Notes under the pieces: generated by a model
The model's input: the letters and a program-made list of their open reading frames with translations, nothing else
The model's database searches: none
Told to the model about the DNA's origin: nothing
In this document: positions 1-64,000 of the stretch, piece by piece
How the letters are laid out: every line of letters begins with the position of its first letter
Position numbering within the stretch: the stretch's first letter is position 1
Translations under genes and position numbers: made by a program
Assembly: GCA_048884965.1 (NCBI GenBank)
Contig: JBHLQH010000012.1
Coordinates: 28,428 to 92,427, forward strand
Reading direction: 5' to 3'
From: Candidatus Thorarchaeota archaeon
GTDB lineage: Archaea > Asgardarchaeota > Thorarchaeia > Thorarchaeales > Thorarchaeaceae
DNA length: 64,000 nt

Positions 1-2
1 GG

Positions 3-74
3 AGGAATTTGCAGATCAGACTGAGGGAGTTTATGCCTGTCGGTATCAGATCTGTTTTCATGACGGTGACATAG
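3..74 (+). CDS. C-terminal fragment of a phage-tail/baseplate-type eCIS protein (gene truncated by the window start)
   Basis: Frame 3 reads RNLQIRLREFMPVGIRSVFMTVT* (TAG 72-74). This resembles the 'NLxxRLxEYxPxG...VT*' ending of tail-protein genes that precede DUF6519 genes in eCIS loci. The stop overlaps the GGAG RBS of the next gene. Confidence 0.6.
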   Translation, partial: RNLQIRLREFMPVGIRSVFMTVT

Positions 75-86
75 GAGAGTGAAAGA

Positions 87-3000
87 ATGAAGGGTAATTT
101 TTCAAGAATTCGTTTTGAAAGGAAGAAAAACTTTGCTGGTGTTATGCATCAGCAAGGTAAGGTCTTACTTGATAGAGATTGGAATGAGCAAGTCGATATT
201 CAAAACGAATGGCAAAGATGGTCAGGCCGAGATGTGGTAGGTGCAGGTCTTGCAGCTGTACCATATTCAAATCAAGAAGGTTTCAAAGTAATTGACGCCA
301 AGATCTATAGAGGTTCTCTGGATTTACACTTGCACATATCACATGGAAGAATTTGGGCAGATGGACAGATACTCCATCATTCAATGGCATCAGAATATGT
401 CAAGGCGACTCCACTAGATGAAAATCAACGCCTTGAAAACCAAATGTTAAGAGGAAATGAATTCGCCGTTATTCTTGAAACGTGGAAGGATACAATAAAT
501 GGATTTCAAGATCTTGATTTGTTGGAGCCAGCTTTAGGTGGGGCGGATACAACTGAGCGAATTCAAAATGCATATCGATTTAGATATCAGGAATTACCCT
601 TTCAGAAACCAAGCTGTTCTGATGTCCGGAAGCTGATTCAGAGCTATCTATCAACCCCTAAAGGAAGGCTAACTGTTACCATCAAGTCTTCCGGAGGAGG
701 GACTGAAGAATGTCCTATGGATATATGGAGGGACTATACTGGTCTGGAGCACAGATTATATCGTATTGAAATTACTGATACTCCACTGAAACCGGGTCTT
801 TATTTCAAAATGTCACGATACAATGGAGAACTAGTTGGTAGAGGCCAAGTATCATCAACTACTGATTCCACAATTGAAATCAAAGGTAATCTCATGGAAA
901 TCAAAGCTTCAAAGTTAGAGAAATTTTACATTGATGTCATTGGTGTTGATTCTGACATTCATTCGTCTGATACCTATTGGAAGCCTCTAGTGAGTGGAAA
1001 AGCAGAGTTATCAAACAACAATGTTGTGATTACAGATTATTACTTGGGTAGTAAGGAAAAGCTCAAGGAAATTAATACGGAAAATGGAGTTTACTTCAGG
1101 ATATGGGAAAAGATACATGATGTGAAAGATTTCATTCCTTCAGGAATTCGTAGACGACCTGGCGAAGCGGTAGAACTAGAAGAGGGAATCTGTCTTTCAT
1201 TTGATATTGATGGGAAGTCACTTCTACCTGGTGATTATTGGCTGATACCAGTGAGATCATCTGATATGATAGAAAGTGCTGAAGGTGAATGGGTCTCTGC
1301 TTTTGGTTCATTGCCAACTGAGGAGGAACCTCATGGAATAAAATACACTCAAGTCCCTCTAGCAATTGTATCCTTTGACAAAAACAGCCTTGCAGATCCA
1401 AAAGAATCATCCAGTGTCTTTGATTGTAGAGTTTCATTTCCGCCCCTTGCAATGAGAACTGACTGTACAACATATTTCATTGGGGGTGATGATCCCTGCT
1501 ACCCTGGATTCGGATTAACTGTAGAGGAAGCATATCAGCAAATCAAACAAGAAGGAAGGGGAGGAGAAATCAAACTACTTCCGGGCAGGCATTATTTCAA
1601 CCTTCGAATTGACTCTCCAGGAATCAAGATTTCAGGATGTGGACCTAGAACTCTCGTATTTCCAAGATCTGATAAATATCCCATTTTTGATATTCGAAAT
1701 ACAGAACTTGTTAGAATTCAGGATATGAGTCTAAAGCATACACGTGAATGTGCGATTACCGTTAATGGAGAAACGACAAGTAACATAGACATTCTTCGTA
1801 ACTACATCAGCTCAAGTGGATTTTCCACTGAAAGCACATCAAAAATCATTCGTCATTTGGATGAGAAAAAGACACCACGTGACATTCTTGAAGAGATAAG
1901 GAAACTATTAGATAGGACAGAGTTAACCTTTGACACAAAGGAAAGAATCCTTAGGTGTTTGAGAGCTACAGGAGCTGGTCAGGATACAGTAGATGTGGTT
2001 ACTGAAGAGGTAGAAGTTGAAAATGTGCAAACCGCTATCTGTATTCGTGCAAGAGATGTTGTTATTCAAGATAACGAAATCAGAGGGGGCATCTTAGTTG
2101 CAGGAGGTTCAGAGGAAATCAGGATAATTGATAACATCATACATGATTGTACTGGAAATGGTATAATCTTAGGAGACTTGGTACATAGTAGTGATCTTAT
2201 TGCAAAGAGCCAAGAGAAAGGAAAAGAGTATCTGCTTGGAGAGAATCTATTCGGATTCCTGTATGATATACTTATAGATGGCAATGAAATAACTCAAACT
2301 GCAAAATCAGGGATAGGTGTAGGAGGTATCATTGAAGATGCTGACTATCCCATAGATGGAATTGATGACCCATACATCAAGAGTTTCTTGCAGCTAGGTA
2401 ATACAGTCGTGAATCTTCAAATATCTAACAATCACATTCATCACTGTCTCACTGATTATTCAGAAATCAATGAAACAGTTGATTCGGATGAGCTAAGAAG
2501 AGGTATTGTACCCGGCGGGATTTCAATACTTTCATGTGATAGAGTGCTTATTAGGAATAATCTAATTGAAGAAAATGGATTATGGCCAGTGTGCGGTATA
2601 TATATTCGATATGTCGAAGATCTCGAAATTCTTGAGAACAAAATCTCAAACTCTCACACGATTGGTAATGCGGTAAAAACCATTGAAATTCCTAGGTTAT
2701 TATCACATAATGCTGGAGGCATTATCATTGATTTTGCTGTAGCTGGTCTTGATGCATCTGAGGCTCCATCACCAAATGATGACATGAAGATAGGAATTGT
2801 AATTGATAAACCAGCACTTAGGATTCATTGTAATACTGTAAGGGTCGGGTATGGCTATTCGCTTTTTGCAGGAGCATATGGTCCTGTATCAATAACCAAC
2901 AATTGCTTTAGTACAAAAGCCACTTTGATACCAAGTTTCAATACTAACTGGCTTTTGGAACTTGCATCATTGACTGATTCACCATACAGCATTCTGAGAG

Positions 3001-3716
3001 CTCTTGGCGGATCAGTTCTCGTTTTCAATCTTGGGGGCTTGTTAAGTCTAATAAACAGTATATTGTGGTTAAGTGCACGCCCCAAGGGTTCATACGTGAA
3101 AAGGACATCTTACGAGAGTACAATCAATTTACTTGCGGAGGTTGACCCAAATCCACAAACGAAGTCTTTTGGAATTCTAGATTTCATTGGTGGAGCGTTG
3201 CGATATCTTATCAATGGAAATATAATCTTCAACGACAATCAAGTCTTCTGTGGAAGAGGTGCAAGAATAGCATCGCAAATACTTGTAACACTTGATGATA
3301 TGGAGTTTATTGGAAATCAATGTGATGTATTGATGACCCGAGAGTCAACTCACACACTATTGGGATTCATAAACACAGTACTTGTTGGTGTGACGTCGCT
3401 AAGAGCAACAAGCAATAGGTTCAAAGAAAACGTATTGGATTTCGATTATCAATACACATCTCCAGTTCGGGTCATAGTCCCGGAGAAGATAGTGGCGGTC
3501 GAACCTGCGTCTGTAGGGCTTCGAGAAGTGATGGTACCTCGTTCCCTATCAACGGGGAGTTTCAAGTCACTCTGGTCAATAAGTGAGATAATGAATAACA
3601 CATCGATGAATCAAGGAGACCATTGCATACTCAAGTCGGTTCTAATGCGTTTGTTCACAACTACAACAGCTAGAAACCATGAGATATACTGCATTGAAGC
3701 TATGAAGGGAGTTTAG
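87..3716 (+). CDS. DUF6519-domain eCIS protein with C-terminal right-handed parallel beta-helix (tail fibre/spike-like)
   Basis: N-terminus MKGNFSR...QQGKVLLDRDWNEQ, plus LLEPALGGADTTER and YTGLEHRLYRIEI, match the DUF6519 consensus. The C-terminal half has repeated 'IxxNxI' beta-helix motifs. Confidence 0.85.
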   Translation: MKGNFSRIRFERKKNFAGVMHQQGKVLLDRDWNEQVDIQNEWQRWSGRDVVGAGLAAVPYSNQEGFKVIDAKIYRGSLDLHLHISHGRIWADGQILHHSMASEYVKATPLDENQRLENQMLRGNEFAVILETWKDTINGFQDLDLLEPALGGADTTERIQNAYRFRYQELPFQKPSCSDVRKLIQSYLSTPKGRLTVTIKSSGGGTEECPMDIWRDYTGLEHRLYRIEITDTPLKPGLYFKMSRYNGELVGRGQVSSTTDSTIEIKGNLMEIKASKLEKFYIDVIGVDSDIHSSDTYWKPLVSGKAELSNNNVVITDYYLGSKEKLKEINTENGVYFRIWEKIHDVKDFIPSGIRRRPGEAVELEEGICLSFDIDGKSLLPGDYWLIPVRSSDMIESAEGEWVSAFGSLPTEEEPHGIKYTQVPLAIVSFDKNSLADPKESSSVFDCRVSFPPLAMRTDCTTYFIGGDDPCYPGFGLTVEEAYQQIKQEGRGGEIKLLPGRHYFNLRIDSPGIKISGCGPRTLVFPRSDKYPIFDIRNTELVRIQDMSLKHTRECAITVNGETTSNIDILRNYISSSGFSTESTSKIIRHLDEKKTPRDILEEIRKLLDRTELTFDTKERILRCLRATGAGQDTVDVVTEEVEVENVQTAICIRARDVVIQDNEIRGGILVAGGSEEIRIIDNIIHDCTGNGIILGDLVHSSDLIAKSQEKGKEYLLGENLFGFLYDILIDGNEITQTAKSGIGVGGIIEDADYPIDGIDDPYIKSFLQLGNTVVNLQISNNHIHHCLTDYSEINETVDSDELRRGIVPGGISILSCDRVLIRNNLIEENGLWPVCGIYIRYVEDLEILENKISNSHTIGNAVKTIEIPRLLSHNAGGIIIDFAVAGLDASEAPSPNDDMKIGIVIDKPALRIHCNTVRVGYGYSLFAGAYGPVSITNNCFSTKATLIPSFNTNWLLELASLTDSPYSILRALGGSVLVFNLGGLLSLINSILWLSARPKGSYVKRTSYESTINLLAEVDPNPQTKSFGILDFIGGALRYLINGNIIFNDNQVFCGRGARIASQILVTLDDMEFIGNQCDVLMTRESTHTLLGFINTVLVGVTSLRATSNRFKENVLDFDYQYTSPVRVIVPEKIVAVEPASVGLREVMVPRSLSTGSFKSLWSISEIMNNTSMNQGDHCILKSVLMRLFTTTTARNHEIYCIEAMKGV

Positions 3717-3728
3717 GAGAGGATAGTA

Positions 3729-4823
3729 ATGAGTGAAGAAAAAGAAAAGGAAATCAAATTGGATATAGAAACGGTGCTTGCATTTGCAAAAGAAGCAAGC
3801 CTGCCAGTTCTTGATAATATATCTGCTACTTTGTCATTGAGGGAAAAGCTACTCACTCATGAGTATCTGCGATTAAGTAGAAAAGATCAAACAGCTAAGA
3901 CGACCAAGCAACTTGAACTTACAGCAACCCGGCGATATTTCCCCTTATTCAGCGATCAAATGATGTTGAAGAAAGAATTACTCAGAATGGATCTTCAATC
4001 ACACTCTGACAAACAGGTAATCATTCATGGAAGGGTTGTTGATGATAGATTACTTGGACTACAGAAATTCAAAGAAAAAGAAATCAAGGTTGCGATATTT
4101 CATCAAAAGAAGTTGTATGGTGCGATAGATTCTGCTGAGATTGATGAAAATGGATACTACTTCTTCATTATAAATTCGGAACATCTGGAGAAACTCAAGG
4201 AACTAAAGCCAAATACGCTAGTCATTCGAGTAGTGGATTCTAGTCAAAAACCTGTAGCTGAATTTGAATCTCCAGAGATTTCGATTACAGGTGATATCAC
4301 TGGAGGTACTAGTATAGTTGCTAATATTCAGTTTTCGTCAACTATCAGGAGTAATTTGGTCAAGACGAGATTTTCGGAATATGAAACAAGTGAAAAATCA
4401 ACACTAAAGGGAATCTTTGAGAGATCTGAAATAACCAAACCTGCAGATAAAAAGAAACCCACAGATGAAAAGAAACCTGCAGATAAAAAGAAAACCTCAG
4501 ATGAAAAGAAACCTCCAGATGCTATCACTAAGGAAACCAAAGAGGCAAAGCATGAAGAAGAGAAGATAAAAGCAATCGATGCTACATCAGCAGATTCTCA
4601 AGTTGAAGTTGTAGATATAGCAAGTAGTAAGGTTGAGGAACTTAGAGCGATTAAGAAGATTGGAAAGGCAAAAGCTGAACGATTAGTAGAGAAAGGATTC
4701 GATATCCACAACATTGAAAGTGCGACTGATGATGAACTCAGAGAAATATTGAGCGAAAAAGAAGTAGAAGAGCTGAAAGAGAATCTAAGAGAATATCTCA
4801 AAAAAGGAAAAGAAGAGGAGTGA
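3729..4823 (+). CDS. eCIS-associated protein: central beta-sandwich (carboxypeptidase-regulatory-like), Lys-rich linker and C-terminal helix-hairpin-helix
   Basis: IHGRVVD...IDENGYYFF beta domain; LRAIKKIGKAKAERLVEKGF HhH motif; in operon after DUF6519 with GGAGAGG RBS. Confidence 0.6.
   Translation: MSEEKEKEIKLDIETVLAFAKEASLPVLDNISATLSLREKLLTHEYLRLSRKDQTAKTTKQLELTATRRYFPLFSDQMMLKKELLRMDLQSHSDKQVIIHGRVVDDRLLGLQKFKEKEIKVAIFHQKKLYGAIDSAEIDENGYYFFIINSEHLEKLKELKPNTLVIRVVDSSQKPVAEFESPEISITGDITGGTSIVANIQFSSTIRSNLVKTRFSEYETSEKSTLKGIFERSEITKPADKKKPTDEKKPADKKKTSDEKKPPDAITKETKEAKHEEEKIKAIDATSADSQVEVVDIASSKVEELRAIKKIGKAKAERLVEKGFDIHNIESATDDELREILSEKEVEELKENLREYLKKGKEEE
4437..4520 (+). repeat. In-frame 18-bp tandem repeat (4 full units plus 1 partial) encoding KP(A/T)D(K/E)K
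   Basis: aaacctgcagataaaaag / aaacccacagatgaaaag / aaacctgcagataaaaag / aaaacctcagatgaaaag / aaacctccagat. Confidence 0.9.
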
Positions 4824-4833
4824 ACATCGAATC

Positions 4834-7800
4834 ATGGCTTCTTCTTTCGAAAGCATCAAAGCAAAGGAAAAGAAGAATGATCAGAAGCAAGAATCACAGC
4901 GAAAAGAACAGAACAACCCTCACTTGCATTCAATTCCAATTATACAAACCCAATTGATTTGTCCTTGTAACGGAACTTGTCCATCATGTCTATCTATCTT
5001 ACAGGAAAGTAGTATTGACACTCAAGATAGAGATTATTATGAAAAAGAAGCAGAAAGTGTAGCACACCAAATCATGCATGGAAAACCAGTTTCATCAATT
5101 TCTAGAATAGGTTCATTCTCACCAGTGAAAAGTATGAGTTCACCTACTGAAACCTCAGATGGATTTTCACCAATAGTTGCAGAAATTCAAAATGCATCCA
5201 ATACTGGTAGTCCACTATCAGAAAACCATCGATCCTTCTATGAAGACCGATTTCAACATGATTTCAGCAGAGTATCGATTCATTCAGGGATAAAAGCGAA
5301 TAATCTAGCATCAGATCTACATGCAAGAGCATTCACACTTGGAAATGACATCTTCTTAGGAAGACATGGAACGAGCTTGTCTAAGGATGCTAGCAGGCAT
5401 CTATTAGCACACGAGCTAGCACATGTAATTCAGCAAGAATCACTTTCTCGAAGCTCCTTGATCCAAAAGCAGGCAATTGAATCAGCGCCAGCGCCTATTG
5501 TAGAACCAGAAGCAGGTACTGAAACAGAGGAAGAAGCAATAGGTGAGGAGCCACCAACTGAAGTCATCAATATTCAAGGTGAAAGTAAATTACCTTTGTC
5601 CCCAAAGATCAAGCAATGGTTGGAGAAACAGGATTCGCAACAAGGAATGATCAATGTCCGATTTGGAAACATAGCTACAGGGAGGATCAACATTAGAAAA
5701 CAAGGAAACCTCTATTGCTTCAACAAACAGGCACTGACATTGAATCATCCTCTTCTTGCTCGATTGAAGGCGATAACATCTGAACTGACACCACAGCTAC
5801 TTTTGACTGCACCAGAAGGAGAAATACGAGGCTTTATTGGACTTGGAGCTCAATCTCGTGAATCCTTGGATGAAACTCTGAAAAAGATGCCAGAAGTTAT
5901 TGGTTTGTCCGGCATTGACCTAAGCCGAATACCTAAATTGACAAATATACTTGAAAAGGGACATTTGAATCTAGGTGTGTCAGGTCAGGTAATGCTTGGC
6001 GGCGCATTTTCAACTGAACTGAATCTTAATGCACAAGACGAGAATATCACATTTTCAGCTTTTGCAGATATCAAGGTTCGCGGATTGGCATCGGCTAAGA
6101 TGGAATTGAAACGTGAAGCAGATGGTAAGATCACTGGTGAAGGAACAGCAGATGTGCAAGTATCGAAGAGTGTTACTGGAACCTTTAATGTTGTGTGGGA
6201 CGGTAGTGCACTTTCCGGATCAGGTACTGTTGGTTATGAAGGAGAGAAGTTCTCAGGCCAAGTGATGCTCGCTCTCATGGAACGTGAAGAAGCAAGGCAG
6301 AAAGTAGCTGAAAAGAAGGCAGAAGCAGAAGGAAAAGAACCTCCAGCTGCGAAAAAGAAACCTGGCAAGAAGAAGACAAACTATGTTCTCTTTGGAGAAG
6401 GGGATCTGAATTTCTCATTTACTGATTGGCTAAGTGGAACGGCTCATGTGATTGTCGATCAAAAGGGTGACATTACTGTAATGGGAGAAATCAAACCTCA
6501 GAAAGAATTCGAGATATTCCCACAAAAGGACTATGTTAAGGAACTTCTAAAGGTTGAGGGCAGAGCTAAATATGGATTGCCTGTAGTCGGAAATATATTC
6601 ATCTTCATAGGAGTTGGTTTGGATGCATTTGCAAAATTGGGACCAGCGAAGTTCTACGATATCGTTGTGAAAGGAACTTACTCTACAGATCCAAAGGTTA
6701 GCAAAGACTTCAGTGTTGAAGGACGACTCAATATATCTGCCGCTGCGGGACTTCGTGTTCGTGGAGAAGCTGGCTTAGGTGTAGAAATACTGGCACATGA
6801 TATCAAGGCAGGAGCAGGTGTTAATGGAATTGCAGCAATTCGAGGCTATGCTGAAGCGATGACAAAGATAGGTTATCGTGAGAAAGGAAAAGAGGGAGAA
6901 GATAAGAGAGGTGAATTTTTCATTAAAGGTAACTTGGAAATTGCTGCGCAGCCTTTCCTGGGATTGAGTGGAGACCTCTTTGTTGAAGTTGATGCCCCTT
7001 GGTGGTCACCAGTCCCTGATAAGAAATGGACCTGGCCATTAGGTGGGAAAGAATGGCCTATTGGTGGTAGCTATGGACTCAATGCAGGATTGGACTATGT
7101 GATTGGCTCTGGAGAACCTCCGACGATCGATCTACAACCTGCTGAATTCTCAGCAGAGAAGTTCATGACAGATTTGTATTCAGACAAGGCTAAAGACAAG
7201 AGTCCTGAGAAAGAAACTAAGGGCACTTGGAAAGAAAAGGGAACAAAAGAAGCAGATGTACCACCAAAGAAACCTAAGCAAGGAAATGCAACTCACGGGA
7301 AGATAAAAGAGGCACAGAAAGCAAAATCAAAGGTAAAACCTGGAATATCAAAGAAATCAAAGAAAGAGGTTGGTCCAAAAACAAAGACCGCTGAGGGAAA
7401 AACTGTAGAAGATCTTCAGAAAGAAGCGGCCAAGAAGGGGAAGAAACCGAAAGCTGCACAAGTTCCATCTGGTGAACTAGAACCTGATAAAGTAACTCCT
7501 GAAGCGCAAAAGGGTTCTAAATGGGAGAGAGGAAAAGAAGTTGTAAAGCAAGCTTTGGCTTTCGCAGATAAGACTGGAATTGGAGAGAAGGATTTGAAGA
7601 GAATCCTGAATTCAATTAGAAAACAGAAACGCTATGGCTTCACTGCATTATATCCAAAACGGATTGGGAAGAAATGGGAGATAATTGGTTCCATGAGTAA
7701 AGGATCGAAGATAGGTGAAGTCAAAGCAACTGAGAGTACTGGTGAAGAAAAGCCCTATACTTGGGCAGAAATACGCCGAAGAACTCCGACTGAGAAGCTT

Positions 7801-8238
7801 AGAGAGTGGGCACAAGAGGAATTAAAGAAAATACCGGGTTATCCCGTGGATCCTGCATTTCCTAAAGAAGAAAATGTACAAATCGATGGCCCAGGTCAAG
7901 CAGACCATATTGTTGCAGCTAACAGAATTCGAAAATCAACAGAATTCACTGAAAGTTTTGTTCACAAAGGAGAAAAGATGGGATTCTGGAATTTAAACAA
8001 TAAGAATAAGCTAGCTGTGATGAATCTCAAAGAGAACTTCGAGCCAATGAGTCCATTGGCAAATAGATCCAGGGGAGATAAGAAATTTGCTGAATGGTGG
8101 GGCTATAAAAAGAAGAATATCCCAGCAGATGCTAATTTCAAGAAAAGGATGATTGCCAAGGAGAGAGAATCAGAGGGGACATTGAAGAAGAAAATCAGAA
8201 TGCTTTTGAAGGAACAATTAGCTCAGGAGGAATCTTGA
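4834..8238 (+). CDS. DUF4157 (eCIS core) effector with beta-rich stalk and C-terminal HNH-type nuclease toxin
   Basis: CPCNGTCPSC motif, EKEAESVA, DFSRVSIHS..ARAFTLGNDIF..LLAHELAHVIQQ (DUF4157). C-terminal ADHIVA...N..EN...ANRSRG is an HNH/GH-E-like tip. Confidence 0.8.
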   Translation: MASSFESIKAKEKKNDQKQESQRKEQNNPHLHSIPIIQTQLICPCNGTCPSCLSILQESSIDTQDRDYYEKEAESVAHQIMHGKPVSSISRIGSFSPVKSMSSPTETSDGFSPIVAEIQNASNTGSPLSENHRSFYEDRFQHDFSRVSIHSGIKANNLASDLHARAFTLGNDIFLGRHGTSLSKDASRHLLAHELAHVIQQESLSRSSLIQKQAIESAPAPIVEPEAGTETEEEAIGEEPPTEVINIQGESKLPLSPKIKQWLEKQDSQQGMINVRFGNIATGRINIRKQGNLYCFNKQALTLNHPLLARLKAITSELTPQLLLTAPEGEIRGFIGLGAQSRESLDETLKKMPEVIGLSGIDLSRIPKLTNILEKGHLNLGVSGQVMLGGAFSTELNLNAQDENITFSAFADIKVRGLASAKMELKREADGKITGEGTADVQVSKSVTGTFNVVWDGSALSGSGTVGYEGEKFSGQVMLALMEREEARQKVAEKKAEAEGKEPPAAKKKPGKKKTNYVLFGEGDLNFSFTDWLSGTAHVIVDQKGDITVMGEIKPQKEFEIFPQKDYVKELLKVEGRAKYGLPVVGNIFIFIGVGLDAFAKLGPAKFYDIVVKGTYSTDPKVSKDFSVEGRLNISAAAGLRVRGEAGLGVEILAHDIKAGAGVNGIAAIRGYAEAMTKIGYREKGKEGEDKRGEFFIKGNLEIAAQPFLGLSGDLFVEVDAPWWSPVPDKKWTWPLGGKEWPIGGSYGLNAGLDYVIGSGEPPTIDLQPAEFSAEKFMTDLYSDKAKDKSPEKETKGTWKEKGTKEADVPPKKPKQGNATHGKIKEAQKAKSKVKPGISKKSKKEVGPKTKTAEGKTVEDLQKEAAKKGKKPKAAQVPSGELEPDKVTPEAQKGSKWERGKEVVKQALAFADKTGIGEKDLKRILNSIRKQKRYGFTALYPKRIGKKWEIIGSMSKGSKIGEVKATESTGEEKPYTWAEIRRRTPTEKLREWAQEELKKIPGYPVDPAFPKEENVQIDGPGQADHIVAANRIRKSTEFTESFVHKGEKMGFWNLNNKNKLAVMNLKENFEPMSPLANRSRGDKKFAEWWGYKKKNIPADANFKKRMIAKERESEGTLKKKIRMLLKEQLAQEES

Positions 8239-8285
8239 TTATCGGTTGGCTTAGAACAGAATTCAGGGGGTGAAAGGAGGTATCA

Positions 8286-9800
8286 ATAGATTGGAAACAT
8301 AGAGCTGGGATTCGAAAAGATGAAGATCAAAAGGCTCGGAAATCGATAAAAACTCCTGAAGAAGAGAATAGGATTGGTAAATGGCAGATTCAGCCAACAA
8401 CACCAACATGTGCATGTACTGGCTTCTGCCCTGCCTGTAAGGCTTCAAATACTCAGGGTCTGAGTTCTCAAAATTACATTGAACAAAGTAGGTTGGAGCA
8501 TGAAGCGGATAATATCGCAAATCGGATTGCTAGTGTTCCATCCAGTTTTCAGTCTGATGATCTATCTTTATCTGAGGATTTAACTCCAAATCCAAAATCA
8601 AGAAGCGGCGCATCAATAAGCTCATCACTAAAAAATAGAATGGAGTCTATAACGAACACGAGCATGGACAATGTTCGAGTCCATAACAACACTGCAGCAA
8701 ATAACATCGCCAACAACTATAATGCAAGAGCAGTCACATTTGGAGATAATATATGGCTGCGAGGAAATGAAAGTCCTGAGGATACTAAATTAATGGTACA
8801 TGAACTAGCACATGTAGCTCAGCAACGTAATCAACCGATGATCCAATTGAAAACATCATACCAAAGCCAGCTAGAAAATACATTCCAAAGAAGTCCCTAT
8901 ATTGAAGAAGGAAAAACCAAATATCATATTGACAAGAATGACATGTGCAATGTTACAACTCTTGCAATGCAACTCATCAAGTTGATTGGCAATGAAACGA
9001 ATACGCGAGATGCAGTTACATCGCTACTGATTAGGAGTAAGTATCCGAAGTCAAAGAGGGATAAGTTGGAAGGCATGACCATTGCTGACCTACTTATTAC
9101 TAGATTCTATCAGATAAAGAAATGGAAAGCGAAATTAGAGCTTTACTTTCCTGATAGAAATAAAGATGGCAAACTATGGCAGCGCTTCAAAGAAATGAAG
9201 GATAAGAGTGGAAGTAGCTTCTTCCAGATGGGTTTGCCTTTAATTATCGTCGGACTAGAAGTGCTACAAGAAGCCAACATTCAAGGTGAAGGAGAGTCAA
9301 TTTCCAGCAAGAAATATGCGCTGCCTCCGAAGGCAACTTGGAGCAAAGCAAACGCCAGAGCATATTTTGAAGGGAAGCTAAAAAATGAACTTGACTCTGG
9401 ATCAGCGATACTGATGTCCACAAAACTAACAGGTGGGCACATCGTTCATTTGAACAGCGTTATCAGCGGGCCTACCGGAGGAGTACTAATCGATGACCCA
9501 TTTGGTATACGGTTAGGATTTTACATGAAGAATAATTCAGATTTCAGACCAGTTATCCTTCGGGAGCGAAATAGACACTTCAACATCCTAAAGCGAAGAT
9601 TGATGCATAACACTCCTTTGTGGAATGAATTGCAAACTCTGAAAAAAGGAGATAGATTCCCCAAAAATGTTGGTGAACGCAATTTCTACAATTGGGAAGA
9701 AGTGGCGAAATTTAAAATTGGTAAATTTGTCAATATCCTTTCGAAGGGCATAGCCATAGATTTCTCATCGCTAACGGAAAATTCGATAAACGTCGAGTAG
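8286..9800 (+). CDS. Second DUF4157 effector with C-terminal C39-like (papain-fold) cysteine peptidase; probable ATA start upstream of the called TTG at 8493
   Basis: The frame is open from 8274 and includes CACTGFCPAC. Also ARAVTFGDNIW..LMVHELAHVAQQ, and CNVTTLAM / GGHIV / IDDPFG forming a Cys-His-Asp triad. GGAGGT RBS at 8276-8281. Confidence 0.75.
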   Translation: MDWKHRAGIRKDEDQKARKSIKTPEEENRIGKWQIQPTTPTCACTGFCPACKASNTQGLSSQNYIEQSRLEHEADNIANRIASVPSSFQSDDLSLSEDLTPNPKSRSGASISSSLKNRMESITNTSMDNVRVHNNTAANNIANNYNARAVTFGDNIWLRGNESPEDTKLMVHELAHVAQQRNQPMIQLKTSYQSQLENTFQRSPYIEEGKTKYHIDKNDMCNVTTLAMQLIKLIGNETNTRDAVTSLLIRSKYPKSKRDKLEGMTIADLLITRFYQIKKWKAKLELYFPDRNKDGKLWQRFKEMKDKSGSSFFQMGLPLIIVGLEVLQEANIQGEGESISSKKYALPPKATWSKANARAYFEGKLKNELDSGSAILMSTKLTGGHIVHLNSVISGPTGGVLIDDPFGIRLGFYMKNNSDFRPVILRERNRHFNILKRRLMHNTPLWNELQTLKKGDRFPKNVGERNFYNWEEVAKFKIGKFVNILSKGIAIDFSSLTENSINVE

Positions 9801-9899
9801 GAAAAGGAGCAATTGGTAACGAGGTTCTCGGGTTATGGCAGCTTTCCAAGTCTGATCGTTCTCCAATATTGCTTAAATCAATCGAGAAGGCTAAGAAAT

Positions 9900-10391
9900 T
9901 CATCCGAGATATTCCCAATATCCTTGCTCTATCTTTGCAGCTTCATCTAATCCCGGCCAAGGAGGCATCGTGGAAATCAGAAACTCAAGATCTATATTCC
10001 CTGTATTCCTAAATTGAAAAGCAACATTTGCAGGAATAGTAATGCAAATCCCCTTCTTCACAGTGACCACGCTTTCTTCGTCGCGGTACTTCCGCCATAA
10101 TTTCCCTATCCCTGAAATGAAAAACCAGATTTCTTCAACAGTTTTATGACAAACTGCTTGTGAAATCCGATCTGGTGGGAGGATGCAGTGAGCGAGGCCG
10201 CCTAGGTTGAGGGATAGCAAAGAACGAATAGAGCTGCCATCGGGAGCTTTGTAACAAGGAGTTTCCCTGAGCATTGCGGTTCTTATTCTATTACTGGGAA
10301 TTAATAAATCACATTTCCCATCAATCCAATATTCACATGTGCCTATGCCAGTACATTCCAGTTTCATCAGCCCCGTACTCTTGTTCTCCAA
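9900..10391 (-). CDS. Cupin-domain protein with Cys-rich N-terminal extension
   Basis: APDGS.IR.L, HKTVEEIWFFISG.G, FQFRNTG and MPPWPG cupin motifs. Confidence 0.8.
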   Translation of the reverse strand: MENKSTGLMKLECTGIGTCEYWIDGKCDLLIPSNRIRTAMLRETPCYKAPDGSSIRSLLSLNLGGLAHCILPPDRISQAVCHKTVEEIWFFISGIGKLWRKYRDEESVVTVKKGICITIPANVAFQFRNTGNIDLEFLISTMPPWPGLDEAAKIEQGYWEYLG

Positions 10392-10581
10392 ATGCCTGCA
10401 ACGCTTTGAAGATACATTTGCTTTAATTAAGAAGGTATCTTAGTAAAAAATATTTACTCATACTGGCTCATCTCACAGCATCCTCGAAACCAGAGTGAAA
10501 ATTCAGGTCCTGCATTGAATATGCAATTTCTATCATAAATCAAGTATTCAAAATACATTGTCGGCAGGAAATCCAGCTATG

Positions 10582-11244
10582 TCAAGAAGATTTCTCCCTT
10601 TTCCCATATTTCCTTAGATAATATTGCCGCATGAAATGTGCCTCGAATTTATTGATTTCCTTCGCTCCTCCGAGGAACTCTGATTCGATGAAAGCCTTGC
10701 AGGCCTTCTCTAGGACGAAGGTGCAGGTGAATGCCTCTTCCATATCTCGACCGATGCAGACAGCACCATGATTTGCCATAAGCGCAGCATTTCGCCCCTT
10801 CAATGCTTTCATGGTCTTCTTCACAATCTTCTTTGTAGACGGAAGGGCATACTCGGCTACTCGAATGGTAGGACCAATGATCTGCACCATGTCATCGAGA
10901 ATAGGAGGAACCTCCCTTCGAGCCACAGCTACAGTGGATGCGTTCATTGAATGAGAGTGGATGACTGCACCAATATCCTTTCTATCCTTGTAGATAGCGA
11001 CATGCAACTTCATCTCAGCAGATGGCTTATGCTTGCCTTCCCAGTTGATATCATCCGAGCTGAAGTCTACGATCGCTATATCTTCGGGAGTAAGGGTTTC
11101 ATAGCCCATTCCTGATGGAGTTATGGCCATTCGTTGTAGATCGACTCGACAGGAGATATTACCCCAAGTCCCACCAACGAGTCCATTAGCAATGAGTTTC
11201 TTTCCAGCCTCACAAACGATGCTTTTTGCCTCATCTGCATTCAT
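10582..11244 (-). CDS. Class II aldolase/adducin family (fuculose-1-phosphate aldolase-like)
   Basis: GTWGNIS, ITPSG, PSAEMKLH, HSHS, ANHGA. Start moved to ATG 11244 behind an AGGTGA RBS. Confidence 0.9.
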   Translation of the reverse strand: MNADEAKSIVCEAGKKLIANGLVGGTWGNISCRVDLQRMAITPSGMGYETLTPEDIAIVDFSSDDINWEGKHKPSAEMKLHVAIYKDRKDIGAVIHSHSMNASTVAVARREVPPILDDMVQIIGPTIRVAEYALPSTKKIVKKTMKALKGRNAALMANHGAVCIGRDMEEAFTCTFVLEKACKAFIESEFLGGAKEINKFEAHFMRQYYLRKYGKREKSS

Positions 11245-11245
11245 T

Positions 11246-12796
11246 TCAATCACCTGAAGGGATAGCGAATCTCGCCTCATTTGCCTTCTTATAGACTTCT
11301 CTTAACGATGAATAGATTTCCTTGTAAGTTTCAAAGAGTGAATCATACACTCCAAAGTTCTCCTTATGAGGAGTGAATATTCCGGTTTCCTTGACGATCT
11401 CTTTCGCGAATCTGAAATCAGAGAATATCCCAGCTCCTACGAAGCCAATCATCGCAGCACCAATAGCACCAACGTACATAGGTTGCTCGAATGTCCGGAT
11501 GTTCCGTTTTGTCACATCTGCAAGAATCTGCATCCATTCTTTGCTAAGAGACCCTCCCCCAACGACGTTCACATCTGTGATGGTAAACCCAAAGTCCTTC
11601 TCAAAATTCTCAATGATCCACCGCAGGTTATAGGCGATACCTTCGTCGATAGCACGGATGACGTGAGCGCGTGTGTGCTCTAGACCCAGATTGAAGATGG
11701 TTCCTCGGGTGGTAGTAGTACTTACAGGACAGCGTTCTCCCAAGACCCATGGGGTGATGATGAGATGATCAGAACCAATTGGCACCGATGATATCTCTTG
11801 GTCCATGAGGTGGAAGACCTCGACATCATTCGGATCGAGTGATATTCCCTTGTAGAGCTCCTTGGATGCCCATTCAAGCAGGATGCCTGCTGACTCAGTC
11901 ACACCGACAACGATGTTCTTCTCAGGGTCAGCACTTTGGAGAGTTACTGCTCCGTTCCTGAACTTCGGAGCTTGCTCAGTTGCGATACCAAACCATGCGG
12001 AGGTTCCGAGATAGATGTGTGACTCCCCCTCTTCGACTGCTGTCGAGCCAACTAATGCGGATTGCGTATCATCACATCCTCCGAAGACAGGAATGCCTTC
12101 AGGAAGTCCCATGGACTCTGCAGCAACCGCAGTAAGCCCAGTACCAACTGGATCAATAGAACGAACAAGTGGTGGCAGCTTCTCCTTGTCAATCCCAATC
12201 AGCTTGAAGATGAGATAGTCCCAATCCTTCTTTTTTAAGTCAAAAGAATAGGAACATGCCCCTGACCATTCAGCTACCTTCTCACCTGTGGCTTTGAATT
12301 TCAAGAAACCATTAACATCCAAGAAGAGATCAGCTTTCTCATAGATATCTTGTCGTTCTTGCTTGAGCCAGAGCAACTTGCAGACAACATCCTTCCCAGT
12401 TATCTCAATCCCAATTATAGACTTGAAGACCTTCGTCCCACCAATCTTGCGCATAATCTGCCGGGCTTGCTTCTCAGCCCTACCATCTACCCAAGAGATA
12501 TTCGGATGCAGTACAACACCGTTCTTGTCAATAGGGATAACTCCCATGGCTTGAGTGGTGAAGACGATTCCTGCTAGATTATCTTTGGAAAGCTTATAAT
12601 TCGACGATATCTGACGAGTAGTCTTCACAATAGCATTCCAGTAGTCTTCAGGATCCTGCTCCACCCATCCTGGACGGGGAGTATGAAGAGGATAGTCCTC
12701 TATGGCATGTGCGACAACATGTCCATTTGAATCAACTAAGGCAGTCTTCACACTACTTGTTCCTACATCGTGCGCAATCACATATATTGGCATCAT
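11246..12796 (-). CDS. FGGY-family carbohydrate kinase (xylulokinase-like)
   Basis: DVGTSSVK, VEQDPEDYW, W.DGRA, GERCP, EGIAYN, GGGS motifs. Confidence 0.92.
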   Translation of the reverse strand: MMPIYVIAHDVGTSSVKTALVDSNGHVVAHAIEDYPLHTPRPGWVEQDPEDYWNAIVKTTRQISSNYKLSKDNLAGIVFTTQAMGVIPIDKNGVVLHPNISWVDGRAEKQARQIMRKIGGTKVFKSIIGIEITGKDVVCKLLWLKQERQDIYEKADLFLDVNGFLKFKATGEKVAEWSGACSYSFDLKKKDWDYLIFKLIGIDKEKLPPLVRSIDPVGTGLTAVAAESMGLPEGIPVFGGCDDTQSALVGSTAVEEGESHIYLGTSAWFGIATEQAPKFRNGAVTLQSADPEKNIVVGVTESAGILLEWASKELYKGISLDPNDVEVFHLMDQEISSVPIGSDHLIITPWVLGERCPVSTTTTRGTIFNLGLEHTRAHVIRAIDEGIAYNLRWIIENFEKDFGFTITDVNVVGGGSLSKEWMQILADVTKRNIRTFEQPMYVGAIGAAMIGFVGAGIFSDFRFAKEIVKETGIFTPHKENFGVYDSLFETYKEIYSSLREVYKKANEARFAIPSGD

Positions 12797-12904
12797 TTCA
12801 ATGGCCTCAGAATATTCTCTGGAGGGTGTCTACTGAATGCTGCCTATAATTCAATCCAAGTGAAATAGGTTTCTTCTCAGGTGTTATTTAGAAGAAGACC
12901 ATGT

Positions 12905-12949
12905 TCTGTGAAAAATAAGATAGATAGGCAATCCGAATCGGACTGCCTA
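12905..12949 (-). terminator. Stem-loop plus T-rich tract after SSB copy 1
   Basis: Minus strand taggcagtccga-t-tcggattgccta, followed by tctatcttattttt. Confidence 0.6.
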
Positions 12950-12975
12950 ATTATATTCTGTGTACCTAGTGTTGA

Positions 12976-13518
12976 CTAGTACCTTCGACCGCCGCTGCGT
13001 CGGTCTCTGCCGCCGCCACCACCGCCGCCATAGCCTCGATCACGATCTCGTCCGCCGCCGCCGTATCCGCCACCGCCACCGCCACCGCCGTAGCTACTAC
13101 GACCGCCGCCACCACCGCCACCACCGTAGCTTCGGCGTCTGGTGTCTTCGTGCTCAACAGCTGACATGTCATTATCGGTCTTTACATCTTCAATGGCTGT
13201 TTCAGCTGCACTGAGTTCACCGTATTTTCCAACGTTAAGTCTCAAATTACCTCTAAACAATCCAGTGTATCCATTCTTGAGTAAGTAGCTCTCGCCAACC
13301 TCAACACTATCGATGTGGTCATCCCATAGTGGTACAGCAACTGTACCAGTTGAATCACCAACTACTGCATCTAGTACTCTATGTGAAGCTCCGTCATTTC
13401 TTGAAGATACTTCACGCTCTTCACCTAGTTCGATCACCTTGAAGGAAATGACCAGGTTTTTCATCTGTGGCTTCAATTCAGCCACTGTAGCCTCAATAGG
13501 CTCTCTGTCGTAACTCAT
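12976..13518 (-). CDS. ssb: Single OB-fold SSB-like protein with Gly/Arg/Tyr-rich (RGG-like) tail, copy 1
   Basis: VAELKP...VGDSTG.V...LWD...NGYTGLFRGNLRLNVGKYG (crenarchaeal-type SSB OB fold); tail YGGGGGGG/RDRDRG. Alternative GTG start at 13527. Confidence 0.85.
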   Translation of the reverse strand: MSYDREPIEATVAELKPQMKNLVISFKVIELGEEREVSSRNDGASHRVLDAVVGDSTGTVAVPLWDDHIDSVEVGESYLLKNGYTGLFRGNLRLNVGKYGELSAAETAIEDVKTDNDMSAVEHEDTRRRSYGGGGGGGGRSSYGGGGGGGGYGGGGRDRDRGYGGGGGGGRDRRSGGRRY

Positions 13519-13686
13519 TTGTATCACTCACTTATGCCAAAGCATAATTGATTACAGGGCGTCAAAAAATAAGCGGGTTCATCTGGGGAGGTGCGAAACG
13601 GTGCGTAACCAATCACGAACTCTTTCTGAGAAAACGCGTCTTGCTTGTGTTTCCTGTAGCCTATTCTCCAAATCATACCCTTATAG
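13519..13686 (-). promoter_or_regulatory. Promoter and conserved structured 5' leader of SSB copy 1
   Basis: Aligns by eye almost colinearly with 57513-57679. TATAAG box; outer helix tacagg/cctgta; hairpin ttatgc-tttg-gcataa next to the RBS. Confidence 0.75.
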
Positions 13687-13806
13687 TACTGTGCATTGAG
13701 CTTTTTTCTGAAGATTGAGAAGGCATGCCCCTCCTCCATGAAATGCTAGCGAACCTTGATCTCCTTGAGGAGGGACTTGTCTCTTATGACATCCTATGCC
13801 TATCTC

Positions 13807-16413
13807 TCATCCAGTCTTCTTCTTAGTGACAATGATGGCGATTACGACAACCACAATAGCACCACCAAAACCTACAGATAGAACCAGAGGCAAAAGTGGA
13901 TCGGGTGGCAACTCAGTATCAGTGCCTGTGGTTGTATCAGTAGAAGTTGTTGTGCTCGTTGTCGTAGTCGTTGTAGATTCTGTAACGGTTACCCAAACTG
14001 TATCTTTTTCAAAATTGAGGTAGTCATCATATACTAGTACAGTCACATTATAGACTGCAGGGCTGAGATCATCCACTGATAATGTGATTGAGAATGATAC
14101 TGCAGATATGGTTTGATTAGCGATTTCAGTTCCATTCACATATATCCTATATCCTCCAAGGTTATAGTCAGACACAACCCATACTAATTCATTTCCAGTG
14201 GTACTCTCCTCAAATTCAAGATCATCGGGAGTTTCTGAAAATGATGGTGAAACAGTATCACTTACTGTTATGGTTATCATCTTCAGGATATAGTTCGAAT
14301 AGATATCTTCCGCGTAGACACCAAACTCGTAGGCATCGGCTGTATCAAGATTCGTTGTATTAGTGATCAGGCCACTACTATCAATTGCGAAAAGATCGTT
14401 TGCGCCAACGCTAAGCCAGTAGCTCTGGATTCCAGAGGGATCCGTTGCACTAATCTGGTAGCTGAAGGACTCTCCAAACTCAGCATGTTGGTCCACTGGT
14501 TCAGTGATCCATGCTGGACCAACTGTGTCCTCAACCTCCACAATGGACTGATTCCAGATGAAGTGTCCAGACACATGATATAGAATTACTGTGACATTAT
14601 GAACACCCACCGGAAAGCCATCTATTGGTACATCAAACAGTGTTCCAGGCCAATCTCCTGCTGCATACTGAGTTCCATTTCTCAGTGCCTCATACTTCCA
14701 TGGATTAAGTGCTTGGGACCACCAGGGCATGAGGTGACCAGTTGACGTGAACTCATAACCAGTTGAATCAGCTGGAGTCATGTTAAGACTAACAGTAGGA
14801 TAGTAATCGACTCCAGAACCTGCTCCAGGAATTACATAAGAACCAGTTCCAACATAGTCACTCCACCAATTTCCTATTGTACTCTTGTTCCAATAGTTAG
14901 TATCTATCGCGGTATCTAAGGCATTTCCAGCGACATTCCAACCTATATCGTTATAGTACAACTCGCAATCATCCGTATTTATCAGGAATATCCCGTATTC
15001 TTGATTGTCATAGAGTACATTCCACGTGACGGTCCAGTTGTCTGACATATAATTGTAAATTCCAGAATCCAGGTTATCATGAATGGAGTTGTTGTAGACG
15101 GTCAGATTGTGTGCGAAAACGCCATGTAAGCCGAATCTGAAATTCTCATACACATTGTTGTCCTTAACTTCGCAGAACAGTGAAGAGCCAATGAAGATAC
15201 CATCCTGTGTGTTGTTGTAAACCTCATTTTCAAGAATCTTGATGAAATTAGTATTTGCCAGTGAGATTCCGCAACCTTCATCTGATTCGCCTCTGTTGCC
15301 ATGTATCTCATTGCTTAGTATTGTGCAATTGTCTGAGAATTCAACAGATATGCCATGCTGGGTATTGTTGTATAGATGATTGTCCACCACAAGGATGAAA
15401 TCGGACCCATCCACATAGATTCCATTCCATGTGTTATTGTAGATCTCATTATTCCTTATTTCACAATCTTGAGAGGCGCTCACAGAGATGCCGCAACGGA
15501 CACCGCCATCACCCCTGTTCTGATACACCTCATTATCTGTAACAGTGCAGTTTCGGGAGCCTACCAAAGTAATACCATGAATAGTGTTGTTGTGGATTTC
15601 ATTATCATGGATATCTACAAAATCGCTGTTCCCAATCTGAATGCCAGCATATGTATTCTCAAATATGTGATTATCAAAAATCTCCCAGAAATCGACTTCC
15701 CAGAGGTTTATTCCACATTCAGGACTCAGATCGTTGTCGTAGATCGTATTATTCTCGATGGTTGAGTTGTAGGCATAGGATGCATATACTCCTATATTGT
15801 TATTACTGTAAATGAAATTATCAGAGATAGTTGTGTAATTGGAATCTCCGGAGATGTAGATACCACTATTCTGATGAAAGTATATCTCACACCCATTGAT
15901 TTCAACATAGTTTGAGGATGTAGATGATATTCCTCTCCAGTTATCAAAGATGGTACAATTATCGATAACAAGATTGGGGGTATCATCTGCATAAATACCA
16001 TAGAACTTTCTTGTTATCGTAGTATCCTCAATCCTCGCATGAGAAACATTGACAAGAAGAATCCCATTTTCATTGCGGTACGTTGTCTCATTCAGCAAAC
16101 ATCCTCTGATTATGAAATACAAGGATACATCTTGAATCTGAATGCATGCAGTACTAGACGTGATATTATAATTCTCAATGATGTATGGGAAGTCGATGCT
16201 ACCCTCTCCGTCCCATTCGTAGTTACTAGCGGCATTTTCAAAGGCAGTATCCCCTACTATATCGATTGGACCGAACTCATCATACGCATTGATGAATTCT
16301 ATCCTTGGGGGATTATTCATCATTTCATTGTTGCTGATTGCAGTATCGGAAACAGCAGTCATCAACACTATTGTCAATAGAATACCAAATAGAAAAGCCT
16401 GTGCGTGCTTCAT
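13807..16413 (-). CDS. Membrane-anchored surface protein with NosD/parallel beta-helix repeats, Ig/cadherin-like domains and Thr-rich linker
   Basis: Signal peptide; G.GS...PYIIE; many 'I.NN.I.NN...GI' repeats; GNWWSDY.G; TTTTTTS linker; C-terminal TM followed by KKK. Confidence 0.85.
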   Translation of the reverse strand: MKHAQAFLFGILLTIVLMTAVSDTAISNNEMMNNPPRIEFINAYDEFGPIDIVGDTAFENAASNYEWDGEGSIDFPYIIENYNITSSTACIQIQDVSLYFIIRGCLLNETTYRNENGILLVNVSHARIEDTTITRKFYGIYADDTPNLVIDNCTIFDNWRGISSTSSNYVEINGCEIYFHQNSGIYISGDSNYTTISDNFIYSNNNIGVYASYAYNSTIENNTIYDNDLSPECGINLWEVDFWEIFDNHIFENTYAGIQIGNSDFVDIHDNEIHNNTIHGITLVGSRNCTVTDNEVYQNRGDGGVRCGISVSASQDCEIRNNEIYNNTWNGIYVDGSDFILVVDNHLYNNTQHGISVEFSDNCTILSNEIHGNRGESDEGCGISLANTNFIKILENEVYNNTQDGIFIGSSLFCEVKDNNVYENFRFGLHGVFAHNLTVYNNSIHDNLDSGIYNYMSDNWTVTWNVLYDNQEYGIFLINTDDCELYYNDIGWNVAGNALDTAIDTNYWNKSTIGNWWSDYVGTGSYVIPGAGSGVDYYPTVSLNMTPADSTGYEFTSTGHLMPWWSQALNPWKYEALRNGTQYAAGDWPGTLFDVPIDGFPVGVHNVTVILYHVSGHFIWNQSIVEVEDTVGPAWITEPVDQHAEFGESFSYQISATDPSGIQSYWLSVGANDLFAIDSSGLITNTTNLDTADAYEFGVYAEDIYSNYILKMITITVSDTVSPSFSETPDDLEFEESTTGNELVWVVSDYNLGGYRIYVNGTEIANQTISAVSFSITLSVDDLSPAVYNVTVLVYDDYLNFEKDTVWVTVTESTTTTTTSTTTSTDTTTGTDTELPPDPLLPLVLSVGFGGAIVVVVIAIIVTKKKTG

Positions 16414-16529
16414 CCATCTCCCTCTTTTGCAGAATGCGAACGGAGTATGTGTCTATATGGTTCCTGATATGCTTTTCGACATTTGGAGAAGACATTTCCC
16501 ATAGCATGGAATTATGTAGTTCTATTCAT

Positions 16530-17996
16530 CTAGGTGCATGATTCGACGCTAGTAAGTACACGTCTGAATCGTTCTATTGCATCATCAATCACTTCATCAG
16601 TATCTGCCAGGCTAGTGTACATACGAGAGCCAGCCAATGTCACGATACCCTCAGCCATATAGGCAGCACCAATTTCCTCCATAAAATGCTGACGAACTTT
16701 GATCTCCTTGAGGATGGACTTGATTCTGATGACATCCTTGGGAAGACTGATCCTTATGAACATCGTACCTGAGGTCTCTAGATGACAGATTGCTCCTTGA
16801 TTATAGGCAACAAATGGAAGCTTCATGTCATCAATGATCTCCTCAAGACCTTTTGTCAGACGGTCTCCTGCCTTGCCTGCAATTTCACAGGCATTGGTTC
16901 TTTCGATTTCTTGGATTGTATAATAGCCCGCAGCTGAGCTAAGTGGATTTGCAGCAAGGGTTCCACCAACATAGGCTCTTTTCTTGCCACCTCCGACACC
17001 AGCTGCCAAATGCTCCATTAGATCCTTCTGTCCACCTAGTCCTCCTGCAGCAGGATAACCTCCTGCTACTATCTTCCCAAACGTTGTTAGATCAGGAGTG
17101 ACTCCAAAGTAGCCTTGAGCTCCTGCGAGTCCGATCCTTCCGAAAGTAACGACTTCATCGAATATTAGAAGAGTATCATACTGATCACAAAGCTCTCTAA
17201 TCTGCTTGTTGTGGTCCTTGTCTACTGGACGTGTGCCAGACTCTGGTCCAACGGGTTCGACGATTACTGCTGCAGTCCCGCCAAGTAGTCTATTTCTGGA
17301 GAGCTTCTTCCGAAGCTTGTCAATGTCATTGGGATACACCTCATGAGTGTGCTTCCTGCAGCCACCGGGAATACCATGAGCCTCAAAACCTCCTGTTCCA
17401 GGGATGTGTAGTCCGTACACCATCTGGTCACTCCAACCATGATAGGCTCCACCCATCTTGATGACTTTCTTTTTCCCTGTTGCCAATCGTGCGACTCGAA
17501 TCGCGGCCATTACAGATTCTGTGCCGCTTCCAAGCATACGAAACATCTCGACAGCAGGTAGGTGCTTGTTGATCTCTTTGGCTAATTTGAGCTCAAATTC
17601 AGAGAAGAGACCAGTGACTGGGCCTCTCTCGTTAATGAGCTCTATGATCTTCTCTCTAACAGGAGCATAATTATTGCCAAGAATGATAGGTCCTCCGGCT
17701 TGCAAGAAATCAATATAGCGGTTCCCATCGATATCCCATAGATACGCACCTTCAGCTCTATCAATGACTATTGGGAATGGATAGTTAAATGCAAGATTAT
17801 GTTGCACGCCGCCAGGGATGTACTGCTGGGCTTCAGAGATCATTTCCTTTGATTTCGCACATCTCTGTTCGAAATACTCAAGATATTTCTTCAAAGCATC
17901 TTCCTGAATCTTCTGCACTGGTAATTCCATCAGATGAGACAATTTTCGATAGATCTCTGCAGTATCATGATAGTTTGAAATGCTATAACCCGTCAT
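16530..17996 (-). CDS. Class III PLP-dependent aminotransferase (GSA-aminomutase-like subfamily with N-terminal extension)
   Basis: IPGGVQH, GAYLWDIDGNRYIDF, SGTESVM, YHGWSD, LLIFDEVVT, DLTTFGKIVAGG, GTLAANP. Confidence 0.9.
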   Translation of the reverse strand: MTGYSISNYHDTAEIYRKLSHLMELPVQKIQEDALKKYLEYFEQRCAKSKEMISEAQQYIPGGVQHNLAFNYPFPIVIDRAEGAYLWDIDGNRYIDFLQAGGPIILGNNYAPVREKIIELINERGPVTGLFSEFELKLAKEINKHLPAVEMFRMLGSGTESVMAAIRVARLATGKKKVIKMGGAYHGWSDQMVYGLHIPGTGGFEAHGIPGGCRKHTHEVYPNDIDKLRKKLSRNRLLGGTAAVIVEPVGPESGTRPVDKDHNKQIRELCDQYDTLLIFDEVVTFGRIGLAGAQGYFGVTPDLTTFGKIVAGGYPAAGGLGGQKDLMEHLAAGVGGGKKRAYVGGTLAANPLSSAAGYYTIQEIERTNACEIAGKAGDRLTKGLEEIIDDMKLPFVAYNQGAICHLETSGTMFIRISLPKDVIRIKSILKEIKVRQHFMEEIGAAYMAEGIVTLAGSRMYTSLADTDEVIDDAIERFRRVLTSVESCT

Positions 17997-18181
17997 TCTA
18001 CCTTCACAGTACCTAGCAGAGTACTAACATCAATGAATAGTTTGTGGCTGGCTGAGTAAACCGGAAGAGTATTGATCGCATCCTACATACTCGCGCATAT
18101 TTATAGGTTAGATTGCACAATGTAGCCTACCATTGATTCATAGTTCTTATCCAATTATTTGGATTCTATTTCTTTTATGTC

Positions 18182-21100
18182 GTGGTAATTCGCGTGGGAT
18201 GTGATGTAGTGAGAAAGAGATTTGGTTTTCTCGTGGCGTTGTTCATTGTAACTCTGTTTCTTGGATCAGAAATGTATGTGATTTCAAATAATGCAAGGGG
18301 AGTTTCAGGAGAAAGAGCTATGAGTAGCGCTCAAGGAATGATTCCTGAAATTCAAAGAACCTTGAGCAGTACACCGCCACCAAGAACACCGGTTGACCTA
18401 AAGGAACTTGTGACCGAATTGTTATCAGTCACGCCTGTGAGCCATCAAAGTGACTATGATGGCGACCTACTGTATGACGCTGTTGAAGCAGTAATTGGGA
18501 CAGACCCAACAGAAAATGATACGGATCATGATCAGTTAACTGACTACAACGAGATTATGTTCTTCGGAACAGACCCAAAGCTTCCTGATTCCAATGATGA
18601 TGGACTCTTTGACTATGATGAAGTGAGTGTGACACTCGATCTTGACAATGACGCTATGCCAAACGCTTGGGATTTTGATAATGACAACGACGGAGTGAAT
18701 GATGCATCTGATCTTTCACCAATGGCAAAATCACAGACACGCGCCTCAATCCCAATATCAATTCATACGGATGGACAACCTACCTATATCACCTTTCAAC
18801 TTGTACCTGCAGATATTGAGTATCTGAGATTTATCTACCAGACATGGGATTGGAAAGACGATGATCACGAAGGACAAATGCAGGACTTGGATGGTTCAAA
18901 AGATGACATCTCTCTAGTACCATACTTACGCCTTGAAGGAAACACATTTCCAGCTCAAGCTGATATGGATGAATTTGGAGTCTTAGGACCAGAAGATGTG
19001 GGAGGAATGTGGCATACGGTAAATGCCATATCAGTACCACTATCGCCGGTTTATGAGTTTGAGAACATTGTCGCATTCAATGGCCGAATTCTATATGCAA
19101 TCTCAACACCGGCTGATATCAGTTTTCAAGCAAAACTTGAGTGGAAAGTCATAGGAGAAACAGATGTTACATCTTCAAATATGAAAATTGGCGATGACTA
19201 CATCTCTTATGGACAAGACATGATCGCTACAGCTAATGTCAGTGATGAGTACAACGCGGCATATGTGGAATGGATTACTCTAAGTGAAACAGCGAGTATA
19301 TCGACTATCGCGATAAAAATCATCGATGGACCGTATCTGGCGGTTGCTCCGGATGACAAGACGCTGGTTTTCAACTCCACAAACCTTGGGGTTCGCGAAA
19401 CATTCCGATACTACAAGAATCAGAAATGGTTAGAAGATTTTAATGGTAATTTCACTTCTGTGAAGCCAGATGGTACTTGGGGACTGATTCCGTATGCTGG
19501 TGCAGGCTCCCTTCTATCTGTCATAGATAGGATTGACACTGTCTACGCACGCAGTACACCCTTAGTCAAGTATACAGAACCCTTCAAGCTAACTGGTTTG
19601 ACAGTGCAGGAGTTCTATGGCACAGATGTTGGGATATTCTACAATGTCACAGACAAGAACCAAACCATAGCAGGACATTGGTTGATGGATTACAAATTTG
19701 TGAACAATGCTACAACAACCCTTACAGACATGCCAAGTCTACTTCAGGATAACGATGTAGCAGTAGCACATCTTACGAGTACTGTACGAGACAAGTACCA
19801 ATCTCTTGTTGAACTTAGAGAGAATCTAGTACCAGTGGCACTGGGTTCAGCAGCCATTGGAGAAGTGATTCCAATCACTATCGCAATCGAGGATAATAGC
19901 AAAATTGTGGAGCTATCTGAAACTCTGACTGCAACATACATTCTCAGCGGGACCTGTTCAGTGAATCTTGCATCAGCTGACTTGGTCACGAGCAAGTCAT
20001 TGAAGATGAATTGGTATAATTCTTCAACCTATACCGGTCTCAGCCAAGTCGAGATATCCACCGAGCTGTTATCATGGGGTCTTGATGGCAATGCAACATT
20101 CAATCTCCAACTCGCACTCATGCGATGGCATTCTGGAGAAAACAAGATCACCAAAGTAAATGCAGTAGAGCAAATTATGGACGAATTCAATCCGACGGAA
20201 CTCGATACAATATCCTATATCGGTCTAGCGGGGCTCGAATCCTTTGCATTTGCTGGCAAGGTTATTACATTCTTTAAGAACTGGAATTACTTGAAAGAAC
20301 TCGCCGATCCGCAATTCTACGATTTCATGCTAGATTGCTTATACAAAATGGCAGGAGGGGTTATGTCTAAGACATCCATGACAACATATCTTTTCAAGAA
20401 CAGCAAGTTCATTGCAACTCTTAGGTTCGGAGACCAACTCACTGACTGCGTCAAGTCGTCAAAATATGCTATGTCTTTCAAAGACTTTGAGTCAGCCCTT
20501 TTCATTATCGGGATTATTGTTGAGATTGGCCTCGGTATCGCCGCAGGCTGCATGATCGCAGATCAAATTGGTGGATCAGCAGGTAGAGAGTTCGGAACTG
20601 CGTATGGAATCCTAGCAGTAATTGTGGGAGTATGGCTTGCAGGAGTCTATGCACTCATAGGTACTATACCGTTCATAGGATGGTTGATTTCCTTAGGATG
20701 CGCTATCTATGATGCCACCACAAACTTCTCACAGAACATGATAGTAAAGTGGGTTCAAGGACTGTATGGAAATATCTGTCGTCTAGGACAAACGATTCCT
20801 AATGTCTTTGTTGAGAATGTGCCAACTATATCTACGTATGATGTTGATGACAATGGTAATGATCTTGGGGATTTTATCGTAGTGAATGGAACACTGTGGA
20901 ATGAAATCGATGTAGCTATCAAATATATACCTACATTCTGGGATATGTGGGACATAGAGAATACTTTCCAGTTTGAGCTCGTACGGCTTGGGTTGACATC
21001 TCCCGACTTCTTTCCGGAGAATTCGGAATACCTCACCTGGATCCTACCTTATGTTGATATTATTGCACCTGAAGGCTCAAACTCACTTACACCGCAGCCC

Positions 21101-24100
21101 TATTCTACATTTCAGCAGTATATGTGGGAAATGACTCAGGACTACCTCCTAGGACGTCTTGACGCCCTTGATTACCGGGAGAACTACTATATTGACTCTC
21201 ACAGGGTCAAGCATTATACCTACCAAAGAGAATATGCTTACAATTCATGGATCATTCCAGGAACTGCAATGGCAGACTTCCCGATAACAACTAGAGTAAC
21301 TGCTGCATATAATCTGGCCACATGGTGGTGGCATTGTCCAGTGTGGTACTTCGGAGCAAGATGCTACCACACCGACTGGTTTGTAGACTCTACTCAATTC
21401 AGTGTGACTACACAGTACTACGACATATTTCCTAGCACTCTGAACGATTTTCTTTCGTGGAAAGAAATCAAAATCAATGATCAAGATGGAGATGGTTTGA
21501 ATGCGACACAAGAGATAGCACTTGGAACATCACCTGTTGATTTTGATACAGATGCAGATGGACTCGATGATAAATATGAGACTGATCATGGATATGATCC
21601 TACGTGGTATGATACTGATTCAGATATGGTCACAGACTGGTACGAGCACGCATATGGAACGAACGTAACTGACAGTGATACAGATCAGGATGGACTAAGC
21701 GATTTCGAAGAGTTGTCCGGATGGGTCATCAATTTCAAGTACCTAGGGAATTCATCACTTCCTTTCCAAATGGTTGTTACTTCAGATCCAAAGACGAACG
21801 ATTCGGATAGGGACGGTATTGATGACCTATCTGAGTACCAGGGCAATACCAATCCTAGATCAAACGATACGAATGGAGACGGTAGTCCAGACTCAGCATA
21901 TATCTGGATCAAATCAGAGGCTGTCTACGAAACAGCCATTGATATCACACTGCAAGGCGAGTACAATCGGCTGACAGACATTTGCGTCGATGCGTATGGA
22001 GATGTATATGTAGGGCATTCCGGAGAGAGTTACCCTTCGAACGCCACGATCAAGAAATTCGACAGTTCGTTGAATCCAGCTATACTTCCTGTGAATTCAA
22101 TCTTCCCCAACATGATGATGTATCCTAGTGAGGTGCCATACATTATGGAGGTGGATAGAGGCAACGATTACCTCTATACATACATGTCCGGTATCGATAG
22201 ATTCAATCTTTCAGGAACAGTCATTAATCCTGACTCGTGGAGTACACTTAACCCTATGCAGGTTCAGGATTTTGATTTTGATAGTGAAGGAAATATCTAC
22301 GTGCTAAGGCATTCGACCGGTAACTACGCAAACGTCCAGAAATACAGCTCGAGTGGCAGTCTTTTGGCGACATACGGTAGTCTTGGTTCTGCACAAGATC
22401 AATTCGATTGGCCCATATCATTAGCAGTCGATGATTACTACGGATTCATCTATGTATGTGACAATCAATATAGTTACTCCAAACCCGACAGGGTGGTAAA
22501 GCTACGTCTATCGGATGGCACATTCCTAGGAGTTGTATCTGGGAATTACCAAGATATCATGGATGTTGACGTTGATGATGAGGGATACATCTATGTCCTT
22601 GGAACGAACTCAAGTGAGACAACTGTTCAGAAGTTCTATCCACACGGTGAAGAGGATGTGGACTTTAGATTCAGTGGTAATAGTACACACGATTTCTATG
22701 CCTCAGGCGGTGACTGGAGACATTTGGCAATCGGGCCAGACAAGAGCATCTATGTTGTGGACTGGGTCGTGTATGGCACTCCATTTACTTCTCGCATTTG
22801 GAAGTTCTCACAGAACATAGAATTGACATCAGACCAGATACCTGATTCGAATTCGGATTGGGATAATGATGGTCTAACGAATGTACAGGAAATCATGGGA
22901 TGGGAAATCTCTGTCAATTTCACATCTGGCGAGTTGACATTCAATGTGACAAGTAATCCCTTGATGAATGATACTGATCTAGATGGACTAGGAGACTCCT
23001 TGGAGTATGTGCTTGGTTCCAATCCAAATTCGCCAGACACTGATTTGGATGGTATTAGAGATCATCAGGAATGGTGGGCATCAACTTATCCTGACGTTCC
23101 GTATGTACCGCCCATGTTCTCTCCAGTCATGCAACCACCTAGTCAGCATAGCAGCTCAATGAGTATGGCTCTTACAGGCCCTTCACTAACCAATTGGGAT
23201 ACAGATGGTGACCTTTTGCGAGACGGCATAGAGTATACCTTCGGGAGTTCACCTATTAATCCAGACATGGATGGAGATGGTCTCTCAGATCTGACCGAAT
23301 TCCTGTACAACTCCAATCCTAATAGTACAGATACTGATCTAGACGGCGCAAGTGATGCAGAGGAACTTGCTGGGAACTCTAGCTTGCTCTCACCAGACTC
23401 TGATAGTGACCTTATCTTTGATGGAACAGAATACGATATGGGTACCAATGCAACAGATATAGACTTCGATGGCGATGGCATTCCAGATGGCTACGAGTTA
23501 CTCTACGTGATTGACCCCAAGAGCGCAGACTCAGATGGCGATGGCGTTTCTGATGACATTGAGCTTTCTCTATATCTAGATCCTCGGAGTAACGACACTG
23601 ATAAAGACGGTGTACCAGATGGGACTGAACTAGCAATTGGAAGCAATCCATTAAATATGGATTCAGATTTCGATGGTATTCCAGATGGCGAGGATCCTGA
23701 CACATTTGCGGCATGGGAAGGGCCTATAATTCTGGTACTGAATTCAGACCCATCAAATGAGACGCTAGAGTTTGCAGATGCACTTGCATACTATGCAGAA
23801 GTCATCATCATTTCCGTGGATGAGCTTCTCAGTGATTATAGTGAATCGCAGTATGTTGTTCTCGTAGGACAGCCAGATCCGGATAGCTACTCCGTTGAGG
23901 GATTGATGTACGACCTATTGGAGGACACTGGCGCGATATTGGATGAAATGATGGAAGATGAATCCCGCTCCGTTACTACTCGACTTGGAATTTGGACGGA
24001 AACCCAGACAGTCGTGATGCTGGCATCTGCACTACAAGAGGATTCCTTTATGGTTCTGCAAATCCTGAGGGGAAGAAATGTGACTGTTCTTCCAGATTCA

Positions 24101-24805
24101 ATCCGTTTGGAGTATCAGATGCAGTATCCAGAAACCTCTGGCTCAATTGAATATGCTATCATTCTCAACGAGGTTGATATCACGAGAAACACGGATGCAA
24201 TCGTTACCATCTATCTAAGTGGAGCTTCACAGCCCATGATCACGATAACAAGATACAACATGACAACAACACCGTATGTACTAGAGGCCAGTTCAGGACT
24301 AGGCTCTGACGATATTTCCCTCAATATCTATCTCGATGTCTCGCTGGAAATCTATGGCATGTCAGCTGATGTCTTCTCAGGAGCACTGATTCAGATATAC
24401 TATCGCGAGTCAGACCTTGACCTCACACAAAACGGCCAGCTAGGAGACCTAGGGGATATCAATGAAACAAGTCTCTCGGTATACTTCTATGATGAGATTT
24501 CAGAACAATGGACTAAGCTATCCGAGGAACTATCTTGGGTACTATCTATTGGACAGAATACGACCAATGTGGAGATCTATGGGAACGAGTATGGTGGATT
24601 TGTATGGATTCAAGTTAATGAGTTACATCTATTCGCTTTAGCAGGACAAGTACTTCGAATGGAGCTCTTCGATCCATGGATGACCGTTATGGCATTCGCG
24701 ATAGCAGGATTTGCTATAGTTGGTTCCATTGTAGTTTTCAGAAGATATAGAAGCAGGGAAAGATCAGTCAAGTATGATAGCTTATTGAACGAGTTGATAG
24801 ATTAG
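18182..24805 (+). CDS. Giant membrane-anchored surface protein: DxDxDG (TSP3-like) Ca-binding repeats, fascin-like beta-trefoil, internal hydrophobic hairpin, NHL beta-propeller, C-terminal TM
   Basis: Many DTDxDGLxD..E..GTxP repeats; GSLGSAQDQFDWPISLAVD (NHL); signal peptide; C-terminal TM then RRYRSR. The true start may be GTG near 18209. Confidence 0.8.
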   Translation: MVIRVGCDVVRKRFGFLVALFIVTLFLGSEMYVISNNARGVSGERAMSSAQGMIPEIQRTLSSTPPPRTPVDLKELVTELLSVTPVSHQSDYDGDLLYDAVEAVIGTDPTENDTDHDQLTDYNEIMFFGTDPKLPDSNDDGLFDYDEVSVTLDLDNDAMPNAWDFDNDNDGVNDASDLSPMAKSQTRASIPISIHTDGQPTYITFQLVPADIEYLRFIYQTWDWKDDDHEGQMQDLDGSKDDISLVPYLRLEGNTFPAQADMDEFGVLGPEDVGGMWHTVNAISVPLSPVYEFENIVAFNGRILYAISTPADISFQAKLEWKVIGETDVTSSNMKIGDDYISYGQDMIATANVSDEYNAAYVEWITLSETASISTIAIKIIDGPYLAVAPDDKTLVFNSTNLGVRETFRYYKNQKWLEDFNGNFTSVKPDGTWGLIPYAGAGSLLSVIDRIDTVYARSTPLVKYTEPFKLTGLTVQEFYGTDVGIFYNVTDKNQTIAGHWLMDYKFVNNATTTLTDMPSLLQDNDVAVAHLTSTVRDKYQSLVELRENLVPVALGSAAIGEVIPITIAIEDNSKIVELSETLTATYILSGTCSVNLASADLVTSKSLKMNWYNSSTYTGLSQVEISTELLSWGLDGNATFNLQLALMRWHSGENKITKVNAVEQIMDEFNPTELDTISYIGLAGLESFAFAGKVITFFKNWNYLKELADPQFYDFMLDCLYKMAGGVMSKTSMTTYLFKNSKFIATLRFGDQLTDCVKSSKYAMSFKDFESALFIIGIIVEIGLGIAAGCMIADQIGGSAGREFGTAYGILAVIVGVWLAGVYALIGTIPFIGWLISLGCAIYDATTNFSQNMIVKWVQGLYGNICRLGQTIPNVFVENVPTISTYDVDDNGNDLGDFIVVNGTLWNEIDVAIKYIPTFWDMWDIENTFQFELVRLGLTSPDFFPENSEYLTWILPYVDIIAPEGSNSLTPQPYSTFQQYMWEMTQDYLLGRLDALDYRENYYIDSHRVKHYTYQREYAYNSWIIPGTAMADFPITTRVTAAYNLATWWWHCPVWYFGARCYHTDWFVDSTQFSVTTQYYDIFPSTLNDFLSWKEIKINDQDGDGLNATQEIALGTSPVDFDTDADGLDDKYETDHGYDPTWYDTDSDMVTDWYEHAYGTNVTDSDTDQDGLSDFEELSGWVINFKYLGNSSLPFQMVVTSDPKTNDSDRDGIDDLSEYQGNTNPRSNDTNGDGSPDSAYIWIKSEAVYETAIDITLQGEYNRLTDICVDAYGDVYVGHSGESYPSNATIKKFDSSLNPAILPVNSIFPNMMMYPSEVPYIMEVDRGNDYLYTYMSGIDRFNLSGTVINPDSWSTLNPMQVQDFDFDSEGNIYVLRHSTGNYANVQKYSSSGSLLATYGSLGSAQDQFDWPISLAVDDYYGFIYVCDNQYSYSKPDRVVKLRLSDGTFLGVVSGNYQDIMDVDVDDEGYIYVLGTNSSETTVQKFYPHGEEDVDFRFSGNSTHDFYASGGDWRHLAIGPDKSIYVVDWVVYGTPFTSRIWKFSQNIELTSDQIPDSNSDWDNDGLTNVQEIMGWEISVNFTSGELTFNVTSNPLMNDTDLDGLGDSLEYVLGSNPNSPDTDLDGIRDHQEWWASTYPDVPYVPPMFSPVMQPPSQHSSSMSMALTGPSLTNWDTDGDLLRDGIEYTFGSSPINPDMDGDGLSDLTEFLYNSNPNSTDTDLDGASDAEELAGNSSLLSPDSDSDLIFDGTEYDMGTNATDIDFDGDGIPDGYELLYVIDPKSADSDGDGVSDDIELSLYLDPRSNDTDKDGVPDGTELAIGSNPLNMDSDFDGIPDGEDPDTFAAWEGPIILVLNSDPSNETLEFADALAYYAEVIIISVDELLSDYSESQYVVLVGQPDPDSYSVEGLMYDLLEDTGAILDEMMEDESRSVTTRLGIWTETQTVVMLASALQEDSFMVLQILRGRNVTVLPDSIRLEYQMQYPETSGSIEYAIILNEVDITRNTDAIVTIYLSGASQPMITITRYNMTTTPYVLEASSGLGSDDISLNIYLDVSLEIYGMSADVFSGALIQIYYRESDLDLTQNGQLGDLGDINETSLSVYFYDEISEQWTKLSEELSWVLSIGQNTTNVEIYGNEYGGFVWIQVNELHLFALAGQVLRMELFDPWMTVMAFAIAGFAIVGSIVVFRRYRSRERSVKYDSLLNELID

Positions 24806-24809
24806 CGAC

Positions 24810-24830
24810 TGGGGAGAGCTACTCTCCCCA
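24810..24830 (+). terminator. Perfect GC-rich hairpin immediately after the giant surface-protein gene
   Basis: tggggagag-cta-ctctcccca, 9-bp stem, 5 nt after the stop; no clear U tract. Confidence 0.5.
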
Positions 24831-24921
24831 CCTGAGTTGATAAACTTGGAAATTCCAAGACATGAACAGGATATTTTGTACTTATGCCCAATTTACAGGT
24901 ATTTAATAAAATAGATGATTC

Positions 24922-27900
24922 ATGTCTATGACTGTGTTGGGAAATAAATATGCTAGATCAACCATAGTAGTATTCTTGGCATTCGTACTAGTGGCAACTC
25001 AGGGGGTCATCACTGACATACCTCCTAAAGAGCCAATGATTCCTTATCTTCCCGGTAACATCAAAGACCTTTCAGAAGACCAAGATCATGATTCAATCAT
25101 CATTAGTTCTAACGCAGACTTCGAATTACAAAGATGGCCTGGAGAGGGTACGGAAGCTAGTCCATATATCATAAGTGGACTAGAAATTTCTGACCATATC
25201 GCCGGTATCAGAATTGAAAGCACCTCTGCTCATTTTATAGTCGAAGACTGCCACTTTCAACCAGATGATTATGGGGCACTTGATGGACTATACATTTCAG
25301 ATGCTACCAATGGAGTAATCAGAAATAACACACTGGATGGCTGTGGAATCCGAATCGTTTATTCAAATCTAATAGAAGTATCAAGCAATCGCATCAGAAA
25401 TTCAGGTCAATATGGAATCTCCATTCAACATTGCTTTGATACAAAGGTCAATCATAATTTCATTGAACAGTCAGACGTCGATGGAATTCGAATGACTTCT
25501 TCATCTCAATGTACATTCTCAGGAAACATGATTTCAGATTGCTCTATTGGAATTTCAGTTCTCAATGGACAATCCTCAGAATTTTCATGCAACTCTATTA
25601 GAAATGCTGAAAGTTATGGAATTGAGATTACATCTGGTGACAACAATCAACTGTACGCAAATCTTTTGGATTCGGAAAAAGAGGCAATTGATAATGGTCT
25701 ATCTAATCAATGGGATGATGGTCAATGCATAGGGAATTACTGGCGGAATCAACCCGAATCGGATCATGTATCAATTCCTGGCATAAGTGGGAGTGAAGAT
25801 CGTTATCCTCTGGAAATTGATTGGAGTGTTGATTGGTATTGGGTTTTTCCTATATACCATTTACCTGCATTCTATCAATTTCCCCTTCCTTACGGAGAAA
25901 CAGCGAATCAGAATCGATTTTCTTGGATTATCTGGAGTTATCCGGGCTCGCTGCTGATATATCGAAATGAAACAGTACTAGTGAATAGGACGTTAGAAGG
26001 TTCAGGAATTTTCTCCTTAGATGCAGCAGTATTAGCTGATGGCAATTACAATTATCACATATCAATATCAAGTGAGGTTGAGTATGGTGGGGGAGGATTT
26101 GAATATGCAGTTAGTGTCATAAACGATGTGTTTGTCACCTATCCGGACCAACCTGAGAATCTCGCTGTTTCGGTGATTGGCCATCAGTTGAACCTGACAT
26201 GGAATCCTCCCTCAGATGATGGAGGAAATCCAATTGTCGAATACATTGTATATAGAGGATATAAGCCAGAAGAAATGAGTCATAGAGCTATGATACAAGT
26301 AGGAGAAATATTCAGTGAGGACATATCGAACATTAGTTCGTTCGTATTCTATGCTGTAAGTGCAGTGAATTGGCTAGGTGAAGGAGAGAGGTCTAGATGC
26401 ATTTCCAATTATGGAGAACATGACAGAATCATGATAAATGGAAATGCTGACTTTCTGAATCAAGGTTGGCCAGGAGATGGAACTGAATCAAATCCGTATA
26501 ATATCTCATGTGTCTTCATTCAATCGAATACTACAGGCATCAGCATATGCGATGTTGACTCCTATTTTGTAATTAGCCAATGCTGGATTACGTTTGATGA
26601 GGATTGGGGAGAATCCACTTATGGAATAGAATTAGAAGATGTCACGAATGGTCATATTGAATCAACTACTATTGCAAATATTAAAGAAGGTATCAGGATT
26701 TTCGGCTCCCAGAATTGCACAGTTGTGAATTGTACAACCTATGGTAGCCAAGTACAGATCTACATTGAGTTTTCAGAGTATTGCACGATAGCGGACTCTC
26801 ATTTCGATATTCCATGGTCTGCGATAGGTGTATACCTGAATGAATCTAGATTCATCGATATTGTGGGAATCAATTTCTCAACAACATCCTATAGTCCCTA
26901 TGGTATTGTTGCATATTCGTCTGACAACTGTTCCATCACCAATTGCACTATTGATAATCTGAATAATGCACTCCAGGTGGAAAGATGTCATAATCTATTG
27001 ATATCGCATAGTAAAATCACTAATTGCCGGAACGGAATTAGTATCATTGAATCAGTTGGAATTACAGCAGCTGATTGTGAGATACTCTGGCCTGCTCCAG
27101 CTGCCACTGGCATTAGATTTCAAGAATCGTCAATATGCAACTTTCAGAATCTAATACTCGGCAATGTCAGCGTCGATATTGATGGATATAACTACACACA
27201 TTGGGATCACAATTTTAGCAATGTCTCTATTGATGGGCTGCAGGTTGGATACTTCTTTGGTGAGGAAGACATCTCGATAGAATGCACCAACCTCTCTCAA
27301 TGTTTCATATCATATTGTAATGGAGTTAATCTGACTGGGTGTGAAATAACCTATTGGGACTACGGAATTCGAATCATGAATTCCAGTTCAGTGAGGATTC
27401 AGAATCTGATGAGAGAAAGATTAGAAATCCGGAATTCGAGTTCGATAGAAGTACAAAACATGTCTGTAGATTACTTCACTCTACAATATTCCAATTCAAT
27501 TAATTTGTCTAGTCTGACGATAAATGACTTATTCATGAGGTACTCAGATAACTGTGAGATATCAATGCTTGAAGTATCTGGGGAAACTTCTAATTTTGAT
27601 CTATCCTTCTGCAATAACATAAGAATCGTTCAATTTGAGATTGAGAATGAACCCTCGTGGATAGGAGGAGCTGCCAATTTATATCGTTGTTTCAATGTGA
27701 CACTTCAGGGGGGAATCTACAACTCCACATATTATAATTTCCATATCTATTCATCTACCAACTGTGAAATCATTGATGTTCATCTGACATATCCGATTCG
27801 AATCAGCCAATCAAATGACTCTAGTGTAATCAATTGTCTATTATCCTATGATAAAGGTACCAATATGCATCTTGATCATTCAATCAATGCGACCATTGAA

Positions 27901-29397
27901 GATTGTGTGTTTAGAGGAGGCGGTCTGGAGATTGCTGGACAGGAACGGCACCATTGGTATCATCGAATTGTGCAGAACACACTCAATGACCGACCAGTTG
28001 TCTATATTACTAATGAGTCGAATCTTGAATTCATAAATCCACAATTTGGACAGCTAATACTGGTTAACTGTCAACAAGTATTCCTGCAAAACAATCACTT
28101 TTTGAATACAAGTTATGGATTTCAGCTAGCATATTGCAGAGAAGTTGAAATTCAAGATATTAATATGGACAAGGAATATGCAAGTTCTAGTTTCTCATCG
28201 CCTCATCTTTATAGGTGTGACCAAATTCGAATCTCTAATATCCTATTCCACTGTCTTCAAACAACTTTTCGATTTGATTGGTGTACACAAGTAGAAGTTG
28301 ATAACTGTGGAATCACGCAATGTGACGGAATTCGTTTTGAAGGAAACCCAATCAACTGTGTCATCAGAAACTGCCTCTTCTCTCGTACAGACGGAGTATG
28401 GATTTCAGATGGAACGATGTGTGCAATAATTGGCAACCTCTTTGACCTTGGTGACATCGGAATCCGAGTGTACAATAGTGATTCTATCCTAATTGCTAAT
28501 AATAATCTCCATTCCCATGAAGGGATATACTTGTCTAATTTGCAAAACTCGTCAATCTCGAACAACACCATTAGCTCAAGTAGTTCCAGAGGGTTGGAGC
28601 TTTCTGATTGCTACAATAATCTCTATTCAGGAAATAGAATTATGGGATGCATTGCACCAGGAATCGGCATATCTCGAGAATCCAATTCGACTTTTATTCA
28701 TAATGCGATTACGGATAATACTGGCTTCGGGATTGAGTGCGATTCAAGTTCTCTAAACTTGCTCTATGGTAATCTCCTTGCAAGAAATGGAGAAGGTGGA
28801 GCAGTGGATAACGGAATCAATAACCAATGGGATGATGGACAGAATCTTGGGAATTGCTGGGGATTTTCAGCATCTATTAGTCCAATGTCAATCCCAGGTT
28901 CAGCTCATTCTATCGATCACTATCCTGTAATAGTCGATGATGAGGAACTTACATCCCCTGTAATCGCTCATCGTCTTGTCTTCAATTCTACAATGGAGCC
29001 AGGAAAGAATGTTACAGAAATCATTTGGTGTTTCTGGGGAGCACCTGGAAGAGCTACGTTATTTGTGGATGGAATTTCTGTTACTGAGAGAACCTGTTCA
29101 GGCTGCGGTTTACTCACCATCTCAGTTCTTGAATACGGATATGCAAACTACACGCTCATGCTCATTGATTCAGGTGGAAACATCGAAATGTACACGGTTG
29201 ATTTGGGTGCGGAAGTAAGAGCACTTCAAAGATTAATGGTTTCAGCGCTTGGCTCAATAGCAGGGTGTAGCATTATCGCACTTGTAATATTGTGGGACTG
29301 GAGAATACGCCGGACGAAAGTCATTGAGGAGAAGAAAAGAGAGGAAAAGGAAAGGGAGGAATTACAGCAAGCACTTGATGATCTGAGAGTCTCGTGA
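24922..29397 (+). CDS. Surface protein with two NosD/beta-helix modules and a fibronectin type III domain, C-terminal TM
   Basis: Duplicated 'I.I.SNADF..Q.WPG.GTE..PY.IS' and 'NQWDDG...GN.W' modules; FN3 'LTWNPPSDDGGNPIVEYIVYRG...YAVSAVN..GEG'. Confidence 0.85.
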   Translation: MSMTVLGNKYARSTIVVFLAFVLVATQGVITDIPPKEPMIPYLPGNIKDLSEDQDHDSIIISSNADFELQRWPGEGTEASPYIISGLEISDHIAGIRIESTSAHFIVEDCHFQPDDYGALDGLYISDATNGVIRNNTLDGCGIRIVYSNLIEVSSNRIRNSGQYGISIQHCFDTKVNHNFIEQSDVDGIRMTSSSQCTFSGNMISDCSIGISVLNGQSSEFSCNSIRNAESYGIEITSGDNNQLYANLLDSEKEAIDNGLSNQWDDGQCIGNYWRNQPESDHVSIPGISGSEDRYPLEIDWSVDWYWVFPIYHLPAFYQFPLPYGETANQNRFSWIIWSYPGSLLIYRNETVLVNRTLEGSGIFSLDAAVLADGNYNYHISISSEVEYGGGGFEYAVSVINDVFVTYPDQPENLAVSVIGHQLNLTWNPPSDDGGNPIVEYIVYRGYKPEEMSHRAMIQVGEIFSEDISNISSFVFYAVSAVNWLGEGERSRCISNYGEHDRIMINGNADFLNQGWPGDGTESNPYNISCVFIQSNTTGISICDVDSYFVISQCWITFDEDWGESTYGIELEDVTNGHIESTTIANIKEGIRIFGSQNCTVVNCTTYGSQVQIYIEFSEYCTIADSHFDIPWSAIGVYLNESRFIDIVGINFSTTSYSPYGIVAYSSDNCSITNCTIDNLNNALQVERCHNLLISHSKITNCRNGISIIESVGITAADCEILWPAPAATGIRFQESSICNFQNLILGNVSVDIDGYNYTHWDHNFSNVSIDGLQVGYFFGEEDISIECTNLSQCFISYCNGVNLTGCEITYWDYGIRIMNSSSVRIQNLMRERLEIRNSSSIEVQNMSVDYFTLQYSNSINLSSLTINDLFMRYSDNCEISMLEVSGETSNFDLSFCNNIRIVQFEIENEPSWIGGAANLYRCFNVTLQGGIYNSTYYNFHIYSSTNCEIIDVHLTYPIRISQSNDSSVINCLLSYDKGTNMHLDHSINATIEDCVFRGGGLEIAGQERHHWYHRIVQNTLNDRPVVYITNESNLEFINPQFGQLILVNCQQVFLQNNHFLNTSYGFQLAYCREVEIQDINMDKEYASSSFSSPHLYRCDQIRISNILFHCLQTTFRFDWCTQVEVDNCGITQCDGIRFEGNPINCVIRNCLFSRTDGVWISDGTMCAIIGNLFDLGDIGIRVYNSDSILIANNNLHSHEGIYLSNLQNSSISNNTISSSSSRGLELSDCYNNLYSGNRIMGCIAPGIGISRESNSTFIHNAITDNTGFGIECDSSSLNLLYGNLLARNGEGGAVDNGINNQWDDGQNLGNCWGFSASISPMSIPGSAHSIDHYPVIVDDEELTSPVIAHRLVFNSTMEPGKNVTEIIWCFWGAPGRATLFVDGISVTERTCSGCGLLTISVLEYGYANYTLMLIDSGGNIEMYTVDLGAEVRALQRLMVSALGSIAGCSIIALVILWDWRIRRTKVIEEKKREEKEREELQQALDDLRVS

Positions 29398-29499
29398 TGC
29401 TTGCACGGAAATCGCGTTTCAAGATTTGTTTAGGTTTCTAGCTAATTATAATTCCTCCACTCTAAAACAGTATGAGGAAATAGGGGAACTGTATGAATC

Positions 29500-30399
29500 T
29501 TACATTATCAATAGGAAGTAGAAGATGAACACATCTGGAAGAAAATGTATCAACCACGCCCAGAAGAAACCTTTCGTTTCCAACATACTCTTTCCCAGAA
29601 AGTAGCCAAGAAACGCTGAAAGCGCTACACCAATGATACCGTTCGGATATCCAAAATAGTGTCCCAAACCAAAATACAATGAAGTGATTTGCAAACTTTC
29701 CGCTTTGCCAACACTTGGTTCTAGCTCACTCAGTGGAGCTGCACGTAGAGTGAATTCCTCATTGAACGCGTTCATGGATGCAATCAACAGAGCAGCTGGT
29801 AGGAGGGGTAGTCCATTCACTAGCTGTTCTAGTGATAGCTCAAATCCTGCAACTAGAAAGATAATAGTAAAGACAACGAAGATAATTATGAATGGTCTTG
29901 CCAATTTTGTCCAAGGTTCCGGACCCTTCATTCCTAGAAGACGAGAAGGCTCCGCTTCTGCATCAATCTGTCCTTTTCTAAGATAGAAGTCATTGGGTCT
30001 ACGTCCAGTTACCAATAGGAAGATAAGAACCACAAAGGCAGGAACAAGTCTGAGTAGATGTACTGCGAACGAGTCGTAGGGGATAGGCAATGTGGATATC
30101 CATGCGATCCATTCTACGCTTTCGCGAATCATCGGGACGAGTCCGAATTCCCAACCTCCTCCAAAACCAAAGAAGAAGATGATTACAAGAATCGAATAGT
30201 ATCGCCACATATGACGCGTTGGCTTGTGAGAAAGTGCTACACCAAGTAGTATAATCAGGATGGCACCATGAATCAATGCATACCATATGGGCACGGAACC
30301 AGCAATCTCTCGAAAGGGAATGATTGCCAAGGCGCTTGCGAATAGCATCATTGTCCACGCGAGGGTAACAGGTATATCATAGGAACTTTTGTGAACCAT
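29500..30399 (-). CDS. CPBP/Abi (CAAX-protease-like) intramembrane metalloprotease
   Basis: NEEFTLR, FGLGH and IHFLPD motifs; multi-TM. Start moved to ATG 30399 to avoid overlap. Confidence 0.85.
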   Translation of the reverse strand: MVHKSSYDIPVTLAWTMMLFASALAIIPFREIAGSVPIWYALIHGAILIILLGVALSHKPTRHMWRYYSILVIIFFFGFGGGWEFGLVPMIRESVEWIAWISTLPIPYDSFAVHLLRLVPAFVVLIFLLVTGRRPNDFYLRKGQIDAEAEPSRLLGMKGPEPWTKLARPFIIIFVVFTIIFLVAGFELSLEQLVNGLPLLPAALLIASMNAFNEEFTLRAAPLSELEPSVGKAESLQITSLYFGLGHYFGYPNGIIGVALSAFLGYFLGKSMLETKGFFWAWLIHFLPDVFIFYFLLIM

Positions 30400-30427
30400 T
30401 GACTCATCTTCATTTCCGGACAAATGA

Positions 30428-31252
30428 TTACTCCTCCATAATCTGCGGCGGTTCAGTTTGACCTGATGATACCTGTCCTCGTTTCGATTCAGCAATCCTC
30501 AATACAATAACGAATATCCAGACAATTGCCGTTAGAACCCAGTTCCTGTTGGAATTGTAGAAGAATGTGAAAGTTGTCCCCAGAGCCTGATGGGCAAACA
30601 TCGCAGTCAAGATATTTCGTCTGGACAGATTGAATAGAGAGTCAATCATGAAAGATTGAGCAATCATCGTGACATAGCCAAGAATTGAAGGCTCAATTCC
30701 AAAGGAGATGTTCATCATCTGATGCCACAGCCACCAATATGAGCCTATAATCAGACTACCAATCTCCCGACCATACTTTCCCTGCAAATTGACTAGTGCG
30801 AATCCTCTCCAAGCAGGTTCCTCAAAGAGAGGACTTGTAATCAGACTTGCAGAGAAATGAATAGGAATCACGAATAGCAAGATGACTCCAATCTCTTCAA
30901 CAATTGATGGAACCAAGATAATGAACTCAGATTCTAATCCAGCTGCAAACGAAAGTGCGTTGGCAATGACTGACATAATGGGGAATGAGACGGCTGCAAG
31001 GATGAGCCAAGGTATGCATCCTTTCCAATTACGTGCTGTAGCCATTATACTTTCAAATTTCACATCACCGTCAGTTAGCTTCTCAAGTATCTTGAGAGTT
31101 ATGAGTGGGCTCAGACCTCCAAGAGTAGAGGGAATGATGATCAGCTCCATTGGCCAGAGACCTAAGAACATCTGGATCCAGAAGAACCAGCCAATTGGTA
31201 GAGTTATGGCAAAGAACAGGACAAGTCTATGTTTGTCAGCGAATTCATTCAC
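30428..31252 (-). CDS. CPBP/Abi family intramembrane metalloprotease
   Basis: EEPAWRGF, WWLWH and FAHQ motifs; multi-TM. Confidence 0.85.
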   Translation of the reverse strand: MNEFADKHRLVLFFAITLPIGWFFWIQMFLGLWPMELIIIPSTLGGLSPLITLKILEKLTDGDVKFESIMATARNWKGCIPWLILAAVSFPIMSVIANALSFAAGLESEFIILVPSIVEEIGVILLFVIPIHFSASLITSPLFEEPAWRGFALVNLQGKYGREIGSLIIGSYWWLWHQMMNISFGIEPSILGYVTMIAQSFMIDSLFNLSRRNILTAMFAHQALGTTFTFFYNSNRNWVLTAIVWIFVIVLRIAESKRGQVSSGQTEPPQIMEE

Positions 31253-31392
31253 GACCTAGCTTCACCTTTTTCGTTTTCTCAGAACGAATCGCCAATTGAC
31301 ATCAATAATCAAGGATAAATCAGTTACGAAAGATACTAAGGATACGAAACGCATTTACCATACATCCTGAATATTTAGATGGTGATAACCAG

Positions 31393-31659
31393 TTGTCAGA
31401 GGAATACAAGAAGACAGTCTTCTTTGAAGAATGGCATGAGAATAGGAATCGATACTTTACCATGTTGGCAGTGATTGTGATCGCATTCTATTTCGTTGCC
31501 ACTATGATAGTCCTCTCGATGAATTTCGAAATGAACATTACACTTTTTGGAGTTCCTCTTCTTATCATAGGTATATGTATTGTAATTTTACTGATTGTAC
31601 TGCAAATTTGGACAGATAGACCTCCAGTGCTTACAGAACCTGAAAGTATAATTGAATAA
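31393..31659 (+). CDS. Small two-TM membrane protein
   Basis: Two hydrophobic helices; GGTGA RBS before the TTG. Confidence 0.65.
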   Translation: MSEEYKKTVFFEEWHENRNRYFTMLAVIVIAFYFVATMIVLSMNFEMNITLFGVPLLIIGICIVILLIVLQIWTDRPPVLTEPESIIE

Positions 31660-31862
31660 AACAGATGTATCTGAAACTAATTTGAGATGATTTTGGCCAG
31701 ATTTGTAACGCAAATCTCACTTTTGTATATTCATTATATTTGTGATAATGATTGAAAAAGCTAAAAAGTGAAAAGATACATACTATTTTCGAGCTTTATT
31801 ACGAAAAAAATGTATATTTTCGAACATAAGCTCGTTTCACAATGTAAGGGAGATATGCAAAC

Positions 31863-32318
31863 TTGGAGAACTCGTTTTTAGAGACCAGCGAACCTGCTAT
31901 TACAGAAGAGATCACATTGGACAAGATCTACGTGATCTGTTGTGATCAGAGCAAATCATCAATGGGATTGGGCCATATCAGAACAGCCGTGGATGGTGTT
32001 GAGGAGTCGGAACTATCACTGGATTGGAGCCACGTACGGGCGGTACCAATCATCACTCTTGAAGACGCGTCCTTTGAAGCAGGACAAACCCTGATCGTAA
32101 GAATCAAGCCGTTAGTTGTACCACCAAAGGCTGCTTTGATTAGATCCTTTTATGGTTCCAATGGGATGGGAAACTTGACCTGCATTGGTTCAACTGAATT
32201 TAGAGGATTTGATGAAGAGCGACTAGCTGATAGGGCCATGTTTCATTCGAGAATCAAGGCCAATATGGTCAAAGGGGACCTATTAGGACACGTATTTGTC
32301 ATCCCACCGATGAAATAG
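31863..32318 (+). CDS. DUF22-like archaeal protein
   Basis: RIKPLVVP...EER....A.F......KGDLLG pattern of the DUF22 family; GGGGAGA RBS. Confidence 0.6.
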   Translation: MENSFLETSEPAITEEITLDKIYVICCDQSKSSMGLGHIRTAVDGVEESELSLDWSHVRAVPIITLEDASFEAGQTLIVRIKPLVVPPKAALIRSFYGSNGMGNLTCIGSTEFRGFDEERLADRAMFHSRIKANMVKGDLLGHVFVIPPMK

Positions 32319-32424
32319 AACTCCCTAGTTCTCCCCCTAATGCACATCCACTGATCAAGTGTTATTTGTAGGGTGATTGCGCCAAGTACGTAGCTTATAT
32401 TGCACTATCGCTCAATGTGAAAGC

Positions 32425-33207
32425 ATGACGCTCTCTCGCACCATGAAAATAGGGATTATAGTTATCGTCCTTGTAGGGGTGACCACACCAATCGCACTCA
32501 TGGCGATGCTCAACCAACCAGCAACAGGTATCGAAATTACTCTGCTACACAATGCAGGAGTGATGATCGAAACGGGTGATGTGCGTATCTACATTGACCC
32601 ATACAATCTTCCTGATAACTACACAGAATTGCCAGCTGACATCATTTTAGTGACACATCCACATGGAGACCACTATCACTATGGCTCGATAGTAGATATA
32701 GAAACTCCCGATACGGTGTTCATCTTTCCAGAAAACATGTCCACTGAGATTGCTCGACATGATGCAACAGGTGTAAACCCAGGGGATAGTGTTCAGGTTG
32801 GCGATATCAATATCACAGCCTTCTATATGTATACCACAGCTCCTGAAGGCTACGAACCTAGTCATCCACCAGAGGCGAACTGGACCAGTTATATCATCGA
32901 TATAAATGGATTCACAATCTTCCATGCTGGGGATTCTAAGTGTATCCCAGAATATGAACAGCTAGAAGGTAAGATCGATGTAGCATTATTGCCCTTAGGA
33001 CCAGGATGCCAAACCATGTATAGGTCAGAGGTTGTAGATGCAATTGAGGTTATACAACCAGATTATTTCATTCCGATACATTATACAGAGGATGAATTCG
33101 ACGCGTTCTGCACACTTTACGATGTTCAGATTGAGAATTTAGAGTGCACCATGCTGGCATTGACTGAATACAGCTCACATCTCTTCACCAATATAAACGA
33201 AGAGTAA
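32425..33207 (+). CDS. Membrane-anchored metallo-beta-lactamase-fold hydrolase
   Basis: IYIDPY, THPHGDH, FHAGDS, IPIHY; N-terminal TM. Confidence 0.88.
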   Translation: MTLSRTMKIGIIVIVLVGVTTPIALMAMLNQPATGIEITLLHNAGVMIETGDVRIYIDPYNLPDNYTELPADIILVTHPHGDHYHYGSIVDIETPDTVFIFPENMSTEIARHDATGVNPGDSVQVGDINITAFYMYTTAPEGYEPSHPPEANWTSYIIDINGFTIFHAGDSKCIPEYEQLEGKIDVALLPLGPGCQTMYRSEVVDAIEVIQPDYFIPIHYTEDEFDAFCTLYDVQIENLECTMLALTEYSSHLFTNINEE

Positions 33208-33239
33208 TTCCATTCCTACCTTCATCTCGAAAGCGGGCT

Positions 33240-33267
33240 GCTGAGGACTGCATTGCCAGTTCTCAGC
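33240..33267. terminator. Intergenic stem-loop
   Basis: gctgaggactg-cattgc-cagttctcagc (one G-U pair). Confidence 0.4.
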
Positions 33268-33344
33268 TTCCCAAAAAATAGTCAATTTGCTTTAACCATT
33301 CCTTTTTCTTCTCATCAAGACATGAGTTCACAGGAGACAACAGG

Positions 33345-34148
33345 ATGAATCAAGACATTAGTCTTAGGAAAATGACCACTAAGGACTGGGATGCGTTTCA
33401 TAGATTCGATGTTCTTGCATTTCCAGATGATACCATGTCAGAGGAATTCTTCTTTAAGCGACTTGATCGAGATGGATTCTTCTCTCTAGATTTGAAAGGT
33501 GAGATGATAGGGCAGCTCATTATATCTCCATTCGGTGAAAATGAGGGTCATCTTGGAAGGATAGCAATCGCACCAACACATCAAGGGCAAGGCTATGGGA
33601 ATGTGCTTTTACAGGAAGCAATGAAGTGGTTCAAGGATCACAGTCTCACCAAGGTCCATCTTTACACTCAAGACCATAACAAGGTAGCCCAAAGTTTGTA
33701 TCGAAAGTTCGGGTTTGAAAAGAGCGGTACAACATGGCACTACTTTGTACCACTAGAAACCTTGCGACAACGAAAGCAATTCAAATGCCAACCTATTGAA
33801 TTGGACGAGATCGAAGTTGTGGGAATGAGATATGCATCACTCCCTGCGGCACAAATCCGAAGGTTTCTAGAATTCTCGGAGCATCCTGTCTTTACCCTGA
33901 AGGATGATGATGGTTCTTTGAAAGGTGCATGTAGATTCACACCATCGTTTCCAGGTTGCTTCCCATTTGAGCTTGATGAGATAGATGGACTTGATGATTT
34001 CCTTCTTGGCTTGAAACCCTACTCACTTCCAGAATATGATTACATTCGCATTACATTTGTTGACAATGAGAAGCTATCTGTATTGTGCAAGGAAAGAGGA
34101 TATAGATTGCATCACAGACTCTTCAAGATGACAGCAAGTATCACCTAG
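33345..34148 (+). CDS. GNAT N-acetyltransferase
   Basis: RIAIAPTHQGQGYG (motif A) and N..AQSLYRKFGF. Confidence 0.9.
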   Translation: MNQDISLRKMTTKDWDAFHRFDVLAFPDDTMSEEFFFKRLDRDGFFSLDLKGEMIGQLIISPFGENEGHLGRIAIAPTHQGQGYGNVLLQEAMKWFKDHSLTKVHLYTQDHNKVAQSLYRKFGFEKSGTTWHYFVPLETLRQRKQFKCQPIELDEIEVVGMRYASLPAAQIRRFLEFSEHPVFTLKDDDGSLKGACRFTPSFPGCFPFELDEIDGLDDFLLGLKPYSLPEYDYIRITFVDNEKLSVLCKERGYRLHHRLFKMTASIT

Positions 34149-34158
34149 GTAGATGATT

Positions 34159-34809
34159 CTAGGGGGGAACTGCTAGGAACTTCACTCTGAGATTGCGAAT
34201 CAAGTCATTGAGTGGTGGGGGATTTGAAGGACCCACTCGTTTGAGGAGGCTTGATGTTATCTTCAGGCTGAAATCAACCTTGAAGTTCTTGAGGGAGCTG
34301 CATGTGAATAACGAGCTGATTTCCAACTTGACCAGTCTATTATCAGAAATATCAATGTCCTCCAAATTCATATGACCTGATAATGGCTCAAGCTCTAGCT
34401 GAAGAAGACGATTAGAATCTAGCGAGAGCGTGCGTAAGTTGCTGCACTTCCTCAAAGGCTCTAGATTCAAGCGAATCAGATTGTTTTCTCCCAAGTCCAA
34501 TTCCTCAAGCACATTACATTCCTGCAATGGTTCCAAGTCAATCGCACCAAGCTTGTTGGAACGAAGTATAAGCCTGCGAAGATTCTTGCAGGATTTCAGA
34601 GGGCTCAAATCAATAGCCATCAGATAGTTCCCATCCAACAGAATCTCCTCTACATTTGTACAGTCCCCAAGATCGCTCAGGTCAACCGCAATGAGCGAAT
34701 TTCTCGCCAAAGTAATAGAAGTATCATCAGCCTGGAGAGGATGGTCTCTTTGTATACCTCCTACAAGCTTCACCTTTACCTTTGGCAGCATCACCACTCC
34801 CTTCTTCAA
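34159..34809 (-). CDS. Leucine-rich repeat protein
   Basis: 23-aa repeats LxxLxLxxNxLxxIDLxPLxxCxx. Confidence 0.9.
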   Translation of the reverse strand: MKKGVVMLPKVKVKLVGGIQRDHPLQADDTSITLARNSLIAVDLSDLGDCTNVEEILLDGNYLMAIDLSPLKSCKNLRRLILRSNKLGAIDLEPLQECNVLEELDLGENNLIRLNLEPLRKCSNLRTLSLDSNRLLQLELEPLSGHMNLEDIDISDNRLVKLEISSLFTCSSLKNFKVDFSLKITSSLLKRVGPSNPPPLNDLIRNLRVKFLAVPP

Positions 34810-34918
34810 TCGAATTCTTCTTTTGGTTGTCGAAGAATCTACCCTATAATATTATATGTTGATTATATGTATTATTATATAATATATTCTATGCTGTGTG
34901 AGGCAGGGGAAAACACAG

Positions 34919-36034
34919 ATGAACATCCCAGGGAGTAATGTGGAAATCGAGATGGAATTCGATCGAGTCGTGTTGAAGGATGGCTCTACTTCAAAGATGA
35001 TCGAGTACAAGGGCAGATCATTCGATGATGTGTTGACAGATGTTCAAAGCTTCATATACATTCGAGGTTTTGACACTGCCAGACGACTGTTGAAATTCAT
35101 CCTGCTAAGGATAGGTCTTCCAAACGTTGAAACTTTTCCACGAGATGATGAACTAACTGAAGAGGATATGGATGAACTAAGTGGAATTCTGGAGGATATC
35201 GATCAGTTGTCAGACAGATTCCTTTCAGCCAAACATAGGGAAGATACAGCAGGGATAGAGGAAATCGCAAAGGTCAGAAAGACTGTACAAGACGATGAAC
35301 CATTACCGGATCCATCAATCTGGGAATCAGACGAGCCTGTTGAACTTGTATTCAGATTCAACCCTGAGAACCTGCCTGGAAGAGCGGACTCGAAAGCGGC
35401 AATTAAGGAAGTCGACTGGGAGTCAGTTAGATTTCCAATATTTGAGAGTAACTACGAAACTGAGCTTGAGAATCTGAAAGTCATTCTATTAGGATCGTCA
35501 CAGGTCGGGAAGAGGGCATTTCTCGCTTCGGCAGGATTTGGTATTCAGTTCCTATCTATCAACGATGGTGATGCCGCCGAAGAGGATGAGATATATTATA
35601 AAATCGTTCACCATCATGAGTCAAACTACAGGATGGATTCATGGGTATCAAGAGGAAGTCCATCTAGGGAATTCTTTGCAAACACATCTATCATAGTCCT
35701 GATGTATTCAGTGATCGATAGAGCAAGTTTCCAGAGTATCGATTATTGGATCGAGGAGGTCTCACGTGTATTACTGAATGTTCCGCCCATTCTACTTGTA
35801 GCAAATAAAATTGATCTCAGGAATCACCATCCAGCAGATAACCACATACAGACTGAGGAAGGGATACAGCTCAAGAAGCTAATTGAGGAGAAGCTCGGAA
35901 CACACAGAGGATTTCATCCAGTCTATTTCATTGAAACCTCCTGCGAGAAGGAATTGGGACTTGAAGAGGCAATCAGAAATATCGTGAAACTATGGCTCGA
36001 AAACGAGAAAATCGTCCTTCCTCTTATTGATTGA
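34919..36034 (+). CDS. Acidic N-terminal domain fused to a degenerate Ras/Rab-like small GTPase
   Basis: LKVILLGSSQVGKR (G1 with S/T replaced by R), YSVIDRASF, LVANKIDL (G4), IETSC (G5); no DxxG. Confidence 0.75.
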   Translation: MNIPGSNVEIEMEFDRVVLKDGSTSKMIEYKGRSFDDVLTDVQSFIYIRGFDTARRLLKFILLRIGLPNVETFPRDDELTEEDMDELSGILEDIDQLSDRFLSAKHREDTAGIEEIAKVRKTVQDDEPLPDPSIWESDEPVELVFRFNPENLPGRADSKAAIKEVDWESVRFPIFESNYETELENLKVILLGSSQVGKRAFLASAGFGIQFLSINDGDAAEEDEIYYKIVHHHESNYRMDSWVSRGSPSREFFANTSIIVLMYSVIDRASFQSIDYWIEEVSRVLLNVPPILLVANKIDLRNHHPADNHIQTEEGIQLKKLIEEKLGTHRGFHPVYFIETSCEKELGLEEAIRNIVKLWLENEKIVLPLID

Positions 36035-36275
36035 ACATTTCTTAAACCCACATCATGGTTTTCCTCAGATTCCTTTTATCAAAGAAACCAGTATGTTAAA
36101 CGCTTCCTTAACACGTCTTTATACACAAGTATGCAGTATTCCTACTTGGTAACCTAGTGTCATTGTTCTGAACACTGTCCCGTATTCACATCTCCTCACC
36201 AGTTTTAGAATGGCACTAGGCCCTTCTACTATTCGTAAATCAAGTAATCATAGAATATAGGAGTGTTACAGAAAC

Positions 36276-36614
36276 CTATTTGATTCCAGAGATCGCTTCT
36301 TCGGCACGACGTTTCGCTTCTTCGCGCATATCCGATATTTTTCGACCAGCTTCTCGGATATCTTCATAGAGTTCTATCTGGGAAGCGATACCTTTCTCGA
36401 CAAAAGCAGATACAGCAGCAGATCTGCTGTTAAATACCTCAAGTTCAACCAAAGCATCCAGAATCTCGACGATGTCTGAGCTAAGGCGTGTCATGACATG
36501 CACTTCTCTCTTCTTGAGTTCGAATTCCTCAGAATAGAGTGTGCCAAGAATCCGTTCCTTGATACTTGTTTGCGTGGCAGTTCCAGTAGTCTTTTCCTTT
36601 TCGGGGGGAGCCAT
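36276..36614 (-). CDS. Ribbon-helix-helix (CopG-like) DNA-binding protein
   Basis: VMTRLSSDIVEILDALVELEVFNSRSAAV pattern; GGTGA RBS. Confidence 0.75.
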   Translation of the reverse strand: MAPPEKEKTTGTATQTSIKERILGTLYSEEFELKKREVHVMTRLSSDIVEILDALVELEVFNSRSAAVSAFVEKGIASQIELYEDIREAGRKISDMREEAKRRAEEAISGIK

Positions 36615-36739
36615 AATCGTTCACCATTAATATGTCATCATTCAGACTATTTAATCTTTTTTATTACAGAAATGTGCTTAGAAATATATATAAGTTGTCA
36701 GATGTAATACTATTAACGTAAGAAATCAATCTTGGTCTA

Positions 36740-37678
36740 ATGGGGATGTGCAAAATGGACAAACTGGACAAGCAACTGCTTCTCAAGTTGATCTGCAACT
36801 GCAGACAATCGTATCGAACGTTGGCAAAGGATCTAGGGGTGACCTGCCCAACAATCAAGAGAAGAGTGGATCTCCTCATGGAATCAGGAATCATAACAGG
36901 CTTTACAGTTGACATTTCACAAGAGACCCTTGGTGTAGGGTGGGCTATCGCTCAGATTACTACAGACAACTCAGAGGATAGAGCGACTCTCGTCGATGAC
37001 ATTTGTGCACATGAAGCGACTACTGAAACCTTCGTAGTAGGCTCTCGCAGTTATGTCGCATTCGCTGAGGTAACCTACTCGAACGGACTCTACGAGTATG
37101 GAAAGTATCTCAGAAGCCTATCTGGTGTTATTGATGTGGATATTCAAAACGCTCAACAGATTCCTACGTCTCAGCTATCGTACAAATGCAAGTTCAATTC
37201 TCGAGGAAACAAGGTAGAGTTCACCTCACAACAGAGAAAGGTATTGAGGCTTCTTGTAGAAGATGCTCGAATGCCTATCCAAGACCTCTCCGAGAGAACA
37301 AGATTAAAACCGAAGAGAATACGGAGGATCATCAAGGAGCTTCGCGAAGGAGGAGGCGTGCATTTCACCATCAAGTTCAATCCTTGTACTGAGAACTGCA
37401 TCAGTTTCCTCCTTCTCATGAGGTTCGATGAATCAGTAACTGGTCCTAAGGATATCGTTGAGCTCCTTGAGGATGAGTTCCCAATGGAGTATTGGTTGAC
37501 CTTCATGCTCTCGAATGAGCCTGTCTTGATCAACTACATGTCAAGCTACAGTCTTGCTAGAATAGAGGAAGTAATCCGGAAGATGAAACAGGTTCCATGC
37601 CTCAAGAATGTGGACACAATGCTCATCTATCATATAGAGAAGTCACAAGAGAATGGAGCACTCCTTGCAACTGCATAA
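36740..37678 (+). CDS. Lrp/AsnC-family regulator with tandem wHTH domains
   Basis: MDKLDKQLL..L..NCRQSYR.LA..LGV...TI..RV..L...GII; second HTH LVEDARMPI..LSE.T. Confidence 0.88.
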   Translation: MGMCKMDKLDKQLLLKLICNCRQSYRTLAKDLGVTCPTIKRRVDLLMESGIITGFTVDISQETLGVGWAIAQITTDNSEDRATLVDDICAHEATTETFVVGSRSYVAFAEVTYSNGLYEYGKYLRSLSGVIDVDIQNAQQIPTSQLSYKCKFNSRGNKVEFTSQQRKVLRLLVEDARMPIQDLSERTRLKPKRIRRIIKELREGGGVHFTIKFNPCTENCISFLLLMRFDESVTGPKDIVELLEDEFPMEYWLTFMLSNEPVLINYMSSYSLARIEEVIRKMKQVPCLKNVDTMLIYHIEKSQENGALLATA

Positions 37679-37698
37679 GAGGAGTGTTCATTCCTTTT
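37651..37698 (+). terminator. Stem-loop overlapping the stop codon, followed by a T tract
   Basis: gaatg(g)agcactcct...aggagtgttcattc, then ctttt. Confidence 0.55.
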
Positions 37699-37916
37699 AT
37701 AATGTACATCAAAATCCACAAATGATATCCTACATACAGAAATCATAGACTTGTGTCCATCCTAAATCCAAAGCTAATGAAAGCAATATCATTTATATCA
37801 AACCTCATGAATCATTGAATATAGTATATGTGAAGACTTTGAGTCCTTGATTAGGGGAGTTGAAAACTTCGTTAGGAAATTCGATTTGCATTGAGTAAGT
37901 AGAGGAAGTTCTGCAA

Positions 37917-38924
37917 TTGCCTAGTAAAGAGTTGACTGACTTTAGTGATGATGAACTATATGAAGAACTGAGAGCTCGCGATGGAAAACCTGAATCACCA
38001 TCTCCTAATCCTGAACTTGCACGGTTCTCTTTTCGTGATCTCTTGAGGGCTCTAAATATATACGATCAGGTTGTATATGGTGAAGACAATAGAGTCGACC
38101 TCTATGAGGTGCACGATCCTGAAGTACTTCATGTTGCTAGAGGTGTATGTGCCATATTCCTACATGATACTGTTGAGAAAATAGATGATAAGAATTTCAG
38201 GTTAAAGACAACTAGATTCTCAGAGGTAATCATGACAGATTGTTTTGGAAACAGTGGTAAGATATGTAAGAATGAGCGTTTCAACAATCAACCTTGCGGG
38301 GCAATAGGAACAGCTTTCTTGATAGCTCCGGATATTGTAGCCACGGCGGGTCATTGTGTAGCTCACAAGAATGCGTCAAGAGATATGTTGTATGTGAAGA
38401 AACTCCGTTTCGTTTTCGGGTACCAGATGAAGAATAAGGATACGCACACGAGTCAGGTTGCAAGGTCGGATCTCTATTCTGGGCATACACTTCTTGGACG
38501 TAGTTATGACGCCCAAGACAACGATGTTCCTGATTGGGCTTTGATAAGATTGGATCGTCCCGTTACAGGTCGCACTCCTTTGGAGATTCGCACTAGTGAG
38601 ATAATTGATGATGCTGAGATTGTGTATGTATTAGGCTATCCTTATGGTCTACCTTTGAAGTATTCACCAAAAGCTTGGGTAAGAGATAATGACCATCCTA
38701 TTTACTTCACTACGAATACTGACACATTCCAAGGAAATTCAGGCTCTCCAGTTTTCAATGCATGTACGAATGAAGTAGAAGGTATTTTGGTTCGCGGCGA
38801 ACAAGATTTCACATTTAAACCGTCATCGAAATGCTTCAGGGTAAGAGCGTTGGACGATACTTCTGGTGAAGGCGAGGCGTGTACTAGGATTGTGCTCCTT
38901 CATAATATATTGACTTCTGACTAA
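37917..38924 (+). CDS. Trypsin-like (S1) serine protease with no signal peptide and an acidic pro-region
   Basis: TAGHC, DWALIRL and GNSGSP catalytic triad motifs; VVYGEDNR mature-start-like motif. Confidence 0.9.
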   Translation: MPSKELTDFSDDELYEELRARDGKPESPSPNPELARFSFRDLLRALNIYDQVVYGEDNRVDLYEVHDPEVLHVARGVCAIFLHDTVEKIDDKNFRLKTTRFSEVIMTDCFGNSGKICKNERFNNQPCGAIGTAFLIAPDIVATAGHCVAHKNASRDMLYVKKLRFVFGYQMKNKDTHTSQVARSDLYSGHTLLGRSYDAQDNDVPDWALIRLDRPVTGRTPLEIRTSEIIDDAEIVYVLGYPYGLPLKYSPKAWVRDNDHPIYFTTNTDTFQGNSGSPVFNACTNEVEGILVRGEQDFTFKPSSKCFRVRALDDTSGEGEACTRIVLLHNILTSD

Positions 38925-39042
38925 CCATGCTGGAAAAAAGCAATTAGGATGCAATCATCCCTCTTTTTCTGTCTCATTTTCGTATTTTCTAAAAAGACCA
39001 CTTTCATATGATATTGTGGAATAATATCAATCCGTGTCATTC

Positions 39043-39762
39043 CTAGGATTCTCGTGAAACTCCAAAAGCTGTACCATATAGAAGTATGATAAACATCAAG
39101 ATGATACCAATACTGAAAACGAAAATCGCGATTTGGCTCCATCGATATCGTTTCCTGACAATCTTTTCATAGTTATCACGTATTTTATCCGGTGTATCAG
39201 GCGATGAAACAAGAAGATCTGGTTTTGAAATAAAAATTGATATGATAAGTGTCGCTACGAAAAAAATCGCTGGAATAATATAGAATTCACTTGGGAATGG
39301 TGGTTGTAGAGAAGCTACGAGCCAATTTGCCAATGCAGTATACACTGTCACAACAAGAGGCACAACCGTAAACATAATACTGGCGATTTTCTTTGAATCC
39401 TCATATCCAGTCAGAATGCTTTGCGACTTCATTTTGAGAAATAACTTCTCAGTTGGTGACATCTTTCTAGCAGTGAATGGAGTAGCTCGGTCATCATCAT
39501 GTGCAGGCATAGATGCAAGAAATTCTGGATGTACTTTCTCTTGTGTTGGTACATTCACTACGAATTCATAGGGAATCGCTCCTAGTGTATCAGTCGTGCA
39601 TTCATAGCATTGAGTGCGTGTGGCGATTTCCGCTATTTTTCCTAGACTAGGATCCAATGGTTTTGCTAGCTTTGCTGTAGTAACTCCTAGAGTCGCCCAA
39701 TACAGGCAGATTTGAGATTTGCCACATTTTGGACATTTTGCAATTCCTTTGACCTCTTCCAT
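39043..39762 (-). CDS. N-terminal Zn-ribbon (CxxC...CxxC) plus three-TM membrane protein; putative effector
   Basis: CPKC and CYEC; three hydrophobic helices with 'KP' after TM2 and 'RKRYRW' before TM3. Start ATG 39762 behind GGGAGA. Confidence 0.7.
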   Translation of the reverse strand: MEEVKGIAKCPKCGKSQICLYWATLGVTTAKLAKPLDPSLGKIAEIATRTQCYECTTDTLGAIPYEFVVNVPTQEKVHPEFLASMPAHDDDRATPFTARKMSPTEKLFLKMKSQSILTGYEDSKKIASIMFTVVPLVVTVYTALANWLVASLQPPFPSEFYIIPAIFFVATLIISIFISKPDLLVSSPDTPDKIRDNYEKIVRKRYRWSQIAIFVFSIGIILMFIILLYGTAFGVSRES

Positions 39763-39902
39763 TTCGAAATCTCCCAAACCTAATGGCGACTAATTCGTTC
39801 CGCTACTATAAGTGTATTCTGGAAGATGGTTTCATTAGATGCTTTTCAAAACATCTATTGATTTTAAATACAGGCTCAACTCCTTATACTGAACGATTTG
39901 CG

Positions 39903-41150
39903 ATGCTAAGTTTTGAAAAGGGACATGCTTTAGTAATCGGAATTGCTAATGCTCCTAATTGGATTCCTATTCAGGATATTGTGCTTAAGGATGCAGAGGA
40001 TGTAGAATCTATTTTGAAGAATCCAAAATACTGTGGATATCCTGAAGACAATGTCAAGTTATTGCTTGATTCTGAAGCAACAAAGAATAACATCAAAGAT
40101 GAATTGAAGAAGATTGCAAATAAATGTGAAAGAGACTCTACATTCTTCTTTTACATCTCCAGTCACGGACACCGTGTGACGAGTGGTGAACATTCAGCAG
40201 AGTACTTTGTACCATATGATGGAGAGAACGGTTCGAGTAAGAAGATAGCAGAAACTTGTATTTCAGACAAGGAATTTGGTCGTATTTTAAGGGACATAAG
40301 GGCTGTAAGAAAAGTTACTTTTCTTGATTGTTGCCATTCTGGAGGATTTACAGATGTAAAGAAAGCAGCTGCAAGATCTGCAGGATTTACTACTAAGGGA
40401 TTAACCACCTTGTCGCTACGAGGAGGAGGAACGGCGATCATGACCTCCTCTGGAGAAGACCAGAGGTCATTTGTGAGTGATATCCATCCCAATAGTGTAT
40501 TCACCCATCATCTCTTACAAGGGATAAAAGGAGGAGTTATTTCTCCGGATGGATTGATTCGAATCTCCGATTTGTACTCTTATGTTAGTGCGAGGGTTGC
40601 TCAAGAGAAACCAGAACAAGAACCTTGCTTCATTACACTGTTAAAATCCAACTTCCCCATTGCATTGAACCAAGGTGGCAAAGAAGGAAGTGTGGCAAAA
40701 TCGATGAGTATAGATGATTATGAATATGATGTCTATATTAGCTATTCACCTGAGAATCCAGACAAGAAATGGGTTCGCAATACGTTTCTTCCGATGCTTG
40801 AGAAACATGATGTTACTGCATTTATAGACTTCAGGGATAGAATGCCTGGTTCACCAAAGATTGACGAAATATCCCATGGGATTCAGAAAAGTCGTTACAC
40901 TCTTGCTGTTTTGTCCCCATCATACTTGGATAACGCTTTCAATCACTTGGAATCTGGATTGGCTCGATATCTTGGTATCGAAGAAAAGAGTCGTCGATAT
41001 TTGGCTTTCAAGTACAAGCAATGTGATCCGCCTGCTGATTTAGCAATGCTTGAAGAAATCGAATGGGACGAGGAAGAAGATCTAGAGATCTTTATTGAAA
41101 CCGTTGCAAACACTGTCAAAGCACCAACAATACTACGGTATTGGTCTTGA
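39903..41150 (+). CDS. Caspase-family (peptidase C14) protease fused to a C-terminal TIR domain
   Basis: HALVIGI, SSHG (catalytic His), FLDCCHSG (catalytic Cys), SVFTHHLLQGI, EQEP; TIR YDVYISYS...I.KSRYTLAVLSPSYL......E. Start moved to ATG 39903. Confidence 0.92.
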   Translation: MLSFEKGHALVIGIANAPNWIPIQDIVLKDAEDVESILKNPKYCGYPEDNVKLLLDSEATKNNIKDELKKIANKCERDSTFFFYISSHGHRVTSGEHSAEYFVPYDGENGSSKKIAETCISDKEFGRILRDIRAVRKVTFLDCCHSGGFTDVKKAAARSAGFTTKGLTTLSLRGGGTAIMTSSGEDQRSFVSDIHPNSVFTHHLLQGIKGGVISPDGLIRISDLYSYVSARVAQEKPEQEPCFITLLKSNFPIALNQGGKEGSVAKSMSIDDYEYDVYISYSPENPDKKWVRNTFLPMLEKHDVTAFIDFRDRMPGSPKIDEISHGIQKSRYTLAVLSPSYLDNAFNHLESGLARYLGIEEKSRRYLAFKYKQCDPPADLAMLEEIEWDEEEDLEIFIETVANTVKAPTILRYWS

Positions 41151-41185
41151 GGAAGATGGTCTTTGTGCTTCTTGGAATATGACTG

Positions 41186-51124: not shown

Positions 51125-52924
51125 TCAACTCATCAGAATCATAGCAAGTGACTCCGGAATTTCTGCGGTCTTCACAGTGTCAAGTTCTTGGCTCCAAAAG
51201 AAATTGGTATATCTAAATCTCTCCTCCAATTCAACTTCCTCTTGCTTGCCCTCAAGTATGTTCATCAATCGAATTGGATCATATTTGGTGTAGACCACTC
51301 GGCTAAATGATTCATCTTTTCTTCCTATAACTTCAAGTAGTGCTAGCTCCGTCTGCGCAATTGTATCGTACTTGTCTGTAGGGAGATTATTACCTTCAAG
51401 AAGATCTAGTATCATAATCCTCAGAGATCTCATTAGTCCTAGGTAGCGCAGGGTCTCTCCTTCTGGCGGCGGTAATTCAAGTTCATCTAATCTATCTACC
51501 AAAGATTCGAGAAAGGGTTCACCAAGAAGTTTGTATGCTTGAATCATGCTATGTGTTGTAAAACCTTGAAATGCACGACCTAGGAAACTATGTTTTAAGG
51601 AGCTTATTCTCCTTTCAGGAGGAAGCTCGATATGATTATAGATAGGAAATATCACAGGATATTTCTTGATAATGTGTCTTATCCTTTTCCAAGCAAGCGG
51701 CGGGAAGTCAGAATGTCCTGGTGAACCATAGTCGTCGTAATGAAGTTTGGATTTCCACTCATCAAATATCTTGGAACCCGGTTCGGGCGATAAAGAGTGG
51801 ATTTGTATTATTACATTGTTTCTGGCTCTTTGCTTGATCTTGAAAGCCAATCTCCAAAGAGATCTCATATCCGCGTCTGTTTCTTCTGGAAAGCCTACGA
51901 TGAAAGCAACTGTGAAATTAAATTCCAACTCGACAAGGCATTCCAATGCTGTGTCCAATATCTCTAGGTTGAGTTTCTTGTTGATAATTTGCTGGAGTCG
52001 TTGTGTTGCAGCCTCTATTCCCAAGAACAAGTTCTTACAACCAGCCCGATTCATTATAGAGAGAATCTCGGGATCAATCGTATCGAATCTTACACTAGCC
52101 CCCCATTCAATTTGGGGGTCCAATTTCTCAAGTGCTTCACATAGTCTTATGGTGTAATTTCTATCATGTGTAAGTAGATCATGATTGAATATCACGATTG
52201 CATCGCCAAAGTGGCTACGTATCTCTGAAAGCTCGTGTAACACACGTTCAACTGACTTGACTCTATATTTTCTGCGGAAATAGACTGATGTTGAGCAAAA
52301 GACACACCCATATGGACAACCTCTCCCGACCTCCAGATGCATCGTTACCGGATTGGTTCCATTGTTACGCTTGCAGAGTTCGTAGAAGGGGATTGGAGTC
52401 GTATCCAAGTCTTCAATGGGTTCTGGCCAGCCATTATCGATAATAGTATCAGAATTCCTATGTACGAGACCCTTAATCATAGGAGAGAAATTCAGTATTT
52501 GTAGCTCTTTTACGTACTCTAAGAGAGCAACATCTGCCTCCCCTCTGATTATGGCATCTACATCTGGGAATGTCATTAGAATATCTCTAGCTGGAGATGA
52601 TGCTCCTGGGCCGCCGATAATAGTATGGATTTTTGGATTGTGTCTTTTTACCTGGCGACAAATATCTATCGCAATAACTAAGTTATTAGACATTGATGAT
52701 AGTCCAAGAACATCTGGTCGAGCAGCAGCTATTATATCAATTGCTTCTTTGAGAACCAATTCTCTATTGCCTTCTTCGAAGAGGGAGAGTTTTGTGAAAT
52801 CCAGTACTTCACACTCAATACCATTCTCTCTTAGGGCAGATGCGAGAACCAAGACCCCAAGACATCTTTGAAGTTCAACAGAATATCCAGATAGCTGATG
52901 GACTGCTACCAATACTACTTTCAT
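51125..52924 (-). CDS. Cobalamin-binding (class B) radical SAM enzyme, probable RiPP maturase
   Basis: B12 domain (LGVLVLASAL, PDVLGLS, IIGGPGA, IRGEAD); RGCPYGCVFC (CxxxCxxC); LGIEA; FIVGFPEET; long C-terminal extension. Confidence 0.9.
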   Translation of the reverse strand: MKVVLVAVHQLSGYSVELQRCLGVLVLASALRENGIECEVLDFTKLSLFEEGNRELVLKEAIDIIAAARPDVLGLSSMSNNLVIAIDICRQVKRHNPKIHTIIGGPGASSPARDILMTFPDVDAIIRGEADVALLEYVKELQILNFSPMIKGLVHRNSDTIIDNGWPEPIEDLDTTPIPFYELCKRNNGTNPVTMHLEVGRGCPYGCVFCSTSVYFRRKYRVKSVERVLHELSEIRSHFGDAIVIFNHDLLTHDRNYTIRLCEALEKLDPQIEWGASVRFDTIDPEILSIMNRAGCKNLFLGIEAATQRLQQIINKKLNLEILDTALECLVELEFNFTVAFIVGFPEETDADMRSLWRLAFKIKQRARNNVIIQIHSLSPEPGSKIFDEWKSKLHYDDYGSPGHSDFPPLAWKRIRHIIKKYPVIFPIYNHIELPPERRISSLKHSFLGRAFQGFTTHSMIQAYKLLGEPFLESLVDRLDELELPPPEGETLRYLGLMRSLRIMILDLLEGNNLPTDKYDTIAQTELALLEVIGRKDESFSRVVYTKYDPIRLMNILEGKQEEVELEERFRYTNFFWSQELDTVKTAEIPESLAMILMS

Positions 52925-52972
52925 GCAATGAGATTCTCCATTGGTTCCGCTACTTAATTCATCATTCGATTT

Positions 52973-53308
52973 TCAGAGATCCATATGTGCTACTGGGTCC
53001 TTCTCAGGCGGCACCGGAGTCACAGGAAGATTATCCCATGCTCCAGCAACAGAATCGCCAAACTTGGATTTTAGCCAATCTGGAATTGCAGAGTCATCAG
53101 GAAAATCATCAAACTCACTTGCTGTTGATCGGATTAATGCAGCTTTTTGAGCATCGTGAAGTTTCAAGTATTTCCATGCATTAACCTTCAACAGAACATC
53201 ATCATTATTGTTGACTAGAGCGGTTCGAAATGCCTCTTCAGTTGCTATCTTATTTCCAAGATAATGTAGAACCTTCTTCATTTCTGTATCTAATATCTCA
53301 TCACTCAA
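52973..53308 (-). CDS. Putative RiPP precursor with NHLP-like leader
   Basis: KIATEEAFRTALVNN resembles the NHLP leader 'A..D..FR..L'; SVAGA resembles a double-glycine site; GGAGGT RBS; lies directly upstream of the radical SAM. Confidence 0.6.
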   Translation of the reverse strand: MSDEILDTEMKKVLHYLGNKIATEEAFRTALVNNNDDVLLKVNAWKYLKLHDAQKAALIRSTASEFDDFPDDSAIPDWLKSKFGDSVAGAWDNLPVTPVPPEKDPVAHMDL

Positions 53309-53388
53309 TATGGGTACCTCCTAGATAACACAAACAGAAAATTGAACAATCTTTCAATATAAAACCCATTATTTTGGGATTATGCATA

Positions 53389-53443
53389 AATTTATCCAAG
53401 TTGTTGAAGTCCGCCATTTCAGGCAAATGAATTTATCCAAGTT
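53389..53443. repeat. 14-bp direct repeat AATTTATCCAAGTT (x2) in a divergent promoter region
   Basis: Copies at 53389-53402 and 53430-53443, 41-bp period. Confidence 0.8.
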
Positions 53444-53478
53444 CTACAATCATTTATAGCTAAATTGAGGAATTATTA

Positions 53479-54873
53479 ATGCTTGAGAAACACGTGATCG
53501 CAACGGGAGTGGATGCGAAAACGGGTCTACCAATATTTCATTCTATGGACTGGAAAGAAAATCTGTTCGACTTAATTCAAGAATGTAGCTTACATGATAC
53601 TATCGCTCCCGAATTCACTGGTATAGGATCTTATGACAAAAGCACATTCTATCGAAGATTCGATTTGAGCAATCCAAAAACTGCAAAATGGGGATTGGTA
53701 GTTCATACAAGTGAAGCTGTTAAGCTGGAAGAAAAACTTGCACCACTAATTGAATTTCGCGACGGAGTAGTATTCCGGTATAATGGCGAAAATGCATATA
53801 AATGGAGAAGAGAAAAGAAGGCTACAATTGCCAATCCGGACGATTTTCCATTCTACCTTCTTATAGCAGGCTCTCCTGAGAAGATTCCTTTTGAATTTCA
53901 ATTTGTATTGGACGCTACTCAGTCGGTAGGTAGGATTCACTTCGATGACATTGATGATTATGAGAAGTATGCAGAAACTGTCGTCAAATATGAAGAAAGG
54001 AAGATTGAACCTCCTGCAAAAAAGTTGGTGCTATTTTCTTCTGAAGAAGACTATGCGATGAAAGTCGCCGCTGGATCACTGGCTAATCCTCTATACAGTG
54101 AATTGACGAAAAATACTTTGCCAAATAATTTCCAGGTAACTAACCTTAGAAGTCGAGAAGCTACTAAGGATAATCTCATCAAGCAATTCCAAGTCGAATC
54201 ACCGGGAAAATCACCGGCGCTCCTCTTTTCAGTCTGCCACGGAACCGGAGTCTATACGCAGAACAATTTGCAGGCTAAATTACAAGGAGCGCTTTGTTGC
54301 TATGGCAAGAGGAATCCACTTACTGATACGAATAGAGTTGGATACATCACTGGATATGACATTCCTGCTCAATTCAAGATGCCTGGTGGAATCGCCTTCC
54401 TTTTCACATGCTATGGAGCTGGTTCTATGCGCGATAGTGATTTCGCTAGATACCTTTCAGATGATAATCCCTACAAGAATGTATTCCTTAAGTTCCAAGC
54501 AAAGAAGGACTTCGTGGCTCATATGCCCAAGAAACTACTATCAGATGGTGGTGCCCTAGCTGTTGTAGGGCATTTTGATCCTGCTTGGGTTTCTCGAGAT
54601 AGATCTGCCTCAGCTATGGTTGAGAGATTAAATCCGTTCAGGATGACTCTAGGTGAGTTAATGATGGGAGGTCCAGTAGGGTTTGCTGCGAAGATATTCA
54701 ATGAACGATATTCATCAATATCTGAGCAACTCACATCAGAACTTGAGAAATATGCGAAGGAAAAGAATTTCAAAGATGTAGACTTGCATCGTTTCAATGA
54801 TCTCTGGCAGATGCGTAATGATGCCAAGAACTATGTCGTTATCGGAGACCCCGCAGCACATATTATGCTCTAG
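53479..54873 (+). CDS. Gingipain-like (peptidase C25, clan CD) cysteine protease, cytoplasmic
   Basis: PFYLLIAGSPEKIPF, VGRIHFD, VCHG (His), FTCYGAG (Cys), LAVVGH, YVVIGDPA; no signal peptide. Confidence 0.8.
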   Translation: MLEKHVIATGVDAKTGLPIFHSMDWKENLFDLIQECSLHDTIAPEFTGIGSYDKSTFYRRFDLSNPKTAKWGLVVHTSEAVKLEEKLAPLIEFRDGVVFRYNGENAYKWRREKKATIANPDDFPFYLLIAGSPEKIPFEFQFVLDATQSVGRIHFDDIDDYEKYAETVVKYEERKIEPPAKKLVLFSSEEDYAMKVAAGSLANPLYSELTKNTLPNNFQVTNLRSREATKDNLIKQFQVESPGKSPALLFSVCHGTGVYTQNNLQAKLQGALCCYGKRNPLTDTNRVGYITGYDIPAQFKMPGGIAFLFTCYGAGSMRDSDFARYLSDDNPYKNVFLKFQAKKDFVAHMPKKLLSDGGALAVVGHFDPAWVSRDRSASAMVERLNPFRMTLGELMMGGPVGFAAKIFNERYSSISEQLTSELEKYAKEKNFKDVDLHRFNDLWQMRNDAKNYVVIGDPAAHIML

Positions 54874-54961
54874 TGGTTTTTAGTTGTGACTCATTAGCAG
54901 CATCATAATCAGAGAACGAATGCTGCATTATCTTCACGCAAGTCTCCTTCTTAGAAAATCA

Positions 54962-55972
54962 TTAGTTGTTCACCTGTACGCTTGATGGACAGTGAGCAGT
55001 CTTATCCAAAAAGTAAGAGGTCTCCCTGCTCTCTGCAGAGAGATTTCCTATATTCTTTATCAAGTAGGAATTCATCCGGCCCTCTGACTTCATCGTACTG
55101 AAGATGATGCGAGCATTCACATCCTCAGCATAAGGCAGATTGCTGATCTCTTTCGAGACAAATCCCAAGTCCTTCACATGCTTGACAGTCATGTAATGAA
55201 GCATCTCGCTTCGGTCCTCATTATAGAATGTGAACCAGTGCTCCTCAGGGTAGATATCAGTCATGAACTCAGCAGCATCCTTTGGACCAGTGCTCCTCTC
55301 ATTCAATCTGTACTTGAGCATGAAGTTAACGCCGCCAGAAGATGGCAGGTTCAACCTAAGGGTGAGATTGATTCCACTGCACTCCTGAAACTCATGAATA
55401 GTCTCGCTGATCATCTTTGGAGAGAAACCAGTCAAGTCTGATATTTCAGTGATAGACATCCTGGCGTTATATGCCAAGTACTTCAAGACCTTCAGTTGAT
55501 GTTCATCCAACTGAGTCCTTCCGCCTGAAGAGGTATATTTGCACGAGCCGTCAACCACACCATTTGCAACTGGGGAGATCCTATCTACTTCAAATGATTC
55601 TATACCATCAAGCTTACTGATGCATGACTCGAAACCACTTCTTTCACTAGGAGCGATCTCCGCCAGGATAAGATACCGACCTTTACCTAGCATCATGACC
55701 TCTCCAATACACTCGTTTGCTTCGAACTGCTGGAATAGATCCATTTGGCTTTCAGTCCCATCTGTCTTGAGCTCAGCCAAATACCACTCCACACCCATCA
55801 TTTCCTGTGAGAGCTCAGCGATGTATCGTTGAATCACGCCCCATTGTCTTAGACGATTCGCCCTTGCAATGATTGTTGGACATGTGACCCGGAACTCTCT
55901 TGCAATGTTCCTGAAAGACTCTCGGCAGTTTCCGAGCAGTCGTGTGATGATTCTCTTGTCTAACCAATCCAT
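54962..55972 (-). CDS. Lrp/AsnC-family regulator with tandem wHTH domains (close paralogue of 36740-37678)
   Basis: MDWLDKRII..L..NCRESFR.IA....VTCPTI; LSQE..GV.W; CKYTSSG; NARMSI. GAGGTG RBS. Confidence 0.88.
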   Translation of the reverse strand: MDWLDKRIITRLLGNCRESFRNIAREFRVTCPTIIARANRLRQWGVIQRYIAELSQEMMGVEWYLAELKTDGTESQMDLFQQFEANECIGEVMMLGKGRYLILAEIAPSERSGFESCISKLDGIESFEVDRISPVANGVVDGSCKYTSSGGRTQLDEHQLKVLKYLAYNARMSITEISDLTGFSPKMISETIHEFQECSGINLTLRLNLPSSGGVNFMLKYRLNERSTGPKDAAEFMTDIYPEEHWFTFYNEDRSEMLHYMTVKHVKDLGFVSKEISNLPYAEDVNARIIFSTMKSEGRMNSYLIKNIGNLSAESRETSYFLDKTAHCPSSVQVNN

Positions 55973-56025
55973 TTGTTACACCTCGTTATTTCATAATCTT
56001 GCTAGTGAGAAAGAAAGGATATATT

Positions 56026-56056
56026 GCCTAGCGTCTAGATGCTCCGGACGCTAGGC
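56026..56056. terminator. Strong hairpin between the small secreted-protein gene and the downstream Lrp gene
   Basis: gcctagcgtc...gacgctaggc, 10-bp perfect stem; T-rich tracts follow on both strands. Confidence 0.65.
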
Positions 56057-56075
56057 GGGTTTTTGCTGAATGGAG

Positions 56076-56348
56076 TTAGTATGGAGTTATGATCCTCCAA
56101 GGGAGGACTGCTGGATCCAAATCGTGTGCAGGACTGTTGAATCGGAAGCCTTGGTTAGGATCCGCATAGACAGCCTCTTCATTTGTCTTGTAGTCTAGCT
56201 GATCAGGATCAGCATAGACACTTGTATCGTTGTCACCCCAAAGGGTAAAGGCACCATTCATTGTTGCGAGCACTCCAAACGAGAGTGCACAGGCAATGAA
56301 GCATAGCGCCAGACTAGCTCCAATCAAGCGAGTCATTCTCTTATTCAT
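56076..56348 (-). CDS. Small secreted or membrane-anchored protein with a repeated VYADP motif
   Basis: MNKRMTR followed by a hydrophobic signal helix; SVYADPDQ and AVYADPNQ; GAGGTGA RBS before ATG 56348. Confidence 0.7.
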   Translation of the reverse strand: MNKRMTRLIGASLALCFIACALSFGVLATMNGAFTLWGDNDTSVYADPDQLDYKTNEEAVYADPNQGFRFNSPAHDLDPAVLPWRIITPY

Positions 56349-56572
56349 CTCTTTATCACCTCTGTACCTCTCCACTCATTCTGTGGATTTGATACAATGA
56401 ATAGAACACATAGAATTAGTATAAGCACACGTTAGCAATCAGCATTCCATATTGCAGAAGAGTTGAGGGCAGATGGATGAAATGTAAAGTATGTACTTTA
56501 CAAATCAGATAGCCCGAAGATTTTAGTTGCATTGATGTATCAGAATCCATCTGAGGATCTAGGACGCAGGCG

Positions 56573-57496
56573 ATGGTTATGGACCTACTTGATAAGAAAA
56601 TCTTGACCGAACTGACAAAGAACTGCAGGATGACATATCAAGAACTTAGTGACAAAGTAGGATATACACCAAATGCCATCCGAAAACGAGTGGACAAGCT
56701 CATTGAAAATGGCACTCTCTATTCTTTCACATTGCGACCTACTTTGAATTCTATGAACGCGAATATCGCACTGACACTTATAGAAACTGATGGTAGTGAA
56801 TCACCCAATGAATTCATTGATTCCCTTGGAACGAATGAGATGGTCGGAGAAGTCAATCCTATCGTCACCAAGGATCACGGTTTCTATCTTGTGCTATCAG
56901 ATTACGTTGGGGCTAACGGGATTTTTGATCTTGGTGGGTTCTTCAGAAGGCTAGACAATGTCATTACTGTAGAGATGCATCCGGTTATGACACAACCTAT
57001 CTATCATGGAAGGAAAGTGGAATTCCAGCCATTGGAGCTTAGTGTGATGAAGCATCTCTACGCAGATGCTCGAATGTCCATAAGAAACCTGACTGAAATA
57101 GCAAATATGTCTGCAAGAAGGATACGCAAGATACTTCTGAACCTTCAAGAAAGCGGTGGCATCTCGTTCTCTATCAGATGGAATACTGCAGCAGCAGGCT
57201 CTATTAGATTCTTCCTCGCCTTTCGTTATGATGTCAAGACATTAGAGCTACAGAAGGTCATCTCATGGCTGGAAGAGAACTACGAAAGAGAGTTCTGGCT
57301 CTATTGGATATCCACAAGTGAACCTCTTGTCTTTGCGAGCTTCACTGTCGAATCCATTGCACAGGCTAGAAGGATTTCAATAGATGTCCGCGCAGAATCA
57401 CCCTTTTCGTCAGTGAGAACTTGGATTTGCTACCCACCAAGAAAATTCAAGACTTATCCTGAAACATGGTTTGAGAAACTCCTTTTTAAGGAGTAA
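56573..57496 (+). CDS. Lrp/AsnC-family regulator with tandem wHTH domains
   Basis: MDLLDKKIL..L..NCRMTYQELS..VG...NAIRKRV; ADARMSI. Confidence 0.88.
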   Translation: MVMDLLDKKILTELTKNCRMTYQELSDKVGYTPNAIRKRVDKLIENGTLYSFTLRPTLNSMNANIALTLIETDGSESPNEFIDSLGTNEMVGEVNPIVTKDHGFYLVLSDYVGANGIFDLGGFFRRLDNVITVEMHPVMTQPIYHGRKVEFQPLELSVMKHLYADARMSIRNLTEIANMSARRIRKILLNLQESGGISFSIRWNTAAAGSIRFFLAFRYDVKTLELQKVISWLEENYEREFWLYWISTSEPLVFASFTVESIAQARRISIDVRAESPFSSVRTWICYPPRKFKTYPETWFEKLLFKE

Positions 57497-57512
57497 TTCC
57501 AAATACATATGC

Positions 57513-57679
57513 CTATAAGGGTATGATATGCAAAAAAAACTTGCAGGACATCAAGCAGGATGCGCCTTATCAGAAAGAGATTCGTGATTGGTTACAGACC
57601 GTTTCGCACCTCCCCGATGGATACGCTACTTTTGAACGACCTGCAATCAATTATGCCTCGGCATAAGTGAGTGATACAA
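57513..57679 (+). promoter_or_regulatory. Promoter and conserved structured 5' leader of SSB copy 2
   Basis: TATAAG at 57514; outer helix ttgcagg (57541-47) / cctgcaa (57640-46); hairpin ttatgc-ctcg-gcataa (57651-66); colinear with 13519-13686. Confidence 0.75.
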
Positions 57680-58273
57680 ATGAGTTACGATAGAGAGCCT
57701 GTAGAGGCCCAGGTGGCTGATCTAAAGCCACGCATGAAGAATCTTGTAATCACCTTCAAGGTTCTTGAGATCGGTGAAGAACGCGAAGTATCTTCCCGAA
57801 ACGACGGAGCAACCCACAGAGTATTAGATGCCATTGTCGGAGATGCGACAGGTACAGTTGCAGTCCCATGCTGGGATGACACTATTGACATGCTTGAAGT
57901 AGGAAAGACCTTCACCCTGAAGAACGGGTACACTGGTCTTTTCAGAGGAAACCTTCGACTTAACATCGGTAAGTACGGAGAACTCTCAGAAGCTGAGACA
58001 CCCATCGAAGAAGTCAACATGGAGAACGACATGTCGGCTGAAGAACACGAGGACACCCGACGCTCATATAGAGGTGGCGGCGGTGGTGGCCGAGGTGGCG
58101 GTGGATACCGAAGCGGTGGCGGCGGTGGAGATCGTGGCTACGGTGGCGGTGGCGGCGGATACGGCGGCGGCGGACGAGACCGTGACCGAGGTTATGGTGG
58201 CGGCGGCGGTGGCGGCGGCAGAGACCGACGTGATCGTGGCGGTGGACGCGGTGGCGGCGGAAGACGCTACTAG
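57680..58273 (+). CDS. ssb: Single OB-fold SSB-like protein with RGG-rich tail, copy 2
   Basis: Near-identical OB fold to 12976-13518 (KNGYTGLFRGNLRLN.GKYGELS) with a longer Gly/Arg tail. Alternative GTG start at 57671. Confidence 0.85.
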   Translation: MSYDREPVEAQVADLKPRMKNLVITFKVLEIGEEREVSSRNDGATHRVLDAIVGDATGTVAVPCWDDTIDMLEVGKTFTLKNGYTGLFRGNLRLNIGKYGELSEAETPIEEVNMENDMSAEEHEDTRRSYRGGGGGGRGGGGYRSGGGGGDRGYGGGGGGYGGGGRDRDRGYGGGGGGGGRDRRDRGGGRGGGGRRY

Positions 58274-58301
58274 ATTCAACCAATAATACAACGTGAATTT
58301 T

Positions 58302-58331
58302 ATCGGGTTGCATTTCTGCGACCCGATTTTT
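58302..58331 (+). terminator. Stem-loop plus T tract after SSB copy 2
   Basis: atcgggttgca-tttc-tgcgacccgat followed by tttt. Confidence 0.75.
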
Positions 58332-58415
58332 CATTTATCTTCTCGATTCTACAATATTATATTCTCTATTGTCCAATCTAACTCATACTACTAATTGCAG
58401 AAATTGGTGGATGTG

Positions 58416-58871
58416 ATGAAGACATTGTCAAAGCAGGACATCTATGTACCATTCGTCTTTATTTTGATCGTAATTGGTATCGTGGTATCATACAATGTAG
58501 CTTATCCTTTCATTCCAGTGGAGGATATCTCGTATTCAGGACCAACGGAGATCGAAGACTTAGAAGGACAATGGTATCAAGCTGGACCCTTTGAGATTGA
58601 CATGAATGGATCATATGCAGTGAGATTGTGCTCAGTCATCTTCACATTCTTGACATATGAGGTTCCTGACGTTTTGGACGTCCCATATCAGGTAAACGTT
58701 TCTGTGAAGTTTGAGGATGGGACAATAGAACCAATAGGATTTTGGGTGGGCGGATATGGATATTTTGGTTCTAGAGTATTTGAAACCACTCACTCAAGCC
58801 CCAGTGCGGCAATCATCACACATGTTTCTCACACAGATTGGTATGCATGGTACTATTTAGTTTCAGCATAG
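58416..58871 (+). CDS. Hypothetical membrane-anchored protein
   Basis: N-terminal TM followed by a beta-rich soluble part. Confidence 0.6.
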   Translation: MKTLSKQDIYVPFVFILIVIGIVVSYNVAYPFIPVEDISYSGPTEIEDLEGQWYQAGPFEIDMNGSYAVRLCSVIFTFLTYEVPDVLDVPYQVNVSVKFEDGTIEPIGFWVGGYGYFGSRVFETTHSSPSAAIITHVSHTDWYAWYYLVSA

Positions 58872-59270
58872 GAGATTAGAAGTAATACGGAGGGATCAGA
58901 CTACTATTACTAGGGGAACATGTCTGATTAGGGTTTCAATACGAGAATCCTTTCTGTCGATTCGCCATCAGACATTCTAGTAATGAGTCTGTCTTCATTT
59001 AAGCCGGCATCAATGAAGGAAGGTGCAAATGACTCATCATTTCAAAATATGAAGGTGGGAAGGAGTGTAGGGTCGAGCTCCTTCCCGAAGCGGTACACAG
59101 AAGTTGACCAACCAGATAAGCATAATCATAGCACACCAGGAAGTGTGGTGCTACTTACTCTGGAGAGGCAATCTAGGTATACTATACTGTGCTGGTGTTC
59201 TCTGAGTTAAGTTTACTAATAAGCATCTATCACAAGTGAGCTATAGTTCCTTTTGGTACATAGCTGAATC

Positions 59271-60131
59271 TCATTTGTCATATCCAATGATTACGCTTAT
59301 GTGAACTACAGATTTTCTTTCAACCTTTGTGAATCGTTTCTCAAATTCAGAAACAATTAGACTTTCAGGCGATGTTTCCCCCTCGAATTCAGAGGGATGT
59401 TCCTTTTGCTCGATAAACTCCCCAATGCTCATTGGGTCTTCAATCTTCTTGACAAGAGCAGTAGGTGTTACAATAGCGACTTTTCCAGATTTGTTAACAA
59501 CTCTGTACCATTCGTCAAGGCATTCTATCACTGATTCGAGAGCGGAGAATCCAGGTAACACTACCAGGTCAAAATAGTCGTCCTTCGATGGGATATTGCT
59601 ACAAGTACCCTCTAAATTCGGTGTTATTCCTAGGTCCATGTCTGAAAAGATCTCTCGCGGACCTACAAAGTAGATAGTTGCTTTGGGGCTAGTATCGAGT
59701 ATGGTCGATAGTAGCAATCTAGCAGCCTTTGAGGATTTCATAGATACAAAGGCTATCACAGGTGCATTTCCAAGTCCCTCAAGCAGTATTTTTGAAAGTA
59801 TTGAGAATGCTCCTTTCTCAGCAGGAAGAGACCGTAGATATTCACCATAGAATTCATGAACGGTCTGAATTGCGTCCATGAGAATTTTTTCGCGGAACTC
59901 ATTCCCCTTTGAGCTGATACCATAGACTCTTTTTTGAGGACCTGATGCACTCGGTTGCCAGTTGTCCATTAGAAGACCTTCACTAGACATCTGATTCAGA
60001 ATTTCATATAGACGACCAATTCGAAGTTTTATACCACGTTTTTCCAATTGCCCGTGTATGTCATATCCATGTAGCTCACTGTTTCCAAGCATCTTTAGAA
60101 TCTCATTTCGAATCTGGTCCTGTCTGATCAT
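59271..60131 (-). CDS. PadR-family wHTH regulator fused to a degenerate class I methyltransferase-like domain
   Basis: LHGYDI..L, RLYEIL..M...GLL, SGPQKRVY.IS.KG (PadR); NIPSKDDYFDLVV...EWYRVVNKSGKV (MTase-like). Start ATG 60131. Confidence 0.8.
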   Translation of the reverse strand: MIRQDQIRNEILKMLGNSELHGYDIHGQLEKRGIKLRIGRLYEILNQMSSEGLLMDNWQPSASGPQKRVYGISSKGNEFREKILMDAIQTVHEFYGEYLRSLPAEKGAFSILSKILLEGLGNAPVIAFVSMKSSKAARLLLSTILDTSPKATIYFVGPREIFSDMDLGITPNLEGTCSNIPSKDDYFDLVVLPGFSALESVIECLDEWYRVVNKSGKVAIVTPTALVKKIEDPMSIGEFIEQKEHPSEFEGETSPESLIVSEFEKRFTKVERKSVVHISVIIGYDK

Positions 60132-60207
60132 TGACCTGCCTCTATAGTCAATCGACTTCACTATATTGATGCTACCCTTTGCATCCCATTCATTGTAGCA
60201 TTTTCTC

Positions 60208-60441
60208 TTAAGGGATTTTAGTTGAAGGATGAACGAGTGCATTTCTTGTATAAGCTCGAAAGAGTCGAACTGCGGCGTTGAACCCATCCTTTACCTCTCT
60301 ACGTAACTTGCATTGAAGGAGTTGCCAAGCGTACATTAGATGATTGCTTGGATCGCCAGGTTCCGTTCCTACCCTTTTCTTCAATTCATCCAAAGAATAC
60401 TCGATTGTGAAGCTATGGAATCCATCATCCTTCACCGGCAC
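60208..60441 (-). CDS. Small hypothetical protein
   Basis: AGGTGG RBS before GTG; fills the gap between FKBP and the PadR gene. Confidence 0.5.
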   Translation of the reverse strand: MPVKDDGFHSFTIEYSLDELKKRVGTEPGDPSNHLMYAWQLLQCKLRREVKDGFNAAVRLFRAYTRNALVHPSTKIP

Positions 60442-60513
60442 CCCACCTTTTAATCATTGAATATTCTTGTTGGGTGCACTCAATCATTTAGTGTCTGCTT
60501 CTATGAAGGGAAA

Positions 60514-60843
60514 CTACTTCAGATTCAAAAGCTCGACTTCAAAGACCAATGTTGAATTTGCAGGAATCAGACCATCTCCAATATCTCGATCTCCATATGC
60601 CATCTCAGGAGGAATCGTCAGTTTTCTTTTCCCACCAATCCTCATTGAAAGAACGCCTTCATCCCATCCTTGAATGACTTGACCAATGCCAATAGTAAAC
60701 TCAAATGGTTCTCCTCGATCGAGAGAGCTGTCAAACTTCTTTCCATCTGTCAGCCATCCTGTATAGTGAACAACTACTTTCTGGCCTCGTTGTGGGGAGG
60801 GTCCGCTTCCGACCACAAGATCCTCAATCAGTAAATCTGCCAT
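60514..60843 (-). CDS. FKBP-type peptidyl-prolyl cis-trans isomerase
   Basis: [49 protein letters not shown]. Start ATG 60843. Confidence 0.97.
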
Positions 60844-60929
60844 AGTATGATCCATCCTTGACTCACATATTAATGTAGCATATTCAATCACTACCAACCA
60901 TTGGCACAGAACGATTAAATCAGAATATC

Positions 60930-61571
60930 ATGCTGAATTCGAAGGACGAAGAGGAAGTATCTATCATGGATATCACGCCCTATATTCAACAACTCGATCT
61001 ATCAGACAGCATTAGAAGACTCCAAGGCAATGAGGAAGCAGAAGCTCAAAAAAGAGTCGTTGATTTCTTCTTTGGAGAAGAGAACGGCCAGTGTCGTCGA
61101 GATGTCAAATGGCAATATCACGACATGATAGGAGTAATGCTTGGACAACAAGGTAAACCATTGAGCATGAAAGGAGGATCAATTGAGATAAACGAGATAT
61201 ACGTTGGAGAAGCCTCCTTGAATCGAACATACACAATCTATGATGATTCCTATTTGGAATTCATTTCTGACACACTAAAGCATCGCTTGGGTGACAACTG
61301 CTGGTTATTACCATCAAATAGCCTCAACAGACCTAGCGTCTTCGAAGGGCAACTTGCAGCAATTCTTCATCTGGTGAGTCATTATTGGGATGATTTCTAT
61401 GAATTCACTCTCTCATCCCCTGATCTAAAATGGATGGTAGACTATAATCATCATCACTCGATTCTTGTCTATGGGGACAAGGAAGCATCTCGAGCAAAGT
61501 TCCTGTTAGAGGATAGAAGAAAGTGGCGAGAGAGGGTTCTAAGCATCTCATTTCATCCAAAGTCTAAGTGA
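60930..61571 (+). CDS. Hypothetical protein
   Basis: 213-aa ORF filling an intergenic gap; no family recognised. Confidence 0.6.
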   Translation: MLNSKDEEEVSIMDITPYIQQLDLSDSIRRLQGNEEAEAQKRVVDFFFGEENGQCRRDVKWQYHDMIGVMLGQQGKPLSMKGGSIEINEIYVGEASLNRTYTIYDDSYLEFISDTLKHRLGDNCWLLPSNSLNRPSVFEGQLAAILHLVSHYWDDFYEFTLSSPDLKWMVDYNHHHSILVYGDKEASRAKFLLEDRRKWRERVLSISFHPKSK

Positions 61572-61582
61572 TGTGATATCTT

Positions 61583-62671
61583 CTACTCGACATTTCCCAA
61601 TTGCTTGAATGTGACGATCTCATGCAATGTACTTCCTTTTTCCTCAAATGTAGCACCTTCATGAGTAACTCGCATCTTGAAATCTGAATGAACTCGGAAA
61701 TACCCAGGTTTGATCCTCATGATATTTTTCGCCACAAACCTGAGAACAACACCAAAGGCATCAAGCATGTTGACAGCCTCATAGAGCTTGTTGACTCTGA
61801 GGGTTACATCAAGTTCATTGGGAATCCTAATCGAGATTTCTTTTGGATAACTGTGTCCTGCATTCTCGTTGAATTCAAAATTATCCTGAAGGAAATCATA
61901 TTCTCCAGTGCTTAGAATCACTTCTTTCCCTTTTGCGACCATCAGTACCTTAACTACATGATTGTCGACTTTCTCATTACATTGGATGAAGGCATAAGAC
62001 ATTGTGAAGTTCTCAGAATATATTCTTCCCCACATCCAATACTCGATGATACTCTGAAATGAAAAATTGAGCCAATTGTGATCATGGTATCCTACTCCAG
62101 ATACATCCAGAGCCTTCTCACCATCTCGGATCTTTCCAGAAACTGTGGCTCGTGCAAACGGGACTACCCACGCAAAATGACCCAGATCTGAAAAATGTGA
62201 ATAGCCAGTCCCAGGTTTCCAACCTCTGACTTGTGCTTTGTACGTCAGGTGAAACATCAAATCTTCATCCTCTAAGAAAATCTCATAGGTTGGGAGACCG
62301 TCAGCTTCAAACTCAACCTTCATGAAGTTCTCACCAATCTTCACATCAGGTCGATCACGAGAAGCATAGAAATCTGTCTTCTTGTATTTGACAATCTTCT
62401 GGGTCTTTCGGCCATCAGGTCTAAGTAGAGTCAATTCTACTGCAATCTTACCCTGATCAAGTCCGGGATTAGGATAGGCCGCATAGAAGAAAGCAACAAG
62501 AGTGTACCCGCCTTCCAAATGAGCATCAAAGTACCACCATTCAAATTGATTCTTCTTTCCCACTTCAATGTGAAGTGCATCGTCATCCATCTCAAGAGGT
62601 AGTATCGTTCCGTCCTTTCGCCCAGGTCCGGTCCATCCTTCCTTGACATCTGGATTGATATGATCTGACAT
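61583..62671 (-). CDS. CrtC/AttH-like (lipocalin-fold hydratase/cyclase) protein
   Basis: FEWWYFDA, G.GYHDHNW and W.WGR motifs; GGAGG RBS. Confidence 0.8.
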   Translation of the reverse strand: MSDHINPDVKEGWTGPGRKDGTILPLEMDDDALHIEVGKKNQFEWWYFDAHLEGGYTLVAFFYAAYPNPGLDQGKIAVELTLLRPDGRKTQKIVKYKKTDFYASRDRPDVKIGENFMKVEFEADGLPTYEIFLEDEDLMFHLTYKAQVRGWKPGTGYSHFSDLGHFAWVVPFARATVSGKIRDGEKALDVSGVGYHDHNWLNFSFQSIIEYWMWGRIYSENFTMSYAFIQCNEKVDNHVVKVLMVAKGKEVILSTGEYDFLQDNFEFNENAGHSYPKEISIRIPNELDVTLRVNKLYEAVNMLDAFGVVLRFVAKNIMRIKPGYFRVHSDFKMRVTHEGATFEEKGSTLHEIVTFKQLGNVE

Positions 62672-62699
62672 GTATTAGTCCATACCTCCGTTTGATTTA

Positions 62700-63122
62700 C
62701 TATACAAGTAATCTCTCCAATCCCAAATCCTTGAGAACCTGAATATAGATAGGATGTAATGGTTTTATCTTCCCGATAAGACCCAATCCTTTCATCACCG
62801 ACCCAGTAATCTTGACATCTCCTTTGGCCATAGCAACGGATGTTCTAAGCTTTCCCTGCCAGAATTTGTTAGTGACATCTGATTTGCTGTAAACGGTGAT
62901 TTCAGCCTCGGCATTCGAATCAAAACTGAGTATGCCTTGTCGCCCATCAGATCCTTTATTCTTGAAGTCAATTGTTACCTCTAAGTCTGGTTCTTCCACA
63001 ATGAATCGTGCAATGATCTCCGATTCACATAGTCGATCATAGACATGAGGGATTGCGATTGCACGAGGCCAGAACTCCTCGAAGACTTGCATTAATTGAT
63101 CCTTGCTTTCAAAGAATGTCAT
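62700..63122 (-). CDS. SCP2 sterol-carrier-like lipid-binding protein
   Basis: KFWQGKL...AMAKGDVKITG; start overlaps the upstream stop. Confidence 0.85.
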   Translation of the reverse strand: MTFFESKDQLMQVFEEFWPRAIAIPHVYDRLCESEIIARFIVEEPDLEVTIDFKNKGSDGRQGILSFDSNAEAEITVYSKSDVTNKFWQGKLRTSVAMAKGDVKITGSVMKGLGLIGKIKPLHPIYIQVLKDLGLERLLV

Positions 63123-64000
63123 TTTTCTTTCCTCCTAGTTGCTGAAATGTAATGAGAAGAATCCGATACACTATTTGGATCGAAGGCTTCCTTGATTCTT
63201 CTCAAGTATTTTGGATAGTCCATCGTTCTTGATGCATAGTAGTCATGCACCTTATCTCCTACCACAAAGAAGGGCATTCCAAGTGCTTGCTTAAGATCAA
63301 CTTCGTTACATTCATCTTGATATTCTGCATATCCCAAGCAGGACTCCTTTGATGCGCCATCATAGACTGTGGGTACTTCAAGGTGCGCCATGTGACCACC
63401 TTCATAGGTCGTTGTCCATATTCCTTCACCTTGGTCATCACCAATCACACCCTTCTCTATGTATTTGTTTTTGATTGGTGCGTTGACCTGTGCAATCTTC
63501 ACTGCCATAGCCACTGTATCCATCCCACCATGAGTGCTCTGGAAGCAGTTTGAGAATCTAAATGCATGCCCTCCAAGCATGTTCCTGATAGTTTCCGCAT
63601 AGTGAGAAGGACGCGGTGATATCAGGCCTACCTCTATGAGATCCTCACCTTCGTATTTTTCCATGATTGCTCGTAATAGTTTAACTCGGTAGTTGAATTC
63701 CCTCTTAGTATGAGCAGTGATGAGTATGACGAAATATCTCCTTGTACGCTCTAAGAGACCTCCGAAGATCACTTCGAGGGCTTCCATCTTTGTGTCCGTG
63801 AATAATGCTGCGAGTCCTTCAGATGAAGAGGTTGTAGCCATCATCACAGCATCATGGTCACTGATCTCATAGAAGGCTGCCTCATACTGCTCCCACTCTT
63901 GGAAGTTCAGGACAAACATCTTCCAGAATGGAGGAACTTCCCAATCATAGCTTGGGATAGTCCCACTTGTTTTCCACTTCCAATCCTTTGGAGCAGGGAA
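63119..64000 (-). CDS. C-terminal part of an FAD-linked oxidase (VAO/PCMH family), truncated by the window end
   Basis: The frame stays open to 64000; C-terminal YLRRIKEAFDPN motif. Confidence 0.75.
   Translation of the reverse strand, partial: FPAPKDWKWKTSGTIPSYDWEVPPFWKMFVLNFQEWEQYEAAFYEISDHDAVMMATTSSSEGLAALFTDTKMEALEVIFGGLLERTRRYFVILITAHTKREFNYRVKLLRAIMEKYEGEDLIEVGLISPRPSHYAETIRNMLGGHAFRFSNCFQSTHGGMDTVAMAVKIAQVNAPIKNKYIEKGVIGDDQGEGIWTTTYEGGHMAHLEVPTVYDGASKESCLGYAEYQDECNEVDLKQALGMPFFVVGDKVHDYYASRTMDYPKYLRRIKEAFDPNSVSDSSHYISATRRKEK

What the first reader, a model, noticed from the sequence alone, without database searches (positions are those of the whole stretch)
51125..53308. Candidate archaeal RiPP: NHLP-like precursor plus B12-dependent radical SAM
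A 111-aa gene with a strong RBS sits 48 bp upstream of a class B radical SAM on the same strand. It has an NHLP-like leader motif (ATEEAFRTAL) and a double-glycine-like site (SVAGA) before a 21-aa Pro/Asp-rich tail WDNLPVTPVPPEKDPVAHMDL. Known: B12 radical SAMs C-methylate NHLP-leader peptides (proteusins). No transporter is adjacent. Inference: an intracellular modified peptide or protein, possibly tied to the neighbouring immune block. RiPPs from Asgard archaea are essentially uncharacterised to my knowledge.
Basis: partly seen in the sequence, partly recalled or inferred. Interest (0 to 1): 0.72.

Follow-up and report, generated by a model that had tools for sequence, protein, structure and literature searches.

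The report
Archaeal precursor peptide with B12 enzyme
A small protein, the vitamin-B12-dependent radical enzyme encoded just after it and a neighbouring TPR protein form a conserved three-gene set in some Thorarchaeia (Asgard archaea); it looks like an uncharacterised pathway for a ribosomally made, enzyme-modified peptide, and it has no link to the immune genes next door.

Summary
A 111-aa ORF (52973-53308, minus strand; TTG start, GGAGGT 7 nt upstream) lies 48 nt upstream of a 599-aa B12-binding radical SAM gene (51125-52924, minus).

The pairing is not chance. Every homologue of the enzyme with readable upstream DNA (about ten distinct lineages, archaeal and bacterial) has one or two small ORFs in the same place. 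These share an N-terminal helix motif (h..hh.D..FR..L) and have variable tails.

Twelve of 18 of these small ORFs hit the curated Os1348-family NHLP-clan model. The window's own peptide does not. It joins the family by position, by a leave-one-out profile (9.6 bits against at most 7.2 in 2000 shuffles) and by invariant residues shared with its three closest relatives (F27, R28, W45, D77, W91-D92).

The enzyme is a class B radical SAM. Its nearest curated family is ApyD, a peptide C-methylase, at 276 bits against a cut-off of 750. A complex model places the peptide's helical part on the enzyme's C-terminal domain (ipSAE 0.73, controls 0.00). That domain resembles DUF2063/HvfC peptide-binding proteins.

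Not supported: the double-glycine site, a role for the C25 protease, and a tie to the immune block. A TPR protein is a constant third partner in archaea. The chemistry and the product are inferred, not shown.

The parts
52973..53308 (-). Precursor-like small protein, 111 aa, a divergent member of the Os1348/NHLP-clan leader family
   Evidence: ORF and start. Positional homologues at every related locus. 12 of 18 hit NF038399. Leave-one-out HMM gives 9.6 bits against at most 7.2 in 2000 shuffles. Single copy in the genome.
53048..53308 (-). Leader-like helical part, residues 1-87, including the motif around F27-R28 (ATEEAFRTAL)
   Evidence: The conserved h..hh.D..FR..L helix. The AF2 model is helical to about residue 92, at low confidence. 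Residues 12-23 and 55-87 form the modelled interface with the enzyme.
52973..53047 (-). Core-like tail, residues 88-111 plus the stop codon (AGAWDNLPVTPVPPEKDPVAHMDL). W91-D92 lies at 53033-53038.
   Evidence: W91-D92 is invariant in the four closest peptides and the rest of the tail varies. The tail is disordered in the model (pLDDT below 50 for residues 93-111). It is not among the confident interface residues.
53316..53321 (-). Shine-Dalgarno-like GGAGGT, 7 nt before the TTG start
   Evidence: Read from the sequence.
51125..52924 (-). Class B (B12-binding) radical SAM enzyme, 599 aa, the putative maturase
   Evidence: Pfam and NCBIfam matches. About 50 full-length homologues at 32-48% identity. 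AF2 model with pLDDT 91. Fold matches to MgmA, AprD4, CysS, OxsB, TsrM and TokK.
52517..52861 (-). B12-binding domain, residues 22-136
   Evidence: PF02310 at 62.3 bits. Fold matches to corrinoid-binding domains.
51857..52333 (-). Radical SAM core, residues 198-356, with CxxxCxxC (C203, C207, C210) at 52295-52318
   Evidence: PF04055 at 70.8 bits. The three cysteines are invariant in 29 homologues.
51128..51637 (-). Family-specific C-terminal domain, residues 430-599, the predicted docking site for the leader
   Evidence: Not covered by the ApyD model. No Pfam or PDB sequence match in 25 family members. Interface residues 450-597 in the complex model. Structural look-alikes in the ESM Atlas are DUF2063/HvfC 'RiPP maturation / peptide modification chaperone' clusters, TM 0.64-0.67.
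49640..51109 (+). TPR (MalT-like) protein, 489 aa, convergent with the enzyme gene; the constant third gene of the archaeal module
   Evidence: Sub-threshold TPR_MalT and TPR_12 hits. Full-length homologues (23-42% identity) lie beside the pair in every archaeal locus with enough flank and in no bacterial locus.

Best explanation
The 111-aa protein is the substrate and the B12-dependent radical SAM protein is its modifying enzyme, in a RiPP-type pathway. The folded, helical N-terminal part of the small protein (about residues 1-87) acts as an Os1348/NHLP-clan 'protein-like' leader. It docks on the enzyme's own C-terminal domain (residues about 430-599), which resembles DUF2063/HvfC peptide-binding proteins. 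This leaves the flexible tail (residues 88-111) free to reach the active site. There the enzyme most likely adds one or more methyl groups to unactivated carbon, using a [4Fe-4S]/SAM-derived radical and methylcobalamin, at or near the invariant Trp91-Asp92 or in the Pro-rich stretch after it. The adjacent TPR protein belongs to the archaeal version of the module; its role is unknown (scaffold, regulator or receptor). Shown here: gene order, conservation of the pair and of the TPR gene, family relations, enzyme fold and cofactor motifs. Supported by modelling only: docking on the C-terminal domain. Inferred: that the reaction is methylation (my estimate about 0.55), the site (W91 about 0.3), and whether the leader is removed or the product exported.
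Against: The window's peptide itself reaches no curated leader model, and its pairwise similarity to relatives is weak (best BLASTP E 0.002). The peptide model alone has low confidence (pLDDT 57). The enzyme scores far below the cut-offs of ApyD (276 against 750) and of the PoyB/C-type RiPP C-methylase family TIGR03975 (103.6 against 281.85), so its chemistry cannot be transferred from either. B12 radical SAM enzymes also catalyse reactions other than methylation, and AprD4, tied as the best fold match, is a dehydratase. No leader protease or exporter is conserved with the archaeal pair. The genome (95.7% complete) shows no CobS or CbiB, so the cofactor would have to be scavenged.
Confidence: 0.72

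Rival explanations
1. The pair is the same, but the product is not a cleaved, exported natural product. The whole small protein stays in the cell, carries one or a few modifications on its tail, and works with the TPR protein as a regulatory or signalling module, with the TPR reading the modified tail. This differs from the best explanation only in the fate and purpose of the product.
For: No protease or transporter is conserved beside the archaeal pair. The genome has no C39 peptidase. There is no conserved double-glycine site. A TPR homologue is adjacent in every archaeal locus with enough flank. TPR paralogues elsewhere in this genome sit next to other small proteins, one with a sub-threshold RHH_1 hit. 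For the related Os1348/PflA precursors, the literature reports full-length protein in cell lysates, no double-Gly site and no protease in the cluster (PMC12636437; PMC7726476). MgmA, tied for the best fold match, modifies a protein and not a RiPP.
Against: The tails are hypervariable, as RiPP cores are and as a regulatory interface usually is not. One bacterial relative has ABC/FtsX exporter genes directly downstream. Binding between the TPR protein and the peptide was not tested. Proteases and exporters of RiPP pathways are often encoded elsewhere.
Confidence: 0.3
2. The enzyme modifies the peptide by a reaction other than methylation, for example a C-C or C-heteroatom cross-link involving Trp91, or another radical rearrangement.
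For: The enzyme is below the cut-off of every curated methylase family. [quoted passage not shown] AprD4 and OxsB, which are not methylases, are among the best fold matches. An aromatic residue, mostly Trp, near the C-terminus recurs across the wider peptide family.
Against: The closest curated sequence families, ApyD and TIGR03975, are RiPP C-methylases. To my knowledge most characterised peptide- or protein-modifying class B enzymes are methylases (PoyB/C, bottromycin enzymes, MgmA, Mmp10; review PMC11285071).
Confidence: 0.2
3. The small ORF is not a substrate but an accessory or regulatory protein, or is not expressed, and the enzyme acts on a lipid, cofactor or other small molecule.
For: There are no expression data. 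The window's peptide reaches no curated family. Many archaeal B12 radical SAM enzymes act on lipids or cofactors (several such families give weaker hits).
Against: The small ORFs have a conserved leader with variable tails, they are duplicated in some loci, their relatives belong to the NHLP clan, and a strong RBS and a conserved N-terminus are present. The complex model passes with controls at 0.00.
Confidence: 0.06
4. The pair is functionally tied to the neighbouring immune island, and/or the divergent C25-like protease (53479-54873) is its leader peptidase.
For: They are close together: the protease gene is transcribed divergently from the peptide gene across a 170-nt region, and the STAND-WD40 gene ends 238 nt before the TPR gene.
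Against: The protease was found in 0 of 85 other genomes of the taxonomic family, including the 7 that carry the enzyme. No related locus carries TIR, STAND or caspase genes. An earlier follow-up of this scan judged the immune set a lone strain-specific acquisition.
Confidence: 0.06

Closest known systems
Os1348 / PflA-PosA type precursors (NCBIfam NF038399, 'Os1348 family NHLP clan'; Pfam PF14407 Frankia_peptide; crystal structure 6lk7)
   Same: A small helical precursor of about 80-110 aa with the N-terminal h..hh.D..FR..L helix and a short variable C-terminal part that takes the modification. There is no double-glycine site and no protease in the cluster. 12 of 18 positional homologues hit the model, and the family profile finds 6lk7 as the best PDB sequence (PMC7726476, PMC12636437).
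   Different: The window's own peptide does not reach the model. The partner enzymes differ: GNAT, alphaKG-HEXXH and MNIO-nitroreductase in Pseudomonas, against a B12 radical SAM enzyme here. The host here is archaeal, a TPR partner is present, and the tail is longer, with W-D and a Pro-rich stretch.
ApyD of the aminopyruvatide pathway (NF050148; Burkholderia thailandensis)
   Same: It is the best curated match of the enzyme (E 5.6e-82 over residues 16-432). It is a B12 radical SAM enzyme with an added peptide-binding part that C-methylates an aromatic residue (Tyr C-beta) close to the C-terminus of a ribosomal precursor.
   Different: The score is 276 bits against a cut-off of 750. The C-terminal third does not align. 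The window has no MNIO, P450 or SAM methyltransferase partners. The precursor family is different.
Proteusins (polytheonamide-type: NHLP leader plus B12 radical SAM C-methylases PoyB/PoyC, TIGR03975)
   Same: The logic is the same: a long structured NHLP-clan leader and a class B radical SAM enzyme acting on the core (review PMC11285071).
   Different: The enzyme scores 103.6 bits against the 281.85 cut-off of TIGR03975. No epimerase, dehydratase or N-methylase genes are present. The core is short. The leader reaches TIGR03793 only weakly, and only in two relatives.
MgmA and Mmp10 (archaeal B12 radical SAM methylases of methyl-coenzyme M reductase)
   Different: Their substrate is a large enzyme and not a dedicated small precursor. 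They lack the C-terminal docking domain. The TIGR04014 score is only 82.7 bits against a cut-off of 360.
DUF2063 / HvfC / MbnC-type partner proteins of MNIO enzymes
   Same: They are the nearest predicted structures to the enzyme's C-terminal domain (TM 0.64-0.67 by query). They are described as peptide-binding partners carrying RiPP recognition elements (PMC12710340).
   Different: Here the domain is fused to a radical SAM enzyme and is not a separate protein. There is no sequence similarity. The comparison is between predicted models only.

Membership tests
Class B (cobalamin-dependent) radical SAM enzymes | N-terminal B12-binding domain followed by a radical SAM domain | tested here: met
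   PF02310 at 62.3 bits (cut-off 32.1) and PF04055 at 70.8 bits (cut-off 29.5), in that order.
Class B (cobalamin-dependent) radical SAM enzymes | CxxxCxxC motif for the [4Fe-4S] cluster | tested here: met
   C203, C207 and C210 are invariant in 29 homologues.
Class B (cobalamin-dependent) radical SAM enzymes | Fold shared with solved members | tested here: met
ApyD equivalog (NF050148) | Score at or above the curated cut-off of 750 bits over the full length | tested here: not met
   276.1 bits, covering model positions 20-432 of 645 only.
PoyB/PoyC-type RiPP C-methylases (TIGR03975) | Score at or above the curated cut-off of 281.85 bits | tested here: not met
   103.6 bits.
Os1348 family, NHLP clan (NF038399) | The small protein reaches the model's cut-off of 40 bits | tested here: not met
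   The window peptide gives no hit at E<=1 as a protein and none at E<=10 in the genome. Among its positional homologues 12 of 18 hit the model and 2 are at or above 40 bits (L007 43.4, L102 40.7).
Os1348 family, NHLP clan (NF038399) | Relationship to family members through a profile | tested here: met
   The leave-one-out HMM of 17 positional homologues scores 9.6 bits against at most 7.2 in 2000 shuffles. The full profile has 6lk7 (Os1348) as its top PDB hit at E 0.0074. This is weak but consistent.
Os1348 family, NHLP clan (NF038399) | All-helical compact fold as in 6lk7 | tested here: inconclusive
   The AF2 model is helical to about residue 92, but its pLDDT is 57, too low for a fold search.
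NHLP leader family (TIGR03793) | Score at or above the cut-off of 50.9 bits | tested here: not met
   The window peptide gives no hit. The best relative scores 19.9 bits.
Double-glycine leader with PCAT processing | Conserved GG/GA/GS motif at the leader-core junction | tested here: not met
   'AGA' occurs only in the window. Relatives have AMT, GFF and SIF at the aligned positions.
Double-glycine leader with PCAT processing | C39 peptidase-domain transporter present | tested here: not met
   There is no PF03412 match in the genome (95.7% complete), while the control genomes gave matches. None is present in the window.
RiPP recognition element (PqqD-like RRE) in the enzyme | Sequence match to RRE or PqqD models | tested here: not met
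   The C-terminal 170 aa of 25 family members give no such Pfam hit at E<=1, and there is no PDB sequence hit.
RiPP recognition element (PqqD-like RRE) in the enzyme | Winged-helix-like fold that binds the leader | tested here: inconclusive
   Residues 517-598 show the order alpha-beta-alpha-beta-beta-alpha. Atlas look-alikes are DUF2063/HvfC clusters (TM 0.64-0.67). The leader is modelled against strand 583-590.
RiPP biosynthetic gene cluster (general) | Precursor gene adjacent to its modifying enzyme, with conserved leader and variable core | tested here: met
RiPP biosynthetic gene cluster (general) | Modification of the peptide by the enzyme; leader removal | not testable with these tools
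   Needs co-expression and mass spectrometry.

The most novel reading that the evidence does not exclude
The TPR protein, small protein and B12 enzyme form an Asgard-archaeal peptide signalling or switch circuit. The enzyme marks the tail of a small folded protein, and the TPR protein, whose paralogues elsewhere in the genome pair with other small (RHH-like) proteins, reads that mark to control gene expression. This would be a cytoplasmic or quorum-type system without a bacterial counterpart in gene content.
Probability: 0.12. Interest if true: 0.8.

Novelty: new variant of a known kind. Interest (0 to 1): 0.58.

Why it matters
No modified ribosomal peptide from Asgard archaea appears in the papers I could search; genome-mining surveys only list predicted clusters (10.1101/2024.10.07.616454). 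This locus defines a compact, conserved and easily testable three-gene module: a precursor, a B12 radical SAM enzyme with a fused docking domain, and a TPR protein. The enzyme clade is uncharacterised and also occurs in bacteria as tandem triplets. It offers new class B radical SAM chemistry on a peptide, a new way of recognising NHLP-clan leaders (a fused DUF2063-like domain), and a first handle on what small modified proteins do in the closest prokaryotic relatives of eukaryotes. It also separates this module cleanly from the adjacent immune island.

Tried and rejected
1. A word-based homologue search with the peptide found only itself. Relatives had to be found by position.
2. The genome-contig scan with the enzyme alignment returned only distant B12 radical SAM genes at 24-33% identity and was not used further.
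3. NF038399 searched in the window's own genome gave no match even at E<=10.
4. BLASTP of the window peptide against the L001 peptide gave no alignment.
5. Folding the peptide alone gave pLDDT 57, so no fold search was run on it.
6. A whole-model structure search with VIA against 48,161 chains was filled by the two N-terminal domains and says nothing about the C-terminal domain.
7. The idea that the archaeal TPR protein is homologous to the TPR part of the giant kinase next to the bacterial loci was not supported (best E 0.02 and 0.13).
8. The weak hit of the TPR protein to the RiPP TPR protein HaaT (15.8 bits against a cut-off of 1125) is not meaningful.
10. Two other Frankia_peptide-type peptides ending near a Trp (P0148, P0151) have no B12 radical SAM neighbour. 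The leader family is therefore shared among different enzyme sets, and the Trp cannot be assigned to this enzyme from them.
11. The enzyme tree (quick search only, unrooted) groups the archaeal-context sequences together, with the window next to P0003 and P0004. It does not give the direction of any transfer.
Full report
**What is there.** On the minus strand, a 111-aa ORF (52973-53308) starts with TTG. A GGAGGT lies 7 nt upstream of that start. The ORF ends 48 nt before a 599-aa gene (51125-52924). The larger protein has a B12-binding domain (PF02310, 62.3 bits) followed by a radical SAM domain (PF04055, 70.8 bits). Downstream, and convergent with the enzyme gene, lies a 489-aa TPR protein (49640-51109). 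Upstream, and divergent from the peptide gene, lies a 464-aa C25-like peptidase (53479-54873). Beyond the TPR gene lies a TIR-nSTAND1-WD40 gene.

**Is the pairing real?** A word-based search with the small protein found only itself. The enzyme has about 50 full-length relatives at 32-48% identity. Most are from Thorarchaeota assemblies and a few are from bacteria (Leptospirales, Lernaella).

I fetched the DNA around 15 of these. Wherever upstream sequence exists, one or two same-strand ORFs, mostly of 77-112 aa, end 44-173 nt before the enzyme gene. In the Lernaella locus they end before an extra small radical SAM gene that precedes the enzyme gene.

Aligned, the small ORFs share an N-terminal amphipathic helix ending in D..F(R/Y)..L, a middle 'L-(T/S)-P-E-E' region, and a short, very variable C-terminal part. 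That part usually holds an aromatic residue, mostly Trp, at or near the end: PPAWI, PAPASW, ITDW, VQCW. Some archaeal loci have two different peptides. The bacterial loci have three tandem paralogues of the enzyme.

**What family are the small proteins?** I scanned each one separately. 12 of 18 hit NCBIfam NF038399 ('Os1348 family NHLP clan protein'), with a best E of 2.6e-11 and two above the 40-bit cut-off. 4 of 18 hit Pfam PF14407 (Frankia_peptide), two hit the NHLP leader model weakly, and one hits TIGR04509. Several rows are near-duplicates, so these counts overstate independence.

A profile of the 18 finds the crystal structure of Os1348 (6lk7) as the best PDB sequence (E 0.0074). A nitrile hydratase alpha subunit and an NHLP leader follow with weak scores. 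Os1348 is an 85-aa helical precursor from Pseudomonas sp. Os17 (PMC7726476). Its relatives PflA and PosA were recently shown to be modified near the C-terminus. The authors call them NHLP-type, note that they lack a double-Gly site, and find no protease in the cluster (PMC12636437).

The window's own peptide is a divergent member. It reaches none of the curated models. A leave-one-out profile of the other 17 scores it at 9.6 bits, while none of 2000 shuffles exceeds 7.2. With its three closest relatives it shares M1, S2, F27, R28, L31, W45, D77 and W91-D92. Searching the profile against 1.84 billion representatives gives only 63 hits at E<=0.001, many of them ending near a Trp. Two such peptides that I looked up have other, unknown neighbours and no B12 enzyme. 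The leader family is therefore shared between different enzyme sets, as is known for NHLP leaders.

**The enzyme.** Its best curated family is ApyD (NF050148, E 5.6e-82). The score is 276 bits against a cut-off of 750, and only residues 16-432 align. ApyD is an RRE-containing B12 radical SAM enzyme that makes beta-methyltyrosine at the penultimate residue of its precursor (PMC11117315). The PoyB/C-type RiPP C-methylase family scores 103.6 bits against a cut-off of 281.85. The enzyme is therefore a member of neither family.

The last 170 residues are specific to this clade. They have no Pfam or PDB sequence match in 25 members. Their order of secondary-structure elements is five helices followed by beta-alpha-beta-beta-alpha. 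In the ESM Atlas the nearest predicted structures to this part are DUF2063/HvfC clusters, automatically named 'RiPP maturation' or 'peptide modification chaperone' proteins (TM 0.64-0.67), and DUF4080. DUF2063 proteins are described as carrying RiPP recognition elements (PMC12710340). This compares predicted models only and is a lead, not a proof.

**Docking.** A complex model of enzyme plus peptide, using my alignments A2 and A3, scored ipSAE 0.73 (runs 0.71-0.73) against 0.00 for the best of three controls. That mark was reached by 58 of 80 solved complexes and by 2 of 110 mismatched pairs. The runs agree in at least 78% of contacts and the partner's pLDDT is at least 72. The counts hold only roughly because my own alignments were used.

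The confident interface joins enzyme residues 450-597, the C-terminal domain, to peptide residues 12-23 and 55-87. The tail (88-111) is not in that interface and is disordered in the peptide model. This fits leader docking with a free core. It also fits the published protein-protein mode of NHLP leader recognition (PMC12455567, PMC12537861). The model supports binding; it does not show it.

**The third gene.** A full-length homologue of the TPR protein (23-42% identity) lies beside the pair in every archaeal locus with enough flank. These are L001 (three copies), L115, L100, L005/L017, L099, L003, L012, L013, L014, L016 and L018. It sits either divergent upstream or convergent downstream. No bacterial locus has it. 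The window's genome has two more paralogues elsewhere. Each lies next to small ORFs of about 100-116 aa, and one of those ORFs has a sub-threshold RHH_1 hit. I could not test what the TPR protein does. It shows no specific similarity to the TPR region of the giant kinase that flanks the bacterial loci.

**What does not belong.** The C25-like peptidase was found in none of the 85 other genomes of the taxonomic family, including the seven that carry the enzyme. None of the related loci carries TIR, STAND or caspase genes. An earlier follow-up of this scan had already judged the immune set a lone acquisition. The proposed double-glycine site is not conserved, and the genome has no C39 peptidase.

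**Distribution.** Among 400 genomes of the phylum the enzyme occurs in 7 of 85 other genomes of one family, in two genera. It occurs in none of the 6 genomes of the window's own genus and in no other family. It is single-copy in this genome. This patchy spread is typical of accessory clusters. An unrooted quick tree groups the archaeal-context enzymes, with the window next to P0003 and P0004. These are the two loci that share its gene order of peptide, enzyme, then convergent TPR. The bacterial paralogues fall in separate clades, and the direction of transfer is open.

**Caveats.** I found no CobS or CbiB in the genome (95.7% complete), so cobamide would have to be taken up. No expression data could be obtained. 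The reaction, the site and the fate of the product are all inferred.

**Verdict.** This is a real, conserved precursor-enzyme pair of the RiPP kind, with a TPR partner in archaea. I file it as a new variant of a known kind: an NHLP-clan leader combined with a class B radical SAM enzyme. It is not a member of the ApyD, PoyB/C, TIGR03793 or NF038399 families by their own cut-offs.

Noticed in passing
window 53386-53402 and 53427-53443: A 17-nt direct repeat (ATAAATTTATCCAAGTT and ATGAATTTATCCAAGTT, 41 nt apart) lies in the 170-nt divergent region between the peptide gene and the C25-like protease gene. It could be a regulator binding site.
   Followed up: partly
window 53479-54873: The C25-like peptidase (PF01364 at 22.9 bits, cut-off 23) is unique to this genome among the 86 genomes of the taxonomic family searched. 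It is strain-specific, like the adjacent immune island.
   Followed up: partly
L104 (G000:C13:13199-17671) and L105 (G000:C1:218765-223207): Two paralogues of the TPR protein (33% and 23% identity) sit next to ORFs of about 100-116 aa that share a TRLSDDI..IDALVE.GIFKSRSEA motif. One of these ORFs has a sub-threshold RHH_1 hit. This may be a recurrent 'TPR plus small protein' pairing in this genome.
   Followed up: partly
L104:2997-4241 (-): A protein with one predicted membrane helix followed by about nine tandem repeats of WNHPTDLPDG(x)P..P.EP lies next to the TPR paralogue on contig C13.
   Followed up: no
L006, L101, L102 (bacterial loci): Three tandem paralogues of the B12 radical SAM enzyme follow one or two Frankia_peptide-type precursors. 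A roughly 1750-aa Pkinase-AAA_16-TPR-GAF-SpoIIE protein is always encoded divergently. L101 also has ABC/FtsX genes downstream.
   Followed up: partly
P0133, P0134, P0135 (519, 1226 and 769 aa; library hits): These are large proteins holding 3-5 tandem copies of the Os1348/NHLP-like leader domain. Several hits of 135-167 aa hold two copies, each with its own tail (for example P0140, P0158, P0166).
   Followed up: no
G000 whole genome: No CobS (PF02654) or CbiB/CobD (PF03186) was found in a genome that is 95.7% complete and encodes several B12-binding radical SAM proteins. The organism probably scavenges cobamide.
   Followed up: partly
L001:2943-4433, 6843-8309 and 10575-11833: The closest long related locus carries three paralogues of the TPR gene around one peptide-enzyme pair.
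   Followed up: no
window 54962-55972 (-) and 56573-57496 (+); L001:9452-10435: Double-HTH Lrp/AsnC-type regulators lie near the module both in the window and in L001. This may be shared local synteny or the module's regulator.
   Followed up: no

What the first reader, a model, noticed from the sequence alone, without database searches (positions are those of the whole stretch)
57513..57679. Conserved structured 5' leader RNA shared by both SSB-like paralogues, with covariation (other copy at 13519-13686, minus strand)
The non-coding regions align from the TATA box (ctataagggtatgat) to the start codon. Shared blocks are tcagaaagag, ttcgtgattggttac, accgtttcgcacctcccc and aatcaattatgc..ggcataagtgagtgatacaaatg, while synonymous coding positions have diverged. 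The closing helix shows a compensatory change: tAcagg/cctgTa in copy 1 versus tGcagg/cctgCa in copy 2. An RBS-adjacent hairpin keeps its stem (ttatgc/gcataa) while the loop varies (tttg versus ctcg). The helix starts about 25 nt after the TATA box, where the TSS is expected. Inference: an undescribed archaeal cis-regulatory RNA (autoregulatory site, thermosensor like the cspA leader, or riboswitch).
Basis: partly seen in the sequence, partly recalled or inferred. Interest (0 to 1): 0.78.

Follow-up and report, generated by a model that had tools for sequence, protein, structure and literature searches.

The report
Conserved folded leader of Thorarchaeota SSB-like genes
Both SSB-like genes in this window, and over 100 relatives in Thorarchaeota (Asgard archaea), carry the same roughly 137-base partly folded mRNA leader, which matches no catalogued RNA family and probably controls how much of these nucleic-acid-binding proteins is made.

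Summary
The two paralogues (CDS 57680-58273 + and 13518-12976 -) share similarity that starts at the TATA box and runs to the ATG. The leader is 83% identical, against 47% at four-fold degenerate sites.

Covariance models found the element only in front of Ssb-like OB-fold genes. It preceded all 56 true hits in 86 family genomes and 65 of 80 metagenome loci. It was not found in 124 genomes from 26 other families of the phylum. This genome has four copies.

A TATA-like box sits 26-28 nt upstream of a Y-R step in 97 of 99 units. The transcript therefore probably starts at the first base of the closing helix.

Helices P1, P2c, P3 and the hairpin next to the ribosome-binding site (P5) keep pairing through G-C/A-U/G-U changes, also in an independent metagenome set. 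P2a, P2b and P4 are weakly supported. The conserved core is no more stable than shuffled sequence.

Synonymous sites are also unusually conserved in the first ~20 codons. Rfam has no match.

Function is inferred. Feedback control by the family's own proteins is the most likely mechanism (~0.45). A cspA-like thermosensor, a constitutive stabiliser or an attenuator remain possible; a riboswitch is unlikely.

This scan found the same leader before in another genome (e1-5518206).

The parts
57502..57509 (+). Conserved promoter-upstream motif AATACATA (consensus AATGCACA), copy 2
   Evidence: It sits at a fixed position upstream of the TATA box in nearly all units. In the whole genome the extended pattern occurs 4 times, 3 of them at ssb paralogues.
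57513..57520 (+). TATA-like box CTATAAGG, copy 2
   Evidence: The TAAG to CAGG spacing is 26-28 nt in 97 of 99 distinct units.
57543..57543 (+). Predicted transcription start (R of a Y-R step), copy 2; inferred, not mapped
   Evidence: A Y-R dinucleotide precedes CAGG in 98 of 99 units. Conservation resumes here after a variable spacer whose pairwise identity is 0.31.
57542..57547 (+). P1 5' strand UGCAGG, copy 2
   Evidence: It pairs with 57640-57645. Pairing is 93-94% in two sequence sets, with GC/AU/GU exchanges. It contains one of the two top covarying column pairs of ~9000.
57551..57564 (+). P2a/P2b 5' strand (UCAAG..AG...GCG), copy 2; tentative
   Evidence: Seen in single-sequence MFE folds. 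Column counts are weak: 53% paired for P2a and 72-84% for P2b.
57567..57571 (+). P2c 5' strand, copy 2
   Evidence: It pairs with 57616-57620. Pairing is 90-94%.
57577..57579 (+). P3 5' strand GAG, copy 2
   Evidence: It pairs with CUC at 57610-57612. All three pairs vary on both sides (GAG/CUC, UGG/CCA, GGA/UCC, GUGG/CCAC) and pairing is 86-89%.
57584..57607 (+). P4 variable distal hairpin, copy 2 (GUGA/UCGC lower stem, UGGUU/GACCG upper stem)
   Evidence: Present in MFE folds of most homologues with different sequences. Column-based support is weak at 43-76%.
57610..57645 (+). 3' strands of P3, P2c, P2b, P2a (including the U4 tract 57630-57633) and P1, copy 2
   Evidence: The U tract is U4 in 79 of 108 distinct leaders.
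57647..57670 (+). P5 hairpin next to the ribosome-binding site, copy 2 (UCA.UUAUGC-CUCG-GCAUAA.UGA)
   Evidence: Pairing is 96-97%. The stem changes between clades (UUAUGC/GCAUAA, UCGC/GCGA, AUAC/GUAU, CUC/GAG). Mean z is -3.0 against dinucleotide shuffles.
57671..57675 (+). Shine-Dalgarno-like GUGAU, copy 2
   Evidence: GAG(U/A)GAU is conserved 4-8 nt before the AUG. The match to an archaeal anti-SD rests on my own knowledge.
57680..58273 (+). CDS of paralogue 2 (197 aa: Ssb-like OB fold plus Gly/Arg/Tyr tail)
   Evidence: PF21473, E 2.4e-14. Nearest solved structures are Sulfolobus SSB and human SOSS-B1.
57680..57740 (+). First ~20 codons with raised synonymous conservation; candidate hairpins 57697-57708 and 57713-57731
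   Evidence: Third-position identity among same-residue pairs is 0.67-0.71 here, against about 0.40 further in. The hairpins appear in MFE folds. Covariation is modest.
13690..13697 (-). Promoter-upstream motif AATGCACA, copy 1
13678..13686 (-). TATA-like box CTATAAGGG, copy 1
13519..13658 (-). Leader copy 1. P1 is 13658-13653 with 13558-13553. P2b is 13637-13635 with 13575-13573. P3 is 13622-13620 with 13590-13588. P4 is 13616-13593. P5 is 13551-13528. The SD-like site is 13527-13523.
   Evidence: Model R2 scores it 131 bits. Fold.
12976..13518 (-). CDS of paralogue 1 (180 aa)
   Evidence: PF21473, E 7e-13. The OB domain is 80% identical to paralogue 2.

Best explanation
The element is a cis-acting 5' leader of about 137 nt on the mRNAs of a multi-copy family of Ssb-like OB-fold proteins in Thorarchaeota. 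Most members carry Gly/Arg tails. The transcript probably starts at the first base of a 5'-terminal helix (P1). P1 closes a long irregular stem whose internal loops are conserved in sequence. A short hairpin (P5) follows, abutting the ribosome-binding site, and nucleotide-level constraint continues about 60 nt into the coding region. Shown: conservation beyond neutral expectation, exclusive linkage to this gene family, sense-strand base pairing in P1, P2c, P3 and P5, and fixed promoter geometry. Inferred: the leader is a shared operator through which the family's own RNA/ssDNA-binding products, or a dedicated partner, set translation initiation and/or mRNA lifetime. This would give feedback and cross-regulation of dosage among the paralogues.
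For: Exclusive linkage: 56 of 56 true model hits in genomes and 65 of 80 metagenome loci end exactly at the start codon of an Ssb-like OB gene. These include tail-less 130-aa paralogues only ~55% identical in protein, so the leader predates the family's diversification.
Purifying selection: family-wide pairwise identity is 0.57 in the leader. It is 0.39 at four-fold sites, 0.31 in the TATA-to-TSS spacer and 0.27 far upstream. For the window pair the figures are 83% against 47%.
Pairing: 81% and 78% of cells are paired, against 37-49% when partners are slid. 24-25 pairs show double changes, against 15 or fewer when partners are slid. No shuffle of 500 reached the observed values (the second set is independent of model training). 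Many G-U pairs point to the sense strand.
Geometry: TATA-to-P1 spacing is fixed and a Y-R step marks the predicted start.
The constraint extends into the first ~20 codons, as expected if the translation initiation region is part of the element.
Context from literature: the Saccharolobus homologue is an RNA chaperone and cold-shock protein. Two-fold overexpression slows its cell cycle, high overexpression is lethal, and its regulation is unknown (PMC10684826). T4 gp32, another SSB, represses its own mRNA through a leader operator (PMC535899).
Against: SSB-type OB folds usually bind without sequence specificity, whereas the leader's loops are sequence-conserved. The core (P2c to P2c) is not more stable than shuffles (mean z -0.26). 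Swapping 5' and 3' halves between divergent homologues does not significantly weaken the fold (p = 0.15). RNAalifold on a plain MAFFT alignment recovers only P1. P2a, P2b and P4 are poorly supported. The conserved fold does not clearly mask the SD across clades.
Confidence: 0.45

Rival explanations
1. Constitutive 5' stabiliser or translation enhancer. The 5'-terminal P1 helix and rod would protect an abundant mRNA from 5'-end-dependent decay, and P5 would keep the initiation region open, with nothing being sensed.
For: P1 is predicted to include the very first transcribed base. P1 and P5 are the best-supported helices. The SD is not consistently masked.
Against: A stabiliser needs only a terminal helix. 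It does not explain about 100 nt of loop and strand sequence conserved across deep paralogues, nor why no other highly expressed gene carries the element.
Confidence: 0.2
2. RNA thermosensor like the cspA 5' UTR. Alternative folds at different temperatures would change translation or stability of a cold-shock-type chaperone mRNA.
For: The length is similar and the gene function is analogous: an OB-fold RNA chaperone whose Saccharolobus homologue rises in the cold by an unknown mechanism (PMC10684826). Overall stability is marginal. Short-form leaders have a competing local hairpin GCAUAG-CAA-CUAUGC.
Against: There is no Rfam cspA match. Predicted SD/AUG accessibility merely rises smoothly with temperature, like the rest of the RNA. 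No conserved pair of mutually exclusive helices was demonstrated.
Confidence: 0.15
3. Transcription attenuator or leader-derived small RNA. The conserved U tract about 90 nt downstream of the start would terminate part of the transcripts, and read-through would be modulated, for example by the chaperone itself.
For: UAGUUUUGA is among the most conserved strings, and the tract is U5-U7 in 24 of 108 leaders. Archaeal termination relies on U tracts (PMC8716108). SisSSB shows anti-termination activity in an E. coli assay (PMC10684826).
Against: 79 of 108 leaders have only U4, a weak signal. The tract also serves as the 3' strand of P2a, although P2a is itself only tentatively supported. No 3'-end data exist.
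Confidence: 0.1
4. Small-molecule riboswitch.
For: Conserved internal loops are flanked by covarying helices, and the distal stem is variable.
Against: All ~121 occurrences precede one non-metabolic gene family. No multi-helix junction is present. There is no Rfam match.
Confidence: 0.05
5. No RNA-level function: similarity left over from duplication or gene conversion, or a DNA-level promoter-proximal site.
For: The promoter and leader are inherited together with the gene. The inner fold is weak.
Against: Leader identity far exceeds synonymous-site identity across three or more paralogue classes and ten genera. G-U pairs with no mismatches occur at three P1 positions in 52 independent sequences. 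The spacer just upstream is unconserved.
Confidence: 0.03

Closest known systems
5' UTRs of E. coli cold-shock genes cspA/B/G/I (Rfam cspA thermoregulator)
   Same: A long leader (~140-160 nt) is shared by several paralogous genes for small OB-fold nucleic-acid chaperones in one genome. Its conserved sequence boxes lie in the leader and near the start codon.
   Different: There is no sequence or structure match. The host is an archaeon and the OB family is different (PF21473). Temperature response and autoregulation are untested here.
Phage T4 gene 32 translational operator (PMC535899)
   Same: An SSB gene is preceded by a structured element followed by the initiation region, giving a precedent for autogenous translational repression by an SSB.
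   Different: No pseudoknot was identified. The initiation region is not unusually unstructured or A/U-rich. The leader loops are sequence-conserved. The two are evolutionarily unrelated.
Archaeal L7Ae k-turn leader (PMC5539422, PMC6298567)
   Same: An archaeal RNA-binding protein regulated through a structure in its own 5' leader.
   Different: Inspection found no k-turn (3-nt bulge plus tandem G-A). The element here is far larger.
Ribosomal-protein autoregulatory leaders (e.g. PMC7247131)
   Same: Family-specific structured leaders found by comparative genomics and bound by the encoded protein.
   Different: The gene is not ribosomal, and no known natural RNA target exists that the leader could mimic.

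Membership tests
cspA thermoregulator (Rfam) | Match to the family covariance model | tested here: not met
   No Rfam hit at gathering threshold in the window, nor at E<=10 on 57480-57720.
cspA thermoregulator (Rfam) | Temperature-dependent alternative folds that change translation | not testable with these tools
   Only predicted accessibilities are available, and they rise smoothly with temperature.
T4 gene 32-type autogenous operator | Pseudoknot followed by a long unstructured stretch covering the RBS | tested here: inconclusive
   No pseudoknot was seen. The probability that the initiation region is unpaired is 0.42-0.50, about the same as the whole RNA.
T4 gene 32-type autogenous operator | Repression by the encoded protein | not testable with these tools
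   Needs binding and translation assays.
Riboswitch | Aptamer associated with metabolic or transport genes, usually several gene families | tested here: not met
   All true hits precede Ssb-like OB genes.
Riboswitch | Specific ligand binding | not testable with these tools
   No assay is available.
L7Ae k-turn leader | K-turn: 3-nt bulge followed by tandem sheared G-A pairs | tested here: not met
   Inspection of the internal loops in alignments A4 and A8 found no such motif. This was by eye only.
Structured cis-regulatory mRNA leader (generic) | Transcribed 5' of the CDS, conserved beyond neutral sites, base pairs maintained by covariation | tested here: met
   Conservation. Covariation. Transcription start is inferred from promoter geometry only.
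Ssb-like OB fold (PF21473), the downstream gene | Pfam model above the curated cut-off | tested here: met
   53.7 and 49.0 bits against a cut-off of 24. PDB relatives are 1O7I, 7WCG and SOSS-B1.

The most novel reading that the evidence does not exclude
The leader is a shared operator through which a whole family of OB-fold/RGG nucleic-acid chaperones in Asgard archaea senses its own pooled concentration, or temperature, and adjusts translation. It would be the first protein- or temperature-responsive mRNA leader described in Asgard archaea, and an archaeal functional counterpart of the bacterial cspA system. It would answer how archaeal SSB-type cold-shock chaperones are regulated.
Probability: 0.4. 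Interest if true: 0.75.

Novelty: new member of a known kind. Interest (0 to 1): 0.62.

Why it matters
Structured cis-regulatory mRNA leaders are scarce in archaea, and I found none described for Asgard archaea in Rfam or in the papers searched. This one has over 100 natural variants, a clear gene association and a defined promoter. It sits in front of proteins whose Saccharolobus homologue was recently recast as a dosage-sensitive RNA chaperone and cold-shock protein with unknown regulation (PMC10684826). That makes the question of how these proteins are controlled directly testable with binding, probing and reporter experiments.

Tried and rejected

Upstream ORF: copy 2 has 47-aa and 36-aa ORFs in the leader. 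The copies differ by 1-nt indels and copy 1 lacks the ATG, so this is rejected.

Whole-leader stability: z-scores are unremarkable.

Chimera test: native against swapped 5'/3' halves gave -24.7 against -23.9 kcal/mol, p = 0.15, not significant.

RNAalifold on plain MAFFT alignments found only P1 in the leader. It found neither coding-region hairpin.

The mutual-information scan was clean on the genome set, where the top 2 of ~9000 pairs lie in P5 and P1. It was noisier on the metagenome set, where the best structure pairs rank 20 and 39 of 8479.

Anti-SD idea: CACCUCC in the window's copies is not conserved in other clades and does not pair with the SD.

K-turn: none seen.

The SD-masking mini-hairpin GUGAU/GUUAC occurs only in the window's own clade.

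Paralogue on contig C11 (46% identical): no leader found even with filters off.

Labels such as 'Sifarchaeia' or 'Promethearchaeota' on homologues did not extend the range. Their leaders resemble those of a genus of the same family.

Full report
WHAT IS THERE. The window holds two paralogous genes for Ssb-like OB-fold proteins with Gly/Arg/Tyr-rich tails. They are PF21473, at 53.7 and 49.0 bits. Copy 2 is 57680-58273 (+) and copy 1 is 13518-12976 (-). The nearest solved relatives are Sulfolobus SSB and human SOSS-B1. Homologues are labelled Candidatus Thorarchaeota.

The two loci have unrelated upstream genes. Their similarity begins at the TATA-like box (57513; 13686) and continues to the ATG. 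The leader is 83% identical (117 of 141 columns, with four single-base indels). Four-fold degenerate sites of the OB domain are 47% identical and third codon positions 48%.

DISTRIBUTION. BLASTN found 14 copies in three genera. I built a covariance model from them (R1) and a second one from its hits (R2).

- R1 found hits in 27 of 86 genomes of the family.
- R2 found hits in 18 of 26 sampled genomes of the family and in none of 124 genomes from 26 other families of the phylum.
- Every true hit ends at the start codon of an Ssb-like OB gene. These include tail-less ~130-aa paralogues only ~55% identical in protein, and one gene with a GTG start.
- In an independent set of 80 metagenome loci fetched through the protein, 65 carry the leader, each ending exactly at the ATG.

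This genome has four copies: the two in the window, one before a short paralogue on contig C85, and a divergent one on C10 (26.8 bits). A 46%-identical paralogue on C11 lacks it. Several genomes carry tandem leader-plus-gene units.

SELECTION. Mean pairwise identity across 52 homologues:

| Region | Identity |
|---|---|
| Leader | 0.57 |
| Third codon positions | 0.44 |
| Four-fold sites | 0.39 |
| TATA-to-start spacer | 0.31 |
| Far upstream | 0.27 |

The constraint therefore acts on the transcribed leader, not on the neighbourhood.

PROMOTER AND START. In 97 of 99 distinct units the TAAG of the TATA-like box lies 26-28 nt before the CAGG of P1. In 98 of 99 the two preceding bases are Y-R. 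By the usual archaeal geometry (my own knowledge), with the TATA centred near -26/-27 and initiation at a purine after a pyrimidine, the transcript should start at the R of RCAGG (57543; 13657). That is the first base of P1.

An additional motif (AATGCACA-like) lies upstream of the TATA box. In this genome it occurs essentially only at ssb paralogues.

STRUCTURE. Single-sequence MFE folds of very divergent homologues mostly give the same architecture:

- P1 closes a long irregular stem made of P2a, P2b, P2c, P3 and a variable distal hairpin P4.
- A separate hairpin P5 follows, directly before the SD-like GAG(U/A)GAU.

Pair counts on the model alignments show 81% of cells paired in the genome set and 78% in the independent metagenome set. 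With slid partners the figures are 37-49%. There are 24-25 pairs with changes on both sides, against at most 15 when slid. No shuffle of 500 reached the observed values.

Support by helix:

- P1: 93-94% paired, with GC, AU and GU. Three positions have no mismatch in 52 independent sequences.
- P2c: 90-94% paired.
- P3: 86-89% paired; all three pairs vary on both sides.
- P5: 96-97% paired. Stems differ between clades, and mean z is -3.0 against dinucleotide shuffles.
- P2a (53%), P2b (72-84%) and P4 (43-76%): weak, partly because these regions are hard to align.

The many G-U pairs indicate the sense strand. In an all-against-all mutual-information scan of the genome set, the two best of ~9000 column pairs are a P5 pair and a P1 pair. 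In the metagenome set the best structure pairs rank only 20 and 39 of 8479.

Cautions:

- The model alignments lean towards the given structure.
- RNAalifold on a plain MAFFT alignment recovers only P1.
- The conserved core is no more stable than shuffles (mean z -0.26; rod -1.0).
- Swapping halves between divergent homologues does not significantly weaken folding (p = 0.15).

My reading is a firmly supported frame (P1, P2c, P3, P5) around sequence-conserved, loosely structured loops.

BEYOND THE START CODON. Third-position identity among same-residue pairs is 0.67-0.71 over the first ~20 codons and about 0.40 further in. Two small hairpins are predicted there in most homologues (copy 2: 57697-57708 and 57713-57731). 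Covariation for them is modest, and a competing pairing exists. The functional element therefore probably includes the initiation region.

WHAT IT IS NOT.

- It has no Rfam match at gathering threshold or at E<=10.
- It has no conserved upstream ORF (frame-breaking indels).
- No k-turn was seen.
- It has no conserved anti-SD.
- Its gene context is not riboswitch-like.

MECHANISM. The exclusive and ancient linkage to one family of nucleic-acid-binding proteins, retained on every paralogue, fits a shared operator for feedback or cross-regulation best. Precedents are the gp32 operator of phage T4 (PMC535899), the cspA-family leaders and the archaeal L7Ae leader (PMC5539422).

The Saccharolobus homologue is an RNA chaperone and cold-shock protein. 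It is harmful when overexpressed, and its regulation is explicitly unknown (PMC10684826). I give feedback control ~0.45, a constitutive 5' stabiliser or enhancer ~0.2, a thermosensor ~0.15, attenuation at the conserved U tract ~0.1, a riboswitch ~0.05 and no RNA function ~0.03. The U tract is U4 in 79 of 108 leaders.

NOVELTY. This is an uncatalogued RNA family of a known kind (a cis-acting mRNA leader). This scan reached the same conclusion earlier on another genome (e1-5518206), and my analysis was done before I saw that note. New here are:

- the fixed promoter geometry and the Y-R start;
- the ranking of robust against weak helices on an independent sequence set;
- the negative thermodynamic and chimera tests;
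- the raised synonymous conservation in the first ~20 codons;
- the promoter-upstream motif.

Noticed in passing
window 57502-57509 (+) and 13697-13690 (-): An AATGCACA-like motif lies 4-5 nt upstream of the TATA box and is conserved in nearly all leader-bearing units. The extended pattern occurs 4 times in the 4.1-Mb genome, 3 of them at ssb paralogues. This suggests a dedicated transcription-factor site or an unusual promoter element.
   Followed up: partly
window 57680-57740 (+); candidate hairpins 57697-57708 and 57713-57731: Synonymous sites are much more conserved in the first ~20 codons (0.67-0.71) than in the rest of the gene (~0.40). Two small hairpins are predicted there, but covariation is only modest and a competing pairing exists.
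   Followed up: partly
window 57671-57675 with 57684-57688 (+): In the window's own clade the SD-like GUGAU can pair with codons 2-3 (GUUAC), leaving the AUG in an 8-nt loop. This is not conserved in other clades.
   Followed up: partly
own genome outside the window: G000:C85:5390-5524 (+), and the copy on contig C10 read as L077:1876-2005 (-): There are two further leader copies. One precedes a short tail-less paralogue. One is divergent (26.8 bits) and precedes a third long paralogue. The paralogue on C11 (46% identical) has a different upstream region.
   Followed up: yes
loci L053, L058, L059, L062 (other genomes): Tandem arrays of two leader-plus-gene units about 700-800 bp apart occur in several genomes of the family.
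   Followed up: no
short-form leaders, e.g. L070:991-1125: Leaders of the tail-less paralogues carry a 6-bp local hairpin GCAUAG-CAA-CUAUGC. It competes with the long-range P2 pairing, giving a possible two-state region.
   Followed up: partly
window 58302-58331 (+) and about 12927-12955 (-): A G+C-rich hairpin followed by a T run lies just downstream of each paralogue's stop codon, so each gene looks like a monocistronic unit.
   Followed up: no
window 56573-57496 (+): A 307-aa protein with two Lrp/AsnC-type HTH regions ends 17 nt before the TATA box of copy 2. The other leader copies do not have this neighbour.
   Followed up: no
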